53,989 bases of DNA, taken from assembly GCA_009908725.1 (NCBI GenBank), contig JAAAOT010000162.1, forward strand, positions 1 to 53,989, given 5' to 3'. Within the stretch, counting starts at the first letter, position 1; every line of letters starts with the position of its first letter. The notes beneath the pieces are model-generated. The model ran no database searches. It was not told where the DNA came from and worked only from the letters and a program-made list of their open reading frames with translations. The position numbers were made by a program, and so were the translations under genes. This stretch comes from Bacteroidota bacterium. GTDB lineage: Bacteria; Bacteroidota; Rhodothermia; Rhodothermales; Salinibacteraceae. Shown here piece by piece: positions 1 through 53,989 of this stretch.

Positions 1-786
1 CGTGACCGTGCCTCCATCCGGCTCCTCCGTCGGGACCGTAAGACCGTCGGACAGCTCCACATCGAGCAGGTCACCCCCGAGGAGGTGGTACAGCACCAAC
101 TCCTCGTAGACCGGTCCATTCGAGGCGATGTCGTCCGTGAACACGCTCAGGGCGGCGTCCGTCGGGGCCAGCAGCGTGAAGGGGCCCGGCTGATCCAGCG
201 TCGAGCGAAGTCCGATGGCATCGACGATTTCGTTCAGGCGGGATAGCTCCGGCATTACGTTCAAACGCTGCGCGAGCGTGAGCACCCGAAGTTGAACGGT
301 ATCGAGTCGGTACACGAGCCCGTTCCGGGTGTCTGCCACCTGTTCGACCTCCACGCCGTTGACGAACACGCCGGTCTCCGTGCGTGTTAGCCGGACCTCC
401 GTCCCCTCCCGCGATTCAATAAACACCGTCTGCGGCGTTCCCTTCACCGGGAAGCGATCCTCGATCACGTGGTAGGCCATCACCTCTGCCAGAAGGGACT
501 CGTTGTCCGCCCCGAAAAGAACGGTCGCGTTGACGTCGGCGAATGCATCGTTACTCGGGACGAACACCGTAAATGGGCCCGCGTCCGGGTCTGACAGGTC
601 CGCCTCAAGGCCGGCGCGGTCGAACCCGTCCGCAGCCTGTGAGAACGCGCTGTTCGCCGTGATGGCAGCGCCCACGGTTTGCGACCCGCCGTCGTCCGAT
701 GCCCCACCCCCGTCGCACCCGGCGAGTGCCACCGCGCAGGCAAGCAAAAATAAGACGCTCGCAGTCCAAAGAAATCGAGAGATCAT
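1..786 (-). CDS. Fasciclin (FAS1) domain lipoprotein, at least two FAS1 repeats; 3' end runs off the window
   Basis: Manual translation from ATG 786: MISRFLWTASVLFLLACAVALAGC (lipobox LAGC), then FAS1 motifs GPFTVFVPSNDAF, YHVI, NGLVYRLDTV and a second GPFTLLAPTDAA. Not in the ORF track because there is no stop in the window. Confidence 0.85.
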   Translation of the reverse strand, partial: MISRFLWTASVLFLLACAVALAGCDGGGASDDGGSQTVGAAITANSAFSQAADGFDRAGLEADLSDPDAGPFTVFVPSNDAFADVNATVLFGADNESLLAEVMAYHVIEDRFPVKGTPQTVFIESREGTEVRLTRTETGVFVNGVEVEQVADTRNGLVYRLDTVQLRVLTLAQRLNVMPELSRLNEIVDAIGLRSTLDQPGPFTLLAPTDAALSVFTDDIASNGPVYEELVLYHLLGGDLLDVELSDGLTVPTEEPDGGTVT

Positions 787-975
787 GGCATTCCCGGGGT
801 CGGTTGGCAGGCAGCGCGTCATCCCCTCGGACAGGCGGCACGAAGCAGAACACCCCTGTAGCTACGAAGTCCCGAGAGAAAACACAATGTCGGTTACGCT
901 CCTAAACGCCTCTCTCAGGCTTGAAACCAGAAGATTCCGCTCTGGACGCCACCTGATGGCGGAAGGATCGGTCTA

Positions 976-1110
976 TCACTCGTCCCGGAGCGCCGTCGTC
1001 GGATCGAGCATCGCGGCCCGGTACGCCTTTACCCCGACGGTCACGAGCGCGACAGCGAGAGCCCCGAGGCCCGCAAGGAAAAACACCGCCACGCCCGGCG
1101 TTTCAGCTAG
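976..1110 (-). pseudogene. C-terminal remnant of a second FtsX/MacB-type ABC permease
   Basis: AVFFLAGLGALAVALVTVGVKAYRAAMLDPTTALRDE parallels the C-terminus of the neighbouring permease (LVAIAGVSALAIALVAVSAQAFRAARLDPATTLRDE); the rest of the gene is absent. Confidence 0.7.
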
Positions 1111-1263
1111 CAGAGTCGGACCGAGGGTCCCTGCGAGGTCGCCAGATGCATCGGGGCGCCGTCTCCGCTGAGCTCGCCGCCAGAGCGCACGACCGGCAGG
1201 TTTGATACAGGTGTCGTACATCCGTCAGGCAATCAGGGGAATGAGAAAGGGCGGGCCTACCGG

Positions 1264-3665
1264 CTACTCGTCCCGCAGGGTGGTGGCGGGATCTAGGCGG
1301 GCGGCCCGGAAGGCCTGCGCGCTGACGGCGACGAGGGCGATCGCCAGCGCGGAGACTCCGGCGATGGCGACGAGGTCCACCCCGATCCCCGTTCGGTAGG
1401 CGAAGGACGAGAGCCAGCGATTCATCGCCAGGTACGCAATCGGAACGGCTATCAGGAACGCGACTCCGACCAGCAGAACGAACTCACGAAACATGAGATT
1501 GACAACCTGGGCAGCGGTCGCTCCCATCGCCTTGCGAATCCCGATCTCCTTGGAGCGTCGCTGCACGGTGTACGTTGCGAGTCCGAACAGTCCGAGGCAG
1601 GCAACGAGAATAGCCAGCCCGGCGAACAGGCTGAAGAGGCCGCCGGCACGCTGCACATCGCGGTGCACCCGGTCGTAGGTCTGGTCGAGAAAGGTATACT
1701 GAAACGGCGTGCCGCCCGCCATCTGTGTCCACGCCTCACGGATCCCGTCAACGGCCGACGACGTGCTTCCGGGGGCGAGCCGGGCGTAGACGCTCTCCGG
1801 CTGAGATGCCGGCGGAAGGGGGTGATCAATCAGCAGAGCGAGCGGCTCCACCTCCGAACGCATCGACGCGTAATGGAAGTTCTCGACGACGCCGATGACG
1901 TCGTACGTGCAGAGTGTGTCGCAGGACATGAGTTGCTGCTCGAGCGGGTTGTCCCATCCGTAAAGGTCGACGGCCGCCTGATTCAGAACGACAGTGCTGG
2001 AATCCGCGGGCCGGGCAGGATCGAAGCCCCGCCCGTTCACGACCGAGATCTCCATCGACTCGATGAAGCGGGGACCGACCTGCATGTACTGCAGGGCCTG
2101 AACGGTATTATCGCCGCCCCCGACGGGCATGAACGACGTCTGCGAGGCGCCGCGAAAAAGCCCGTCGCCCGACGTCGCCGACCGAACGCCGGGTATGCGG
2201 GGCGATCCGATCGGTAAAGGTGGTCTGTTGCGTACCGAGGTCACCGGCGCGCTTGATTTCGACGACGCGTTCCTTGTCCAGCCCGAGACGCTTCGACTGG
2301 ATGTAGTTGAACTGGCTCTGCGCGACGAGCGTCCCGATGATGAGCGTAATGGAAATTGCGAACTGAAACACCACGAGGCCCTTCCGGAGACGTCGGCCCT
2401 GCCCGCCCGAGCTTTGGCGCCCGGCCGAGCGCAGCACCGTGGAGGGGGCGAAGCGGGAGAGAGCAAATGCCGGGTAGCTACCGGCCCCCCCCGACAACAA
2501 GAGCGATCAGGATCGCAGCGGCCACGGTCCACGGTCCCAGCACATCGCCGGAGGTGAGCGACGTCCCGGCCAGCCGGTTGAAGAGCGGCAGGGCCATCAG
2601 CGAAACGATGAAGGCAGCGAGCGTAGCGATCGCGGCAGTCACGGTCGCCTCCCCGAGAAACTGGCCGGCGAGTTGCTTTCGACCGGCGCCGAGCGCTTTC
2701 CGCATTCCCACTTCCGTTGCGCGCTCCGTCGCCCGGGCCGTCGCCAGGTTCATAAAGTTGATGCACGCAATCAGCAGGATGAACAGGCCGATCAGCGATA
2801 TGGTGTATACGACGGAGATCGACCCGCTGGGCCCGACGTTGTTGTACGGCGAATGAAGGTAGATCGACGGTAGCGACTCCGCGACCAGACGATAGACAAA
2901 GTTGTCGGACGGGTCCCCGAACCGGCCGCGGACGTCCTGCATCGCTCGGGTTTCTACGATTGCGTCCAGCTGGGACTGGAAGTCGGCGGTCGTAGCCCCG
3001 TCGACCAGCCGGGCGTACGTCACGAACGCGAACCCGGTCCAGTTTTCCTTGAACACATCCCGCATTCCCTGACGCCGGACCACCGCACGAAACTGAAGGT
3101 GCGACGTCTCGGGCACGTCGGACATCACGGCCGTCACCCGGCGCAGATCGCCGTCCATCTGCAGGGTTTCCCCCACCACGTCCGCCCGGCCGAAAACCTC
3201 TTGGGCGGTGGTCTCCGTCAAGACAACGGCATCGACCGGTTGCAGTGCAGTGTTCGGGTCCCCGCGCACCACGTCGAACCCGTCGAACACATCGAAGAAT
3301 GTGGAGTCCACCTTCAAGGCCTGCCGCTCGGACAGCGCCGTTTGTCCCTTGCGAAAGATGACCCGATCGGGCCGGACCCGGACGACCGCTTCCGCCTGCG
3401 GCACGTCGCTTCGAATGGCCGGGGCGAGCGGCGCGGGCACACCGATCGTCCGGGTCATCGCGTCGGTAATGCGGGCCTCGATCGCGACCCGATGAATCCG
3501 GTCGGCGCCGGGGTGAAAGTCGTCGAAGCTCAGCTCACGCTCCACCCACAGACCGATGAGCAGGCATGCGGCGATGCCGGCCGTCAGTCCAAGAATATTG
3601 ATTACGGTCGGGCCGATGCGCTTGCGGAGCGTCCGGGCAGCGATCGTCAGGTAATTGAACAGCAT
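1264..3665 (-). pseudogene. ABC transporter permease (MacB/FtsX duplicated-domain type) split by two +1 frameshifts
   Basis: Starts MLFNYLTIAARTL at 3665. Motifs ACINFMNLATARATERATEVGMRKALGA, GSYPAF...LRKGLVVFQF and RRSKEIGIRKAMGA fall in three consecutive frames. Breaks are at a C8 run (2485-2492) and a G4 run (2199-2202). Confidence 0.8.
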
Positions 3666-3885
3666 GGCGGGAGGGAAAGACAGACAGGCCGGCGAATCGT
3701 CGAGGGGTACGTATCTCTGGCTGTACAATCCGCGTTCCGCACCGTGCTGCCACCGATTGCGGCGCGTGCACGCCGGTCCTCGGCGCCCGACCGTGCGTCA
3801 ACGCACAATCGACCGTGCGCCGCCGCACAACGTCCAGATCTGGACCAGGCCGATTCACCAGCGGCGTTACGGGAGCCCGCCGGAC

Positions 3886-6645
3886 TCACGGCGCAGACTC
3901 GCTCCTCTCCACCTGAGGTTGCATCGCGCGGGCATCGGCGAGTCGCTGGCGTGCCGTCTGAACGCGGCGGTCGTCGGGGCCGTGCGTTTCCCGGAGCCGA
4001 TCGTAGCTCTCGGTGAGCAGCGGTACGGCCTCTACCGGCCGCCCGAGCGCGGTCAGGCAGGCCCCGAGCGTGTTGCGGGCGACGGCCACACGCCAGTGCC
4101 CCTCTCCCAGTGCCTCCACGCGCAGGTTGACGGCTTCGCGGAGAAGCGGTTCGGCCTCGGCGGCACGGTCTGTTTCGACGAGCAGAGCGCCGAGTCGAAT
4201 GAGCGGGTAGGCGGTGTTCACGTGGCCGCCCGGAAAAATCCGGCGATGGAGGTCGAGGCTCTGGCGGTACCGGGTCTCCGCCCGCGACCGTTGACCTGCC
4301 GCGTGCAACGACGAGGCGAGGCTGTAGCTCAGGGCCGCAGCATACGGGTGTTCGGGTCCCAGCGTCGACTGCACGACCCCCAATGCGCGCCGGTAGTACG
4401 TGGCCTGCTCCCCGTGCCGCTCCAGACCGCCCAGAATCCCCGCCAGGGTCCCCATGCTCGCCGTCGTTTCTACGTGCTCTTCCCCGAACACCTCGATGCG
4501 CATCTCAAGGGCGCGGCGCGCAATCGGCTCGGCCGCGGCGTAATCGCCCATGGTCGAGTACAGTCGCGCCAGATGATTCAGCGTATGGGCTACGTCCGGA
4601 TGCGGGCCGTCGTACAGGCGCTCGCGCATGGCCAGTGCCTCGCGGTAGAGCGTTTCTGATTCCTCGAACTGGCTCTTGTGGCGGAGAACCATCGCCAGAT
4701 TGTTCAGGCTCATCGCCACATCCGGATGGTCCCCGTCGTAGGCCTCGCGTCGCAGGCGGAGCACGCGTCGGTAGAGGGTCTCGGCCGTTTCCCGGTCCCC
4801 CTGGTCGAAACGCAGGGTGGCCTGTTCGTTGAGCGTGCTCGCCGTGCGGGGGTCGTCGGCACCGAAGTGCTCGGTGCGTAGGGCGAGAGCACGCTGGAAG
4901 AGGGAGTCCGCCCGGTCGAAGTCGCCCTGCTGGTGGAGGAGCGTACCGTAGTCGTGGAGCGTCGCTGCCACGTTGGGAGCGCCTGAACCTGCGGTTTCGC
5001 GCTGCAGCGCAAGCGCCGCACGATAGAGGGAATCGGCCGTCGTGTAATCGCCCGTCTCCTGCCGAAGGATCGCCAGGCTGCGGAGGCCGGCAGCGACCTC
5101 CTCCGGCTCGGCGTCGGCTCCGGTTTGGCGGAGATCCAGCGAGCGCTCCAGTAGCGGGCCGGCCGCGTCGAAGGCGCCGAGGCTCTGGTACACACTGCCC
5201 ATCACCTGCATCATGCGGGCCTGTACGCGCGGCTGACCGGTCAGATCGCGCTCGATCCGCTCGGCTCCCCGGTCCAGCACCGCCCGCGCCGTCACATTCT
5301 CTCCCCCCGACCGAGCGGGATCCGCGACGGCGAACAGGTCCTGCAGGAAATCGGACACCCGGGTAGCGGTGGCGGCTTCAAGCCGGGCGCGATCGCGTTC
5401 CTGCGCCAGCTGCACCGTGTAAAAACTGACGAGCACCGCGATAAGCAGCATCACCGCTGCGGCTACCGTCACACCGGCGCGATGACGCTGCAAAAACTTG
5501 CGTGTGCGATAGGCGACGGTGTCAGGTTGAGCCGCGACAGGACGGCCCTCCAGATAGCGCTGCAGGTCGTCGGCCAGTTGTTCGGCCGAGGCGTAGCGTC
5601 GCTCCGGCTCCTTCCGAAGCGCCTTCAGGCAGATCGTGTCGAGGTCTCCTCGCAGCGCCGGCTTCCGCTCCGCCGGTGCCACCGTGGAAGGCGGATCCGG
5701 GAGCCGCGTTGACACGATCCGCTCGATGTCGGCAGGGGAGCGGTTGGCAAGGTCGAAGGGCCGTTGTCCGGCGAGGAGTTCGTAGAGCACCACGCCGAGC
5801 GCGTACGTGTCCGTCGCCGTTGTCACAGAGCGGTGCTGTACCTGTTCAGGCGCGGCGTACGCTGGCGTCATCACGGCGCTGCCCGTGCGGGTCAGGGCGT
5901 TATCCGCGGAATCTCCGGTCAGCACCTTGGCAATCCCGAAGTCGAGCAACTTGACCTGTCTCTCGCCCCGTGCGGTGTCGTCAGCTTCCGATACAAGCAG
6001 ATTCGACGGCTTCAGGTCGCGATGCACGATCAGGTGACGGTGGGCGTACTGCACGGCGGTGCAAACGTCCCGGACCAGCCGAATCCGCTCCTCCACCGAG
6101 CACGCGGCCTCCTCACAGTAGCGGTCGAGCGGTACGCCGTCGACGAACTCCATGGCGAAGTAGGGCCGACCGTCGGTGCTGAGACCGCCATCCAGCAGGC
6201 GGGCAATATTCGGGTGATGAAGTCCGGCCAGAATCTGCCGTTCGCTCTCAAATCGTCGTACGATCCGCTCCGACGCCATCCCGCCGCGGATGATCTTCAA
6301 CGCGACCTGCTGCTCGAAGCCTCCATCGGCGCGTTCCGCAAGAAAAACGGCCCCCATGCCGCCGCGTCCGATCGGCTCGATAATGCGGTACGGGCCGATG
6401 CGCTCGCCGTCGGAGGGAAGGATCCCGACCGGGAGCAGGTCGTGCGGTAGCGCGATGGCGTCGAGCGCCAGACTGTCGAGCAGGGGATGCGCATTGGCGT
6501 CCGCCGCAAGCAGGGACCGGAGCTCGTCCAGCAGGTCCGGGTCGCCGGCGCATTTTTCCCGGAGAAACGCCTCGCGCTGCTCAGGCGATCGATCCAGGGC
6601 AGCGTCAAACAGAGTCTGGATTCGTGTCCATCGGGCGGCGTCCAT
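3886..6645 (-). CDS. Membrane-anchored Ser/Thr protein kinase with C-terminal TPR array
   Basis: Hanks motifs GRGGMGAV, VALK, HRDLKPSN, DFG, TPAYAAPEQ; a TM segment (GVTVAAAVMLLIAVLVSFY); then many ~42-aa TPR repeats (HPDVAMSLNNLA...). ATG 6645; alternative TTG 6660. Confidence 0.93.
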   Translation of the reverse strand: MDAARWTRIQTLFDAALDRSPEQREAFLREKCAGDPDLLDELRSLLAADANAHPLLDSLALDAIALPHDLLPVGILPSDGERIGPYRIIEPIGRGGMGAVFLAERADGGFEQQVALKIIRGGMASERIVRRFESERQILAGLHHPNIARLLDGGLSTDGRPYFAMEFVDGVPLDRYCEEAACSVEERIRLVRDVCTAVQYAHRHLIVHRDLKPSNLLVSEADDTARGERQVKLLDFGIAKVLTGDSADNALTRTGSAVMTPAYAAPEQVQHRSVTTATDTYALGVVLYELLAGQRPFDLANRSPADIERIVSTRLPDPPSTVAPAERKPALRGDLDTICLKALRKEPERRYASAEQLADDLQRYLEGRPVAAQPDTVAYRTRKFLQRHRAGVTVAAAVMLLIAVLVSFYTVQLAQERDRARLEAATATRVSDFLQDLFAVADPARSGGENVTARAVLDRGAERIERDLTGQPRVQARMMQVMGSVYQSLGAFDAAGPLLERSLDLRQTGADAEPEEVAAGLRSLAILRQETGDYTTADSLYRAALALQRETAGSGAPNVAATLHDYGTLLHQQGDFDRADSLFQRALALRTEHFGADDPRTASTLNEQATLRFDQGDRETAETLYRRVLRLRREAYDGDHPDVAMSLNNLAMVLRHKSQFEESETLYREALAMRERLYDGPHPDVAHTLNHLARLYSTMGDYAAAEPIARRALEMRIEVFGEEHVETTASMGTLAGILGGLERHGEQATYYRRALGVVQSTLGPEHPYAAALSYSLASSLHAAGQRSRAETRYRQSLDLHRRIFPGGHVNTAYPLIRLGALLVETDRAAEAEPLLREAVNLRVEALGEGHWRVAVARNTLGACLTALGRPVEAVPLLTESYDRLRETHGPDDRRVQTARQRLADARAMQPQVERSESAP

Positions 6646-6710
6646 GTCATCCGTCGTCAATAGGAGGCGGGAAGGGCGGCGGAAGGCCGAGGCGTTCGAC
6701 GGCCCCCGCT

Positions 6711-6746
6711 ATGTACAAACGCAGCAAACACGTCTGCAACCGGTCA
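6711..6746 (-). promoter_or_regulatory. Putative ECF-sigma promoter upstream of the kinase gene
   Basis: TGACCGGT-N15-TGCGTT-TGTACAT; 24/36 identical, without gaps, to the element at 10212-10247. Confidence 0.55.
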
Positions 6747-6770
6747 CGCCCGGACCGAGACCTTCGACAT

Positions 6771-7334
6771 TCAGCTGTCGGCGTGTTGGAGGGCACGGCT
6801 CAGCCAGGCGCGCGCCAGGCGCCAGTCCCGCTGCACCGTAGACACGGAGACGTCCAGGATGGTGGCAATTTCCTCCTGCGTCAGCCCCCCGAAAAAGCGG
6901 TAGACCACGACCCGGCTCTGTCTTTCGTTGATCTCTTCGAGTTGTTCGAGGGCATCGTTCAGGTCGATCAGCTCTTCGGCGCGGATGCTCCGCGGTGCCA
7001 TCCCGTCCTCAAACGTTGCGACCGGTGCACCGCCCCCGCGCTTCTGCGCCTGTCGCTTCTTCGCGTAATTGATCAGGATCCGTCGCATGGACAGCGCGGC
7101 CACGCCCATGAAGTGAGCGCGGTTCTGCCATGTCATGCGGTCCTGCTGGACGAGCTTTTCGTAGGCCTCATGCACGAGGGCCGTCGTGTCGAGCGTGTGG
7201 TTGGCTCGTTCACCGTTAAGGGACCGGCGGGCGAGCGACTTGAGCTCGTCGTACACGCGGGGCAGCACCGCGTCAACCACCGTCCGATTGCCGCCCGTCA
7301 GGTCGTTGAGCAATTCCGTGAAAGGCTGGGACAT
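6771..7334 (-). CDS. ECF sigma factor, kinase-associated (ECF43 / sig70_X6-like)
   Basis: VYDELKSLARR, HTLDTTALVHEAY (Thr pair replacing the DAED motif), MRRILINYA, RFFGGLTQEEIA, STVQRDWRLARAWL; immediately upstream of a Ser/Thr kinase; no anti-sigma gene. Confidence 0.9.
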   Translation of the reverse strand: MSQPFTELLNDLTGGNRTVVDAVLPRVYDELKSLARRSLNGERANHTLDTTALVHEAYEKLVQQDRMTWQNRAHFMGVAALSMRRILINYAKKRQAQKRGGGAPVATFEDGMAPRSIRAEELIDLNDALEQLEEINERQSRVVVYRFFGGLTQEEIATILDVSVSTVQRDWRLARAWLSRALQHADS

Positions 7335-7622
7335 GCCGAAAAACGGTTCGAGAGGGGACCTGAGTACGATTTAGAATACAAGGTGCTCGAAGCCCGATCA
7401 ACGCCCGGTGCCCCAAAATCACCAGTACGCGCCAATTCTGACACGGTGGATGCGCCACATCCCACATCCGGGCAGACGCCCATTCAGCGGACCCACCTAA
7501 ATTATTAAGAAATGATGAACGGTTGCTGTTCGTTCGCGGATTCGATGCGTCAGTAAGTGAGAGCCGACCCCACCGGCCCCTGCCCTGCCCATCGTTTGCC
7601 CGTCCACCTGACGCCCGCGACC

Positions 7623-10040
7623 ATGCCCTCTTTTCGAGCACTCGTGTTCATCATCGGATTCACTCTACTCCTCTCCGCCTGCGACAGCGGCGCACCGGGC
7701 ACCTCTTCGTCCGGTGATGTCGAAGACGTGGACTCCTACCTCAACGAGCTGCCTGACTGGAGCGAGTTCTCGCCTCCGAGGCCGGATGCCGGCGGCCCGA
7801 CCGGAGCAGCGGTGAAGGAAGCGCCCATCAGCGTCGACGTCGACAGCATTGGTGACGACGGCGAAGTCTACACCCTCGAGAACGTTGAGTACGAGTGCGA
7901 GACCCAGCCGTACTCGATCACGCGCACGCCGGGGCGCGACCTCGTCATGTACAACCCGAGCGAGCTGCTGTGGCCCGGCGCGCTGCTCCAGGGGAAGAGC
8001 CACACGATCGGCAGCATGTCCGATCTGTCCATTTCCGGAGCAGAACGCGCTCCCCTGAACGTGTCGCTCAACGTATCGACGACACGGGCGAGCTTTCGCA
8101 CGGTCGAGGAGCCGACGAAGTCCGTGGTTCGCGATGCCGTGAGCACCATGGTCGGCGAGGCGGTGCAGGATGGCATTGCCACACCGAGTTCGATCGCGTT
8201 CGAGCTCCGAACGTACCACAGCGAGCAGCAAACAGCCCTCGAGATGGGCCTCTCCGGACGCTACCTCGGATACAGCGCGTCCGCCCGCGGCTCGATCGAG
8301 CGCCAGGCATCGGAGACGACCGTCACAGCGCACTACTACCAGAACATGTACGAGGTCGAAATCGACAATCCGCCGGCACCGGGCGACGTCTTCTCCGAGG
8401 CATTGACCGAGGAGAAGCTCCAAGAACTCCAGCGCAGCGGCGAGATCGGGCCGGACAATCTGCCGATCTACGTGTCGAAGATCATTTACGGCCGGATGAT
8501 GATGTTTTCCCTCACCTCCACGGCGAGTCGGAGCGAGATTGAGGCCGCGATGAACGCCGCGTATGACGGGATTGGCGGGGACGGCAGCGCGTCGCTGAGT
8601 GCCAAAGAGCGGTCGATTCTGAACGAAGCGAAGATCGAGGTCACCTCGGTCGGAGGGGACGGACAAAACGTGATCGACGTGATTCGCTCGGGGAACTGGC
8701 GAGACTACTTCACCGAGAACGCCCCGCTCAGCACCGCAGCCCCGCTCAGTTACACGTTCCGCAACCTGGGCGACAACAGCATCGCGAAGGTCACCGAGTC
8801 GACCGACTACGAGATCCGGACGTGCACGGCCACGCAGGCCTCACCGGGTACGTTCGACCTGCAGGATGCCGCCACGCTGTCCGTTCCGATCTCGACGCCT
8901 TTCTCCACGACCGTCACCGACGTGGATGGCGACAGCAATGACGACCTCATCTTCAACCATCTCGGAGCGACGAATGAAGTGGCCATCGCGTTCTCCAACG
9001 GCGACGGCACGTTCGCGTCTCCACAGGTCCAGATTCATCCGGATGCGCCCGCCAGCGGATGGGCAGATTCCGACTTCGTCACGGCCGACCTGGAGGACGA
9101 CGGCAGCCATGAACTGGTCTGGAGCCGGGTCGATAACGTGAGCGGGGCGAACCGGACGTACGTAGCGCGTGCCAGCGGCCGTTCCCTCACATTCCTTGAC
9201 GGCGTGACCCACCCGGACACGCCGTCCCAGGGCGGCGGCTGGGATCAGTACCGAACGCTCGTCGGCGACATGGACGGGGATGGCGACGACGACCTCGTCT
9301 GGAACCTTCTCGGAAACCGAAACCGCACCTTCGTCGGCTTCTCTAATGGCGACGGCACGTTTCGCCTCCCCACCACCAGCCAGAACCAGGGGAGCACGTG
9401 GTTTCCCTATGAGGCCTTCGTCGGCGACGTGACGAATGACGGGAAGGCCGACATGCTCTGGTCCGTTACGACCGACAGCCGCAACGGCTGGTACGTCGGA
9501 GAGTCGCTTATCGAGCCGAATACGGATCCCGGCGAGGGCGCCTACTTCGACCTGAGATTTGCTGAACGCGGAGGCAGCGGATGGGACGACTACTACACAC
9601 TGACCGGCGACATCGACGGGCAGAACGGGACCGATCTGGTCTTCGTCGCGCTCGGTCGAACGAGCGAAAACGTTCCCGTGCACCGCGTGCTGTCTGATGG
9701 AAACGGGTCGTTTATCGCCGGCAACCTGGATCGGCTCAAAACGAACGGTGGGTCCGACAACCGCATCTCCGTACGCCTCGCGGATGTTACGGGGGAAGGC
9801 CGGAGCGATCTCGTCGTTCACAACTGGACCGCGCGAGAAACCTATGTCGGCCTCGGCACCTCGGACGGCTCGTTCGATTTCTCACGCGCCGCGCAATCCG
9901 TTCCACAGGACGACTGGTCGCAGTTCATTCTTGCGACCGGCGACTTCAACGGCGACCGGCTGCAGGACGTCCTCTGGATCAATGAAGCGCCGAGCAGCCG
10001 GGTCTACGTCGGCCTCGCCCGGCAGGACGATGCGCTGTAG
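7623..10040 (+). CDS. Lipoprotein: thiol-activated cytolysin (CDC-like) core plus seven FG-GAP/VCBS repeats
   Basis: Lipobox LLLSAC. CDC motifs LWPGALLQG, RAPLNVSL, YYQNMYEV, PIYVSKIIYGR, SVGGDG, APLSYTFRNLGDN. Then seven DxD/NGDGxxDL-type repeats. ATG 7623 preferred over the ORF-track start 7557. Confidence 0.85.
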   Translation: MPSFRALVFIIGFTLLLSACDSGAPGTSSSGDVEDVDSYLNELPDWSEFSPPRPDAGGPTGAAVKEAPISVDVDSIGDDGEVYTLENVEYECETQPYSITRTPGRDLVMYNPSELLWPGALLQGKSHTIGSMSDLSISGAERAPLNVSLNVSTTRASFRTVEEPTKSVVRDAVSTMVGEAVQDGIATPSSIAFELRTYHSEQQTALEMGLSGRYLGYSASARGSIERQASETTVTAHYYQNMYEVEIDNPPAPGDVFSEALTEEKLQELQRSGEIGPDNLPIYVSKIIYGRMMMFSLTSTASRSEIEAAMNAAYDGIGGDGSASLSAKERSILNEAKIEVTSVGGDGQNVIDVIRSGNWRDYFTENAPLSTAAPLSYTFRNLGDNSIAKVTESTDYEIRTCTATQASPGTFDLQDAATLSVPISTPFSTTVTDVDGDSNDDLIFNHLGATNEVAIAFSNGDGTFASPQVQIHPDAPASGWADSDFVTADLEDDGSHELVWSRVDNVSGANRTYVARASGRSLTFLDGVTHPDTPSQGGGWDQYRTLVGDMDGDGDDDLVWNLLGNRNRTFVGFSNGDGTFRLPTTSQNQGSTWFPYEAFVGDVTNDGKADMLWSVTTDSRNGWYVGESLIEPNTDPGEGAYFDLRFAERGGSGWDDYYTLTGDIDGQNGTDLVFVALGRTSENVPVHRVLSDGNGSFIAGNLDRLKTNGGSDNRISVRLADVTGEGRSDLVVHNWTARETYVGLGTSDGSFDFSRAAQSVPQDDWSQFILATGDFNGDRLQDVLWINEAPSSRVYVGLARQDDAL

Positions 10041-10074
10041 ACGACGGGATCCACGCGTAACATACAGGCACAGG

Positions 10075-10120
10075 GGCGCCCCGCAATGTCCAGCCGTTCG
10101 GGCCGGGCAGGCGGGGCGCC
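10075..10120 (+). other. Perfect 10-bp inverted repeat between the two CDCL genes (no U-tract)
   Basis: GGCGCCCCGC (10075-10084) / GCGGGGCGCC (10111-10120). Confidence 0.5.
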
Positions 10121-10211
10121 GGTGCATGATGCCGAACGGTCAGTGATGGGCTTCCGCGCACGGAGCCACGCCTTCCTCACCCGGACACCAATGTTAAGAT
10201 ACGTTGAAGCA

Positions 10212-10247
10212 TGATCGGTCCGACACCGGGTTATTGCGTCTATACAT
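10212..10247 (+). promoter_or_regulatory. Putative ECF-sigma promoter upstream of the second CDCL gene
   Basis: TGATCGGT-N15-TGCGTC-TATACAT; same spacing as 6711-6746; the 3' part is also shared with 7546-7566. Confidence 0.55.
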
Positions 10248-10303
10248 GAGAGCCGCCTGGGAAGAATCGCAGCGCTCTCATCGGAAGTCTCGATTCTCAT
10301 CAG

Positions 10304-11935
10304 ATGCTGCGCGACGTCATGACCTATCTACGAACTGCCGTCCTTGTCACCGTCCTGGCCCTGACCCTCACCGCGTGCGATAGCGCACCCGGCACCGATT
10401 CTAGCACGGAATCCATTGGCGACTACCTCGCCACCCTCGACTACGACGCGAGTGCTCTGCTGAACGTCCAGCCCAGCGACGCCGCCCGCGAGCCGGTCGA
10501 TACCACGACCACCACCGAACAGGATGGAAACATCGAGCGCACCTGCACCCGCACGTCGTACAACCTGCAGAACAACTTCGAGGAGATCGCCATCCTGCGC
10601 CCGACCGCGGACGTCATCTGGCCCGGGGCACTTGTGGAAGCCAACCAGTCGCTCCTCGACGGACTGCCCGAGCCGGCCCGGTTCGACCGCTCTCCCGTCA
10701 AGATCCGGATCGACCTTCCGGGCATGGGCGAGAATGGAACCAGGACGATCGAGCGTCCCGACCTGGCCAGCGTGCAGACTGCCATCGACGAGGCGCTGGA
10801 GTGGTGGAACGCCAATGCATACGAAGAGGGATACGTGAACGCCTCCAGTTCGTCAAATCGCATCACCACCTCGTACACATCAACCCAGGCGTCGATGGAT
10901 GTGGGGCTCAACGTCGCCTGGGCTACGGGAGACGTGCAGTCGCAATTTAACTATGAGACGACGGAGACGCAGCGCGTGGTCATGGCGACGTATAAACAAG
11001 CCTTCTACACGGTCAGCTTCGTGCAGGAAAGCGGCGCGCAGCCCGAGGACGTGTTCGGTCCGGGCGTGTCGCTGGCGGATGTTCGGTCTGCCTTCAATAA
11101 CGACGCCCCGCCGGCGTATATCGCGTCGGTGACGTACGGTCGGATCATCATGTTTCGGATGGAAACATCGGCGTCGTACACCTCCGCCGAGGTGGAGGCC
11201 GCGTTCCGTTATGCCGCCGGCGCGCAGGTCGACGGCGACATGGAGGCGCGCTACGAGGAGATCCTGGAGCGCTCCACCGTCGAGGTGATCACGCTGGGGG
11301 GCAACGCCGCCGTGGCCTCTGAGGCGGTGACGGCACGCTCGGCGGGGGACCTGGAGCCCATCATCACGGGAGAGAACGCGGTCTACTCGCGCAGCAACCC
11401 GGGGGTACCGATCTCGTACGCCGTCAAGTATCTAAAAGACGACCAGCTGGCGAAACTGGGCTACACGACCGAGTACACCGCCACCGAGTGCTCTTCGGTA
11501 CAGACGGCCAACACCATCACGGTCGATCTGAAAGAGTTCTTCGTCCGCAGAGATTGCGACGGCGGCCTCAATGGAGACGGTGAATTCCAGTTTCGGGCCA
11601 TCGTAAACGGGGGCGGCACCCGAGTAGGCGACTTCATCCGGGGACGTCCCGAGGTCACGCTGGGCGACGGCGACAGCGTCGTGCTCAACGAGGAGGTCGT
11701 TTTCGACATGGAGCGAGAGGACGGAAACCAGTTCGCGATTACCTTCTACAGCACGGAGTGGGATCAAGGCGTCGGGGGACGGGTCAAGGACTCCCGCATG
11801 GCCACCCTCAGCACCTCCAAGCGGCACACGTTCGGAAGTACGGGTTGGAGCAACGTGACCACGAGCGACATCCGCCTCGTCAACGGCAGCCAGGATTGCC
11901 AGGCCGAGCTTGTCTACTCGGTGGACGTGATCTAG
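10304..11935 (+). CDS. Lipoprotein: thiol-activated cytolysin (CDC-like) core plus ~140-aa C-terminal beta domain
   Basis: Lipobox LTLTAC. Motifs IWPGALVEAN, RSPVKIRIDLPG, YKQAFYTVS, PAYIASVTYGR, TLGGNA, GVPISYAVKYLKDD closely match the CDC core. No ECTGLAWEWWR undecapeptide. Alternative start 10319. Confidence 0.88.
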   Translation: MLRDVMTYLRTAVLVTVLALTLTACDSAPGTDSSTESIGDYLATLDYDASALLNVQPSDAAREPVDTTTTTEQDGNIERTCTRTSYNLQNNFEEIAILRPTADVIWPGALVEANQSLLDGLPEPARFDRSPVKIRIDLPGMGENGTRTIERPDLASVQTAIDEALEWWNANAYEEGYVNASSSSNRITTSYTSTQASMDVGLNVAWATGDVQSQFNYETTETQRVVMATYKQAFYTVSFVQESGAQPEDVFGPGVSLADVRSAFNNDAPPAYIASVTYGRIIMFRMETSASYTSAEVEAAFRYAAGAQVDGDMEARYEEILERSTVEVITLGGNAAVASEAVTARSAGDLEPIITGENAVYSRSNPGVPISYAVKYLKDDQLAKLGYTTEYTATECSSVQTANTITVDLKEFFVRRDCDGGLNGDGEFQFRAIVNGGGTRVGDFIRGRPEVTLGDGDSVVLNEEVVFDMEREDGNQFAITFYSTEWDQGVGGRVKDSRMATLSTSKRHTFGSTGWSNVTTSDIRLVNGSQDCQAELVYSVDVI

Positions 11936-11980
11936 CGGGAGATGCACTGCCGAGCCGATCGTCGCCACCCGACGGATGAA

Positions 11981-13249
11981 TCACCACCCGAAGCGAAGCT
12001 GGATCGTGTGGGCGTACGCGGACCCGTCCTCGGGCAGAACGCCTTCCTGCCGGCCGTAGATGGCGTAATCAACGTGCACCACCCGCCCGTTGAGACCGAT
12101 CCCCGCGGACGGGAGGCCCTGGCTCAGCCCCGCCCGGAATTGAACGAGCCCGGCGTTGGTTTCCGTCCCGAGCCGCAGGCGCCGGAAGAAGGACTGGCGC
12201 GACCCGGTCGTGGAGGCAGTGCTCCAGTCGAGCAACACGGTCGTCGCGCCCATCCGCGGCATGTACTGGCGGGAGATGGCGTAGGCGACGCCGAGTCGCA
12301 TCCGCGGACCGTCGAATTCATCCAGAATAGCCTCTGCTGCCTCCACGGATCCCGCTTCCGGCTCGTCGTCGAGTGCCCCGAAGAAGTCGTCCTGCTCGTA
12401 CGAGATCTGCCCGCCGAGCAGGTCGTACACGGCAAGGGCGGCGGTCAGTCCCTCGACGCTGGCGACGTCGTACTGCAGGCCGAGGTCGAGCGCGACGGTG
12501 GAACCGGACAGGATCGGCGGCACGTCGAAGTCCTCCGCGATCTGCCGGTAGGTCGACACGTAGCGGCGCACGTAGCGGCCGGTCACCCCGGCGCGGACGC
12601 CGGATGTCCCGATGGGCATGCCCGCACCGACGGCCACGATGCCATCGGTCTGCCCGAACACGGCGATGTCGGGGGAAAGGGGACGCGGGATCGCCTGCGC
12701 CCGTGCGGTCTGGGTCACGTACGCTCCGACGCTGAGGCCCACCGTTCCCGCCCGGAAGACGGCCGACGGAAGCAGCACGGCCAACCGGAGCGTAAGCGGG
12801 CGCTCGAAAAGCTCCAGCGCCTGCTCCTCAACCGCATCGACTTCTTCGTCGGTGAGGTCTTCTACGTCGGCAAGTTCATCCTCAAACAGGTCGATCGCAT
12901 CCCGGACCCGACCTGGTCGACCGCTCGCTGCCACCCCGAAGATCGTGAAGCGCGGCTCGTTTCCCCACTCGGCTCCCAGTTGAGCCGGATTGATGAGCGA
13001 GGCGATGTACAAATCGGGGCGGGCCACCCCAGCATCGCCGCGGGCGAGCATGGACGGCATGATGGGCGTGGCGCGGGCATCCGCATACGTACCCTGCGCG
13101 GCCGCCTCCTCGCCCGGAAGGGCCATCAGGAGCAACGCGATGATCGCACCCGTCCAGGAAACCCGGGACGACAGGGCGTTGCGTGAAAGAGAGCGGCCGG
13201 GGAACGAAACAACGGGGCGAGAGCAGTCAGAGCACCGGGGACGGGACAT
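11981..13249 (-). CDS. Outer-membrane beta-barrel protein (TraF/FadL/PorV-like N-terminal motif)
   Basis: Signal-like segment ending AAAQG; LARGDAGVA...SLINPAQL hatch-like motif; amphipathic beta strands; C-terminal HTIQLRFGW beta-signal. Start uncertain. Confidence 0.65.
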   Translation of the reverse strand: MSRPRCSDCSRPVVSFPGRSLSRNALSSRVSWTGAIIALLLMALPGEEAAAQGTYADARATPIMPSMLARGDAGVARPDLYIASLINPAQLGAEWGNEPRFTIFGVAASGRPGRVRDAIDLFEDELADVEDLTDEEVDAVEEQALELFERPLTLRLAVLLPSAVFRAGTVGLSVGAYVTQTARAQAIPRPLSPDIAVFGQTDGIVAVGAGMPIGTSGVRAGVTGRYVRRYVSTYRQIAEDFDVPPILSGSTVALDLGLQYDVASVEGLTAALAVYDLLGGQISYEQDDFFGALDDEPEAGSVEAAEAILDEFDGPRMRLGVAYAISRQYMPRMGATTVLLDWSTASTTGSRQSFFRRLRLGTETNAGLVQFRAGLSQGLPSAGIGLNGRVVHVDYAIYGRQEGVLPEDGSAYAHTIQLRFGW

Positions 13250-13499
13250 GGCAGACGGAGGGATCTGATCGACCGAGGGCAACGGCACCCGGAACGGCAG
13301 ATCGTGGCAGCCCCAGCGACTTCTCCGGGTGAAGAGAGTGGGAAGAGACTACGGACCGAAGCGCCCGCTCCGCGAATCCTGTGGCGACCGCCGGTAACGC
13401 ACCCCGGCGCAATCTGAGGGGGAAATTGGCGCAGGCGGATTCGCCTCCGGCGCATGACCCCGTGCACCCGTTCATGCCACCTCGCCGCCCCGCGATCGA

Positions 13500-14504
13500 C
13501 TACCAGCGCGCCGGATAGCCGCGAAAGTCGAGATGGACGAACGGGCCGCGGTGCGACGCCGGGCCGTAGGTGCCGAGTCCTCCCTCAAAGGTCCCGCCCT
13601 CCCCGAGCGTCGACTGGATCACGCGGGCCAGGTAGCGTGCGTCGGCTTCCGTCACACGCCCATCCCCGGTCAGGTCGTCCATCCACCCGTTGTTGTCCGC
13701 ATCCACGAAAATGTCGGCCGCGTCGCCGTAGAGGTGGCGGCTGTACACGGTCGTGTTACCGATCGACCGGTTGTAGAATGGCGTTCGAAAACCGCTCATC
13801 ACGTGGAGCGTCGGTGCGCTATGACCGCGCTCGCGTAGCGCCGTGAGGACGGCTTCGAGGGCCTGAATCAGCTCGGTGTCGATGAGCGCGAATTCCGGGC
13901 CCGGTCCGCCCTGTTTGCAGAGAAACTGAGAGAGGCGAAAGTTCGGCGACACGCGGAGGTCCCGGTTTCGCTCGGTCACGCGGACGAAGCCCCGCGGGCG
14001 TTCGTACGAGGTGAGGCCGCGCCGCGCCCTCGGCTGATACCGTCCGATTCGGTAGCCGTCGATCGAGGTACCGCGATGGTCCCACGGCTGCAGCACGAAC
14101 ACCTGAAGGCGAATGGTGGCGTCGCGACCCGGCGACCGCACTGTCACGGTCGTCGTCCCGGGAGCATCCGGCGCGCGAAAAAGCCACTGCCCGCCGAGTC
14201 CGGGCACCGCCTCTCCCCCGCCGGGCCCGACGCGAACACTCAGCTCCGACGCGTTTGCGACCGTCAGGGGAATCGATTCGCCCGGCATCACGGAGACGGT
14301 CATCACCGACGACCGAATGCTATGATCGCCGAACCGGAGCCGAATCGCCGGTTCATCGTCCGCCTTCTCTGCCGCGGGAGACGCATCACGCAAATCGGCG
14401 GCGAATGCCGGCCCGGAGCCGGTTGATACGGTCGGCGCTCCGAGAAAGAGCACGGCCGTCAGGCACACGAAAAGCGCGGCGGCGCGGCGAAGCAATACAG
14501 ACAT
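13500..14504 (-). CDS. Exported peptidase M15 (Zn D-Ala-D-Ala metallopeptidase, YcbK-like)
   Basis: Signal peptide; VSPNFRLSQFLCK, SGFRTPFYN, SRHLYGDAAD, FVHLDFRG. Confidence 0.85.
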   Translation of the reverse strand: MSVLLRRAAALFVCLTAVLFLGAPTVSTGSGPAFAADLRDASPAAEKADDEPAIRLRFGDHSIRSSVMTVSVMPGESIPLTVANASELSVRVGPGGGEAVPGLGGQWLFRAPDAPGTTTVTVRSPGRDATIRLQVFVLQPWDHRGTSIDGYRIGRYQPRARRGLTSYERPRGFVRVTERNRDLRVSPNFRLSQFLCKQGGPGPEFALIDTELIQALEAVLTALRERGHSAPTLHVMSGFRTPFYNRSIGNTTVYSRHLYGDAADIFVDADNNGWMDDLTGDGRVTEADARYLARVIQSTLGEGGTFEGGLGTYGPASHRGPFVHLDFRGYPARW

Positions 14505-14674
14505 GTCGGGAAGAAAAGGGTTGGCGCGTTTCTGGACCGCACGGTCGACTCGGTGGCAACGAAGGAAAAATCCAGCGGCCGGTCAAGCGGGAACTGTATA
14601 TATTTTATCGCAAACGGCGTACCTCCGGGGCTCCGGGCACATTGCGAATGGAATGAGGATGCAACCGCCGGTTC

Positions 14675-16457
14675 TCAGGACGGGGTGTAGTCGATTTCCA
14701 GGGCACGCAGCAGCTGCGCGTCGCGGCCGTAAATGTCGTTCCGAAAGTGAACCGCGCCGTCCTCGACCCACGCCGTCCAGTACTGCAGGTGGACCGGGAC
14801 GCGTCGCTTAAGGACGACGGCTCGCTCCCCTCCGTCCCCGTACATCTCCTCGCGGACCCGCTCGCCGGTCCACCCGGCCTGATCTTCGAGCAGGTACGTC
14901 GCCAGCTCCACGGGCCGTTCGACCCGGATGCACCCCGAACTGAAGCTCCGTTCGGCCTGCTGGAAGAGTCCGCGCGTCGGCGTGTCGTGCAGGTACACGC
15001 TGTACGGGTTGGGAAACATAAACTTGACCCGACCCAGTGCATTGAGTGGTCCGGCATCCTGGCGTAGGCGGAACGGGAAATTCTTCGGCGTGATCGTGGA
15101 CCAGTCGATCGTGGCCGGATCCACGGGGGCCGCGTCCGAATCCCACGAGCGAAACACCTTGATCCGCTGCCGCTCGAGGTAGCTCGGATCCTGCTTGATG
15201 AGGGGCAGCTTGTCCTCGACGGCAAGCGTGTGCGGGACGTGCCAGAACGGTCGGAAGACAAGGTACGAAATCTCGTCCGAGAAGACCGGCGTCTGACGGT
15301 AGGGCCGGCCGGTCACGACGCGCATGGACAGAACGGTCTCCCCCTCCTCGACCACATCCAACGAAAACCCGGCGATATTGACCAGGACGTAGCGCGCACC
15401 GAGAGAGTCGGGCATCCATCGCCACCGCTCGAGGTTGGCGACGAGTTGCGCGACGCGGCGCTCGACCGGGACATTCATCGCCGCACGTGTAGCATCACCG
15501 ATGACGCCGTCGGGCGTCAGTCCGTGTCGCCTCTGAAAGCGGACGACGCCAGCCTCCAGCCCATTGTCATATCGGTACAGGGAATCCGTCGGCGCGTCGG
15601 CGGCTTGCTCCGGGCGGACGTCTCCCCCGGTCGAAGGCAACGACGGAGCACGTTCATTTCGTGCACGCACGGAATCGACCGGGACTAGCACGTCTCCGGT
15701 GATGGCGAGTCGCTCACGGATCAAGGGAACGCGGGGGTCGACCTCGCCGGGTTTCAGGGACGGTCCGTCCGGGACAGCCGGCCAGCCGCCGTCCATTTCC
15801 ACGTCACGGTACTGCCGAAGGGCGTTCTTCAGCGCCGCGTAGGCCGGCGCCGCCGGCGTGACCGAAGCGAGCGCCGCGTCGAGATCCCTCGACGACGACA
15901 GCCGTCGCAGGACCGACATCACATCCCCCGCCCGCGCCGGCATATTCCACGTGGGCGTCACCTCGCCGGGCGAGACACGACCGAACGCACGGTGCGTCGC
16001 GTACCGCACGAGCGCTTGTGCACAGTAATTCGAGTTCGACAAGGTCCGCGACCGACACAGAATCGGCCGACTGCACCGCCCGTACTAGCTGCTCGATGCG
16101 GCCTGCCGGATACGCCTCCGGCGAGAGGCCTTCGTCAGCCGCCGAGGTCAGCACATCCAACAGGCGTTCTACGACGGGAAGAGGGCCGGTACCGTCCACC
16201 CACAGCGGCTGAAAGCCCGTCTCCTCGTACCAGCGCATCATCCGCAGCGGGCGACTCTCTTCATCCGGTGGCAGCCCCTCCAGGCCGTTCACCTCGCTCT
16301 CGACCCGCGTCCGGATCTCCTCGACCACCCGTGCCTTCAGGGAATCCGCATGAGCCGTCGTGGACGCGTCTTCCACGCCCGGTGAACCCTCACCGGTCTG
16401 GCAACCGGTCCAGAGCAGCATCAGCATTCCAACAACCCAAAGCAGGTGCCGCCCCAT
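14675..16457 (-). pseudogene. YcbB/LdtD-like L,D-transpeptidase lipoprotein with one frameshift near 16015-16020
   Basis: N-part (ATG 16457, lipobox LWTGC, scaffold domain) and C-part (PG-binding FQRRHGLTPDG, VNIAGF, NALGRVKFMFPN, YLHDTP, SSGCIRV) are in different frames joined at ELLCT/QALVRYA. Confidence 0.8.
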
Positions 16458-16780
16458 ATTCCTCAGTGCACGAAGGAAAAAAGACCGTGCGGCGTGACCG
16501 GATCTGTTCGCGCCGTCAGGACTCGGACGGTTCGAGGGACGAATTGCTCCGACCCGTCCTACCGTCGGAATCCACCCACCGGCAACTGGGGGCAGGTACG
16601 CTTGTCCCGGACGCTCCCGTACACGACCCGGAGATCAGATTGCCGGTGAAAGCTCTCGGCCGGAAGGGCGTTGGCATTGACGCGCGACGACGTCCCGAGT
16701 ACCATGAAGTGCATTGCGTGCACCGCCTGCCGGGCCGACCGGCACGTCCTCATATCCATTCACTCGACCCCCGTCTCCCT

Positions 16781-17446
16781 GTGCCGCATTACCTGAACCT
16801 GGACGACTGGCCGCGGCGACCGCAGTTCGAGTTCTACAGCCGCCTCGACAACCCCTTCTTCAACGTCTGCGTGGAGGTCGACGTGACGAACCTGAAGGCC
16901 TGGACGGATGAGCGGGAGGCGTCCTTCTTCCTCGCCTCGTTGTACGCCTCGCAGCGCGCGACGGAAACGGTGCCGAACTTCCGCTATCGACTGGATGGCA
17001 ACCAGGTGCGCGTGCAGGATCGCATTCTGCCGGGATGCACGATTCTGCGGGACGACGACACCTTCGGGTTCGGCTATTTCGAGCCGGCGCCCACGTTTGC
17101 CGAGTGGCAGGCGGCCGGGCGAGAGGTGATCGAGCACGTACGCTCAACCAAGGGGCTGGACGATCGGCCCGACGACGGCGACGTCCTCCATTACTCCGTC
17201 TTGCCGTGGATCTCGTTCACGAGCTTCTCGCACGCGCGCAGCTTCGGGACGGACGACTCCGTGCCGAAGATCGTGCTCGGACGCTTTACCGAGCGAGAGG
17301 GACGCCTGGAAATGCCGGTCTCGGTGGCCGTCCACCACGGCCTCATGGATGGACTCCACGTCGGACGGTACGTTGAGCGACTGGAGCAGCTCTGCGACGA
17401 TCCCGAACAACTGGAACGCCCCCGCGCCGACCACGAGCCTTCGTAG
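16781..17446 (+). CDS. cat: Type A chloramphenicol acetyltransferase-like O-acetyltransferase
   Basis: LDDWPRRPQFEFY, SVLPWISFTS, PKIVLGRF, VHHGLMDGLHVG (catalytic HHxxxDG). GTG start at 16781; the upstream part of the 484-aa ORF is antisense shadow. Confidence 0.8.
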   Translation: MPHYLNLDDWPRRPQFEFYSRLDNPFFNVCVEVDVTNLKAWTDEREASFFLASLYASQRATETVPNFRYRLDGNQVRVQDRILPGCTILRDDDTFGFGYFEPAPTFAEWQAAGREVIEHVRSTKGLDDRPDDGDVLHYSVLPWISFTSFSHARSFGTDDSVPKIVLGRFTEREGRLEMPVSVAVHHGLMDGLHVGRYVERLEQLCDDPEQLERPRADHEPS

Positions 17447-17455
17447 ATCCGGGAC

Positions 17456-17779
17456 CTACGCGTCATTCATTATTTCGAACATCGACCGAACCTCGTTTCG
17501 GAGCGTCTTCTCGTCGACAGACTTACGGCGTGTGGCCTCGTAGATTTTCGAAAGCGCCTCCTGCATTAAGACCTGGGTTTTTCCACTTCCGTTCGACGGA
17601 TCGCGACCGACGTCCGGCAGCGCCCCGTTTTGCTTCTCGGCGTTCTCCATGAACACCGGTGCCATCACCAGCAGGCGTACCACGTCCTGCGGGGTCTTAT
17701 TGCAGGCCCTGGCCGTCTCCACCAGCCAGTCGCTGATGTCTTCTGAAAACTCGACGCACAGGGAGTTGCGTGTAGCCAT
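17456..17779 (-). CDS. Small hypothetical protein, possible ribbon-helix-helix N-terminus
   Basis: SLCVEFSEDISDWLVETARACNKTPQDVVRLLV fits a strand-helix-turn-helix pattern; ATG start after an AT-rich upstream region. Confidence 0.55.
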   Translation of the reverse strand: MATRNSLCVEFSEDISDWLVETARACNKTPQDVVRLLVMAPVFMENAEKQNGALPDVGRDPSNGSGKTQVLMQEALSKIYEATRRKSVDEKTLRNEVRSMFEIMNDA

Positions 17780-17828
17780 CGTATTTGAATCTGCGTGTTA
17801 AAAAGGCGCACCCGTGTGGGAAGTGGGT

Positions 17829-17876
17829 AAAAACAATAAACAGGCCATCCCCCCCGGCTACGGGCGACATGGCCTG
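17829..17876 (-). terminator. Rho-independent terminator after the SDR gene
   Basis: CAGGCCAT/ATGGCCTG stem followed on the minus strand by TTTATTGTTTTT. Confidence 0.6.
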
Positions 17877-17907
17877 ATCTGCATCCGATCTGAAAGGAAG
17901 TCCCCCG

Positions 17908-18657
17908 TCACGTACGCTGATCGGTCGGAAGCACCATCAACTCTTCAACGTCGACACGGGCCGGGGCCGTTACGGCGTATAGAATTGACTCGGCGATATC
18001 CTCCGACTCCAGCGGCTGCATCTTGCCATGCCGCTCCTCGAACATGTCCATCACGTCGGTGTCGGTGATCGTATTTGTCAACTCGGTCGCAACCGCTCCG
18101 GGCTGGATGCTCGTGACGCGAATGTTTTCATGCGGTGCCAGCTCCTTTCTCATGCCCTCCGAGAGCGCTCTCACGAAGTGCTTGGTGCCGCAGTAGACCG
18201 CACCGCCCGGGAACAGGCGGCGCCCCGCCGTCGACGATACATTGATGATGTGCCCGCTCCCCTGGTCAAGCATGGCGGGAAGGACGGCGCCGACGCAGTG
18301 GAGTACGCCCTTGATGTTGACGTCCACCATCTGCTCCCATTCGTCCTCGTGCAGATTCTTAATGAACGACAGCGGCATGATGCCGGCGTTGTTGACCAGG
18401 ATGTCGACGCTACCGAAGGCGTCGAGCGTAGCATCGGCGAGGGATTGGACCTGGCCGCGGTCCGTGACGTCGGTCTCAACGACGATGGCGGTCCCGCCGT
18501 CTAACTCGATTTCGGCTTTCAGCTCGTTCAGCCGGTCGGTGCGACGGGCCGCGAGGGCCACGTGGGCGCCTTCCTCGGCAAGCATCCGGGCGGTTGCTTC
18601 ACCAATGCCGCTGGATGCGCCGGTGACGATGACGCTTTTGCTCGATAGATTGGTCAT
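17908..18657 (-). CDS. SDR family oxidoreductase (YdfG-like)
   Basis: [19 protein letters not shown] motifs. Confidence 0.93.
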
Positions 18658-18993
18658 GTTGGAGGGATCGGTGGAAAACGATACGGCGACAGCAAGAGGC
18701 GCGTCTCGCCCCGTGCGGACGTTAGCTGACGCGCCCGCTCCGGCGGAGTTGCCCGCGCGGAACGATGTTTACGTTTGCGGCACTCTGGCCAACCCCACTG
18801 ATGTAGCGTCGCACCCTGACGGGATGGGCCCGGCATCGCTTCGTTCGCCCACACCCGTTCAAAAAAGCGGCAATAAAAATCGGGGCCTGCCGGTGTGGGC
18901 AGCGCCGCGCGTGGCTGGGGAGCTCGTCATGTCAGGGTGCGGTTCAGAAACAGATATGGAGTGCGAAAAAACCGGGTGCCCGAAGCACCTTGC

Positions 18994-19263
18994 CTACTGC
19001 CCCATCACGTGCTCAATGGTTTTGGGAATCAGGATGCGGATGTGGGCTCGGGTCGGCACGGCACGGGGACATGCCGGCTCGGCGGGGGTCATCGCCGGAG
19101 CGGGTGTCGACGTTATGGAAACCGTGGGCGCGATCAACGTATCGCGCTCGACGATGCCTGCAATCAGAACGAGGCAAACCGTCAAGCCGGCGATGACGCG
19201 GCGCGCCCATGCATATCCATGTTTTCGATAGCGGAGCTGGGATTCGAGCGGGGTGCGTAACAT
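18994..19263 (-). CDS. Possible small membrane-anchored hypothetical protein
   Basis: ATG 19263; one hydrophobic segment (VIAGLTVCLVLIAGIV); fills an otherwise empty gap; no recognisable family. Confidence 0.3.
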   Translation of the reverse strand: MLRTPLESQLRYRKHGYAWARRVIAGLTVCLVLIAGIVERDTLIAPTVSITSTPAPAMTPAEPACPRAVPTRAHIRILIPKTIEHVMGQ

Positions 19264-19446
19264 GATTCCGGCGGGTCGATCAGTGGAGTAACGCGCCACC
19301 TGCACAAGTTGCAAGTGCTGTACCGTCCCTCATAAGATGCACCAAACGCCGGAAAGGGTTACACAGGTGCGCCAAATCGCACATGTTTACTGTGCGATAT
19401 CGTCCATGCCGGCCCCGCATCTCACGTCGCCTCCTCCTGCAATCGG

Positions 19447-20511
19447 TCACCGACCGCGGGTGCGCGACGGCACCTTTGCCTCCTCCGTGAGAATGACGAC
19501 GTCGCCCAGCCCTTCGTGCTGCTCCGCCTCAAACGTCGATGGGTCGGCAGCGGGCCGAATCATCACAACGAGCGACCGGGCGGAGGGGCGGTAGTGCCGC
19601 AGCGCTTCGGGGGTACCGGTACCCCGCGACACGTGGAAGCCGCCGGTCAGATGCACGACGATCGTCCCCGGGCGTCGGAGCAGGTGCCGCGCGATCGTGT
19701 GCGCCATTGTCGCGTCCCACAGGGCCTGTGCCTGCAGCATGGTCGAGGCACCGCCCTTCCCCGCCCCGTGCGGATGGGCGGCCTTCTCATCGTGATCCTC
19801 GCCGTGGGGAGAGGCGTCGGTCGAATCGGGGGACGCTCCGCCGTGATCCTCCGGCATCGCGCGGCGCATCAGCGTCTGCCACTTGTCGCGGTACGCGTCG
19901 CTCGGCCCGGGATAGGGCAGCGGGGCGAGCCAGTCGCGAGCCCAGGAGGACAACGTCTCCAGCGCAGCCGGTCCCTCCCGCGCCACACGGTTGACGTACC
20001 GGCGCGGGGCGTTTGCCGCCAGCACGGGGTAGCCGCCCGCACGGGCGCGCTCCACGAGCGGCCGGTAGGCCGAGTGGTAATTCTGCCAGGCTCGGGCATC
20101 GTCGATGAAATGACGCTCGGCGATATCCCCGGAGAGGTACTCGTCAACAACCGGCTGGACGTCGCGCTCGAACATCTCCAGCGACAGCGCGATCGGGCGG
20201 CCGGCGGTGTCCGCGGCCTGCTCCACCCGCCGCAGCAGCGAATCCTGAAGGGCGTGCGCGGTCGGATCGTCGTGCGTTTCGCCGATAAACAGGACGTCGA
20301 CGGTATCCAGCGCCGCTATGACGCGATCCAGGGACATCGGCGTACCATCCGAGGCGTACACGACGTAGTCGCCGGGGCCGCGCGAGGTGTCAGTCCCCGC
20401 CGGGCCGGTCTCCGATGCGACGGTCCCCGATTGAGCCACCGCAGACGGGCCGGTCAGACCGAAGAGGAGGATCAGCGCCAGCACCAGAAGAGTCGGTCGC
20501 GTCGGCATCAT
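19447..20511 (-). CDS. ChaN/EreA-like exported haem/iron-uptake family protein
   Basis: Signal peptide; VLFIGETHDDP, LSLEMFERD, YRPLVE, AANAPR, QALWDATMA, GGFH. Confidence 0.85.
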   Translation of the reverse strand: MMPTRPTLLVLALILLFGLTGPSAVAQSGTVASETGPAGTDTSRGPGDYVVYASDGTPMSLDRVIAALDTVDVLFIGETHDDPTAHALQDSLLRRVEQAADTAGRPIALSLEMFERDVQPVVDEYLSGDIAERHFIDDARAWQNYHSAYRPLVERARAGGYPVLAANAPRRYVNRVAREGPAALETLSSWARDWLAPLPYPGPSDAYRDKWQTLMRRAMPEDHGGASPDSTDASPHGEDHDEKAAHPHGAGKGGASTMLQAQALWDATMAHTIARHLLRRPGTIVVHLTGGFHVSRGTGTPEALRHYRPSARSLVVMIRPAADPSTFEAEQHEGLGDVVILTEEAKVPSRTRGR

Positions 20512-20549
20512 GCATCCGATCGAATGAACGGAGACCTCGATGACAGCAA

Positions 20550-21992
20550 TTAGCGGCCCGGCGTGTCGTCCTCCTCGTCTTCCTCTTCCTTCTCCGCCTG
20601 AACCTGTTCATAAAGCTCTGCGACGAGCGTTGCGAGCAGCTCGGGTCGACTCTGGGCGAGGCGGGAGACGAGCGGAACGAAGGTGTCGATGATTTCCTGG
20701 TCCGCCTCCGTGTCGCGCTTCCGGGCTGCCAGGGCATCCTCCGCCACCTTGATCGGGTCTTCGGGCAGTTCGTGCTTCTCGACCTCGATGTCGTAGCGGC
20801 GCGCCATGCGAAGCAGCTCGAACTCATCCTCGTTCGTGGCGAGGATGATCGTCGTGCCCTTCTTACCCGCACGGGCCGTCCGTCCGGAGCGGTGGATCAG
20901 GTACTCGCGATCCTGCGGCACGTCGTAGATGAAGACGTGGCTCAACTCGGTCACATCAATGCCGCGCGCGGCGACGTCCGTGGCGACGAGAAACCGGGTG
21001 TTGCCGTCGCGGAGGCGGTCGATGGCCTCTTCCCTGGCGTTCTGCGAAAGATCTCCCGACATCTCCTCGGATTCAAAGCCGGAATTGTTCAGGAACTGCG
21101 TGACGTAGCTGACCTCTCGCTTCGTGTTGCAGAAAATGATCGACGATTCCGGCTCCTCCAGCTCGATCAAGCGATGGAGCGTGGAGTCCTTCTGCATAGG
21201 CGGGACGAGATAGTAGCGGTACTTCATCTCCTCCACACTGACGCGCTCGCTGCTGAGCGACAGGAACCCCGGGTCGTTCAGGAAGTCGCGGGCGACGGTT
21301 CGGACCTTCGCCGGCATCGTCGCGCTGAACATGTAGGACTGCCGGTCCTCCGGAAGGAAGTCGCGGATCTCCATCATGTCCGGGTAAAAGCCCATCGACA
21401 GCATCTCATCCGCTTCGTCGAGGATGAGCGCGTGGATGTTGGAGGCGTCGAACTTCTTTTTGTTGAGCAGGTCCAGCACGCGCCCCGGCGTACCGACGAC
21501 CAGTTGTGCCCCGTTCTCGAGGGCCTCGATCTGCGGGCCGTACCCGACGCCGCCGTAGATGAGGACCGCATCGAGATCGTTCGTGCGGGGCGTGGCGATC
21601 TTCATCCGCTCGAACTCCTCGAACACCTGCCGCGCCAGTTCGCGCGTGGGCGTCAGGATCAGAACCTGCTGTTCCTTCTGCTTCGGGTTCAGGATCTGAA
21701 ACAGCGGGAGAAGGAAGGCGCCCGTTTTCCCGGACCCGGTCCTCGACTGGACGATGATGTCGCGCCCCGCCAGCATGTAGGGAATGGCTTTCTGCTGAAC
21801 CGGCATCAGGCTGGTCCAGCCGGCGGCGCGAACGGCCTGCTCGATGTCGTCAGGCAGATCATCAATGGTGAGTTCGTCGAGCGGTGGGTCGGGCTGGGGC
21901 AATTCCCCAACTTCGGCCCGGCGCTTCTTTTTCTGCGCCTTCGAGGTCAGATCGATGACGCGGGTGTACGAACTCGGCGTATCAGAGGCCAT
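20550..21992 (-). CDS. DEAD-box RNA helicase
   Basis: Q-motif, SRTGSGKT, PTRELA, TPGR, DEAD, SAT, ARGID, HRSGRTAR. Confidence 0.95.
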   Translation of the reverse strand: MASDTPSSYTRVIDLTSKAQKKKRRAEVGELPQPDPPLDELTIDDLPDDIEQAVRAAGWTSLMPVQQKAIPYMLAGRDIIVQSRTGSGKTGAFLLPLFQILNPKQKEQQVLILTPTRELARQVFEEFERMKIATPRTNDLDAVLIYGGVGYGPQIEALENGAQLVVGTPGRVLDLLNKKKFDASNIHALILDEADEMLSMGFYPDMMEIRDFLPEDRQSYMFSATMPAKVRTVARDFLNDPGFLSLSSERVSVEEMKYRYYLVPPMQKDSTLHRLIELEEPESSIIFCNTKREVSYVTQFLNNSGFESEEMSGDLSQNAREEAIDRLRDGNTRFLVATDVAARGIDVTELSHVFIYDVPQDREYLIHRSGRTARAGKKGTTIILATNEDEFELLRMARRYDIEVEKHELPEDPIKVAEDALAARKRDTEADQEIIDTFVPLVSRLAQSRPELLATLVAELYEQVQAEKEEEDEEDDTPGR

Positions 21993-22171
21993 AGTGGACG
22001 GATGTCCAGGTTTGTCCAGAAACAACACGGATGTACGATTGCACATCCTGCGCGTACTACGCAGCGGCGGATCAGAACGATCCTACGCGACGGGAAATTG
22101 TCGGCTCCGTTTCCGGGCGGACCGTTGCGGCCCGTCGCCCGGCGGATCCGCCGACGGATGGGCGGCTGCGA

Positions 22172-22921
22172 CTACATCGCGAGCCCGCCGTCGACGTGCA
22201 AGACGTGACCGGTGATGTACGACGCCGCATCCGACGCGAGATACAGAACCGCGTGTGCGATGTCGTCCGGCGTGGCGGGACGCCCGAGCGGGACTGCATC
22301 CAGCATGGCGTCGCGGGCGTCGTCGCTCAGCGCCTCCGTCATTTCGGTATCGACGTATCCCGGGGCGACCACGTTCACGCGGACCCCGCGCGTGGAAAGC
22401 TCCTTCGCAAGGCTCTTCGAGAAACCGATGATGCCCGCTTTGGATGCGGCATAGTTCGTCTGGCCGGGGTTGCCCATGACGCCGACGACGGACGACAGGT
22501 TGATGATCACGCCGCCACGCTGCCGCATCATGGGACGGTATGCAGCCTTGGCGTAGTTGAACACGCCCTTCAGGTTGACGTCGAGAACGGCGTCCCAGTC
22601 CTCTTCCTTCATCCGGAGCATCAGATTGTCTCGCGTGATGCCGGCGTTGTTGACCAGCACGTCGAGAGCGCCCCAGGCGTCGGTCACGGCCTCCACGTGC
22701 TGCTGCGCAACGTCCGTCTCCGCCACGTCGCCCTGTAGCGCCATCGCCTCCACGCCCTGCTCCTCCAGCTCGGCGACCAGCGCGTCGGCCTCCTCCGTGG
22801 ACGACCGGTAGGTGAACGCGATGCGGGCGCCGGTTTCGGCAAAGGCGTCGACGATGGATCGGCCAATGCCGCGCGTGCCACCGGTCACGAGAATGCTCTG
22901 GTCACTCAGGTCGATCTGCAT
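22172..22921 (-). CDS. fabG: 3-oxoacyl-ACP reductase
   Basis: TGGTRGIG, NNAGITRD, NPGQTNYAASKAG; located in the fab cluster. Confidence 0.95.
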   Translation of the reverse strand: MQIDLSDQSILVTGGTRGIGRSIVDAFAETGARIAFTYRSSTEEADALVAELEEQGVEAMALQGDVAETDVAQQHVEAVTDAWGALDVLVNNAGITRDNLMLRMKEEDWDAVLDVNLKGVFNYAKAAYRPMMRQRGGVIINLSSVVGVMGNPGQTNYAASKAGIIGFSKSLAKELSTRGVRVNVVAPGYVDTEMTEALSDDARDAMLDAVPLGRPATPDDIAHAVLYLASDAASYITGHVLHVDGGLAM

Positions 22922-23034
22922 AAAATACGGCGTGCGGTTTCGGGACGAGAAAAGCGGGGAGGCGGAACGGAAGATTCAGATTCTCCGACAGAATGACAAC
23001 CTCCTCGTCAAAATTTCCGCTCCCGGGCCGCTCA

Positions 23035-23820
23035 TCACCGCTCTGAACCGTCGGCCGTTTTCCGGGCGGTCCGGTCGGCCGCCTCTTCGACAGCCTCTTC
23101 CCACGACCAGATGAACGTATCCTCGATCGGGTCGGCAAATCGACGCACGTCGAGGCGAAGCGTCTCGCTGCCCGCGAGAATGTCCTTGTCGTCCTGGATG
23201 CGATCGAAGTAAAAGGTGCAGCGTCGGTAGAGGACGCGCGACCCGTCCGGCAGGAAGCTATCCCGGATCGGCCCGTACTCGGAGCGCGTCGCCCGGTAGC
23301 GTGTGCCGTCGTCGACGCGGATCTCGCCCTTGGCGTTCGGGCCGGGAACGGTATTCGCCGTCGGCCGCTCGAACCAGTACACATCGATCTGGATCTCGCT
23401 TCGGACGTCGTTCTTTCGCTTCTCAACGAGCTCGAGCGCGCGGTCCTTCGACAGGGCGGAGATCCCCATTTCAACCTCCAGCGACAGCAGGGACAGGTCC
23501 ATACCCCAGAACGTCGCGTAGTCTACAACCGGGAGAGCCTCCGTTGCCGGCCCGATGTCACGGCGCGACACCGACCAGTCGCGAGCCAGCGATTCGAAGC
23601 TGCGCTCCGTGGCCACACCGACCGTCTGGTCTTCCTCGACGACGCGAACGAAGCGCAGCGAGTCCGGATGGGAGGGCACGTTCCGCTGGTACGGAAGCGT
23701 AAAGCGCGCGATGTCCGAGACGTCGTAACCGTCCAGGTTGGAAGAGCTGCAGGACGTGAGGAGGGGCAGCAGGACGGCGGTTGCCAGAAGAAGGCGAAGG
23801 GCGGCTGGGAAGCGGGTCAT
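23035..23820 (-). CDS. Hypothetical lipoprotein inside the fab cluster
   Basis: MTRFPAALRLLLATAVLLPLLTSC lipobox; co-oriented between fabD and fabG. Confidence 0.75.
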   Translation of the reverse strand: MTRFPAALRLLLATAVLLPLLTSCSSSNLDGYDVSDIARFTLPYQRNVPSHPDSLRFVRVVEEDQTVGVATERSFESLARDWSVSRRDIGPATEALPVVDYATFWGMDLSLLSLEVEMGISALSKDRALELVEKRKNDVRSEIQIDVYWFERPTANTVPGPNAKGEIRVDDGTRYRATRSEYGPIRDSFLPDGSRVLYRRCTFYFDRIQDDKDILAGSETLRLDVRRFADPIEDTFIWSWEEAVEEAADRTARKTADGSER

Positions 23821-23994
23821 GACCGGCACGACGGCGAGCGGGAGGACGGCGGACATACCGTATACGAGCAATCCCCTGCTTTGTTAACTTCCCGTCAACC
23901 GAAAATTGCCGCAGCTCGTCATAAACGCAGGACGGCTTGCCGGCAAGAGAGCCGCGGGCCGTCTGGAGTTGATACAAATGGGGTGCTCCGCGAA

Positions 23995-24939
23995 TCAGGC
24001 GGCATCTCCGACGAGGGCGTCCAGTTCTTCCGGGGTCCCGGCCCCGGCGGTTTCGACGTCGCGTCCCAGCGTTCGGCGGACGAGCCCCTGCAGGACGCGC
24101 CCGGCGCCGACCTCGAGGAAGCGGTCCGCGCCTGCGTCGTGCATGGCGCGGAGGGTCTGCGCCCAGCGGACCGGCGACAGCAGCTGGTCGATGAGTCGCT
24201 GCCGGATCTCGGCGGGGTCGGTCGTGGCCTTTGCCGTCACGTTGAGATAGACCGGGCAGGACGGTTCGCGAATGTCGACGGCCTCCAGCACTTCGGCCAG
24301 TCCGTCCCGGGCATAATCCATCAGCGGCGAGTGGAACGCACCGCTGACGGGCAGCGGGATGACGCGCCCGTCGATGCGCCCGGTGGCTTCCGTCACGGCG
24401 CCCTCGTCTCCGGAGATCACGATCTGACCCGGTGCATTGAAGTTTGCCGGCTGAACGACGCCGTCGGTCTCCTCGGAGACGGCCGCGCACACAGCCTCTA
24501 CGTCCTCATCATCCACGCCGATCACAGCCGCCATGGCTCCGGGGCGCTTGTGCCCGGCTTCCGCCATCAGCTCGCCGCGCCGCCGGACGACGCGCAACCC
24601 GTCCTCGAACGACAGCGCCCCCGCCGCGGCCAGAGCGCTGTACTCCCCGAGGCTGTGCCCGGCCACCATGCCCGGCGACACGCCTTCCGCGTCCAGCACC
24701 GCCATCGCGGCCATGCTGTGCACGTACAGGGCCGGCTGCGTGATCTCCGTTCGCTTCAGCTCATCCTCCGGGCTCCCGATGCTCGTGTCCAGACCGAACA
24801 TCAGCGTCAGAAGGTCCACATCCAGCAGCTCGTTCGCCGCTTCAAATCGCTCCCGAGCCTCCGGTCGACGGTCAAAAAGATCCGAACCCATCCCGACAGC
24901 CTGAGACCCCTGCCCGGGAAAAAGAAACGCTGTGGCCAT
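23995..24939 (-). CDS. fabD: Malonyl-CoA:ACP transacylase
   Basis: FPGQGSQ, TQPAL, GHSLGEY, VSGAFHS. Confidence 0.96.
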   Translation of the reverse strand: MATAFLFPGQGSQAVGMGSDLFDRRPEARERFEAANELLDVDLLTLMFGLDTSIGSPEDELKRTEITQPALYVHSMAAMAVLDAEGVSPGMVAGHSLGEYSALAAAGALSFEDGLRVVRRRGELMAEAGHKRPGAMAAVIGVDDEDVEAVCAAVSEETDGVVQPANFNAPGQIVISGDEGAVTEATGRIDGRVIPLPVSGAFHSPLMDYARDGLAEVLEAVDIREPSCPVYLNVTAKATTDPAEIRQRLIDQLLSPVRWAQTLRAMHDAGADRFLEVGAGRVLQGLVRRTLGRDVETAGAGTPEELDALVGDAA

Positions 24940-24955
24940 GATATCTTTGCGGTTT

Positions 24956-25110
24956 GCGTTGATGCGTTTGAGCGTTGATGCGTTGGGGCGTTGATGCGTT
25001 GGGGCGTTGATGCGTTGGGGCGTTGATGCGTTGGGGCGTTGATGCGTTGGGGCGTTGATGCGTTGGGGCGCTGAACTTTGAACCCTGAACCTTGAACCCT
25101 GAACCTAAAC
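24956..25110. repeat. Tandem 16-bp repeat x7 followed by heptamer repeats
   Basis: One variant plus six perfect GCGTTGATGCGTTGGG units (24956-25067), then five (C/T)TGAAC(C/T) heptamers and a partial copy (25071-25110). Confidence 0.95.
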
Positions 25111-26139
25111 CTACCCCCCGTACGCCCAGGTCAGGTACGACGCGCCCCAGGTGAAGCCGCCGCCGAAGGCCGTAAGGACGACGTTGTCGCCTTCCGACAG
25201 CTCGTCCTCCCAGTCGTACAGGCAGAGCGGGATGGTGGCGGCGGTGGTGTTGCCGTACCGGTCGATGTTGATCATCACCTTCTCGGAGGTCAGCCCCATC
25301 CGCTTGGCGGTCGCGTCGATGATCCGCAGGTTTGCCTGATGCGGCACGAGGTAGTCGACGTCGTCGCCCTTCAGGTCGTTGCGCTCCATCACCTCGACGC
25401 AGACGTCGGCCATCGCCGTCACTGCATGCCGGAAGACCGGTCGGCCGTCCTGGTGGATGTAGTGCATCTTGGCGTCCACGGTGGCGTGTGACGGCGGGTT
25501 GAGGCTTCCCCCACCTTTCATGCAGAGCAGGTCGCCGTGCCCTCCGTCGACGTGCTGGACGGCGTCGATTAGCCCGTACTCGTCATGCGGCTCCAGAAGG
25601 ACACCCGCGGCGCCGTCCCCGAACAGGATGCAGGTGGTTCGATCCGTGTAGTCCACGATCGAGCTCATCTTGTCCGCCCCGATCACGAGGACTTTCTCGT
25701 ACCGGCCGCTCTCGATTAATTGCGACCCGGTCGTGAGGGCAAACAGGAAGCCGCTGCAGGCAGCGGACAGGTCGAAGCCCCACGCGTTGGAGGCGCCGAT
25801 CTTGTCCTGCACGAGGCACGCCGTCGCCGGAAACAGCATGTCGGGCGTCACCGTCGCGACGATAATGGCGTCGAGCTCGTCGGCGTCGATACCGCGCTTC
25901 TCAAGCACCTCCTGCGCAGCACCGGCGGCCATGTCCGACGTCGCCTTGTTTTCGTCCCGGAGAATGCGCCGCTCGGTGATCCCGGTCCGCGTCCGAATCC
26001 ACTCGTCGCTCGTGTCCACCATCTTCTCGAGGTCGGCATTCGTCAGCCGCTCTTCCGGGAGGAAGTGGCCGACGGTGGTGATGGCAGCGCGTGGGCCGGA
26101 CGACGACGGGCGACCGACGGGCGGGGACGGGGCGGACAT
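25111..26139 (-). CDS. fabH: Beta-ketoacyl-ACP synthase III
   Basis: [38 protein letters not shown]. Confidence 0.96.
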
Positions 26140-26408
26140 AGAATTGAAGGATAGAGCGCGCAGAGAGGAGAAACGAACGGACGCGATCCGGGCACAGGGG
26201 GCGACGCCCGGGATCGGGGCGACACGAACAGACGGCGATGCAGTTCGCGATCGCCCGGTCGGACCAAACGTGAACCCCAAGAAAGGCGAAGAGGGACCGC
26301 AGATCAAGCCCCATCGACCGAGAATCGACGAATCACGCCCGCGCGGGAGGCGGCCTGATGGCGGCGGAATGGACCGGCCTGCATTCAGACCCCCGGCGCA
26401 GCGCCGCT

Positions 26409-27413
26409 TTATCCGCCGAATACATTCTTCAGCTCACCGACCACGTCGGAGCGGACGAGTTCGGCCGTGGAGTGAATCATCTGCTCCACCGCATCGGCAT
26501 TGGAACGGCCGTGCCCGATCATCACATTCCCGTCGACGCCCAGGAGCGGGGCTCCGCCCCGGTGGTCGGCGTCGAAGCCTTTGCTTACCTCGCCGAGAAC
26601 CTTCGCCACGATCTGCTGCTCACCGGCCGGCAACTCCTGCCGCTGCATCTCCTGCGCCGTCATCTTCTTGAGCACCGTGGTCATGCTTTCCCCGAACTTC
26701 AGGAGAATGTTGCCCACGAACCCGTCGCACACGATGATATCGGCTGCGTAGTCCAGCAGATCGCCGCCCTCGACGTTGCCCTTAAAGTTGATGCCGTCGG
26801 CGTCGGTCAGCAGGTCGTAGGCGTCCTTGACCTGCTCATTCCCCTTCCCCGGCTCTTCGCCGATGTTCAGGAGGCCGACCGAGGGATCGTCGATCTGGAG
26901 AACATGGCGCGTGTAGACCGTGGCCATCCGCGCGAACTGCAGAAGGTGCTCGGGGCGGCAATCCACGTTCGTCCCGATGTCGACGACGATGGAGAAGCCG
27001 CGGAGTGTCGGAAAGTAGCCGGCGATGGACGGCCGTTCCACACCGGAGATGCGCCCGAGGGTGAACATGGATGTGGCCATCACCGCGCCTGTATTTCCTG
27101 CGCTGATGAAGGCGTCGGCCTCTCCCTTCTTCTGTGCGCCGAGCCCGAGGTGAATGGACGATTGCCGCTTCTTCTTGACGGCAGACGCGGGGGCGTCGGT
27201 CATCTCGATCACATCCGGCGCATCCACCAGCGTCAGAGGCGCATCCGCGGAGGCGCCGGCCTCGTCCAACAGGGGCTGTATGCGGTCGGCGGGCCCGAAG
27301 AGCAGGATCTGGAGCGGTTCTTCCATCGATTCCAGGGCGGAAAGAACCCCCTGGATGACGGCGTCCGGGGCATTGTCGCCCCCCATCGCGTCCACTGCAA
27401 TACGCAAAGCCAT
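26409..27413 (-). CDS. plsX: Phosphate acyltransferase
   Basis: [37 protein letters not shown]. Confidence 0.96.
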
Positions 27414-27925
27414 ACGGGCCGTTGTGAGATCAGTACCGGAAATGTACTAGAGGAAAAGGTGCTATCGCCGGCCGGGACGGACGACGGCCCGGACCGACCG
27501 CTGGCTGAGGGCGCAGAGTGGCCTCCGCGCCCAGCACATCTGCGTCAACATAGCACGGACACGCCTTGAGTGCAACGCACCGGCCGTTCACCTGTGAAGA
27601 ACCCGGGATACACGACCCTGGGCGTCATTGAGGCGGATGTACGGCGTCGCGGTCAACGAGTCGCTTGATGCACAGCGAAACACGCGTAGGCACAAAAGAA
27701 ACGCACGCTCTGCTCACCGTGCCTCCGCTTTCCGGAGTCTGGGTGCAGGGCGTGCTGGTTTCCTGGGCTGCTTGTGGTGCTGGCACCGCGTCGACTCGCT
27801 GCCCGAAACGTCCGGGTGAAGTCGCCGGGAGACGGAGTCGTGTCAGCGGGCCGCCGGTGGATGCCGGTTGAACGAGGCGAATCGCGTTCAGGCCACCGAC
27901 GGGGCCGGATAAGCCGCGGGGCTCT

Positions 27926-28123
27926 CTACAGCTGGTATTCTGCCGACGGCTCAATGACCTGACGGCCGCGGTAGTGACCGCAGTGATTGCACACGCGGTG
28001 CATCACCTTTGGGTTGCCGCAATTGCTGCAATCCATCAGCTGTGGCACCTTCAGCTCGTTGTAATACTTGCTGCGACGCTTGCGAGTGCGCGACTTGGAA
28101 TGTTTTCTCTTCGGAACGGCCAT
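27926..28123 (-). CDS. rpmF: 50S ribosomal protein L32 (Zn-ribbon form)
   Basis: MAVPKRKHSKSR...CSNCG...HRVCNHCGHYRG. Confidence 0.96.
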   Translation of the reverse strand: MAVPKRKHSKSRTRKRRSKYYNELKVPQLMDCSNCGNPKVMHRVCNHCGHYRGRQVIEPSAEYQL

Positions 28124-28334
28124 GGCTAAGCGGAAAAATCGGTGCGTTGAATCGGTGTCGGCGAGCCGTGCTCACCACAGGCCGGAGTCCGGCCGAATAT
28201 TTGGGCATCTCATCTCGAAATGCATCGGAGGTAAAAGGTCAACGGCTCGGTCGGTTCGGCTGCGGAGATGCATTTCTCCCACATTTTAAAATCGAGCAAA
28301 CCGTCCACAGCCCCGCATAAGCCGGGGGCGACGT

Positions 28335-28856
28335 CTATTCGTCGTCCGATTTCAGCTTCTGGAGCTCGCTCCATCGCGGATCGACGGGCTCCTCCACGTC
28401 GTCCGGGTCGTCGGGTTCGCCGAACGCAGTCGTAATGTCACGATCCTCCGCGCCGGGAGCCACCTTTCGCTGGGGAATCGAAATCATGATCGTATCTCTG
28501 ACGACGTCGGTGATGTCGATCTCCCGATCTCCGCGCTGCAGCGGTCGCACTTCGTCGTAGTCGTCGGTTTCGGTTCCGACGAGTTGCTCCGGACCGTAGA
28601 GCACGCTGTACTGTCCGTGGACCGTTTCGGTGAAGCGCTCGAGGGTACGGTCACACGTCAGCTCGGCATCCGCTTCAATGCTCAAGTGCAGAAGCAGCCG
28701 GTCGCGGTGCGCCTGAATGGTAATGTCGACCGCCACATCCGAGATGTCGTGGATGTCGTCGAACGGCTCCAGATCAAACTCGAGGTCGCTCGCGTCTGGA
28801 GCAAGTTCTACCTGATGAACGCCCGACTTGAACGGCGTAATGTCGAGATGCAGCAT
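28335..28856 (-). CDS. yceD: YceD/DUF177 family protein
   Basis: LTCDRTLE, IDITDVV, VDPRWSELQKLK; canonical position upstream of rpmF. Confidence 0.9.
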   Translation of the reverse strand: MLHLDITPFKSGVHQVELAPDASDLEFDLEPFDDIHDISDVAVDITIQAHRDRLLLHLSIEADAELTCDRTLERFTETVHGQYSVLYGPEQLVGTETDDYDEVRPLQRGDREIDITDVVRDTIMISIPQRKVAPGAEDRDITTAFGEPDDPDDVEEPVDPRWSELQKLKSDDE

Positions 28857-29489
28857 AGCGGGCTAACAAATGGTGTCACAGAGCAAAACGGGCCACGACT
28901 GCGTTGAGATGCGCACGGCCAAAAAAGGGACGTTGAAATGAAACGGGGCTTTCCTGGTTCCGCCGGGCGTTCGCGTCGAGAAGGCCGGCCCGTCGTGCAA
29001 AACCGGGATCCCGGGGATTCGGCGGACCGTGAAATCAGCCCGTCTTCCTTGACGTTGCCGGGACCGATGATTATCGTTGATGTCCCGCTCACGGAAGGCG
29101 ACACAGCCCGCCGCCCGACGCGCCGGACCACAGCCTCGATCGTGGATTCTGAGTTCGTCCGGAGCAGCACTCGTTGCACCAGATTGCCCCATGCGAAGGC
29201 GGAGTAGTGACACACAAGGCGCATGCCGATTGTGGCACGTCACGGGCCACGGACGCTCGGTGTTCGGTTTTGCTATCGACGTCGGCCCATCAAGCCGAAC
29301 GATCCATCCACAGGCCGCCTGAATCAAATGCTGCCTGGACGGGATCGCGCCGGCCCATGATCCGCTCGTAGAGGCGCCGGCGGACCGTCCCGGCCTCCGC
29401 CAACGGCGCAGATCGCGCATTAACCGGGCCTCGGTCTCTGCTCCGACCCACGCAACTTCCTGTCGTTCGCGTAATTTCTGTGAGCAAGA

Positions 29490-29715
29490 TGTGGATAACC
29501 CGTTTATATCGTCCGCTTGACGGTGTACTTTTCCACAGATCAGAGGGCGACATGGAGAATCTGCCCCAACCAAACGTTCACATAATGACCTAAACGCACC
29601 GGAAACAGTGATTTAGCCACTGTGGAAAAACTGTGGATAACATGTGGATACAGAGAGGGGTGTCATCATGTATCGCCCGGGAACGGTGCGCACGGCCCGG
29701 TTACGTTGTGGATAA
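29490..29715. promoter_or_regulatory. Probable oriC: cluster of six DnaA boxes upstream of dnaA
   Basis: TGTGGATAA at 29490, 29632, 29707; TTTTCCACA at 29529; TGTGGAAAA at 29621; TGTGGATAC at 29643. Gene orientation flips across this site. Confidence 0.85.
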
Positions 29716-30074
29716 AGTGCGCCGCAACGTATCATTTTCTGTATGTGAACGGGTACGGGACGGTCACGATTTAGGGCGAGCACGCGGAAATGAGGTGTTC
29801 ACGCGTCCGTGAGCGGTTTCGTCGAAATCGATGGAGCCTCAGGCGTGAGTTTCCGTTAGGGAAATGTGACCGTCCGATGCATATCCGGTTGAGACCCGTC
29901 GCAACGGCGACGTCGGGCATGCCCCGCGTCGCATGATCGCGCGACGTTCCGTTCCGGGTTCGCGGCGCGGTGCTGCCATGTCCGCTCCGGCCGGATCGCG
30001 TTGCCTTCCATCACTCGTATTGTTCTTTCCTGACCGCGGAGACTTCCTCTCGCGGGAGACGGCTCCCACACGCT

Positions 30075-31658
30075 ATGGATCAGTCCGCCGAAACCGCCTG
30101 GGCGCAGTGCCGCGAAATCATCCAGGAGAACATCAACCGGCAGAGCTTCAACACGTGGTTTGAGCCGCTGAAGGCGCAGTCGCTCACCGAGGAAGACGGA
30201 CTGCGCAAGCTCACCATCCAGTTGCCGAGCCGCTTTTACTACGAGTGGCTTGAGGAGCACTACTTCTCGCTCCTCCGCAAGACGATCACCAAGGTCCTCG
30301 GCCCGAACGGTCGCCTCTTCTACGACGTGGTGATCGAGCAGGAAAACCCGGACGAACCCGAGCACGGCGCGTCCATGCAGCTCCCCGCCCGCCGGGGCGA
30401 TGACGTGTCGCCAGACGGCTCCCCGCCCCCGCCGGATCCGGCCGATGCGGAGACCGGGCAGGGACGGCAGACCTCCGGGTCCAACGGCTCTTCCCCGCCC
30501 TCGTCTCCGTCGGAGCGCCGCTCCGCTCCCGAACGTGACGGCAACGCCAGTGCCGGTCCGCCGGGCTCCCAGCAGCCGCCCGTGAGCAACCCGTTTGCGA
30601 TTCCGGGCATCCAGAAAGCGGAAATTGACAGCCAGCTCAACAGCAGCTACACCTTCGAACGCTTTATCGAAGGCGATTGCAACCGCCTCGCCCGGAGCGC
30701 CGCCTGGGCCATTGCCCAGGAACCCGGCGCCACCAGCTTCAATCCCTTCCTTATCTACGGAGGCGTCGGCCTCGGAAAGACGCACCTGATCCAGGCCATC
30801 GGCAACTACGTCCAGGCCAAGGACAGCGTCGACACCTGCCTTTACGTCTCCAGCGAGCGGTTCACGACGGAGTTCGTGCAGTCGATCCAGCGTAACCGGA
30901 TCAGCGAGTTCTCAATGTTCTACCGGCAGATCGACCTGCTGATCGTAGACGACGTGCAGTTCTTCAGCGGCAAGGAGAAGACGCAGGAAGAGTTCTTCCA
31001 CATCTTCAACGCCCTGCACCAGTCGGGCCGGCAGATCATCCTGTCGGCGGACCGGCCGCCGCGCGACATCGAAGGCATCGAGGAACGGCTGCTGTCTCGC
31101 TTCCAATGGGGTCTTTCTGCCGACGTGCAGTCGCCCGGACTGGAGACGCGCATCGCCATTCTTCAGCGCAAGGCGGAAGACGATGGGATCGAGCTCGACC
31201 AGGAGGTGATCGAGTTCATCGCGCACAATATTAAAAGCAACATTCGTGAGCTGGAGGGCGCCCTCATCCGCCTTCTCGCCCACGCCACGCTCCACCAGCG
31301 GGACCTGGACCTGGCGCTCGCCAAGGAGGTGCTGCGCGACCTGATGCAGGACATGCAGGTCAACCTGACGATCGAGGAAATCCAGCGGATCGTGTGCGAC
31401 TACCTCGACATCCCGGAAGACCTCGTCCGCGCCAAGACGCGAAAGCGGGAGGTCGTCCGTGCCCGGCAGATCGCCATGTACTTCTCGAAGAAGCTGACCC
31501 AGCACTCCCTGAAAACGATCGGCCTTCACTTCGGGGGGCGCGATCATTCTACGGTCATCCACGCAAACAACACCGTCGAGGACCAGATCGAAACGGACGA
31601 TCAGTTCGCTAGCATGGTGGAGGAAATCGGCCGGAAGATCGAACTACGATCGCGGTGA
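30075..31658 (+). CDS. dnaA: Chromosomal replication initiator
   Basis: FNTWFEPL, YTFERFIEG, GGVGLGKTHL, DDVQF, NIRELEGAL, FGGRDHSTV; long Pro/Ser linker; ATG 30075. Confidence 0.97.
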   Translation: MDQSAETAWAQCREIIQENINRQSFNTWFEPLKAQSLTEEDGLRKLTIQLPSRFYYEWLEEHYFSLLRKTITKVLGPNGRLFYDVVIEQENPDEPEHGASMQLPARRGDDVSPDGSPPPPDPADAETGQGRQTSGSNGSSPPSSPSERRSAPERDGNASAGPPGSQQPPVSNPFAIPGIQKAEIDSQLNSSYTFERFIEGDCNRLARSAAWAIAQEPGATSFNPFLIYGGVGLGKTHLIQAIGNYVQAKDSVDTCLYVSSERFTTEFVQSIQRNRISEFSMFYRQIDLLIVDDVQFFSGKEKTQEEFFHIFNALHQSGRQIILSADRPPRDIEGIEERLLSRFQWGLSADVQSPGLETRIAILQRKAEDDGIELDQEVIEFIAHNIKSNIRELEGALIRLLAHATLHQRDLDLALAKEVLRDLMQDMQVNLTIEEIQRIVCDYLDIPEDLVRAKTRKREVVRARQIAMYFSKKLTQHSLKTIGLHFGGRDHSTVIHANNTVEDQIETDDQFASMVEEIGRKIELRSR

Positions 31659-31664
31659 TGCGGG

Positions 31665-31810
31665 GTTGAGGTGGAAAGGTGGGAAGTGTGAAGGTGTTGA
31701 GCGGGGTGGAGTCTTGGCGCTGCTCTTCAATATCAAGTCAGCGCGATACATCCAATTCCCGATCCCGAATCCTCAGTACCGAACGCATCGACGCGCAACG
31801 CATCAACGTC
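31665..31810. repeat. Degenerate 7/8-mer intergenic repeat patches
   Basis: G-rich AGGTGGAA-like units after the dnaA stop, then C-rich ATCCCGA and AACGCATC units. Confidence 0.55.
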
Positions 31811-31978
31811 TCGGCGGACCAGACGTAAACTTCCAACGAAAGCGGTAAAAACACGGCGTCTCCCCGGTTGCACATGGGTTGGACACTACGCGGATCCGCT
31901 CTCGCTTTCGTATCGTACGAAGCGGTCCCGATGACTTGATTTCCACGATCCTTTTCCGCTCCAGCATCTCGTCCCGTC

Positions 31979-33115
31979 ATGAAATTTACGACCAAGTGCG
32001 GTGATCTGCTCGAGGCGCTCAACACCGTGAAGGGTGCCGTTCCGTCCAAGAGCACGCTCCCGATCCTGGAGTGCATTCTCTTCGAACAGGAGGACGACGC
32101 GCTCCGGCTCAGCGCGACCGACCTCGAGATTTCCATTGTTCGCAAGCTGCCCGTTCAGTTCGAAACCAACGGCACGGCCGAAGGAACGGCAATCGCGGTC
32201 CCGGCCAAGCGGCTGACGGACACGCTCCGCGCGCTGCCGGACGAAATGCCGATCGAGTTCGCCGCGGACGGCGACTTCGAGATCCGCATGGACACCGATC
32301 AGGGCCACTACAAGATGGTCGGCCACGATGGCGAAGACTATCCGGAGCTTCCGGACATCGACGGCAAGCATGAGATCACGACGGAGGGCAACCTGCTGCG
32401 ACGCGCGATCGACAAGACCAGCTTTGCCGTCAGCAAAGACGCGCTGCGTCCGGCCATGATGGGCGTCTACTTTCAGGTCGGCACGGACGAAACGCGGGCC
32501 GTGGCCACGGACGGGCACCGCCTCGTGAAACTGGTGCTCCCGACGCTCACCGCCGAGGAGGAGATCAACTTCATCGTTCCGGAGAAGGCAACGAAGCTCG
32601 CGGGACGCGTCGTGGAAGACGACGAGATCTGCACGATGGCGGTCGATGAAGGCCACGTGTCGTTCGAGTTCGGCAATTCCCGCGTCCTCGCCCGCCTGAT
32701 CGACGAGACCTACCCGAATTACCAGGCGGTGATTCCGCAGGAGAACGAGAAACGCCTGACGATCAACCGCGAGGACATGCTGAACGCGGTGAAGCGCGTC
32801 GGCCTCTACTCCTCGAGCATGACGAATCAGATCCGCCTGCAGATCTCGAGCGACAGCGTCAAGATCTCCGCGGAAGACGTTGAGCGCTCCAGCGAAGCCG
32901 AGGAAGTGGTGAAGTGCGACTACGACGCCGACGACATGGAGATCGGCTTCAACTCGGAGTACCTCACGGAGGTGCTCAGCAACGTGCGGTCGGAAGAGGT
33001 GGTCTTTCAGCTCAGCTCGCCGAACCGGGCGGGCATCGTGGTCCCGATCGACCAGGAAGAGGACGAAGAGATCCTGATGCTGATCATGCCGGTGATGCTG
33101 AAGTCCTACGCTTGA
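31979..33115 (+). CDS. dnaN: DNA polymerase III beta clamp
   Basis: STLPILE, SATDLE, VATDGHRL, YPNYQAVIP, IGFN, LIMPV. Confidence 0.97.
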   Translation: MKFTTKCGDLLEALNTVKGAVPSKSTLPILECILFEQEDDALRLSATDLEISIVRKLPVQFETNGTAEGTAIAVPAKRLTDTLRALPDEMPIEFAADGDFEIRMDTDQGHYKMVGHDGEDYPELPDIDGKHEITTEGNLLRRAIDKTSFAVSKDALRPAMMGVYFQVGTDETRAVATDGHRLVKLVLPTLTAEEEINFIVPEKATKLAGRVVEDDEICTMAVDEGHVSFEFGNSRVLARLIDETYPNYQAVIPQENEKRLTINREDMLNAVKRVGLYSSSMTNQIRLQISSDSVKISAEDVERSSEAEEVVKCDYDADDMEIGFNSEYLTEVLSNVRSEEVVFQLSSPNRAGIVVPIDQEEDEEILMLIMPVMLKSYA

Positions 33116-33220
33116 CGGTTCGCGGCCTCAGCGGCCGAGAAGCTCTGAAGTGATCGATACGGGGAGCGAGGCCGACCGCCTGGCTCCCCGTTCGTATGTG
33201 ACATCCCCGTGCTGGCTCTC

Positions 33221-34240
33221 TCAGTCGTACGGACTTGCCGGTGCATCGGGCTCAGCTACCGGAGCAACGGCCTGCAGGTCCTGGAGCAGGCGAACCGCCT
33301 CGGCCGCGCGCCGATTGTCGCGCCGGGCAAGGATCTGAAGGTGCCGCCGTGCGGCTTCCGGGTCGTCCTGCGCAAGGTGCGCCTTGGCAAGGAAGAACCG
33401 GGCCTCCAGTCCGAGGAAGGATCCCGTCGGTTCCCGGTCGACCACGTCGCGCAGAAGCGACATCGACGCATCGAGCGGCTGGTCGGCATACCGGGGGAAG
33501 AGGCCGAGCGTCGTCGTGCGTGCTTCGCGAAGGCTACCGAGGGCCTGCAGGAAGAGGCGGTCTGCCGACAGGGAATCCCCCTCCGCGGCAACCGAGTCGG
33601 GAACGTTGACGCGGTAGCCCTCGATGCGGGTTTCCGACATGTCGAGCGCGGCGAGGCGGTCGAGAGGCGACCGCGTCATGCGGTCGATGCCCCACGCAGC
33701 GCCGTACAGTAACGCTCCGACCAGGAAGAGCGCAAACCCCCACTGGACCGCGTCGGGCCAGCGTGCCACCCAGGACAGGACACGCCCTCGATCGGGGGAT
33801 GGGTCGTCATCGGCCGTCGCGTCCTCCGGCGCAGAAGGGGATGGGGAAGAGGTCATAGACGGGGTGGTCAACGATTCGAACTGTTCGACAGGATCGACGC
33901 TTGCCTCGGCCTCCTGAATGCGACGCCGGAACGCGCGGGCCCGATCCGCCAGCTCCGGATCTTTTCCCAGTCGAGCCTCGAGCCGGCGAAACGCGCGACG
34001 GAGCTCGGGCGACCAGCTGCCGGAAGGCTCGATGTGCGTGGCGGTCACGTAGTAGGCAAGCAGGGCATCCTCCGGGGCCGCCGCGGCTCCGGCGGTGAAC
34101 GGCATCGCCGACGTCAGATGCTTGACATCGTTCAGCAGTGGATACCATTCCGGGTTCGCGTTCACGTATACCTGCACCTCGTTCCGCTCCGCAGCCGAGA
34201 GGGAGGCATACGACAGAATGCGATCCTCAATGGGGGTCAT
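33221..34240 (-). CDS. Putative membrane anti-sigma factor with C-terminal TPR-like helices
   Basis: Directly downstream of the ECF-like gene; N-terminal ASD-like helices, a TM segment (WGFALFLVGALLYGAAW), and a TPR-like C-terminus (ARFFLAKAHLAQDDPEAARRHL). Confidence 0.65.
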   Translation of the reverse strand: MTPIEDRILSYASLSAAERNEVQVYVNANPEWYPLLNDVKHLTSAMPFTAGAAAAPEDALLAYYVTATHIEPSGSWSPELRRAFRRLEARLGKDPELADRARAFRRRIQEAEASVDPVEQFESLTTPSMTSSPSPSAPEDATADDDPSPDRGRVLSWVARWPDAVQWGFALFLVGALLYGAAWGIDRMTRSPLDRLAALDMSETRIEGYRVNVPDSVAAEGDSLSADRLFLQALGSLREARTTTLGLFPRYADQPLDASMSLLRDVVDREPTGSFLGLEARFFLAKAHLAQDDPEAARRHLQILARRDNRRAAEAVRLLQDLQAVAPVAEPDAPASPYD

Positions 34241-34384
34241 CGGAGCACGGCTGAAAGGCACGCGGGCGTAGAGTGTACTGAAACGTGGCCCATTCTACGC
34301 CGACGCGTGCGGCACGTTTTGCGAAGAGCCGTCGAGATGCAAGCCTGAACCATCGTCTGCCTATTCACCCACTCCCACGACTCA

Positions 34385-35020
34385 TCAGGTCGCGGGGGCG
34401 AAGCATTCTGAGGTGCGACGGAGGACCGGATCGTCGCGGAGGAGGTCCAGGGCTCGAAACTTGTATGTTCGCACCGTCGGAACCGGTTTACCGATCGAGG
34501 CCGAGATCATCTCGAAGGTGCAGCCGTCGACGAAGAAGAGGCGCGCCGTATCCTGCAGGTAGGCCGGCAGGCGATCGATCGCCGAGAGGAGGGCCCGCCG
34601 CACTCGTGGGGCGTCGTCGTAGGCCGGCGGGGGTTCGCTGATGAGGTCCCCGCCCATGTCGTCGATCGATTGGACGACCCGTGCCCGTTGGACGTAATTA
34701 ATAAAGGTATTGCGGCAAACGACGCTCACCCAACTCGCGTACCGTACGATGGTCGTGGCGTCGCGCCGGGATCGGCACGTCCGGCGAAAGGCGCGGGCCA
34801 CCAGGGCATCCATATCCGAGGGACGGCGCAACCCGTCGCGCGCAGCTTTCGAGAGAAAGTATCGCCAGATGAAGCAGTAGGTCCACAGGTCGATCACGTC
34901 ACGGTCGCCCGCACCGCCGGAGCAGGTCCATCGCTGGTACACGGCATTGAGCCGGTCGGTGTCGTCCAGGGCGAAGGGGAGGCGCGCCAACAAAGGGTCA
35001 AGACGGGAGGAGGTGCGCAT
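34385..35020 (-). CDS. Atypical ECF-type sigma-70 factor
   Basis: YASWVSVVCRNTFINY (region 2.3-2.4) and AIDRLP...GCTFEMIS...TVRTYKFRAL (region 4). Confidence 0.78.
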   Translation of the reverse strand: MRTSSRLDPLLARLPFALDDTDRLNAVYQRWTCSGGAGDRDVIDLWTYCFIWRYFLSKAARDGLRRPSDMDALVARAFRRTCRSRRDATTIVRYASWVSVVCRNTFINYVQRARVVQSIDDMGGDLISEPPPAYDDAPRVRRALLSAIDRLPAYLQDTARLFFVDGCTFEMISASIGKPVPTVRTYKFRALDLLRDDPVLRRTSECFAPAT

Positions 35021-35512
35021 GATGGGAAAGGGCGAACGGCAGGATACGCATCTCGCCCGGTTGATGAATAAGGATCCTCAGAAGGAAGGGTATTCATATA
35101 TAGACAATATTATAATTATAAATTACATTCAAGTATAAGTGTTTATAATTTTCAATCCTTACGTACCCGCCTGTCGGAGCGCATTCGTCCTTCTCGAGTG
35201 GGTGCGTCAAAATTGCAGGAAGACGCCTGCGCTGCGCAACCTCGAATCCGTGCGTACGTGCTAGTCAGCCTGATGTGTTGCGCGGAGGGCCCTACGCGAC
35301 CGGAACGATGACCCGGCGCGATGAGTTGAGCCTGTTTGCCGTTCGCGCCGGTCCCGGCCCATCCAGACGGGTCCGGCTGCGTTCTGTATATGCTGCTGCG
35401 CCTGGTGATCGGAGCGTGCGCTTTTTTATGATCACGCGCACCCATGGTCGCCCTGTGCGGTGCACCGAGCCTACATCCTCGGACCCCGAGTGTATAATGA
35501 CGAGACCCACCG

Positions 35513-35962
35513 ATGGACAGCCAAAGTTTTAAAACGTTTAGCGCGAAGCCGTCAGACGTCGACCAGAAATGGTACGTCGTCGATGCGACCAATGAGGTCG
35601 TCGGCCGTCTCGCGAGCCGAATTGCCCACGTTCTTCGTGGCAAGCACAAGCCAACCTACACCCCGCATGTCGACACCGGCGATTTCGTCGTGGTCGTGAA
35701 TGCGGACAAGGTTCGGTTCACCGGCCGCAAGGAGACGGACAAGACGTACCGTTCGTACAGCGGGTACCCCGGCGGCGAGCGCGAAGTCACCCCGGAAGAC
35801 GTGCGCAAGAAGCATCCGGAGCGCCTCATTTCGAAGGCCGTCAAAGGCATGATGCCAAACGGCTCCCTTGGACGTCAGATGTTCAAGAAGCTCAAGGTAT
35901 ATACCGGCGACGAACACCCGCACGAAGCGCAGCAACCCGAGCCGCTCGACGACGTCGCGTAG
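35513..35962 (+). CDS. rplM: 50S ribosomal protein L13
   Basis: [36 protein letters not shown]. Confidence 0.97.
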
Positions 35963-36052
35963 CTCCGATCGTTGCGCCTTCCCGTGACGTGCGAGACGGG
36001 CCGCACCGCTCGCATTCACCGCTTTTCTTTTCTGCATACCCTTCCTCTTCCC

Positions 36053-36451
36053 ATGGCAACACTCACCCAGTTTCAGGCCGTTGGTCGTCGTAAGACCTCC
36101 ACGGCACGCGTGTACCTGCGTCCCGGCGACGGCACCTCGTTCGAGGTCAACGGCCGCGACGCCTCCGAATACTTTCCGGTCGCCTGGCGCCGTCGCTCGC
36201 TCGACCAGCCGTTCACCGTTACCGACATGATCGGCAACTTCGACGTGAAGGTCACCGCATCCGGCGGCGGCCTCACCGGGCAGGCGGAAGCGATTCGGCT
36301 CGGCATTGCCCGCGCGCTCGTGAAGTATGACGAAGAGCTCCGCGGTCCGCTCCGCGAAGCCGGCTTCCTGACCCGCGACGACCGCATGGTCGAGCGCAAA
36401 AAGTACGGTCAGCCGAAAGCTCGCAAGAAGAGCCAGTACAGCAAGCGTTAA
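36053..36451 (+). CDS. rpsI: 30S ribosomal protein S9
   Basis: GRRKTSTARV, GGGLTGQAEAIRLGIARAL, ERKKYG...QYSKR. Confidence 0.97.
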   Translation: MATLTQFQAVGRRKTSTARVYLRPGDGTSFEVNGRDASEYFPVAWRRRSLDQPFTVTDMIGNFDVKVTASGGGLTGQAEAIRLGIARALVKYDEELRGPLREAGFLTRDDRMVERKKYGQPKARKKSQYSKR

Positions 36452-36460
36452 GCACCAAGT

Positions 36461-36530
36461 CGAGATGCGAAGGACGGAACGCGAAGTGGTCACCATTTCG
36501 CATTTCGAAATCCGCATTTCGCACTCCAAA
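36461..36530. repeat. Inverted heptamer repeat patch (GCGAAG/ATTTCGC family)
   Basis: GATGCGAAG...CGCGAAGT followed by ATTTCGC ATTTCGA AATCCGC ATTTCGC; a related GCGAAAT/GCGAAGT run also follows dnaB (~47030-47058). Confidence 0.6.
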
Positions 36531-36534
36531 TCAA

Positions 36535-36640
36535 CCATACGGCCCGATGCGACGGTGGGTTGACGGGGACGACGTGTGCCTTACGCCGCTCGTCCCGGTT
36601 TCGCCGCGCACGCGACGGTCGTAGTAGCCGAAACCCAACT
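36535..36640 (+). ncRNA. Putative rpsB (S2) autoregulatory leader, t44-like
   Basis: Outer stem TACGGCC/GGTCGTA, inner stem GGGACGA/TCGTCCC, and TGGGTT (36556-36561) complementary to AACCCA (36632-36637), as in the GGGU/ACCC pairing of S2 leaders. Confidence 0.55.
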
Positions 36641-36662
36641 TCTCCTTCCCCAGATACAGCAC

Positions 36663-37601
36663 ATGGCAGACGAAAAGACGCAGAACCCCGACGCCGTTGA
36701 CGAAGCCGATCTCGACGAAGAGATCGAAGACACGGACGTCGCCGACGAAGAAGACGTGGACGACGAAGACCTCGACGAGGACTACGACGACGAAGAGGAA
36801 GAGGACGTCGTAGCCGAAGATGAGGACGATGATGACGACGAGGAGGACGATGACGCCTCCGGCGACGGCGAGCCGTCGCACCGCGTGACCATCGAACAGC
36901 TGCTGAAGGCCGGAACGCACTTCGGCCACCTCACCAGCCGGTGGGACCCGCGCATGAAGAACTACATCTTCATGGATCGCAACAACATTCACATCATCGA
37001 CCTGATGCAAACGCAGGTACTGCTCGACAAAGCAGCGGATGCGGCCCGCCGCTTTGCCCGTCGCGGCAAGAAGATTCTCTTTGCCGGGACGAAGAAGCAG
37101 GCCCAGGAAATCGTCCGCGAGCATGCCGAAGAATCCGGCATGCCGTTTATGGTGCAGCGCTGGATGGGCGGCACCATGACCAACTTCCAGACCATCCGCC
37201 GGTCGATTCGCCGGATGGAGGACATCGAGCGCATGGAGAAGGAAGGCACGCTCGACAAGCTGAAGAAGAAGGAGAAGCTGATGCGCCTCCGCGAGCACGA
37301 GAAGCTGGAGGCCACGCTCGGCGGGATTCGCAACATGGCGAACCTGCCCGGCGCGATCTTCATCGTGGACGTGAAGCGCGAGCACATCGCCGTCTCCGAG
37401 GCCCGCAAGCTCGGCATCCCGATCATCGCGATGGTCGACACGAACGGGGACCCGCGCGACATCGACTACCCGATCCCGGCGAACGACGACGCGCTGAGCT
37501 CGATCGAGCTTGTCACCTCCACGATCACGGAGGCGATCCAGGAAGGCCTTCAGGAGCGCAAGATGAAGAAGGAAGCGAAGCAGAAGCAGCAGCAGGGCTA
37601 A
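36663..37601 (+). CDS. rpsB: 30S ribosomal protein S2 with polyacidic N-terminal extension
   Basis: LLKAGTHFGH, WDPRM, FAGTKKQA, RWMGGTMTNF, IPANDDA. Confidence 0.96.
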   Translation: MADEKTQNPDAVDEADLDEEIEDTDVADEEDVDDEDLDEDYDDEEEEDVVAEDEDDDDDEEDDDASGDGEPSHRVTIEQLLKAGTHFGHLTSRWDPRMKNYIFMDRNNIHIIDLMQTQVLLDKAADAARRFARRGKKILFAGTKKQAQEIVREHAEESGMPFMVQRWMGGTMTNFQTIRRSIRRMEDIERMEKEGTLDKLKKKEKLMRLREHEKLEATLGGIRNMANLPGAIFIVDVKREHIAVSEARKLGIPIIAMVDTNGDPRDIDYPIPANDDALSSIELVTSTITEAIQEGLQERKMKKEAKQKQQQG

Positions 37602-37619
37602 CCCCGCCAGCGGCACCCG

Positions 37620-37650
37620 GGCCGGGCTCCTCGACGAGTCCGGCCTTTTT
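37620..37650 (+). terminator. Intrinsic terminator/attenuator between rpsB and tsf
   Basis: GGCCGGGCTC-loop-GAGTCCGGCC followed by TTTTT. Confidence 0.7.
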
Positions 37651-37718
37651 ACCGCCAGATCGGCCCGGCGGCTGCATTCGCACAACGACATTCGAACGAC
37701 GAATTTTTACTGCCACCC

Positions 37719-38549
37719 ATGAGCATTTCCGCTAAAGACGTCAAGGCCCTTCGCGACGCGACCGGCGTCGGTATGATGGACTGCAAGAAGGCCCTGCAAG
37801 AGACGGACGGTGACTTCGACGCTGCCGTCGAACTTCTCCGCAAGAAAGGCCAGAAAGTCGCCGCCAAGCGCGCTGAAAAAGAGGCCGACGAAGGCCTCAT
37901 CTCCATTTCGATCAGCGACGACGGCGCCGCCGGCGCGATCGTGGAAGTCAACTGCGAGACGGACTTCGTCGCACGCAATGAGGACTTCGCCTCGTTCGTC
38001 GATCGCATCGCAGACCTGGCGCTCTCGGAGAAGCCGGAGGACCTCGACACGCTCCACGCACTGTCGTTCAACGGAGACGCCTCGGTGAAGGAGGAACTCG
38101 TCGCGATGACCGGTCGCATCGGTGAGAAGCTGGACATCCGCCGCTTCCGCGTCATGGAGAGCGATGCCGGAGAAGTCATCAAGTACGTCCACCCCGGCTC
38201 GAAGCTCGGCGTGATCGTTGAGGTCTCCGGCAACGGCGATCGCGAGGACGCCGGCCGCGACGTCGCCATGCAGATTGCCGCCCTCGACCCGATTGCCGTG
38301 GACCGCAGCGAGGTCCCGGAAGAGGTTCAGGAGAAAGAGAAGGAAATCGCGCGCGACGCCGCGATCAACGAAGGCAAACCCGAGCACATCCTCGACCGCA
38401 TCGTGGAAGGCAAGCTCGAGCGCTTCTTCGAGGACCACGTCCTGCTGGAGCAGTCGTTCGTGAAAGATGCTTCCCAGTCCGTGCAGGAGATGCTCGACGA
38501 TGCGGATGTCGACGTGCACCGCTTCGTGCGCTTCGCCCTCGGCGACTGA
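37719..38549 (+). CDS. tsf: Elongation factor Ts
   Basis: [26 protein letters not shown]. Confidence 0.97.
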
Positions 38550-38720
38550 GTCACCGTCCCCTGCACATGCCCGCCGACCGGCCGCTCCCGTGACGATCCT
38601 CCGGGACCTGTGCCGGTCGGCGGGACGTTGCGGGCCGGATGTTCGATTGTAGTAGCCGTACCGCCCGCCTGATCTCGTGATTTCGAATCCCCGATGGCCA
38701 GGACCTCCACCGACGTTCCA

Positions 38721-39491
38721 ATGTCGACCGACGCTTCCGCCGACCTTACCTACCGCCGCGTCCTGTTGAAGCTCAGCGGCGAGGCGCTGCTGGGCACCGA
38801 CCGCGACTTCGGCATCGATGAAACGGTTCTTCGCACCTACGCAAAGGAGGTCAAGAAGGCGGTCGACCTCGGTGCGGAAATCGCCATCGTGATCGGCGGC
38901 GGCAACATCTTCCGTGGCGTCCAGAATGCGATGAAGGGGATGACCCGTGCGCATGCCGACTACATGGGCATGCTGGCCACGATGATCAACGGGATGGCCC
39001 TGCAGGACGCCCTCGAGCAGGTGGGCCTGCAGACGCGCCTTCAATCCAGCATCAAGATGGAGGAGATCGCCGAGCCGTTCATCCGGCGCCGCGCGATGCG
39101 GCACCTCGAGAAGGGGCGCGTCGTGATCTTCGGTGCCGGCACCGGCAATCCGTACTTCACGACCGACACTGCCGCCGCCCTTCGCGGACTGGAGATCGAC
39201 GCGGACGTAATCCTGAAGGGCACGCGCGTCGACGGCGTCTTTACCGCTGATCCGGAGAAAGAGGACGACGCCAAGCGCTTCCGCACCATTCACGGCAAGG
39301 AGGTGATCCGCCGCGGCCTGAAGGTGATGGATATGACCGCCTTCACCCTGTGCCAGGAATCAAGCATGTCGATCCTCGTCTTCAATATGGGCCTTCCAGG
39401 CAACCTGCGCCGGGTGCTGACCGGCGAAAGCGTCGGCACGCGCGTCCACTGGAATGACTCGGAAGCGGTCGCTGAACACGCCGACGCATAG
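38721..39491 (+). CDS. pyrH: UMP kinase
   Basis: [33 protein letters not shown]; alternative start 38694. Confidence 0.96.
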
Positions 39492-39605
39492 CGTTTCCCT
39501 CCGGTTGCGCTTTTTGCTCCCGTCCTACCTCAGCTTGACCCGCCGATCCGCGACCTCCGGCGGTCTCAGTGCGACATCCTTTCCCACATTCTCTCCCGTA
39601 CTGAT

Positions 39606-40175
39606 ATGTCTGACGATCCCGTCCAAGATGTTCTCGACGACGCGGAAGAACGGATGGAAGACGCCGTCAACTTCCTGCGTTCGGAGTTCAACTCGATCCG
39701 CGTCGGTCGTGCTACGCCGGCGATGCTTGAAAACGTGAAGGTCGATTACTACGGCAGTCAGGTCCCGCTGAACCAGGTGGCGAGCATCACCGCCCCTCAG
39801 GCCGACCTGCTGCTCGTTCAGCCCTTCGACCGCAACGCGATCGGCGACATCGAACGCGGCATCATGACCGCCGACCTCGGCCTGAATCCAAACAACGACG
39901 GCGAGAAGATCCGCATCCCCGTCCCGCCGCTGTCGGAAGAGCGCCGCAAGGAACTGGCGAAGAAAGCCCGCGAGCGCTCGGAAGACGCCAAGATTTCGAT
40001 CCGCAACATCCGGCGCGACATCAAGGACCAGCTGAAGTCCACGGTCGAGGAGCACAACCTCTCGGAAGACGTCATGTACGGCGCCGAGGAGGACCTCCAG
40101 GAAATCACCGACAAGTACACCGAAAAAGCCGATCAGCTGCTAAACAAGAAAAAAGACGCCATCATGCAGGTGTGA
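39606..40175 (+). CDS. frr: Ribosome recycling factor
   Basis: IRVGRA, VDYYG, LGLNPNNDG, PPLSEERRKEL, IRNIRRD. Confidence 0.96.
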   Translation: MSDDPVQDVLDDAEERMEDAVNFLRSEFNSIRVGRATPAMLENVKVDYYGSQVPLNQVASITAPQADLLLVQPFDRNAIGDIERGIMTADLGLNPNNDGEKIRIPVPPLSEERRKELAKKARERSEDAKISIRNIRRDIKDQLKSTVEEHNLSEDVMYGAEEDLQEITDKYTEKADQLLNKKKDAIMQV

Positions 40176-40283
40176 TGGTTGGCGTTGGGATGTTGGACCG
40201 TTGGGACGTTGGATCGTTGGCTTGTTCCAGTACGCACCAACGCAACAACACGGTAACGCATCAACGCGTAAACGCCCAAAACC
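40176..40283. repeat. Bipartite octamer repeat patch (CGTTGGNN then NNCAACGC)
   Basis: Five CGTTGG/TGTTGG units at 8-bp spacing after the frr stop, then complementary AACGCA/AACGCG/AACGCC units. Confidence 0.7.
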
Positions 40284-40368
40284 GATGCTGACGAATTTCG
40301 GATGAGGGCAGGGCGGGCCGGATCATTGGCCCGGAGATGACATTCGAGATAGCACGTTTTCACGATCT

Positions 40369-40457
40369 GGAGGGGTGCCCGAGCGGTCGAAGGGGCTCGC
40401 CTGGAAAGCGAGTGTGCCGCTTTCGCGGTACCGAGGGTTCGAATCCCTCCCCCTCCG
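40369..40457 (+). tRNA. tRNA-Ser(GGA)
   Basis: Acceptor GGAGGGG/CCCCTCC, anticodon arm CTCGC-CTGGAAA-GCGAG, long variable arm, T-arm GAGGG-TTCGAAT-CCCTC, discriminator G; CCA not encoded. Confidence 0.96.
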
Positions 40458-40509
40458 CCCTGATCGAACGCCGCCTGCGTCCCGGCATCCAGGCGTTCGA
40501 CCTTCATCG

Positions 40510-40549
40510 AAAGCCGAGTTGCCTGTGTATGGCGGCTCGGCTTTTTCTC
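40510..40549 (+). terminator. Intrinsic terminator after tRNA-Ser
   Basis: AAAGCCGAGTTGCC/GGCGGCTCGGCTTT stem plus T-tract. Confidence 0.75.
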
Positions 40550-40594
40550 TACGCTACGCCTCTCCCGCAGACCGGAGCCTGTGCTCCCCTCTCC

Positions 40595-41479
40595 ATGATT
40601 CACAGCATGACCGGATTCGGGCGCGGCTCGGCCTCACGTGCCGGGGCCACCGCGACCGTCGAAATCAAGAGCGTCAACAAGCGTCATCACGACGTCTCGG
40701 TTCGCATGCCGGGCAACCTGGCCGAGAAGGAGTCGGCCATCCAGACAGCGCTGCGAGACGCGTTCGAACGCGGTCAGTTCACCGTGTACATCGACGTGGA
40801 ATCCAACCTGGATACCACGGTGCCCTACCAGGTTGACCCGGAGGCCACGGCAATGTACGCCAACCTGCTCCGCGACCTACAGTCCGCAGCGGGCATCGAC
40901 GCCGAGATCACGGTGGACGACCTGCTTCGGTTCGACGGCGTCCTGACCGAGGAGCGCCCCGACGACGATGAGCTGCTCGACGAGGCATGGGCGGCCGTCG
41001 AAGCCGCCACCGAGGAAGCCATCGAAGCGCTCGCTACCATGCGCGCACAGGAAGGGGAAGCCCTCCGGGACGACCTTGAGAACCGCCTGCGAGCGATCGA
41101 GAGAGACCTTCAGGCCGTTGAAGACCGGGCCCCGGAACGCGTCCGAGAACACCAGCAGCGTCTCCGCGACCGCCTTGCGGAGATCATGGACGACGAACGC
41201 ATCGACAACGACCGTATCGAGACGGAAATCGCCGTCCTGGCCGACAAGCTCGACATCAGCGAGGAGTGCGTTCGGCTACGGTCGCACATCGACATGTTTC
41301 GCGAGTCGCTCGCCGACGATGAACCATCCGGTCGAAAGCTGAAGTTTATCACGCAGGAGATCCACCGCGAGGTGAACACGATCGGTGCGAAAGCGAACGA
41401 CCCGTCCATCAGCGGGTGCGGCGTCCGCATGAAAGAGGAAGTCGAAAAGATTCGCGAGCAGGTGCGGAATGTGGAGTAG
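40595..41479 (+). CDS. yicC: YicC/YloC family endoribonuclease
   Basis: MIHSMTGFGR, EIKSVN, DISEECVRLRSH, GRKLKF..QEIHREVNTIGAK, EKIREQVRNVE. Confidence 0.94.
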   Translation: MIHSMTGFGRGSASRAGATATVEIKSVNKRHHDVSVRMPGNLAEKESAIQTALRDAFERGQFTVYIDVESNLDTTVPYQVDPEATAMYANLLRDLQSAAGIDAEITVDDLLRFDGVLTEERPDDDELLDEAWAAVEAATEEAIEALATMRAQEGEALRDDLENRLRAIERDLQAVEDRAPERVREHQQRLRDRLAEIMDDERIDNDRIETEIAVLADKLDISEECVRLRSHIDMFRESLADDEPSGRKLKFITQEIHREVNTIGAKANDPSISGCGVRMKEEVEKIREQVRNVE

Positions 41480-41562
41480 GCTTTACCACCGAAGACACTC
41501 ACACGTACCCGACGGTGACCGGACGGACGCTGCGAACACCGGAGGCCTTGGAAGGAGGGTTT

Positions 41563-41626
41563 AGGTGTTCGGGTGTTCGGGTGTTTAGGTGTTTCTGTGT
41601 TCGGGGGCCTGGGTGTTCAGGTGTTT
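41563..41626. repeat. Octamer tandem repeat (RGGTGTTY) x8, degenerate
   Basis: AGGTGTTC GGGTGTTC GGGTGTTT AGGTGTTT CTGTGTTC GGGGGCCT GGGTGTTC AGGTGTTT. Confidence 0.8.
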
Positions 41627-41771
41627 GCGCACGCCCCGGCACTAGCACAACCGGCCATCAGACCCACCCTCTCCCGATAGCGCTCGCTGTCGCTCCGCGC
41701 AGCTGGACAGAGCGAGTCCCGATCCTGGATCGTAGAATCCATTACCGCAATACGTCCCAACGCCCTGGCTC

Positions 41772-42341
41772 ATGCCCGACGACCGTTTCATCATCGTTCT
41801 CACCGCCCCGAGCGGCGCCGGTAAAACGACTATCGCCCACCGCGTCCTCGAGGAGCGCCCGAACCTCTCCTTCTCGGTTTCGGCGACCACCCGGGACCCT
41901 CGCCCCGAAGAAACCGACGGACGGGACTACCACTTTCTGTCGGTCAACGAGTTCGAGGAACGCATCAACGACGGCGACTTGCTCGAATACGAACAGGTGT
42001 ACGACGGCCTCTACTACGGCACGCTAAAATCGGAGATCGCGGAGAAATCCGTCGGCGGCGGCGTGCTGCTCGACATCGACGTAAAGGGTGCCATCAACGT
42101 CAAAAAGGCGTTCGGGGACGACGCTCTCGTACTCTTCATCGCGCCGCCGTCGGTCGACGAACTGGAGCGCCGGCTGAGCGGCCGAGGGACGGAGACGGAC
42201 GCCGACGTCGAGACGCGCCTCAATCGCGCCCGGATGGAACTGGGAATGAAAGACGAATTCGACGCCGTCGTCGTCAATGACGACCTGAATAAGGCCGTCG
42301 AGGAAACCTTGTCGCACGTCGATCGGTTTGTCCACAGCTAA
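41772..42341 (+). CDS. gmk: Guanylate kinase
   Basis: APSGAGKTT, SVSATTRDPR, YYGT, DIDVKGA, FIAPPS. Confidence 0.96.
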   Translation: MPDDRFIIVLTAPSGAGKTTIAHRVLEERPNLSFSVSATTRDPRPEETDGRDYHFLSVNEFEERINDGDLLEYEQVYDGLYYGTLKSEIAEKSVGGGVLLDIDVKGAINVKKAFGDDALVLFIAPPSVDELERRLSGRGTETDADVETRLNRARMELGMKDEFDAVVVNDDLNKAVEETLSHVDRFVHS

Positions 42342-42417
42342 TGACCGGAGAACTCCTGACCGACATCTCCGGCAGCAGCGTCACCAACTCTTGAAGCACG
42401 CCAGACCCTGACTCTCT

Positions 42418-42714
42418 ATGGCTATTAAAACGCTGGACGTCGACGAGCTCGCGAAGCGGACCGGCAACATCTACGAGACCGTCGCGATCCTGTCCAAACG
42501 CTCCCGCCAGGTCGCATCGAACGTCAAGTCTGAACTTGACGACAAGCTTTCCTACTTCGAAGGCTTCGGCCCGGAGATGGAGGACGTTCGCATGCAGGAA
42601 GAGCAGGAGGAAGTCTCCCTCGAATACGAGAAAATGCCGGAGCCGACGGAAGTCGCTATTGGCGAGTTCCTGAACAACGAGCTCTACTACCGGAAGCCGT
42701 CGGAAGAAGAGTAG
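42418..42714 (+). CDS. rpoZ: RNA polymerase omega subunit (Bacteroidota type)
   Basis: TGNIYETVAILSKRSRQ...EQEEVSLEYEKMPEPT; gmk-rpoZ-coaBC synteny. Confidence 0.88.
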   Translation: MAIKTLDVDELAKRTGNIYETVAILSKRSRQVASNVKSELDDKLSYFEGFGPEMEDVRMQEEQEEVSLEYEKMPEPTEVAIGEFLNNELYYRKPSEEE

Positions 42715-42838
42715 TCTTCCGGCAACGGTTCTGGCAAACGCCCGACCGGCGCGTCGAAGCAGGGCCTTGAAGCTCTGCGCGGCGGGTCCGACGGGCGTTT
42801 TGCGTTGTTGCCCCGCCTCGTCGTCCTATGCCCGCGCC

Positions 42839-44158
42839 ATGCCCGACACGTCCTCCCTCCCGGATCTGGACCGACGCCGCATTCTACTCGGCGTCACCGG
42901 CAGCATCGCCGCCTACAAAGCGGCCGTGCTCGTCCGGCTGCTGACAAAATCCGGCGCGGAGGTTCAGGTGTTGATGACGGAGGGCGCGTCTCGCTTCATT
43001 TCCCCGCTCACGCTCGGCACCCTGTCCGAGCGCGAGGTTCTGACGGACATTTTCCCCGACGGTCCCGCGACCGATGAGGGGAGCTGGACGAAACACGTTG
43101 ACCTGGGGCTCTGGGCCGATCTGCTCGTGGTCGCTCCGGCGACGGCGCAGACGCTCGCGAAGCTGACGCACGGCTTCTGCGACTCGATGCTGACAGCGAC
43201 AGCGCTCTCCGCCCGCTGCCCGTTGATGGTGTGTCCGGCCATGGACCGGGACATGTACACCCACCCGTCGACGCAGCGCAACCTGGAGACGCTCCGGGCC
43301 GACGGCCACATCGTCATGCCCGCCGCCCATGGCGAGCTCGCCAGCGGCCTCGTCGGGCAGGGACGGATGCCGGAGCCGGACGCCATCGTCGAGCGGGTGG
43401 CGACGGAACTCGCGGATCGCCCCTACGCAGCCGATCGGGACGACCACAACACGCCCCCCGACGAAACACCGTCGTCCCGGAAGCCGAACGATTCTATGGC
43501 AGGGCGAGAGGTCCTCGTCACGGCCGGCCCCACGCAGGAGCCGCTCGACCCAGTGCGGATGCTGACGAACCCGTCCACGGGCACCATGGGCTTTGAAGTG
43601 GCGCGAGAAGCCGCACGTCGCGGCGCCTCCGTCACGCTCGTAGCAGGGCCGACCTCGCTGGATACGCCGCCCGGGGTCAACCGCGTCGACGTCCGGACGA
43701 CCGAGGAAATGCACGCGGCCGTTCAGCAGCGGCGGACTGATGTTGACCTCGTGGTCATGGCCGCCGCCGTGGCCGACTACACGCCGGTGGATCCGTCCGA
43801 TTCGAAACGAAAGAAAGACGAAGAGGAACTGGTCTTGCACCTCCGGCGGACGCCCGATATTCTGGAGACGCTGGGCAAGCACAAGCGGGCCGGGCAGACG
43901 CTTGTCGGGTTCGCGCTGGAGACGGACGACGGCCCTGAGAACGCGCGACGCAAGATTGATCGAAAGAGTCTGGACTGGATCGTCCTCAACAATCCATCCG
44001 AGTCAGGGGCTGGGTTCGGCACGACCACGAACCGTGTCACCCTCTTCCACCGGGACGGCTATTCCGAGGCGCTGCCGCTACAGTCCAAGCGTGCCGTCGC
44101 CCGGGCGTTGCTCGACCGCGTGACCCGACCCGTGCCCACGACCCAGGACGCCTCCTGA
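42839..44158 (+). CDS. coaBC: Phosphopantothenoylcysteine decarboxylase/ligase
   Basis: GVTGSIAAYK, APATA, PAMD, GQGRM, VTAGPT, NPSTGTMG, AAAVADY, VGFALET. Confidence 0.96.
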   Translation: MPDTSSLPDLDRRRILLGVTGSIAAYKAAVLVRLLTKSGAEVQVLMTEGASRFISPLTLGTLSEREVLTDIFPDGPATDEGSWTKHVDLGLWADLLVVAPATAQTLAKLTHGFCDSMLTATALSARCPLMVCPAMDRDMYTHPSTQRNLETLRADGHIVMPAAHGELASGLVGQGRMPEPDAIVERVATELADRPYAADRDDHNTPPDETPSSRKPNDSMAGREVLVTAGPTQEPLDPVRMLTNPSTGTMGFEVAREAARRGASVTLVAGPTSLDTPPGVNRVDVRTTEEMHAAVQQRRTDVDLVVMAAAVADYTPVDPSDSKRKKDEEELVLHLRRTPDILETLGKHKRAGQTLVGFALETDDGPENARRKIDRKSLDWIVLNNPSESGAGFGTTTNRVTLFHRDGYSEALPLQSKRAVARALLDRVTRPVPTTQDAS

Positions 44159-44203
44159 CGGGCTCCCTTCCGTGTTCTCGCTGCACGCTCTACCCTCGCC
44201 TTC

Positions 44204-45310
44204 ATGCGCACCCTTCTCCAGCAACTCCGGTCTCTGATCGAGCGCGAGGCGGCCATGCACGGCCCGCTCGTTCCGCTCGGCGAGCCGGAATCCGGAGACG
44301 GCAGATCAGCCCGAGAACAGGACGGTGACACGAAGGCGAAATCGGAAACCGCGCCGGTGGCGACAGAGCACGACCTCCAAAACGCGCGCTCACAGCCGAC
44401 GCCGGATACAGCATCCCGGGACGCTCAAGTCGGGTCCGAAACGACGGATGATGCTGCGGATGGCCCGGTGGATGAACGGGGTCCCACTGCCACAGACGAA
44501 AATACAACGTCTGACGCGGACAGCGCATCGCCCGACTCCGGCGACCTTCCTGCCCCGTCGACCGTTTCCGACACGACCGCGACCGGATCGTCTGACGGCG
44601 CATCCTCCGCTTCTCCTTCCCCTTCTGACGCCTCTATGCCCAACCGCGACCTGTTCGGCAACGAAGTCGATCCCACCGAAGACCCGTCCCGCCCCCCGCG
44701 CGAACGCGTCGGAGCACTCATCCCCGACGATGCTCCGTACCGGGAGATCAACTCGCTCGCGGACCTGGAAGAGTGGGTCGCGCAGAACACGCTCGTCCCG
44801 ATCGACGAGGACCGCACCAACCCTGTCTTCGGCGTCGGCGACCCTGAGGCCGACCTCCTGATCATCGGCGAGGCGCCAGGCGCCAACGAGGACGAGCAGG
44901 GCGAGCCGTTCGTCGGACGCGCTGGAAAACTGCTCGACAAAATCCTGGAAGCGATCAACTTCCAGCGGCAGGACGTCTACATCGCCAACATCCTGAAGAG
45001 CCGCCCGCCCAACAACCGGGATCCGCTCGCCGAAGAGGTCGACGCGCACATTACGATTCTCTATAAACAGATTGCACTCATCCAGCCTGCCATTATCTTG
45101 TGTGTGGGAAAGGTGGCTGCGAACACGATGCTCGACCGCAGCTCTTCCCTCGGTTCGCTGCGCGGCAAAGAGCACGACTTCTACGGCATTCCGCTCTACG
45201 CCACGTACCATCCGGCGGCGCTGCTCCGCAACTCAAACTGGAAGCGTCCCACGTGGGAGGACGTGAAGCTGGTTCGGACGCGCTACGATGAACTGATCGG
45301 GACGTCCTGA
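44204..45310 (+). CDS. Family-4-like uracil-DNA glycosylase with long low-complexity N-terminal extension
   Basis: [47 protein letters not shown]. Confidence 0.9.
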
Positions 45311-45417
45311 CGGTCCGGCCCGTACCGCAACCGGCCCGCTTCGACCGCGGCGATGCTCCTCGCCCGAGATCGACGGGTTCCCTCCACGCGTTTTCCATCT
45401 GCCTGTACGCTTTCGCC

Positions 45418-47028
45418 ATGGCCGATTCCGGCGATCAGTCCAAGTCTCCACGCATCAACATCGACGACACGTCGCGCCCGTCGTATCCCCTCGAGAAAAT
45501 GCGGGGCCGACAAAGCGAGCGCCGTCGTCAGCAGGCCGACGCCGTCCACAAGAAGTCGGGGCGCGTTCCGCCCCAGGCCACGGATGTCGAAATGTCCGTA
45601 CTTGGCGCGATGCTGATCGAGCGGGAGGCCATTCCGAAGGCGATCGAGGTGCTGCCACCGGAGGCGTTTTACAGCAGCAAGCACCAGAAAATCTATGAGT
45701 CGATCCTGAACCTCTTCGAACGGGGCAACCCGGTCGACTTGGTGACCCTGACGGAGGAGTTGAAGCGACGTGATGCACTCGAGGACGTGGGCGGGGCATA
45801 CTATCTGACCGAGCTCACGACGCAGGTCGCGTCCGCGGCGAACGTTGAGTACCACGCGCGGATCATCGCGGAGAAGTCGCTACTCCGCAAGATGATCGAG
45901 AAGATGACCACCCTGGTCGGAAAAGCGTACGAGTCGGGCGCCGACGCCTTCGAGCTCCTGGATGAGGCGGAGAGTGAGATTTTCTCCATCTCCGACACGC
46001 AGCTTCGAAAAGCCGCCTCCCCGCTCAACGACGTCGTCAAGGACACGCTGGAGCGGCTCGAATCCATCCATGGACAGAAGGGCGGCATCACGGGCGTCCC
46101 GAGTGGCTTTACGAAGCTCGACGACATGACGAGTGGCTGGCAGCCGTCCGACCTGATCATCATCGCGGCGCGGCCCTCCATGGGAAAAACCGCGTTTAGC
46201 CTCGCGACGGCGATGAATGCGGCGATGCATCCGACCAATCCCGCCGGCGTCGCCATTTTCTCGCTCGAGATGGGCGCGCAGCAGCTGGCGCAGCGTCTTC
46301 TCACGTCCGAGGCCCGTGTCGACGCCCAGCGCGCCCGTACGGGCCGGATGAAAGACGACGACTGGCAGCGCCTCGCGCGGGCAGCCGGAAAGCTGAGCGA
46401 GGCCAACATTTTCATCGACGACACCCCGGGCCTCAGCGTCCTGGAGCTCCGCGCCAAATGCCGTCGCCTCAAGGCCGAGCACGACATCGGCCTCGTGGTG
46501 GTGGACTACCTGCAGCTGATGCAGGCCTCCGGCGGACTCCGCAGCGGCGCGAACCGCGAACAGGAGATCGCCCATATCTCACGGTCGCTGAAAGGGCTGG
46601 CGAAGGAGCTCAACCTGCCGGTCATCGCGCTGTCACAGCTCAACCGCAGCGTCGAAAACCGGGGCGGCGACAAGCGACCACAGCTGTCCGACCTCCGGGA
46701 ATCCGGGTCGATCGAGCAGGACGCGGATGTCGTATCGTTCATCTACCGCGCCGAGCGCTACGGGATCACGGTGGACGAAAACGGCAACTCGACCGAAGGC
46801 ATCGCCGAGATCATCATCGGGAAGCAGCGAAACGGCCCGATCGGTACGGTCGAGCTGGCCTTCATCGACCGCTACGCGTTGTTCGAGAACCTGACTTCCA
46901 AGTATAACGACAACGATCAGGGCGGCTTCGGCGGCGGCTACGACGACGATTACGGGGGCGGAGACGGCTACGACGGCGGCCAGCAGCAGGGCGGAGGCAA
47001 TAGCTTCGAGGACGACGCGCCGTTCTAA
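45418..47028 (+). CDS. dnaB: Replicative DNA helicase (no intein)
   Basis: PPQ..E.SVLGAML, AARPSMGKTA, FSLEM, VDYLQL, LSQLNR, DLRESGSIEQDAD, KQRNGP. Confidence 0.97.
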   Translation: MADSGDQSKSPRINIDDTSRPSYPLEKMRGRQSERRRQQADAVHKKSGRVPPQATDVEMSVLGAMLIEREAIPKAIEVLPPEAFYSSKHQKIYESILNLFERGNPVDLVTLTEELKRRDALEDVGGAYYLTELTTQVASAANVEYHARIIAEKSLLRKMIEKMTTLVGKAYESGADAFELLDEAESEIFSISDTQLRKAASPLNDVVKDTLERLESIHGQKGGITGVPSGFTKLDDMTSGWQPSDLIIIAARPSMGKTAFSLATAMNAAMHPTNPAGVAIFSLEMGAQQLAQRLLTSEARVDAQRARTGRMKDDDWQRLARAAGKLSEANIFIDDTPGLSVLELRAKCRRLKAEHDIGLVVVDYLQLMQASGGLRSGANREQEIAHISRSLKGLAKELNLPVIALSQLNRSVENRGGDKRPQLSDLRESGSIEQDADVVSFIYRAERYGITVDENGNSTEGIAEIIIGKQRNGPIGTVELAFIDRYALFENLTSKYNDNDQGGFGGGYDDDYGGGDGYDGGQQQGGGNSFEDDAPF

Positions 47029-47094
47029 TTCGAAGGGCGAAGCGCGAAATGCGAAGTGGGTCGTACTGAGCCGTTCAGCGCGCGATTAAAATAG

Positions 47095-47140
47095 AAAACG
47101 CGCCCCGGAAGCCGATTCCGACGGGCGCGTTTTCCGTTTC
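47095..47140 (+). terminator. Probable (bidirectional) terminator after dnaB
   Basis: AAAACGCGCCC...GGGCGCGTTTT inverted repeat. Confidence 0.65.
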
Positions 47141-47805
47141 GATCTGCACTGTGGTACTAGATCTCAATGATTGGTTTGGTGCTTGGCCACCGACGACGGG
47201 ACAGTTCTGTTCGAAAATGGCCGAGAGAACCCGCTAAAAACAGTGAGTCTTCTGCTCAACGACTCCGTCCGAATCGACGTGAGATAGGACGCCACCAGTT
47301 GTTGTAGGCGCCGGCTCACTGCATACAGGGTGCAAAACAGCCCCCACTGCGAAAAGGACATCTACGGGAGAACCGCCTCGAGCGAGTGAACCCGTCAGAG
47401 AGCGGTCCTAGCCGCAAGATAGCGCCATTCGACCGCACCTTTCCTAACGAAGATGGCATCAGAAGATCAAGAAGACTCCCTACAACTAAGGATGGAGAGC
47501 CTGTTTGGCGGACATGTGTACTCCTGGGCACCTGACGCTAATTCTCGCAATAAAGATCGCCCGCACCTAATTCCACAACATCCGTGAACATCTACATGGA
47601 GGTTGCCATTGCCCGCTACCGCGAAAATCCGGCCCTCGTCGGACTACGCCACTACGCATCACCGAGCCGCTTCTCGGGAGATGAGACACCGGGCGACGGG
47701 TTGGAGTGATCGCCGGGTGTTCTCTGGAGACGGAAGAACGCAATGGGGATGCTGAGGCCATTCCGGATGATGCACATACTCCCGAAGCTACACAGATCCA
47801 CCTCT

Positions 47806-49239
47806 CTACGCCGTCACGGCTTCCGGCTCCTCAAGGTTGCTGAAGAGGTTGTTCAGCGACTCGGTATAGGTTGGGTGAGCGAAGGCGGAGGAGCGGATAT
47901 CCTCGGCGGTGACGCCGCCCATCATCGCCATCTGGAGGACGGACATGATCTCGCCGCCCTCAATCCCGAGAATGGCGGCACCGAGGACCCGGCCCGTATC
48001 GCGGTCGACGACCGCTTTCATCAGGCCGCGCGTTTCGTCGACTTCCAGCGCCCGGGCGACATGGGTCATCGGCATCTTCGCCACCAGCACATCGCGTCCC
48101 TGCTCGATCGCCTGGTCTTCAGAAAGACCGACACGGCCGAGTTGCGGGTCGGTGAAGAGGGTGTATGGCACGAGCCGCCCCTCGATCGACCGGCCGGCGT
48201 CCTCAAGCCAATTGTCGCGCACGATGCGATAGTCGTCGTAGGAGATGTGGGTAAACGCCGGACCGCCCTTCACGTCTCCGATCGCAGCGATGTGATCTGC
48301 CGACGTTTCGAGGTGGTCATTCACGCGGACGTACCCGCGGTCGTCGGTGTCGACCCCCGCGGCGTCCAGATTGAGGGCTTCCGTGTTGGGGCGGCGGCCG
48401 ACGGCGACGAGCAGGTGTGTACCACGGAGGCGCTTCGGTGCATCCGGACCCTCGAGGCACGCCGTGAGCGTCCCGTCCGCCCGCTTCTCGGTGGAGTCCA
48501 AATTCGTCGACGTCAGAACCCGGATGCCGTCGTCCTGGAGGATCTCCGTCAGCGTCTCGGCGACGTCCGCATCCTCGCGAGAGAGGATCTGATCGGCGCG
48601 CTCGATGAGGGTGACGTCCGATCCGAACCGCCGAAACATCTGCCCGAACTCGAGTCCGATGTAGCCGCCGCCCAAAACGATCAGGTGATCGGGAACAATG
48701 TCGAGCTCCATGATGGAGGTCGACGTGAGGTAGTCGATCTCATCCAGCCCGTCGATGGGCGGAATAAAGGGGCGCTCCCCCGTGTTGATCACGAACCGCT
48801 CGGCGGAAAGGCGCCTCGGAGGACCGTCATGAAAGGCCACCTCCACGGTGTGCGGGTCGACGAAGGCCGCTTCTCCCTCGACGAGGTCCAGCCCCTCCGT
48901 TCCTTCCACGGCATTACGGCTGCCGGAGCGGAACGACTCGACGATCTCGCGCTTGCGGGCGCGCACTCGCTCGAGGTCGACGGAGACCTCGCCGGTGTCG
49001 ACACCGTAGTCGGCCGCTCGGCGCGCAAGGTGAGCGACGCGGGCGCTGGCGATCATGGTTTTGGTGGGCGTGCAGCCCTCGTTCACGCAGGTTCCGCCGA
49101 CGTGCTTCCGCTCAACGAGGGCAACCGACCGGCCCGCCCGGGCCAGAGCACCAGCGAGCGGCCCGCCTCCCTGTCCGGCGCCGATCACGATGACGTCGTA
49201 TGTGGCAGGATCCGAAGAGGAGTTGTTGTGCTGGGGCAT
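47806..49239 (-). CDS. Pyridine nucleotide-disulfide oxidoreductase (RclA/YkgC-like, MerA-related)
   Basis: GAGQGG, GGTCVNEGCTPTK, GGGYIGLE, GDVKGG, AHPTYTESLNNLF; lacks the MerA C-terminal Cys-Cys. Confidence 0.88.
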   Translation of the reverse strand: MPQHNNSSSDPATYDVIVIGAGQGGGPLAGALARAGRSVALVERKHVGGTCVNEGCTPTKTMIASARVAHLARRAADYGVDTGEVSVDLERVRARKREIVESFRSGSRNAVEGTEGLDLVEGEAAFVDPHTVEVAFHDGPPRRLSAERFVINTGERPFIPPIDGLDEIDYLTSTSIMELDIVPDHLIVLGGGYIGLEFGQMFRRFGSDVTLIERADQILSREDADVAETLTEILQDDGIRVLTSTNLDSTEKRADGTLTACLEGPDAPKRLRGTHLLVAVGRRPNTEALNLDAAGVDTDDRGYVRVNDHLETSADHIAAIGDVKGGPAFTHISYDDYRIVRDNWLEDAGRSIEGRLVPYTLFTDPQLGRVGLSEDQAIEQGRDVLVAKMPMTHVARALEVDETRGLMKAVVDRDTGRVLGAAILGIEGGEIMSVLQMAMMGGVTAEDIRSSAFAHPTYTESLNNLFSNLEEPEAVTA

Positions 49240-49312
49240 AGGAGAAGGAAAATTGACTGGTAAGAACGACGATGGATCGAAGCAGACAGGGTTCAGCGGA
49301 GAGCGGGGCGGC

Positions 49313-50173
49313 TCATGTCAGAACAACCTCCGCCAGGAGAATCATGGAGACAATCAGGAAGAGGACGCCCATTCCCAGTTCACGGGTGCGCTCCGGGATG
49401 CGCTCGGCAACCGCCGGGCCGATCTGCCCGCCGAGGAGTACGCCGGGGACGGTGAAGAGTAGCAAGTTGACGAGCCGTTCGACCGTGGATCCGCCGACCT
49501 GCAGGAGGGTCGCCACGTGGCCGGCAGAGGCCGTGAGTGCGGTTACGGCGACCACGAACACGCTCGTGGCGACGGCGATGCGGGCGGGGATGCGGCACCG
49601 CTGCAGAAACAGGTAGCCGTTCAGTTCGCCGAGGCCGGTCGACACCATGCCGATGAAGAGTCCGCCGATGCCGCCGGACAAGATCCCCTCCGTGCGGTTG
49701 AACACGGTATAGCAGAGTTCCTCTCCGTCGGCCGTGCGGCGGCAGCGTTCGGCGCGGTCGGGGGACTGTCGGTTGGCGGCGTCGATTTGGTCGCGCACCG
49801 CCTCGGTCGGCGATCGGAGAAAGCTGGCGGCGACGACCACAAGCCCGACGCCGAGAACGGTTTTCAGGATGTTGGCGGCCACGTAATGGGCCGCATACGT
49901 CCCGACCAGGGCCGCGGGGATGCTGACGGCAAGCAGCGTTCCGCCCATTCGGTAGTCGATGAGGCGACGGCGGATGTAGGCGACGAGGCCGCTGCCGAAT
50001 CCGAACACCTCCACGATGAGCCCGGCGCTGATGGCGGTCCGCGGCTCCAGGCCCAGTGCGAGGATAAAGAAGGGGGAGAAAAACGTGGCTCCCTCTACCC
50101 CCGCCCCGAGGGCCACCGTTGCAAAAACGACGGCCACGGGCAGCATGAACCAGAACTCCAGCGACAGCTCCAT
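49313..50173 (-). CDS. TauE/SafE sulfite-exporter family membrane protein
   Basis: Multiple TM segments; GVEGATFFSP, STGLGE, AVATS, GGQIG; ATG 50173. Confidence 0.85.
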   Translation of the reverse strand: MELSLEFWFMLPVAVVFATVALGAGVEGATFFSPFFILALGLEPRTAISAGLIVEVFGFGSGLVAYIRRRLIDYRMGGTLLAVSIPAALVGTYAAHYVAANILKTVLGVGLVVVAASFLRSPTEAVRDQIDAANRQSPDRAERCRRTADGEELCYTVFNRTEGILSGGIGGLFIGMVSTGLGELNGYLFLQRCRIPARIAVATSVFVVAVTALTASAGHVATLLQVGGSTVERLVNLLLFTVPGVLLGGQIGPAVAERIPERTRELGMGVLFLIVSMILLAEVVLT

Positions 50174-50296
50174 CACGCGATGTGGGAACGGTGAACGGTG
50201 CGCGGTTTGTACTTCGGAACGAGCGGCGGTCCCGAGGAAGGACGCCGGCAACTATCGCTCTGCCAGGCGGCGCGATTCTCGATTCGGACCGACCGT

Positions 50297-50974
50297 TTAC
50301 GCGGCACGAGCAAGCCGGCCGGTACGCCGGAGATCGTCTTCGAACTGCGGACGCAGGAGATCTTCCAACTTTTGCCGGGCCCGGTGGAGCCGGACGCGAA
50401 CGTTTACGCGAGTAAGATCAAGCGCCTCCGCCACTTCCTCCGTCGATTTCTCTTCCAGGTCGCGCATCCGAATGACTTCGCGATAAGAGTCGGGCAGCTC
50501 GGCCAGCGCGGCATGCACGAGTTCCTTGCGCTCGGTTCGTTCGGTATGGTGCCGGGGCTCGCCGTCCGCGAGAGAGCTCGCGGAGTCGTCGTGGTGGTTC
50601 ATCCACTCGAGCGTGTGCGACTCAGCGGTTGTATAGCGGTCCTGGTCGCGAAAGTACCGGAAGGCAAGATTCCGGGCGATGCTGCAGAGCCAGGTCGATA
50701 CCTTGGAGTCGCCTCGAAAGCGGTTGATCGATCGGAGCGCCTGGTAGAACGTCTCCTGAAGCAGCTCTTCAGCCACGTCGGTATCCTTCACCATCTTGAG
50801 AAGAAGGCGATAGACGATGCGACGATTCCCGTAGACCCAGCGCTCGATAGCATCCGGTTCGCGGTTGCGGAGGACGCTGAGCTCAGCCCCAGTGGGCTCA
50901 GGAGGCGAATCTGCACCGTCCGAAGGAAATGCACGGGACGAGGAGGAGGGAGAAGAAGACACTTTCTGTAGCAT
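50297..50974 (-). CDS. ECF sigma-70 factor
   Basis: AEELLQETF, FRGDSKVSTWLCSIARN, LPDSYREVI..RDLEE, EEVA, VRVRLHRAR. Confidence 0.92.
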   Translation of the reverse strand: MLQKVSSSPSSSSRAFPSDGADSPPEPTGAELSVLRNREPDAIERWVYGNRRIVYRLLLKMVKDTDVAEELLQETFYQALRSINRFRGDSKVSTWLCSIARNLAFRYFRDQDRYTTAESHTLEWMNHHDDSASSLADGEPRHHTERTERKELVHAALAELPDSYREVIRMRDLEEKSTEEVAEALDLTRVNVRVRLHRARQKLEDLLRPQFEDDLRRTGRLARAA

Positions 50975-51304
50975 GGCAGGGTAGAGCCCGGTGATGGGAA
51001 GTCCGATGGGCACACGGAACGCAGCGTTTGTCTCGCGTTCACTTTGTAACCATGGAGAAGACTATTCCAACCACTCGATCCCCGAATATTTAGATGGTTA
51101 AACCCATTATTTATAGTACTTTATCAGAAACAAGAAACCATGAAGTGATAGGGTCGGATGGGCCCGTGAGCGTCGACATCTCAACGCTGTGACGATATAT
51201 CAACAGTAGATCGGTCGACGATTGGCTGTTGTGGTTGGTTGTTTGCAGCCCGCGTCGAACCCGAACCTGCTTCCCCACCAAACCTCAACCCGACCCCCTA
51301 ACGC

Positions 51305-52582
51305 ATGCCCATGCCCGGTCCCCCGAGCGACAATCCGACGGAGCAGCTGCGGGAGTACGCGCGCCGTCTGGAAATTCTTCGCGAGATCGACGAAGCCATT
51401 CTCGCGGCGGAGTCGCCCTCCGACATTGCCTCGGCCGCTCTCGATCGGCTGCAGGAGTTCGTTCCGTTCATCCGCGCCAGCGTGGTGATCTTTCACTGGG
51501 AACGGGATGAGTCCGAAATTCTGGCCATCTACCAGAAGCACGGCGATACGGAGCTTCGTCCAGGTACGGTGCTCCCCATCAACCAGCTGCCAATCCCGGA
51601 AGAGCTCTTCGACGGAGAGCCCAGTATGGTGGGCGACATCCGGTCGGCACCGTCCACCGACGTGACCCGGCGGCTCCGGCGCGATGAGAATATTCGCTCT
51701 TACGTCTCCTTCCCGCTGATCGCCGAAGAAGAACTCATCGGCATGGTGAACTTCGGGAGTCACGAGCCGGACGTATATGCAGGACAGTGGCGGCACATCA
51801 TCCGCGAGGTGGCCGATCAGCTCGCCATCGCCATCCGGCAGGCGCGCCTCGTGGAGCAGGTGCGCGCCTACTCCGAAAAAATGGAGCAACGGGTGCAGGA
51901 ACGGACCGAAGAGTTGGAATCGTTCACTTACTCGGTGTCGCATGACCTGCGGACGCCTCTGCGGGCGGTGGACGGCTTCTCGCGAATGCTGATGGAGCAG
52001 TACGCCGACGACCTCGACGACGAGGGCCGGCGCCTCGTTCGCATTATCTACGAGAGCACCCAGAAGATGACGCAGCTGATCGACGGGCTGCTCTCTCTGT
52101 CGCGAATCGGCCGACGGGATATGCGCCGGCGCAGCGTCGACGTCGAACAGCTTGCCCAGGAGGCCTTCGAGGAAGCCCGGCAGGGCCACGAGGTATCTGT
52201 GGAGTTTCATATCGGCGACCTTCCCGACGCCTATGCTGATCGGTCCATGCTTCGTCGCGTGTTCGTTAACCTCCTTTCGAACGCCCTGAAGTTCTCGGCC
52301 GACCGGGATCCGGCGCGGATCTCCATCGAAGCCCAAGAATCTGAGACTGGGGAACGCGTCTATGCCATTCGCGACAACGGCGTGGGATTTGATATGGAGT
52401 ACGCCGACAAGCTCTTCGGCGTCTTTCAGCGCCTGCACGACGAGGCATCCTTCGAGGGCACCGGCGTGGGGCTGGCCATCGCCGAGCGGACCATCCGCCG
52501 TCACAACGGCCGGATCTGGGCGGAGGGAGAAGTCGGAGAGGGCGCGACCTTCTCGTTCACGCTTGGAGAGAGGAGTGACTGA
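51305..52582 (+). CDS. Cytoplasmic GAF-domain sensor histidine kinase
   Basis: GAF-like N-region; FTYSVSHDLRTPLR, NLLSNALKF, DNGVGFD, FQRLH, GTGVGLAI, GEGATF. Confidence 0.93.
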   Translation: MPMPGPPSDNPTEQLREYARRLEILREIDEAILAAESPSDIASAALDRLQEFVPFIRASVVIFHWERDESEILAIYQKHGDTELRPGTVLPINQLPIPEELFDGEPSMVGDIRSAPSTDVTRRLRRDENIRSYVSFPLIAEEELIGMVNFGSHEPDVYAGQWRHIIREVADQLAIAIRQARLVEQVRAYSEKMEQRVQERTEELESFTYSVSHDLRTPLRAVDGFSRMLMEQYADDLDDEGRRLVRIIYESTQKMTQLIDGLLSLSRIGRRDMRRRSVDVEQLAQEAFEEARQGHEVSVEFHIGDLPDAYADRSMLRRVFVNLLSNALKFSADRDPARISIEAQESETGERVYAIRDNGVGFDMEYADKLFGVFQRLHDEASFEGTGVGLAIAERTIRRHNGRIWAEGEVGEGATFSFTLGERSD

Positions 52583-52697
52583 GGTCGCCGGATATAAGCA
52601 CGGATACGCCTAGTGTCCGCAATCCGGTCGGTGTAACGGATCGCACCGGCAGGACTCTCACGCGGAGAACCGTCCCCTTTCCCTGCTTTTCCCGAAC

Positions 52698-53156
52698 GTG
52701 ACTCTGCTTGCCCCGGTGAGTACCTGCACGGACATTCTCCTCGTCGAAGACCAGGCATCCGACGCGGAGCTCGCGCTTCATGCTCTGCGAGGGCTCGACC
52801 TCGATCGCGACGTGACCCTCGTGCGCGACGGAGCGGAGGCGCTGGACTTTCTCTTCGCTCGCGGTGCGTACAGCGATCGCGACCCGGACGACCTGCCACG
52901 CTTCGTCCTGCTGGATCTAAAACTCCCGAAAGTGGATGGTCTGCAGGTCCTGGAAGCCATCCGGGCCGACGATCGAACGAGAGATCTCCCGGTCGTCGTC
53001 CTTACATCATCGAAAGAGGCCTGCGACGTCGATCGGTGCTACGAAATGGGCGCAAACAGCTACGTTGTGAAGCCGGTTGACTTTGACAAGTTTACCGACG
53101 CCATCCAAGACATCGGACGCTATTGGCTCGCACATAACATCATCCGCGACCGCTGA
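52698..53156 (+). CDS. Single-domain response regulator (Rcp1-like)
   Basis: ILLVED, LLDLKLPKVDG, VVLTSS, GANSYVVKP. Confidence 0.92.
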   Translation: MTLLAPVSTCTDILLVEDQASDAELALHALRGLDLDRDVTLVRDGAEALDFLFARGAYSDRDPDDLPRFVLLDLKLPKVDGLQVLEAIRADDRTRDLPVVVLTSSKEACDVDRCYEMGANSYVVKPVDFDKFTDAIQDIGRYWLAHNIIRDR

Positions 53157-53170
53157 CGGGTTGGGTTTCG

Positions 53171-53235
53171 GCGTTGAGACGTTGGGCGTTGAGACGTTGG
53201 GACGGTCCGGCGTGGGACGGTCCGGCGTGGGACGG
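53171..53235. repeat. Two adjacent 15-bp tandem duplications
   Basis: (GCGTTGAGACGTTGG)x2 then (GACGGTCCGGCGTGG)x2; related to the fabH-fabD repeat unit. Confidence 0.85.
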
Positions 53236-53483
53236 TTCGTTTTCGGCAGCAGGTCCCCCTTTTCCGTCTCGCCAAGCCGCCGTCTGGCCCTTTCCCCGCC
53301 TCTTCGTTTGATCGACTACGCAGCACCGCGCCACGGCCCGGCAGACCGACGACAGGGCTGTGTACGTGGTGCATACCAGCCGTCGTCCCTCCCTCCGGCC
53401 ATACGGAGGAAGCGGCCGTTCCACTTCTCCATCCTCGTGCCTATCTTTCAAGCAGCCCCCTAAGATAGAGGTCTCGACGCACC

Positions 53484-53989
53484 ATGGAGTCTGCCATCGA
53501 TCCAAGTCCAGATGTCGAACGTCTGCCCGACCGTGATGAGCCCCTCCAAATCCTCATGCTGGAGGACGTCGCGACGGACGCGGAGCTCATCCGGGCGGAA
53601 TTGGAGAGCGAAGACATTGCGTTCGATGCGCGCCGCGTTACGGCTCGAGACGGGTTCGCGTTGGCCCTGGAGGCCGGCGACCTGGACCTGATCCTCGTCG
53701 ACTACAATCTCCCGGCCTTCGACGGGATGGAAGCGCTGGAGATGGCGCTGGAGCACCGTCCTACGGTGCCGGTCGTGTTCGTGTCCGGCGCCATTGGGGA
53801 GGAACGCGCCATCGAAACGCTTAAGCAGGGAGCCACCGACTATGTTCTAAAGGACAAACTCTCCCGGCTCGGGCCAGCGGTGAAGCGGGCCTTGCGCGAG
53901 GCGCAGGAGCGGCGCTCCCGTCGCGAGGCCGAGGACGCACTTCGACGCGCCAACGAACGTCTCGAGCAGAAAGTCGAATCGCGCACCAC
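53484..53989 (+). CDS. Receiver-domain signalling protein (likely hybrid kinase), truncated by the window end
   Basis: Manual translation: ILMLEDVATDAELI...LILVDYNLPAFDG...VFVSGAIGEERAIETLKQGATDYVLKD, followed by a coiled coil. Confidence 0.88.
   Translation, partial: MESAIDPSPDVERLPDRDEPLQILMLEDVATDAELIRAELESEDIAFDARRVTARDGFALALEAGDLDLILVDYNLPAFDGMEALEMALEHRPTVPVVFVSGAIGEERAIETLKQGATDYVLKDKLSRLGPAVKRALREAQERRSRREAEDALRRANERLEQKVESRT

Follow-up and report, generated by a model that had tools for sequence, protein, structure and literature searches.

A candidate kinase and ECF43-type sigma factor switch linked to genes for cytolysin-like lipoproteins in Rhodothermales and other bacteria

The window (the whole 53,989-nucleotide stretch of DNA analysed here) carries a membrane kinase and an ECF43-type sigma factor beside two genes for CDC-like lipoproteins, termed A and B. 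The link between this sigma factor and cytolysin genes is real and deep; the best explanation of the whole, held about as readily as it is doubted, is that kinase and sigma factor form a switch for single-component cytolysin-like lipoproteins, probably directed against eukaryotic grazers. The combination of a kinase and ECF43 sigma factor with CDC-like lipoproteins was not found in the literature searched.

Organization of the Locus

A preliminary description placed an ECF sigma factor and a transmembrane kinase with a TPR array next to two CDC-like lipoprotein genes; all four genes lie where it put them, and Pfam and TIGR profiles agree with their assignment.

3886..6645, minus strand: kinase-TPR gene, 919 aa from the ATG at 6645; Pfam Pkinase and eight TPR_12 matches
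6716..6746, minus strand: predicted sigma-dependent promoter of the kinase gene; 18.4 bits, p 0.01 against shuffles
6771..7334, minus strand: ECF43-type sigma factor, 187 aa; TIGR02999 and PF07638
7523..7553, plus strand: weak candidate promoter of gene A; 3.8 bits, p 0.07
7623..10040, plus strand: gene A, cytolysin-like lipoprotein, 805 aa from an ATG; lipobox Cys20; PF01289
10212..10242, plus strand: predicted sigma-dependent promoter, gene B, TGATCGGT-n15-GCGTCTA; held-out score 18.3 bits (p 0.01)
10304..11935, plus strand: gene B, cytolysin-like lipoprotein, 543 aa; lipobox Cys25; PF01289

A TTG at 6660, if taken as the kinase start, would add five residues. The sigma-A and A-B junctions are both bridged by contigs of two studies, so that a mis-assembled gene order is unlikely. 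Predictions of sigma-70 promoters and terminators between 3600 and 12200 were at chance level, and since no terminator was found between A and B, transcription may read through from A into B.

The Sigma Factor and Its Kinase

The kinase matches Pkinase (Pfam, E 9e-45) with intact catalytic motifs (GxGGMG, HRDLKPSN, and DFG), and a single transmembrane helix is followed by a TPR_12/TPR_10 array that is predicted to be extracytoplasmic. Its gene stands at +1 of the sigma gene, which, together with the single helix and the extracytoplasmic TPRs, is the arrangement of an ECF43 pair. The sigma factor scores 197 bits against TIGR02999 (cut-off 126) and E 6e-51 against PF07638 (Sigma70_ECF). Its residues 49-52 read DTTA (consensus QTTA), standing where the acidic DAED motif would be and keeping one acidic residue, at the first position of the motif. 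Under the S/T-motif definition of phospho-switched sigma factors given in PMC13147305, Thr51 is the predicted phospho-acceptor; serine takes its place in 12 of the 31 members of the cytolysin-linked sigma lineage.

Linkage of the Sigma Factor to Cytolysin Genes

A survey of neighbourhoods, which the preliminary description had proposed for ECF43 and kinase genes next to CDCLs, found the sigma gene adjoining a cytolysin gene at 22 of 33 Rhodothermales loci; nine of the other 11 lie on contigs shorter than 10 kb. The same holds for 45 of 80 loci from GTDB (divergent, convergent, and tandem gene orders; six phylum-level groups), ten of the 80 repeating loci from the PF01289 genome search, and the related genomes behind these counts are not independent samples. 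In 201 Cyclobacteriaceae genomes (the family of G285), sampled without bias, a TIGR02999 sigma gene lies no more than 5 kb from 7 of 10 B-clade genes, or from 6 of 9 once the seed genome is set aside; none of the 24 other PF01289 genes has one so close. The adjacent sigma factor is the only one of the TIGR02999 type in 4 of 10 genomes scanned. In a tree of a chosen subset of sequences, one branch (SH-like 91) splits 31 cytolysin-adjacent sigma factors from 37 other paralogues, and a separate sigma tree, from which 15 near-duplicate loci were left out, supports a clade of the other paralogues at 100/97. From the same-genus genome G178 the whole module is missing as a unit. The linkage weakens among distant relatives of A from metagenomes: 22 of 80 loci have the sigma gene and 30 of 80 the sigma or kinase gene (10 of the 16 with 2.5 kb on both sides), and the promoter motif described below occurs in 11 of 64.

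Promoter Motif and an Alternative Regulator

De novo search recovered an ECF-type promoter motif, TATCACTT-n15-GCGT, with a spacer of 15 in 40 of 44 upstream regions. At 10 bits or more it precedes 54 of 61 sigma-linked cytolysin genes and, in sigma-bearing lineages, 11 of 13 that are not linked, as against 0 of 30 genes from sigma-less loci; L137, whose sigma gene is cut by the contig end, is counted here as sigma-bearing, and four loci lacking a callable start were excluded. The motif cross-validates between lineages (25/35 and 35/41, versus 0/30 sigma-less), and with a matrix whose training set contains no Rhodothermales the B promoter still scores 8.9 bits (p 0.03). The candidate A promoter has a matching -10 element (GCGTCA) at the conserved spacing and a degenerate -35 element, is not significant on its own, and is equally weak in the same-genus genome G179 (3.3 bits). 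Of the sigma-kinase junctions, 12 of 20 in Rhodothermales have the kinase-gene site, and 0 of 37 elsewhere. The conserved linkage, together with a motif common to the sigma-linked genes, suggests direct control of the cytolysin genes by the sigma factor; the coupling of kinase and sigma factor to CDC-like genes advanced in the preliminary description thus gains support.

A large sigma regulon in the locus's own genome was rejected, as 50 matches at 13 bits show no excess over spacer-shifted controls (37-68); four of the seven top genome-wide matches precede cytolysin, kinase, or array genes. Autoregulation of the sigma gene was likewise discarded (just 2 of 61 sigma genes have the motif upstream), as was a general ECF43 promoter, since no more than 2 of 30 other ECF43 genes have the motif close by; the genome's seven other ECF43-kinase modules have at most one distant match (12.7 bits). 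A TPR-LuxR regulator gene occurs in 27 of 30 sigma-less loci and tandem TGTCC repeats in all 30, versus 0 of 38 sigma-linked loci for each, which suggests that this regulator replaces the sigma factor at the sigma-less loci (Flavobacteriaceae).

Adjacency might have arisen by chance in a lineage where ECF43-kinase modules are common, eight being present in the locus's own genome and at least one in 47 of 58 family genomes. This reading is scarcely credible: the linkage spans phyla and gene orders, the sigma lineage is a dedicated one, the motif tracks the sigma factor, the module is jointly absent from G178, and both the Cyclobacteriaceae sample and the split between the 31 and 37 sigma factors contradict it.

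The Cytolysin-Like Proteins

Profile search and structure prediction both assign A and B to the CDC/CDCL family, as had been proposed from their motifs. PF01289 matches A at 109 bits and B at 254 bits (cut-off 25), the predicted models of both have the CDC fold of domains 1-3, and a motif scan found the core motifs in each (F/Y-F/Y-Xn-YGR and the GG pair, the broad CDCL signature, among them) and neither ECTGL nor WEWW of the undecapeptide. These motifs are invariant or nearly so in the alignments of both proteins; the core alignments stop before CDC domain 4. The SpII lipoboxes were called by pattern. That A and B are long forms with unrelated C-terminal domains had been overlooked in the preliminary description.

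Protein B consists of a CDC core (about residues 34-399) and a predicted C2 domain (400-543). Its motifs are WPGAL at 106, FY at 234, YGR at 278 (n = 42), GG at 332, and PISY at 369, and its core superposes on pneumolysin with Z 28.0 and rmsd 3.6 over 346 residues (AF2 model, pLDDT 78.8). One-component CDCs are nearer to B than the Elizabethkingia CDCLs are: B matches streptolysin O at E 1e-45, in an alignment that starts at residue 31 with no long insertion, and Elizabethkingia CDCL-L at E 8e-11. In some relatives of B the tail still resembles domain 4 of CDCs (suilysin, E 0.043). The predicted hairpins of B clearly alternate hydrophobic and polar residues. From rank 5 on, most structure matches to B are C2 domains over residues 400-543 (Z 8-10; best Z 10.1, rmsd 2.9 over 105), the perforin C2 domain matching with Z 9.3 and rmsd 3.0 over 111. 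Asp417, Asp419, Glu485, and Asp487 are invariant in the alignment of B tails. The tail gave no profile match, so the C2 assignment rests on fold; an atlas lead (0.80) points to a cluster with 30% PF00168. With its predicted C2 tail behind a CDC core, B has a perforin-like layout.

In protein A, a CDC core (about 35-404) is followed by an FG-GAP/VCBS beta-propeller (about 407-802; five Pfam FG-GAP_3 matches). Its motifs are WPGAL at 117, YY at 238, YGR at 289 (n = 49), GG at 344, and PLSY at 374, its core matches pneumolysin with Z 24.4 and rmsd 3.3 over 334 residues (AF2 model, pLDDT 82.7), and its predicted hairpins alternate less regularly than those of B. The modelled propeller is closest to the lectin PVL (Z 27.3; next propeller Z 21.3), with 20% identity, DxDxDG repeats, and GW/W loops, which in PVL form the sugar pocket (PMC8023676, in part). 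Whole A matches AAL2 weakly (E 1e-5), and the propeller alone gave no significant match in the sequence search; its predicted identity as a PVL-like lectin propeller rests on fold and loop motifs.

One Component or Two

The preliminary description took A and B for a CDCL pair forming a two-component pore, an interpretation that the gene content does not bear out. A and B could still be obligate partners, one anchoring and the other polymerising as in CDCL-L/CDCL-S, whose pore requires both proteins and proteolytic activation. In the window and in G179 they lie side by side on the same strand, L031, L046, and L085 have them as neighbours too, and other mixed arrays (C+A, C+B, and B+B) occur in Balneolaceae and Ignavibacteria. 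Obligate partnership is nonetheless very unlikely, given that only 3 of 33 Rhodothermales loci have A and B next to each other, most loci carrying one cytolysin gene, and that near-complete genomes hold B (G223, G004, and G142) or A (G173, G092, and G147) as their only PF01289 match. No intact tail-less form of 330-400 aa occurs among 107 ORFs, no short CDCL-S-like subunit (about 365 aa, no domain 4) was found adjacent, A and B both carrying tails, and the locus's own genome (84% complete) yielded no further PF01289 class. Gene order varies (A-B and B-A), and the promoter sites are separate, the strong one of B lying between the two genes. Similar-sized CDCL pairs are on record, with members that are each other's closest relatives (PMC11169675 section 6); A and B, in contrast, differ in length (805 versus 543 aa), share 24% identity, and fall into separate deep clades in a tree of a chosen subset of sequences. 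Single genes are common in that study too, at 821 of 1578 CDCL-encoding Bacteroidota genomes, which it set aside (section 6). A and B are most likely inducible single-component pore formers, their pore activity being predicted.

Proposed Mechanism and Targets

In the proposed switch, the membrane kinase would sense an outside cue through its TPR array and would phosphorylate its own ECF43-type sigma factor, activation by phosphorylation being proposed because known ECF43 pairs work in this way. Each cytolysin-like gene would be transcribed from a separate promoter by the phosphorylated sigma factor, which in Rhodothermales would also transcribe the kinase gene, giving positive feedback. A and B may be interchangeable cargo, each with its own aiming domain: phospholipid would be the docking site of B, via a Ca2+-binding C2 domain as in the perforin layout, and glycans that of A, through its PVL-like propeller. 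Once exported and released, they would act as single-component pore formers, possibly against grazing protists. Counting against this, the CDCLs characterised so far kill bacteria and require a partner (PMC11169675). A broader reading, offered tentatively and with more doubt than conviction, is an ancient, dedicated sensor-to-toxin circuit of environmental FCB-group bacteria in which a TPR kinase and its sigma lineage, or in Flavobacteriaceae the TPR-LuxR regulator in their stead, induce polymorphic single-component CDC-family pore formers as a defence against grazing protists, among them the perforin-like protein with CDC core and Ca2+-dependent C2 domain and the lectin-guided protein.

The same switch might instead aim single-component pores at neighbouring bacteria or archaea, through anionic lipids or surface glycans. 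Characterised CDCLs, for example those of Bacteroides, kill bacteria (PMC11169675, in part); the propeller of A has a further structural match in the receptor-binding propeller of the Streptomyces UmbA4 complex (Z 21.1), and a 147-aa lipoprotein gene between two A genes on the genome's own contig C101, which has the top motif score (23.5 bits), could encode an immunity protein. Such targets are nevertheless fairly unlikely, since most single loci inspected have no conserved immunity-like gene alongside, the C2 and domain-4-like tails recall binders of eukaryote membranes, and the EcfK/PknS precedent has an anti-amoeba output (PMC13147305, in part).

Distinctly unlikely is a role for the lipoprotein as a signalling partner of the kinase (a TPR ligand or co-receptor) or as a self-directed pore in a sigma feedback loop, with no exported weapon. 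Other ECF43-kinase modules do adjoin non-toxin lipoproteins (PKD/beta-helix and others; 19 of 26 examined), in L059 an ECF43-kinase pair lies opposite a stand-alone C2-like lipoprotein that lacks a pore core, and a TPR ectodomain is common to both regulator types. Against this, the CDC core motifs are conserved in both alignments, and the type of TPR does not follow the cargo: an alternative TPR domain is common to L034 (B) and L054 (A), and L032 and L035 (B) and L063 (A) have the window's type at 71-73%. Lock-and-key pairing of TPR and cytolysin is disfavoured by the same independence.

On the question of the role and timing of single CDCLs, the proposed switch supplies a large group of them with predicted targeting domains, a defined promoter, and a candidate regulator; the system is present in cultured non-pathogens (Algoriphagus, Cyclobacterium, and Salisaeta). 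The ECF43 phospho-switch gains a tractable small regulon outside Proteobacteria. Two unrelated TPR-sensor regulators over the same toxin clade make a natural experiment, which bears on the signal sensed by TPR receptor kinases, PknS among them. If true, the union of a CDC core with a C2 domain would be a bacterial parallel of the perforin layout.

Comparison with Known Systems

The closest known regulators are EcfK/PknS of Xanthomonas citri and EcfP/PknT of Vibrio parahaemolyticus, both of group ECF43. As far as the available parts of PMC7826278 (supplement part 13), PMC13147305, and PMC8999054 describe them, they share with the locus a PF07638/TIGR02999 sigma factor without an anti-sigma factor, the xTTA motif with threonine at the position of T51 in EcfK, and a kinase at +1 with one transmembrane helix and extracytoplasmic TPRs. 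Unlike the ECF43 members of those accounts, described as Proteobacteria only, the locus sigma factor lies outside that phylum. Its predicted output is cytolysin-like genes rather than the T6SS or polymyxin resistance given there, and its promoter motif is not the GTC/CAG predicted for ECF43 (PMC7826278 supplement part 13).

A and B resemble CDCs (SLO, PLY, PFO, and the Gram-negative CDC in PDB 6NAL) in the fold and sequence of domains 1-3 and differ in their lipoprotein signal, the lack of an undecapeptide or TL pair, and the replacement of domain 4. With EaCDCL-L/S and BfCDCL-L/S, as covered in parts of PMC7527733 and PMC11169675, they share the PF01289 core, F/Y-F/Y-Xn-YGR, the GG pair, an SpII signal, the absence of the undecapeptide, and unrelated C-terminal domains. 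They differ from these in that no short subunit was found here, the genes are mostly single, the tails are C2-like or lectin-propeller-like, and a dedicated regulator is attached; the sequence of B is far nearer to those of CDCs than to that of EaCDCL, and A, at 805 aa, exceeds the longest protein of the published adjacent CDCL set (674 aa; PMC11169675 section 20). The propeller of A shares DxDxDG repeats and GW/W loops with the fungal lectins PVL and AAL2 and with VCBS propellers, and unlike those lectins, of which the PVL type binds GlcNAc/Neu5Ac at blade interfaces, is fused to a CDC core, sugar binding being predicted from the model. Like Perforin-1 (MACPF and C2), B carries a predicted C2 domain, whose acidic residues are invariant, behind a pore core; unlike in Perforin-1, the core is by sequence of the CDC type, not the MACPF type, so the likeness is architectural and Ca2+ binding is predicted.

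Gene content and genomic setting

The preliminary description placed a kinase and an ECF sigma factor divergently from two tandem lipoprotein genes, and in the window sequence all four are present as described. The features of the module and its surroundings are as follows.

1264-3728, minus strand: MacB/FtsX permease, split across two frames
3886..6645, minus strand: kinase
6771..7334, minus strand: ECF43-type sigma factor
7623..10040, plus strand: gene A, cytolysin-like lipoprotein
10304..11935, plus strand: gene B, cytolysin-like lipoprotein
11981-13288, minus strand: TraF_2/PorV-like outer-membrane barrel gene, converging on B
14675-16457, minus strand: L,D-transpeptidase, split across two frames
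20550-47028: housekeeping genes (DEAD helicase, fatty-acid synthesis, dnaA-dnaN, frr, gmk, dnaB)

Catalytic motifs of the kinase are intact, and a TPR array follows its single transmembrane helix; the sigma factor matches TIGR02999 at 197 bits in a profile search. When compared with the QTTA motif of ECF43 and T51 of EcfK, as given in the part of PMC13147305 available, the sigma factor carries DTTA at the place of QTTA, and its Thr51 occupies the T51 position. Longibacter, Salisaeta, Salinivenus and Salinibacter supply the closest named homologues, which makes Rhodothermales the most probable order of the host. Contigs of two studies span the sigma-A and A-B junctions. The housekeeping genes indicate that the module lies in the core chromosome. 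In a genome of the same genus (G178, 99% complete), the genes flanking the module are separated by 2 kb that hold unrelated genes, and thus the module is gained and lost as a whole; the barrel gene is kept there without the module and is therefore flank rather than a module part. The split permease and L,D-transpeptidase are either pseudogenes or assembly errors.

Cytolysin-like cores and exchangeable tails

A (805 aa) and B (543 aa) both carry a lipoprotein signal by pattern and match PF01289 at 109 and 254 bits, respectively, in a profile search. As had been proposed, every CDC core motif is present in both and the undecapeptide is absent, and their AlphaFold models (pLDDT 82.7 for A, 78.8 for B) adopt the CDC domain 1-3 fold, matching pneumolysin with Z scores of 24.4 (A) and 28.0 (B). 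The two proteins share 24% identity and fall in separate deep clades (tree of 50 rows). In sequence comparisons, the match of B to streptolysin O (E 1e-45) is far stronger than that to Elizabethkingia CDCL-L (E 8e-11), which puts B much nearer to CDCs.

The tails differ. Residues 400-543 of B are modelled as a C2-fold domain (best Z 10.1; perforin C2, Z 9.3), with no confirming match among the sequence profiles searched. Asp417, Asp419, Glu485 and Asp487 are invariant across 19 aligned tails, a pattern which we take to be reminiscent of the Ca2+ loops of C2 domains, as a prediction. The tail of A is a predicted FG-GAP/VCBS propeller that in structure resembles the PVL lectin most closely (Z 27.3, rmsd 2.9 over 326); searched alone, this domain gave no significant sequence match. 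Further B relatives have exchanged the tail, with shorter forms in Cytophagales, Chitinophagales and Flavobacteriaceae. For locus L131, the tail shows a weak alignment with suilysin domain 4 (E 0.043), and a WGT motif with a degenerate undecapeptide region is found in domain 4-like tails at L131, at L134 and in other B proteins of Chitinophagales, Cytophagales and Flavobacteriaceae, which are possible intermediates between CDCs and CDCLs. No intact tail-less form of 330-400 aa was found among 107 ORFs.

Several related genes were also observed. A third cytolysin-like type (C; about 640 aa, PF01289 122 bits, with a different, unannotated tail) precedes A or B in Balneolaceae-type loci (L068:5458-7389, L194, L198, L232). 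A stand-alone 184-aa lipoprotein, 30% like the C2 tail of B, is divergent from an ECF43-kinase pair (L059:4095-4649, minus strand). B genes are broken by stops, frameshifts or insertion in L033, L045, L046 and L085, and hence the cassette decays in some genomes.

Linkage of the sigma factor to cytolysin genes

Since the source genome holds eight sigma-kinase modules, the adjacency of one of them to cytolysin genes needed testing. PF01289 is present in 30 of 285 genomes of the order. A neighbourhood survey for ECF43 and kinase genes beside CDCLs, suggested in the preliminary description, found the sigma within 22 of the 33 loci retrieved from the remaining 29 PF01289-bearing genomes (these and the following linkage counts include related genomes and are non-independent samples); of the 11 loci where it was not seen, nine lie on contigs shorter than 10 kb. 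Among the best 80 of 205 GTDB loci for B, 10 of which repeat loci of the order set, the sigma is present in 45, from Rhodothermales, Balneolaceae, Ignavibacteria, Calditrichota, KSB1, Cyclobacteriaceae and Chitinophagales, in divergent, convergent and tandem gene orders. Another 30 loci, Flavobacteriales-type plus Lacihabitans, have no sigma, and three scanned genomes of this sigma-less type had no TIGR02999 gene over cut-off. Weighing against the linkage, for A the best 80 of 113 metagenome loci, many on short contigs, include 22 with the sigma and 30 with sigma or kinase; where 2.5 kb was available on both sides, the latter count was 10 of 16.

In an evenly drawn sample of 201 genomes from the family of G285, a TIGR02999 sigma lies within 5 kb of 7/10 B-clade genes versus 0/24 other PF01289 genes; viewed from the sigma, 7/26 adjoin a cytolysin gene. 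A single branch (SH-like 91; FastTree, midpoint root) parts 31 adjacent from 37 other sigmas, compared with a shuffled mean of 22.7 changes, and non-adjacent paralogues form one clade with support of 100/97 (tree of 57 rows). Chance adjacency, which so many sigma-kinase modules in one genome might produce, is extremely improbable beside this linkage and phylogeny.

Other ECF43-kinase modules adjoin other exported proteins, including PKD/beta-helix lipoproteins and adhesin-like proteins (L266, L267, L273-L275, L277 and L278; contigs C48, C73, C218 and C374 of the source genome). From these, kinase-sigma-cargo is a general design.

A predicted shared promoter and a putative alternative regulator

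Gibbs sampling of 44 de-duplicated upstream regions yielded the pair TATCACTT-n15-GCGTCTA, recovered in four of eight restarts and with a spacer of 15 in 40 of the 44. Scores of at least 10 bits were obtained for 54/61 sigma-linked genes (40 of the 61 scored leave-one-out), 11/13 unlinked genes of sigma-bearing lineages, 0/30 sigma-less genes and 0/60 reverse strands. Cross-lineage training recovered 25/35 and 35/41 at p <= 0.03, and 0/30 of the sigma-less genes. The window contains these predicted promoter sites:

B promoter: strong, 18.3 bits
Kinase promoter: 18.4 bits
A promoter candidate: -10 matches, -35 degenerate, 3.8 bits, not significant

The site ahead of the kinase gene is seen again at 12/20 Rhodothermales junctions versus 0/37 elsewhere. 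The motif reaches 10 bits in only 11/64 metagenome A loci and lies near only 2/30 other ECF43 genes, and the source genome shows no genome-wide excess of it. An A gene on contig C101 of that genome has a 20-bit site. On this contig (3992 bp), two further A-type genes are arranged in tandem, each truncated by a contig end; between them lies a 147-aa lipoprotein gene, a candidate accessory or immunity protein, whose promoter score (23.5 bits) is the highest in the genome.

Sigma-less loci carry a TPR-TM-LuxR gene (27/30) and a tandem TGTCC repeat (30/30), both found in 0/38 sigma-linked loci. The repeats sit upstream of B, with a TGTACCC variant in L283 and L284. The regulator is exemplified by the following gene, with the same in most of L105-L139:

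L106:7854-9749, minus strand: TPR-TM-LuxR one-component regulator beside B

In the family sample, a TPR-TM-LuxR gene also precedes each of two second B copies that are unlinked. Taken together, the sigma/kinase and TPR-LuxR loci indicate that B nearly always has one of two kinds of membrane TPR sensor as its neighbour.

Proposed mechanism and targets

Our observations concern gene content, linkage, motif distribution and predicted folds. In the proposed mechanism, an outside cue would be sensed by the TPR ectodomain and activate the kinase, which, by analogy with EcfK and EcfP as described in the available parts of PMC13147305 and PMC8999054, may phosphorylate the sigma factor. The sigma would then transcribe the cytolysin genes; in Rhodothermales the kinase gene would be transcribed by it as well. 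A and B would be exported as lipoproteins, bind a target through the C2 domain or propeller, and oligomerize into a beta-barrel pore.

Both competitors and grazers had been suggested as targets. Eukaryotic grazers are given an even chance, while a bacterial target is unlikely. It is quite unlikely that the lipoprotein is a signalling partner or a self-directed pore; the swapping of TPR ectodomains independently of cargo (L034, L054) makes a role as partner less likely. The kinases at L034:11048-14412 and L054:4257-8488 share an alternative TPR ectodomain, after which comes an orphan remnant of the TPR type found in the window; this looks like receptor ectodomain switching.

The proposed two-component pore gains no support here. 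A and B are adjacent, in either order, in only 3/33 order loci. B is the only PF01289 match in near-complete G223 (98%), G004 (97%) and G142 (97%), as is A in G173 (99%), G092 (98%) and G147 (94%). Arrays elsewhere mix other types (C+A, C+B, B+B), and within the family one sigma orthologue adjoins A, B or both. An obligate A+B pore is very doubtful.

Comparison with known systems

The module is a real and conserved system that combines parts of two known kinds. The literature compared includes PMC7527733, PMC11169675, PMC11952106, PMC13147305, PMC8999054, PMC8023676 and PMC7826278, each as partially available. In the literature searched, which left most subscription papers outside its reach, we found neither sigma-kinase-cytolysin coupling, nor the promoter, dedicated sigma lineage and regulator replacement, nor C2-tailed and lectin-tailed CDC-family proteins; six taxon names had no match in the searched supplements of PMC11169675. 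The module motif differs from the GTC/CAG promoter motif predicted for ECF43 in the accessible part of PMC7826278. Published two-component CDCLs, as far as the available text of PMC11169675 describes them, are long and short pairs or similar-sized pairs of closest relatives; the A+B of the window fits neither type and reads best as two cargo cassettes.
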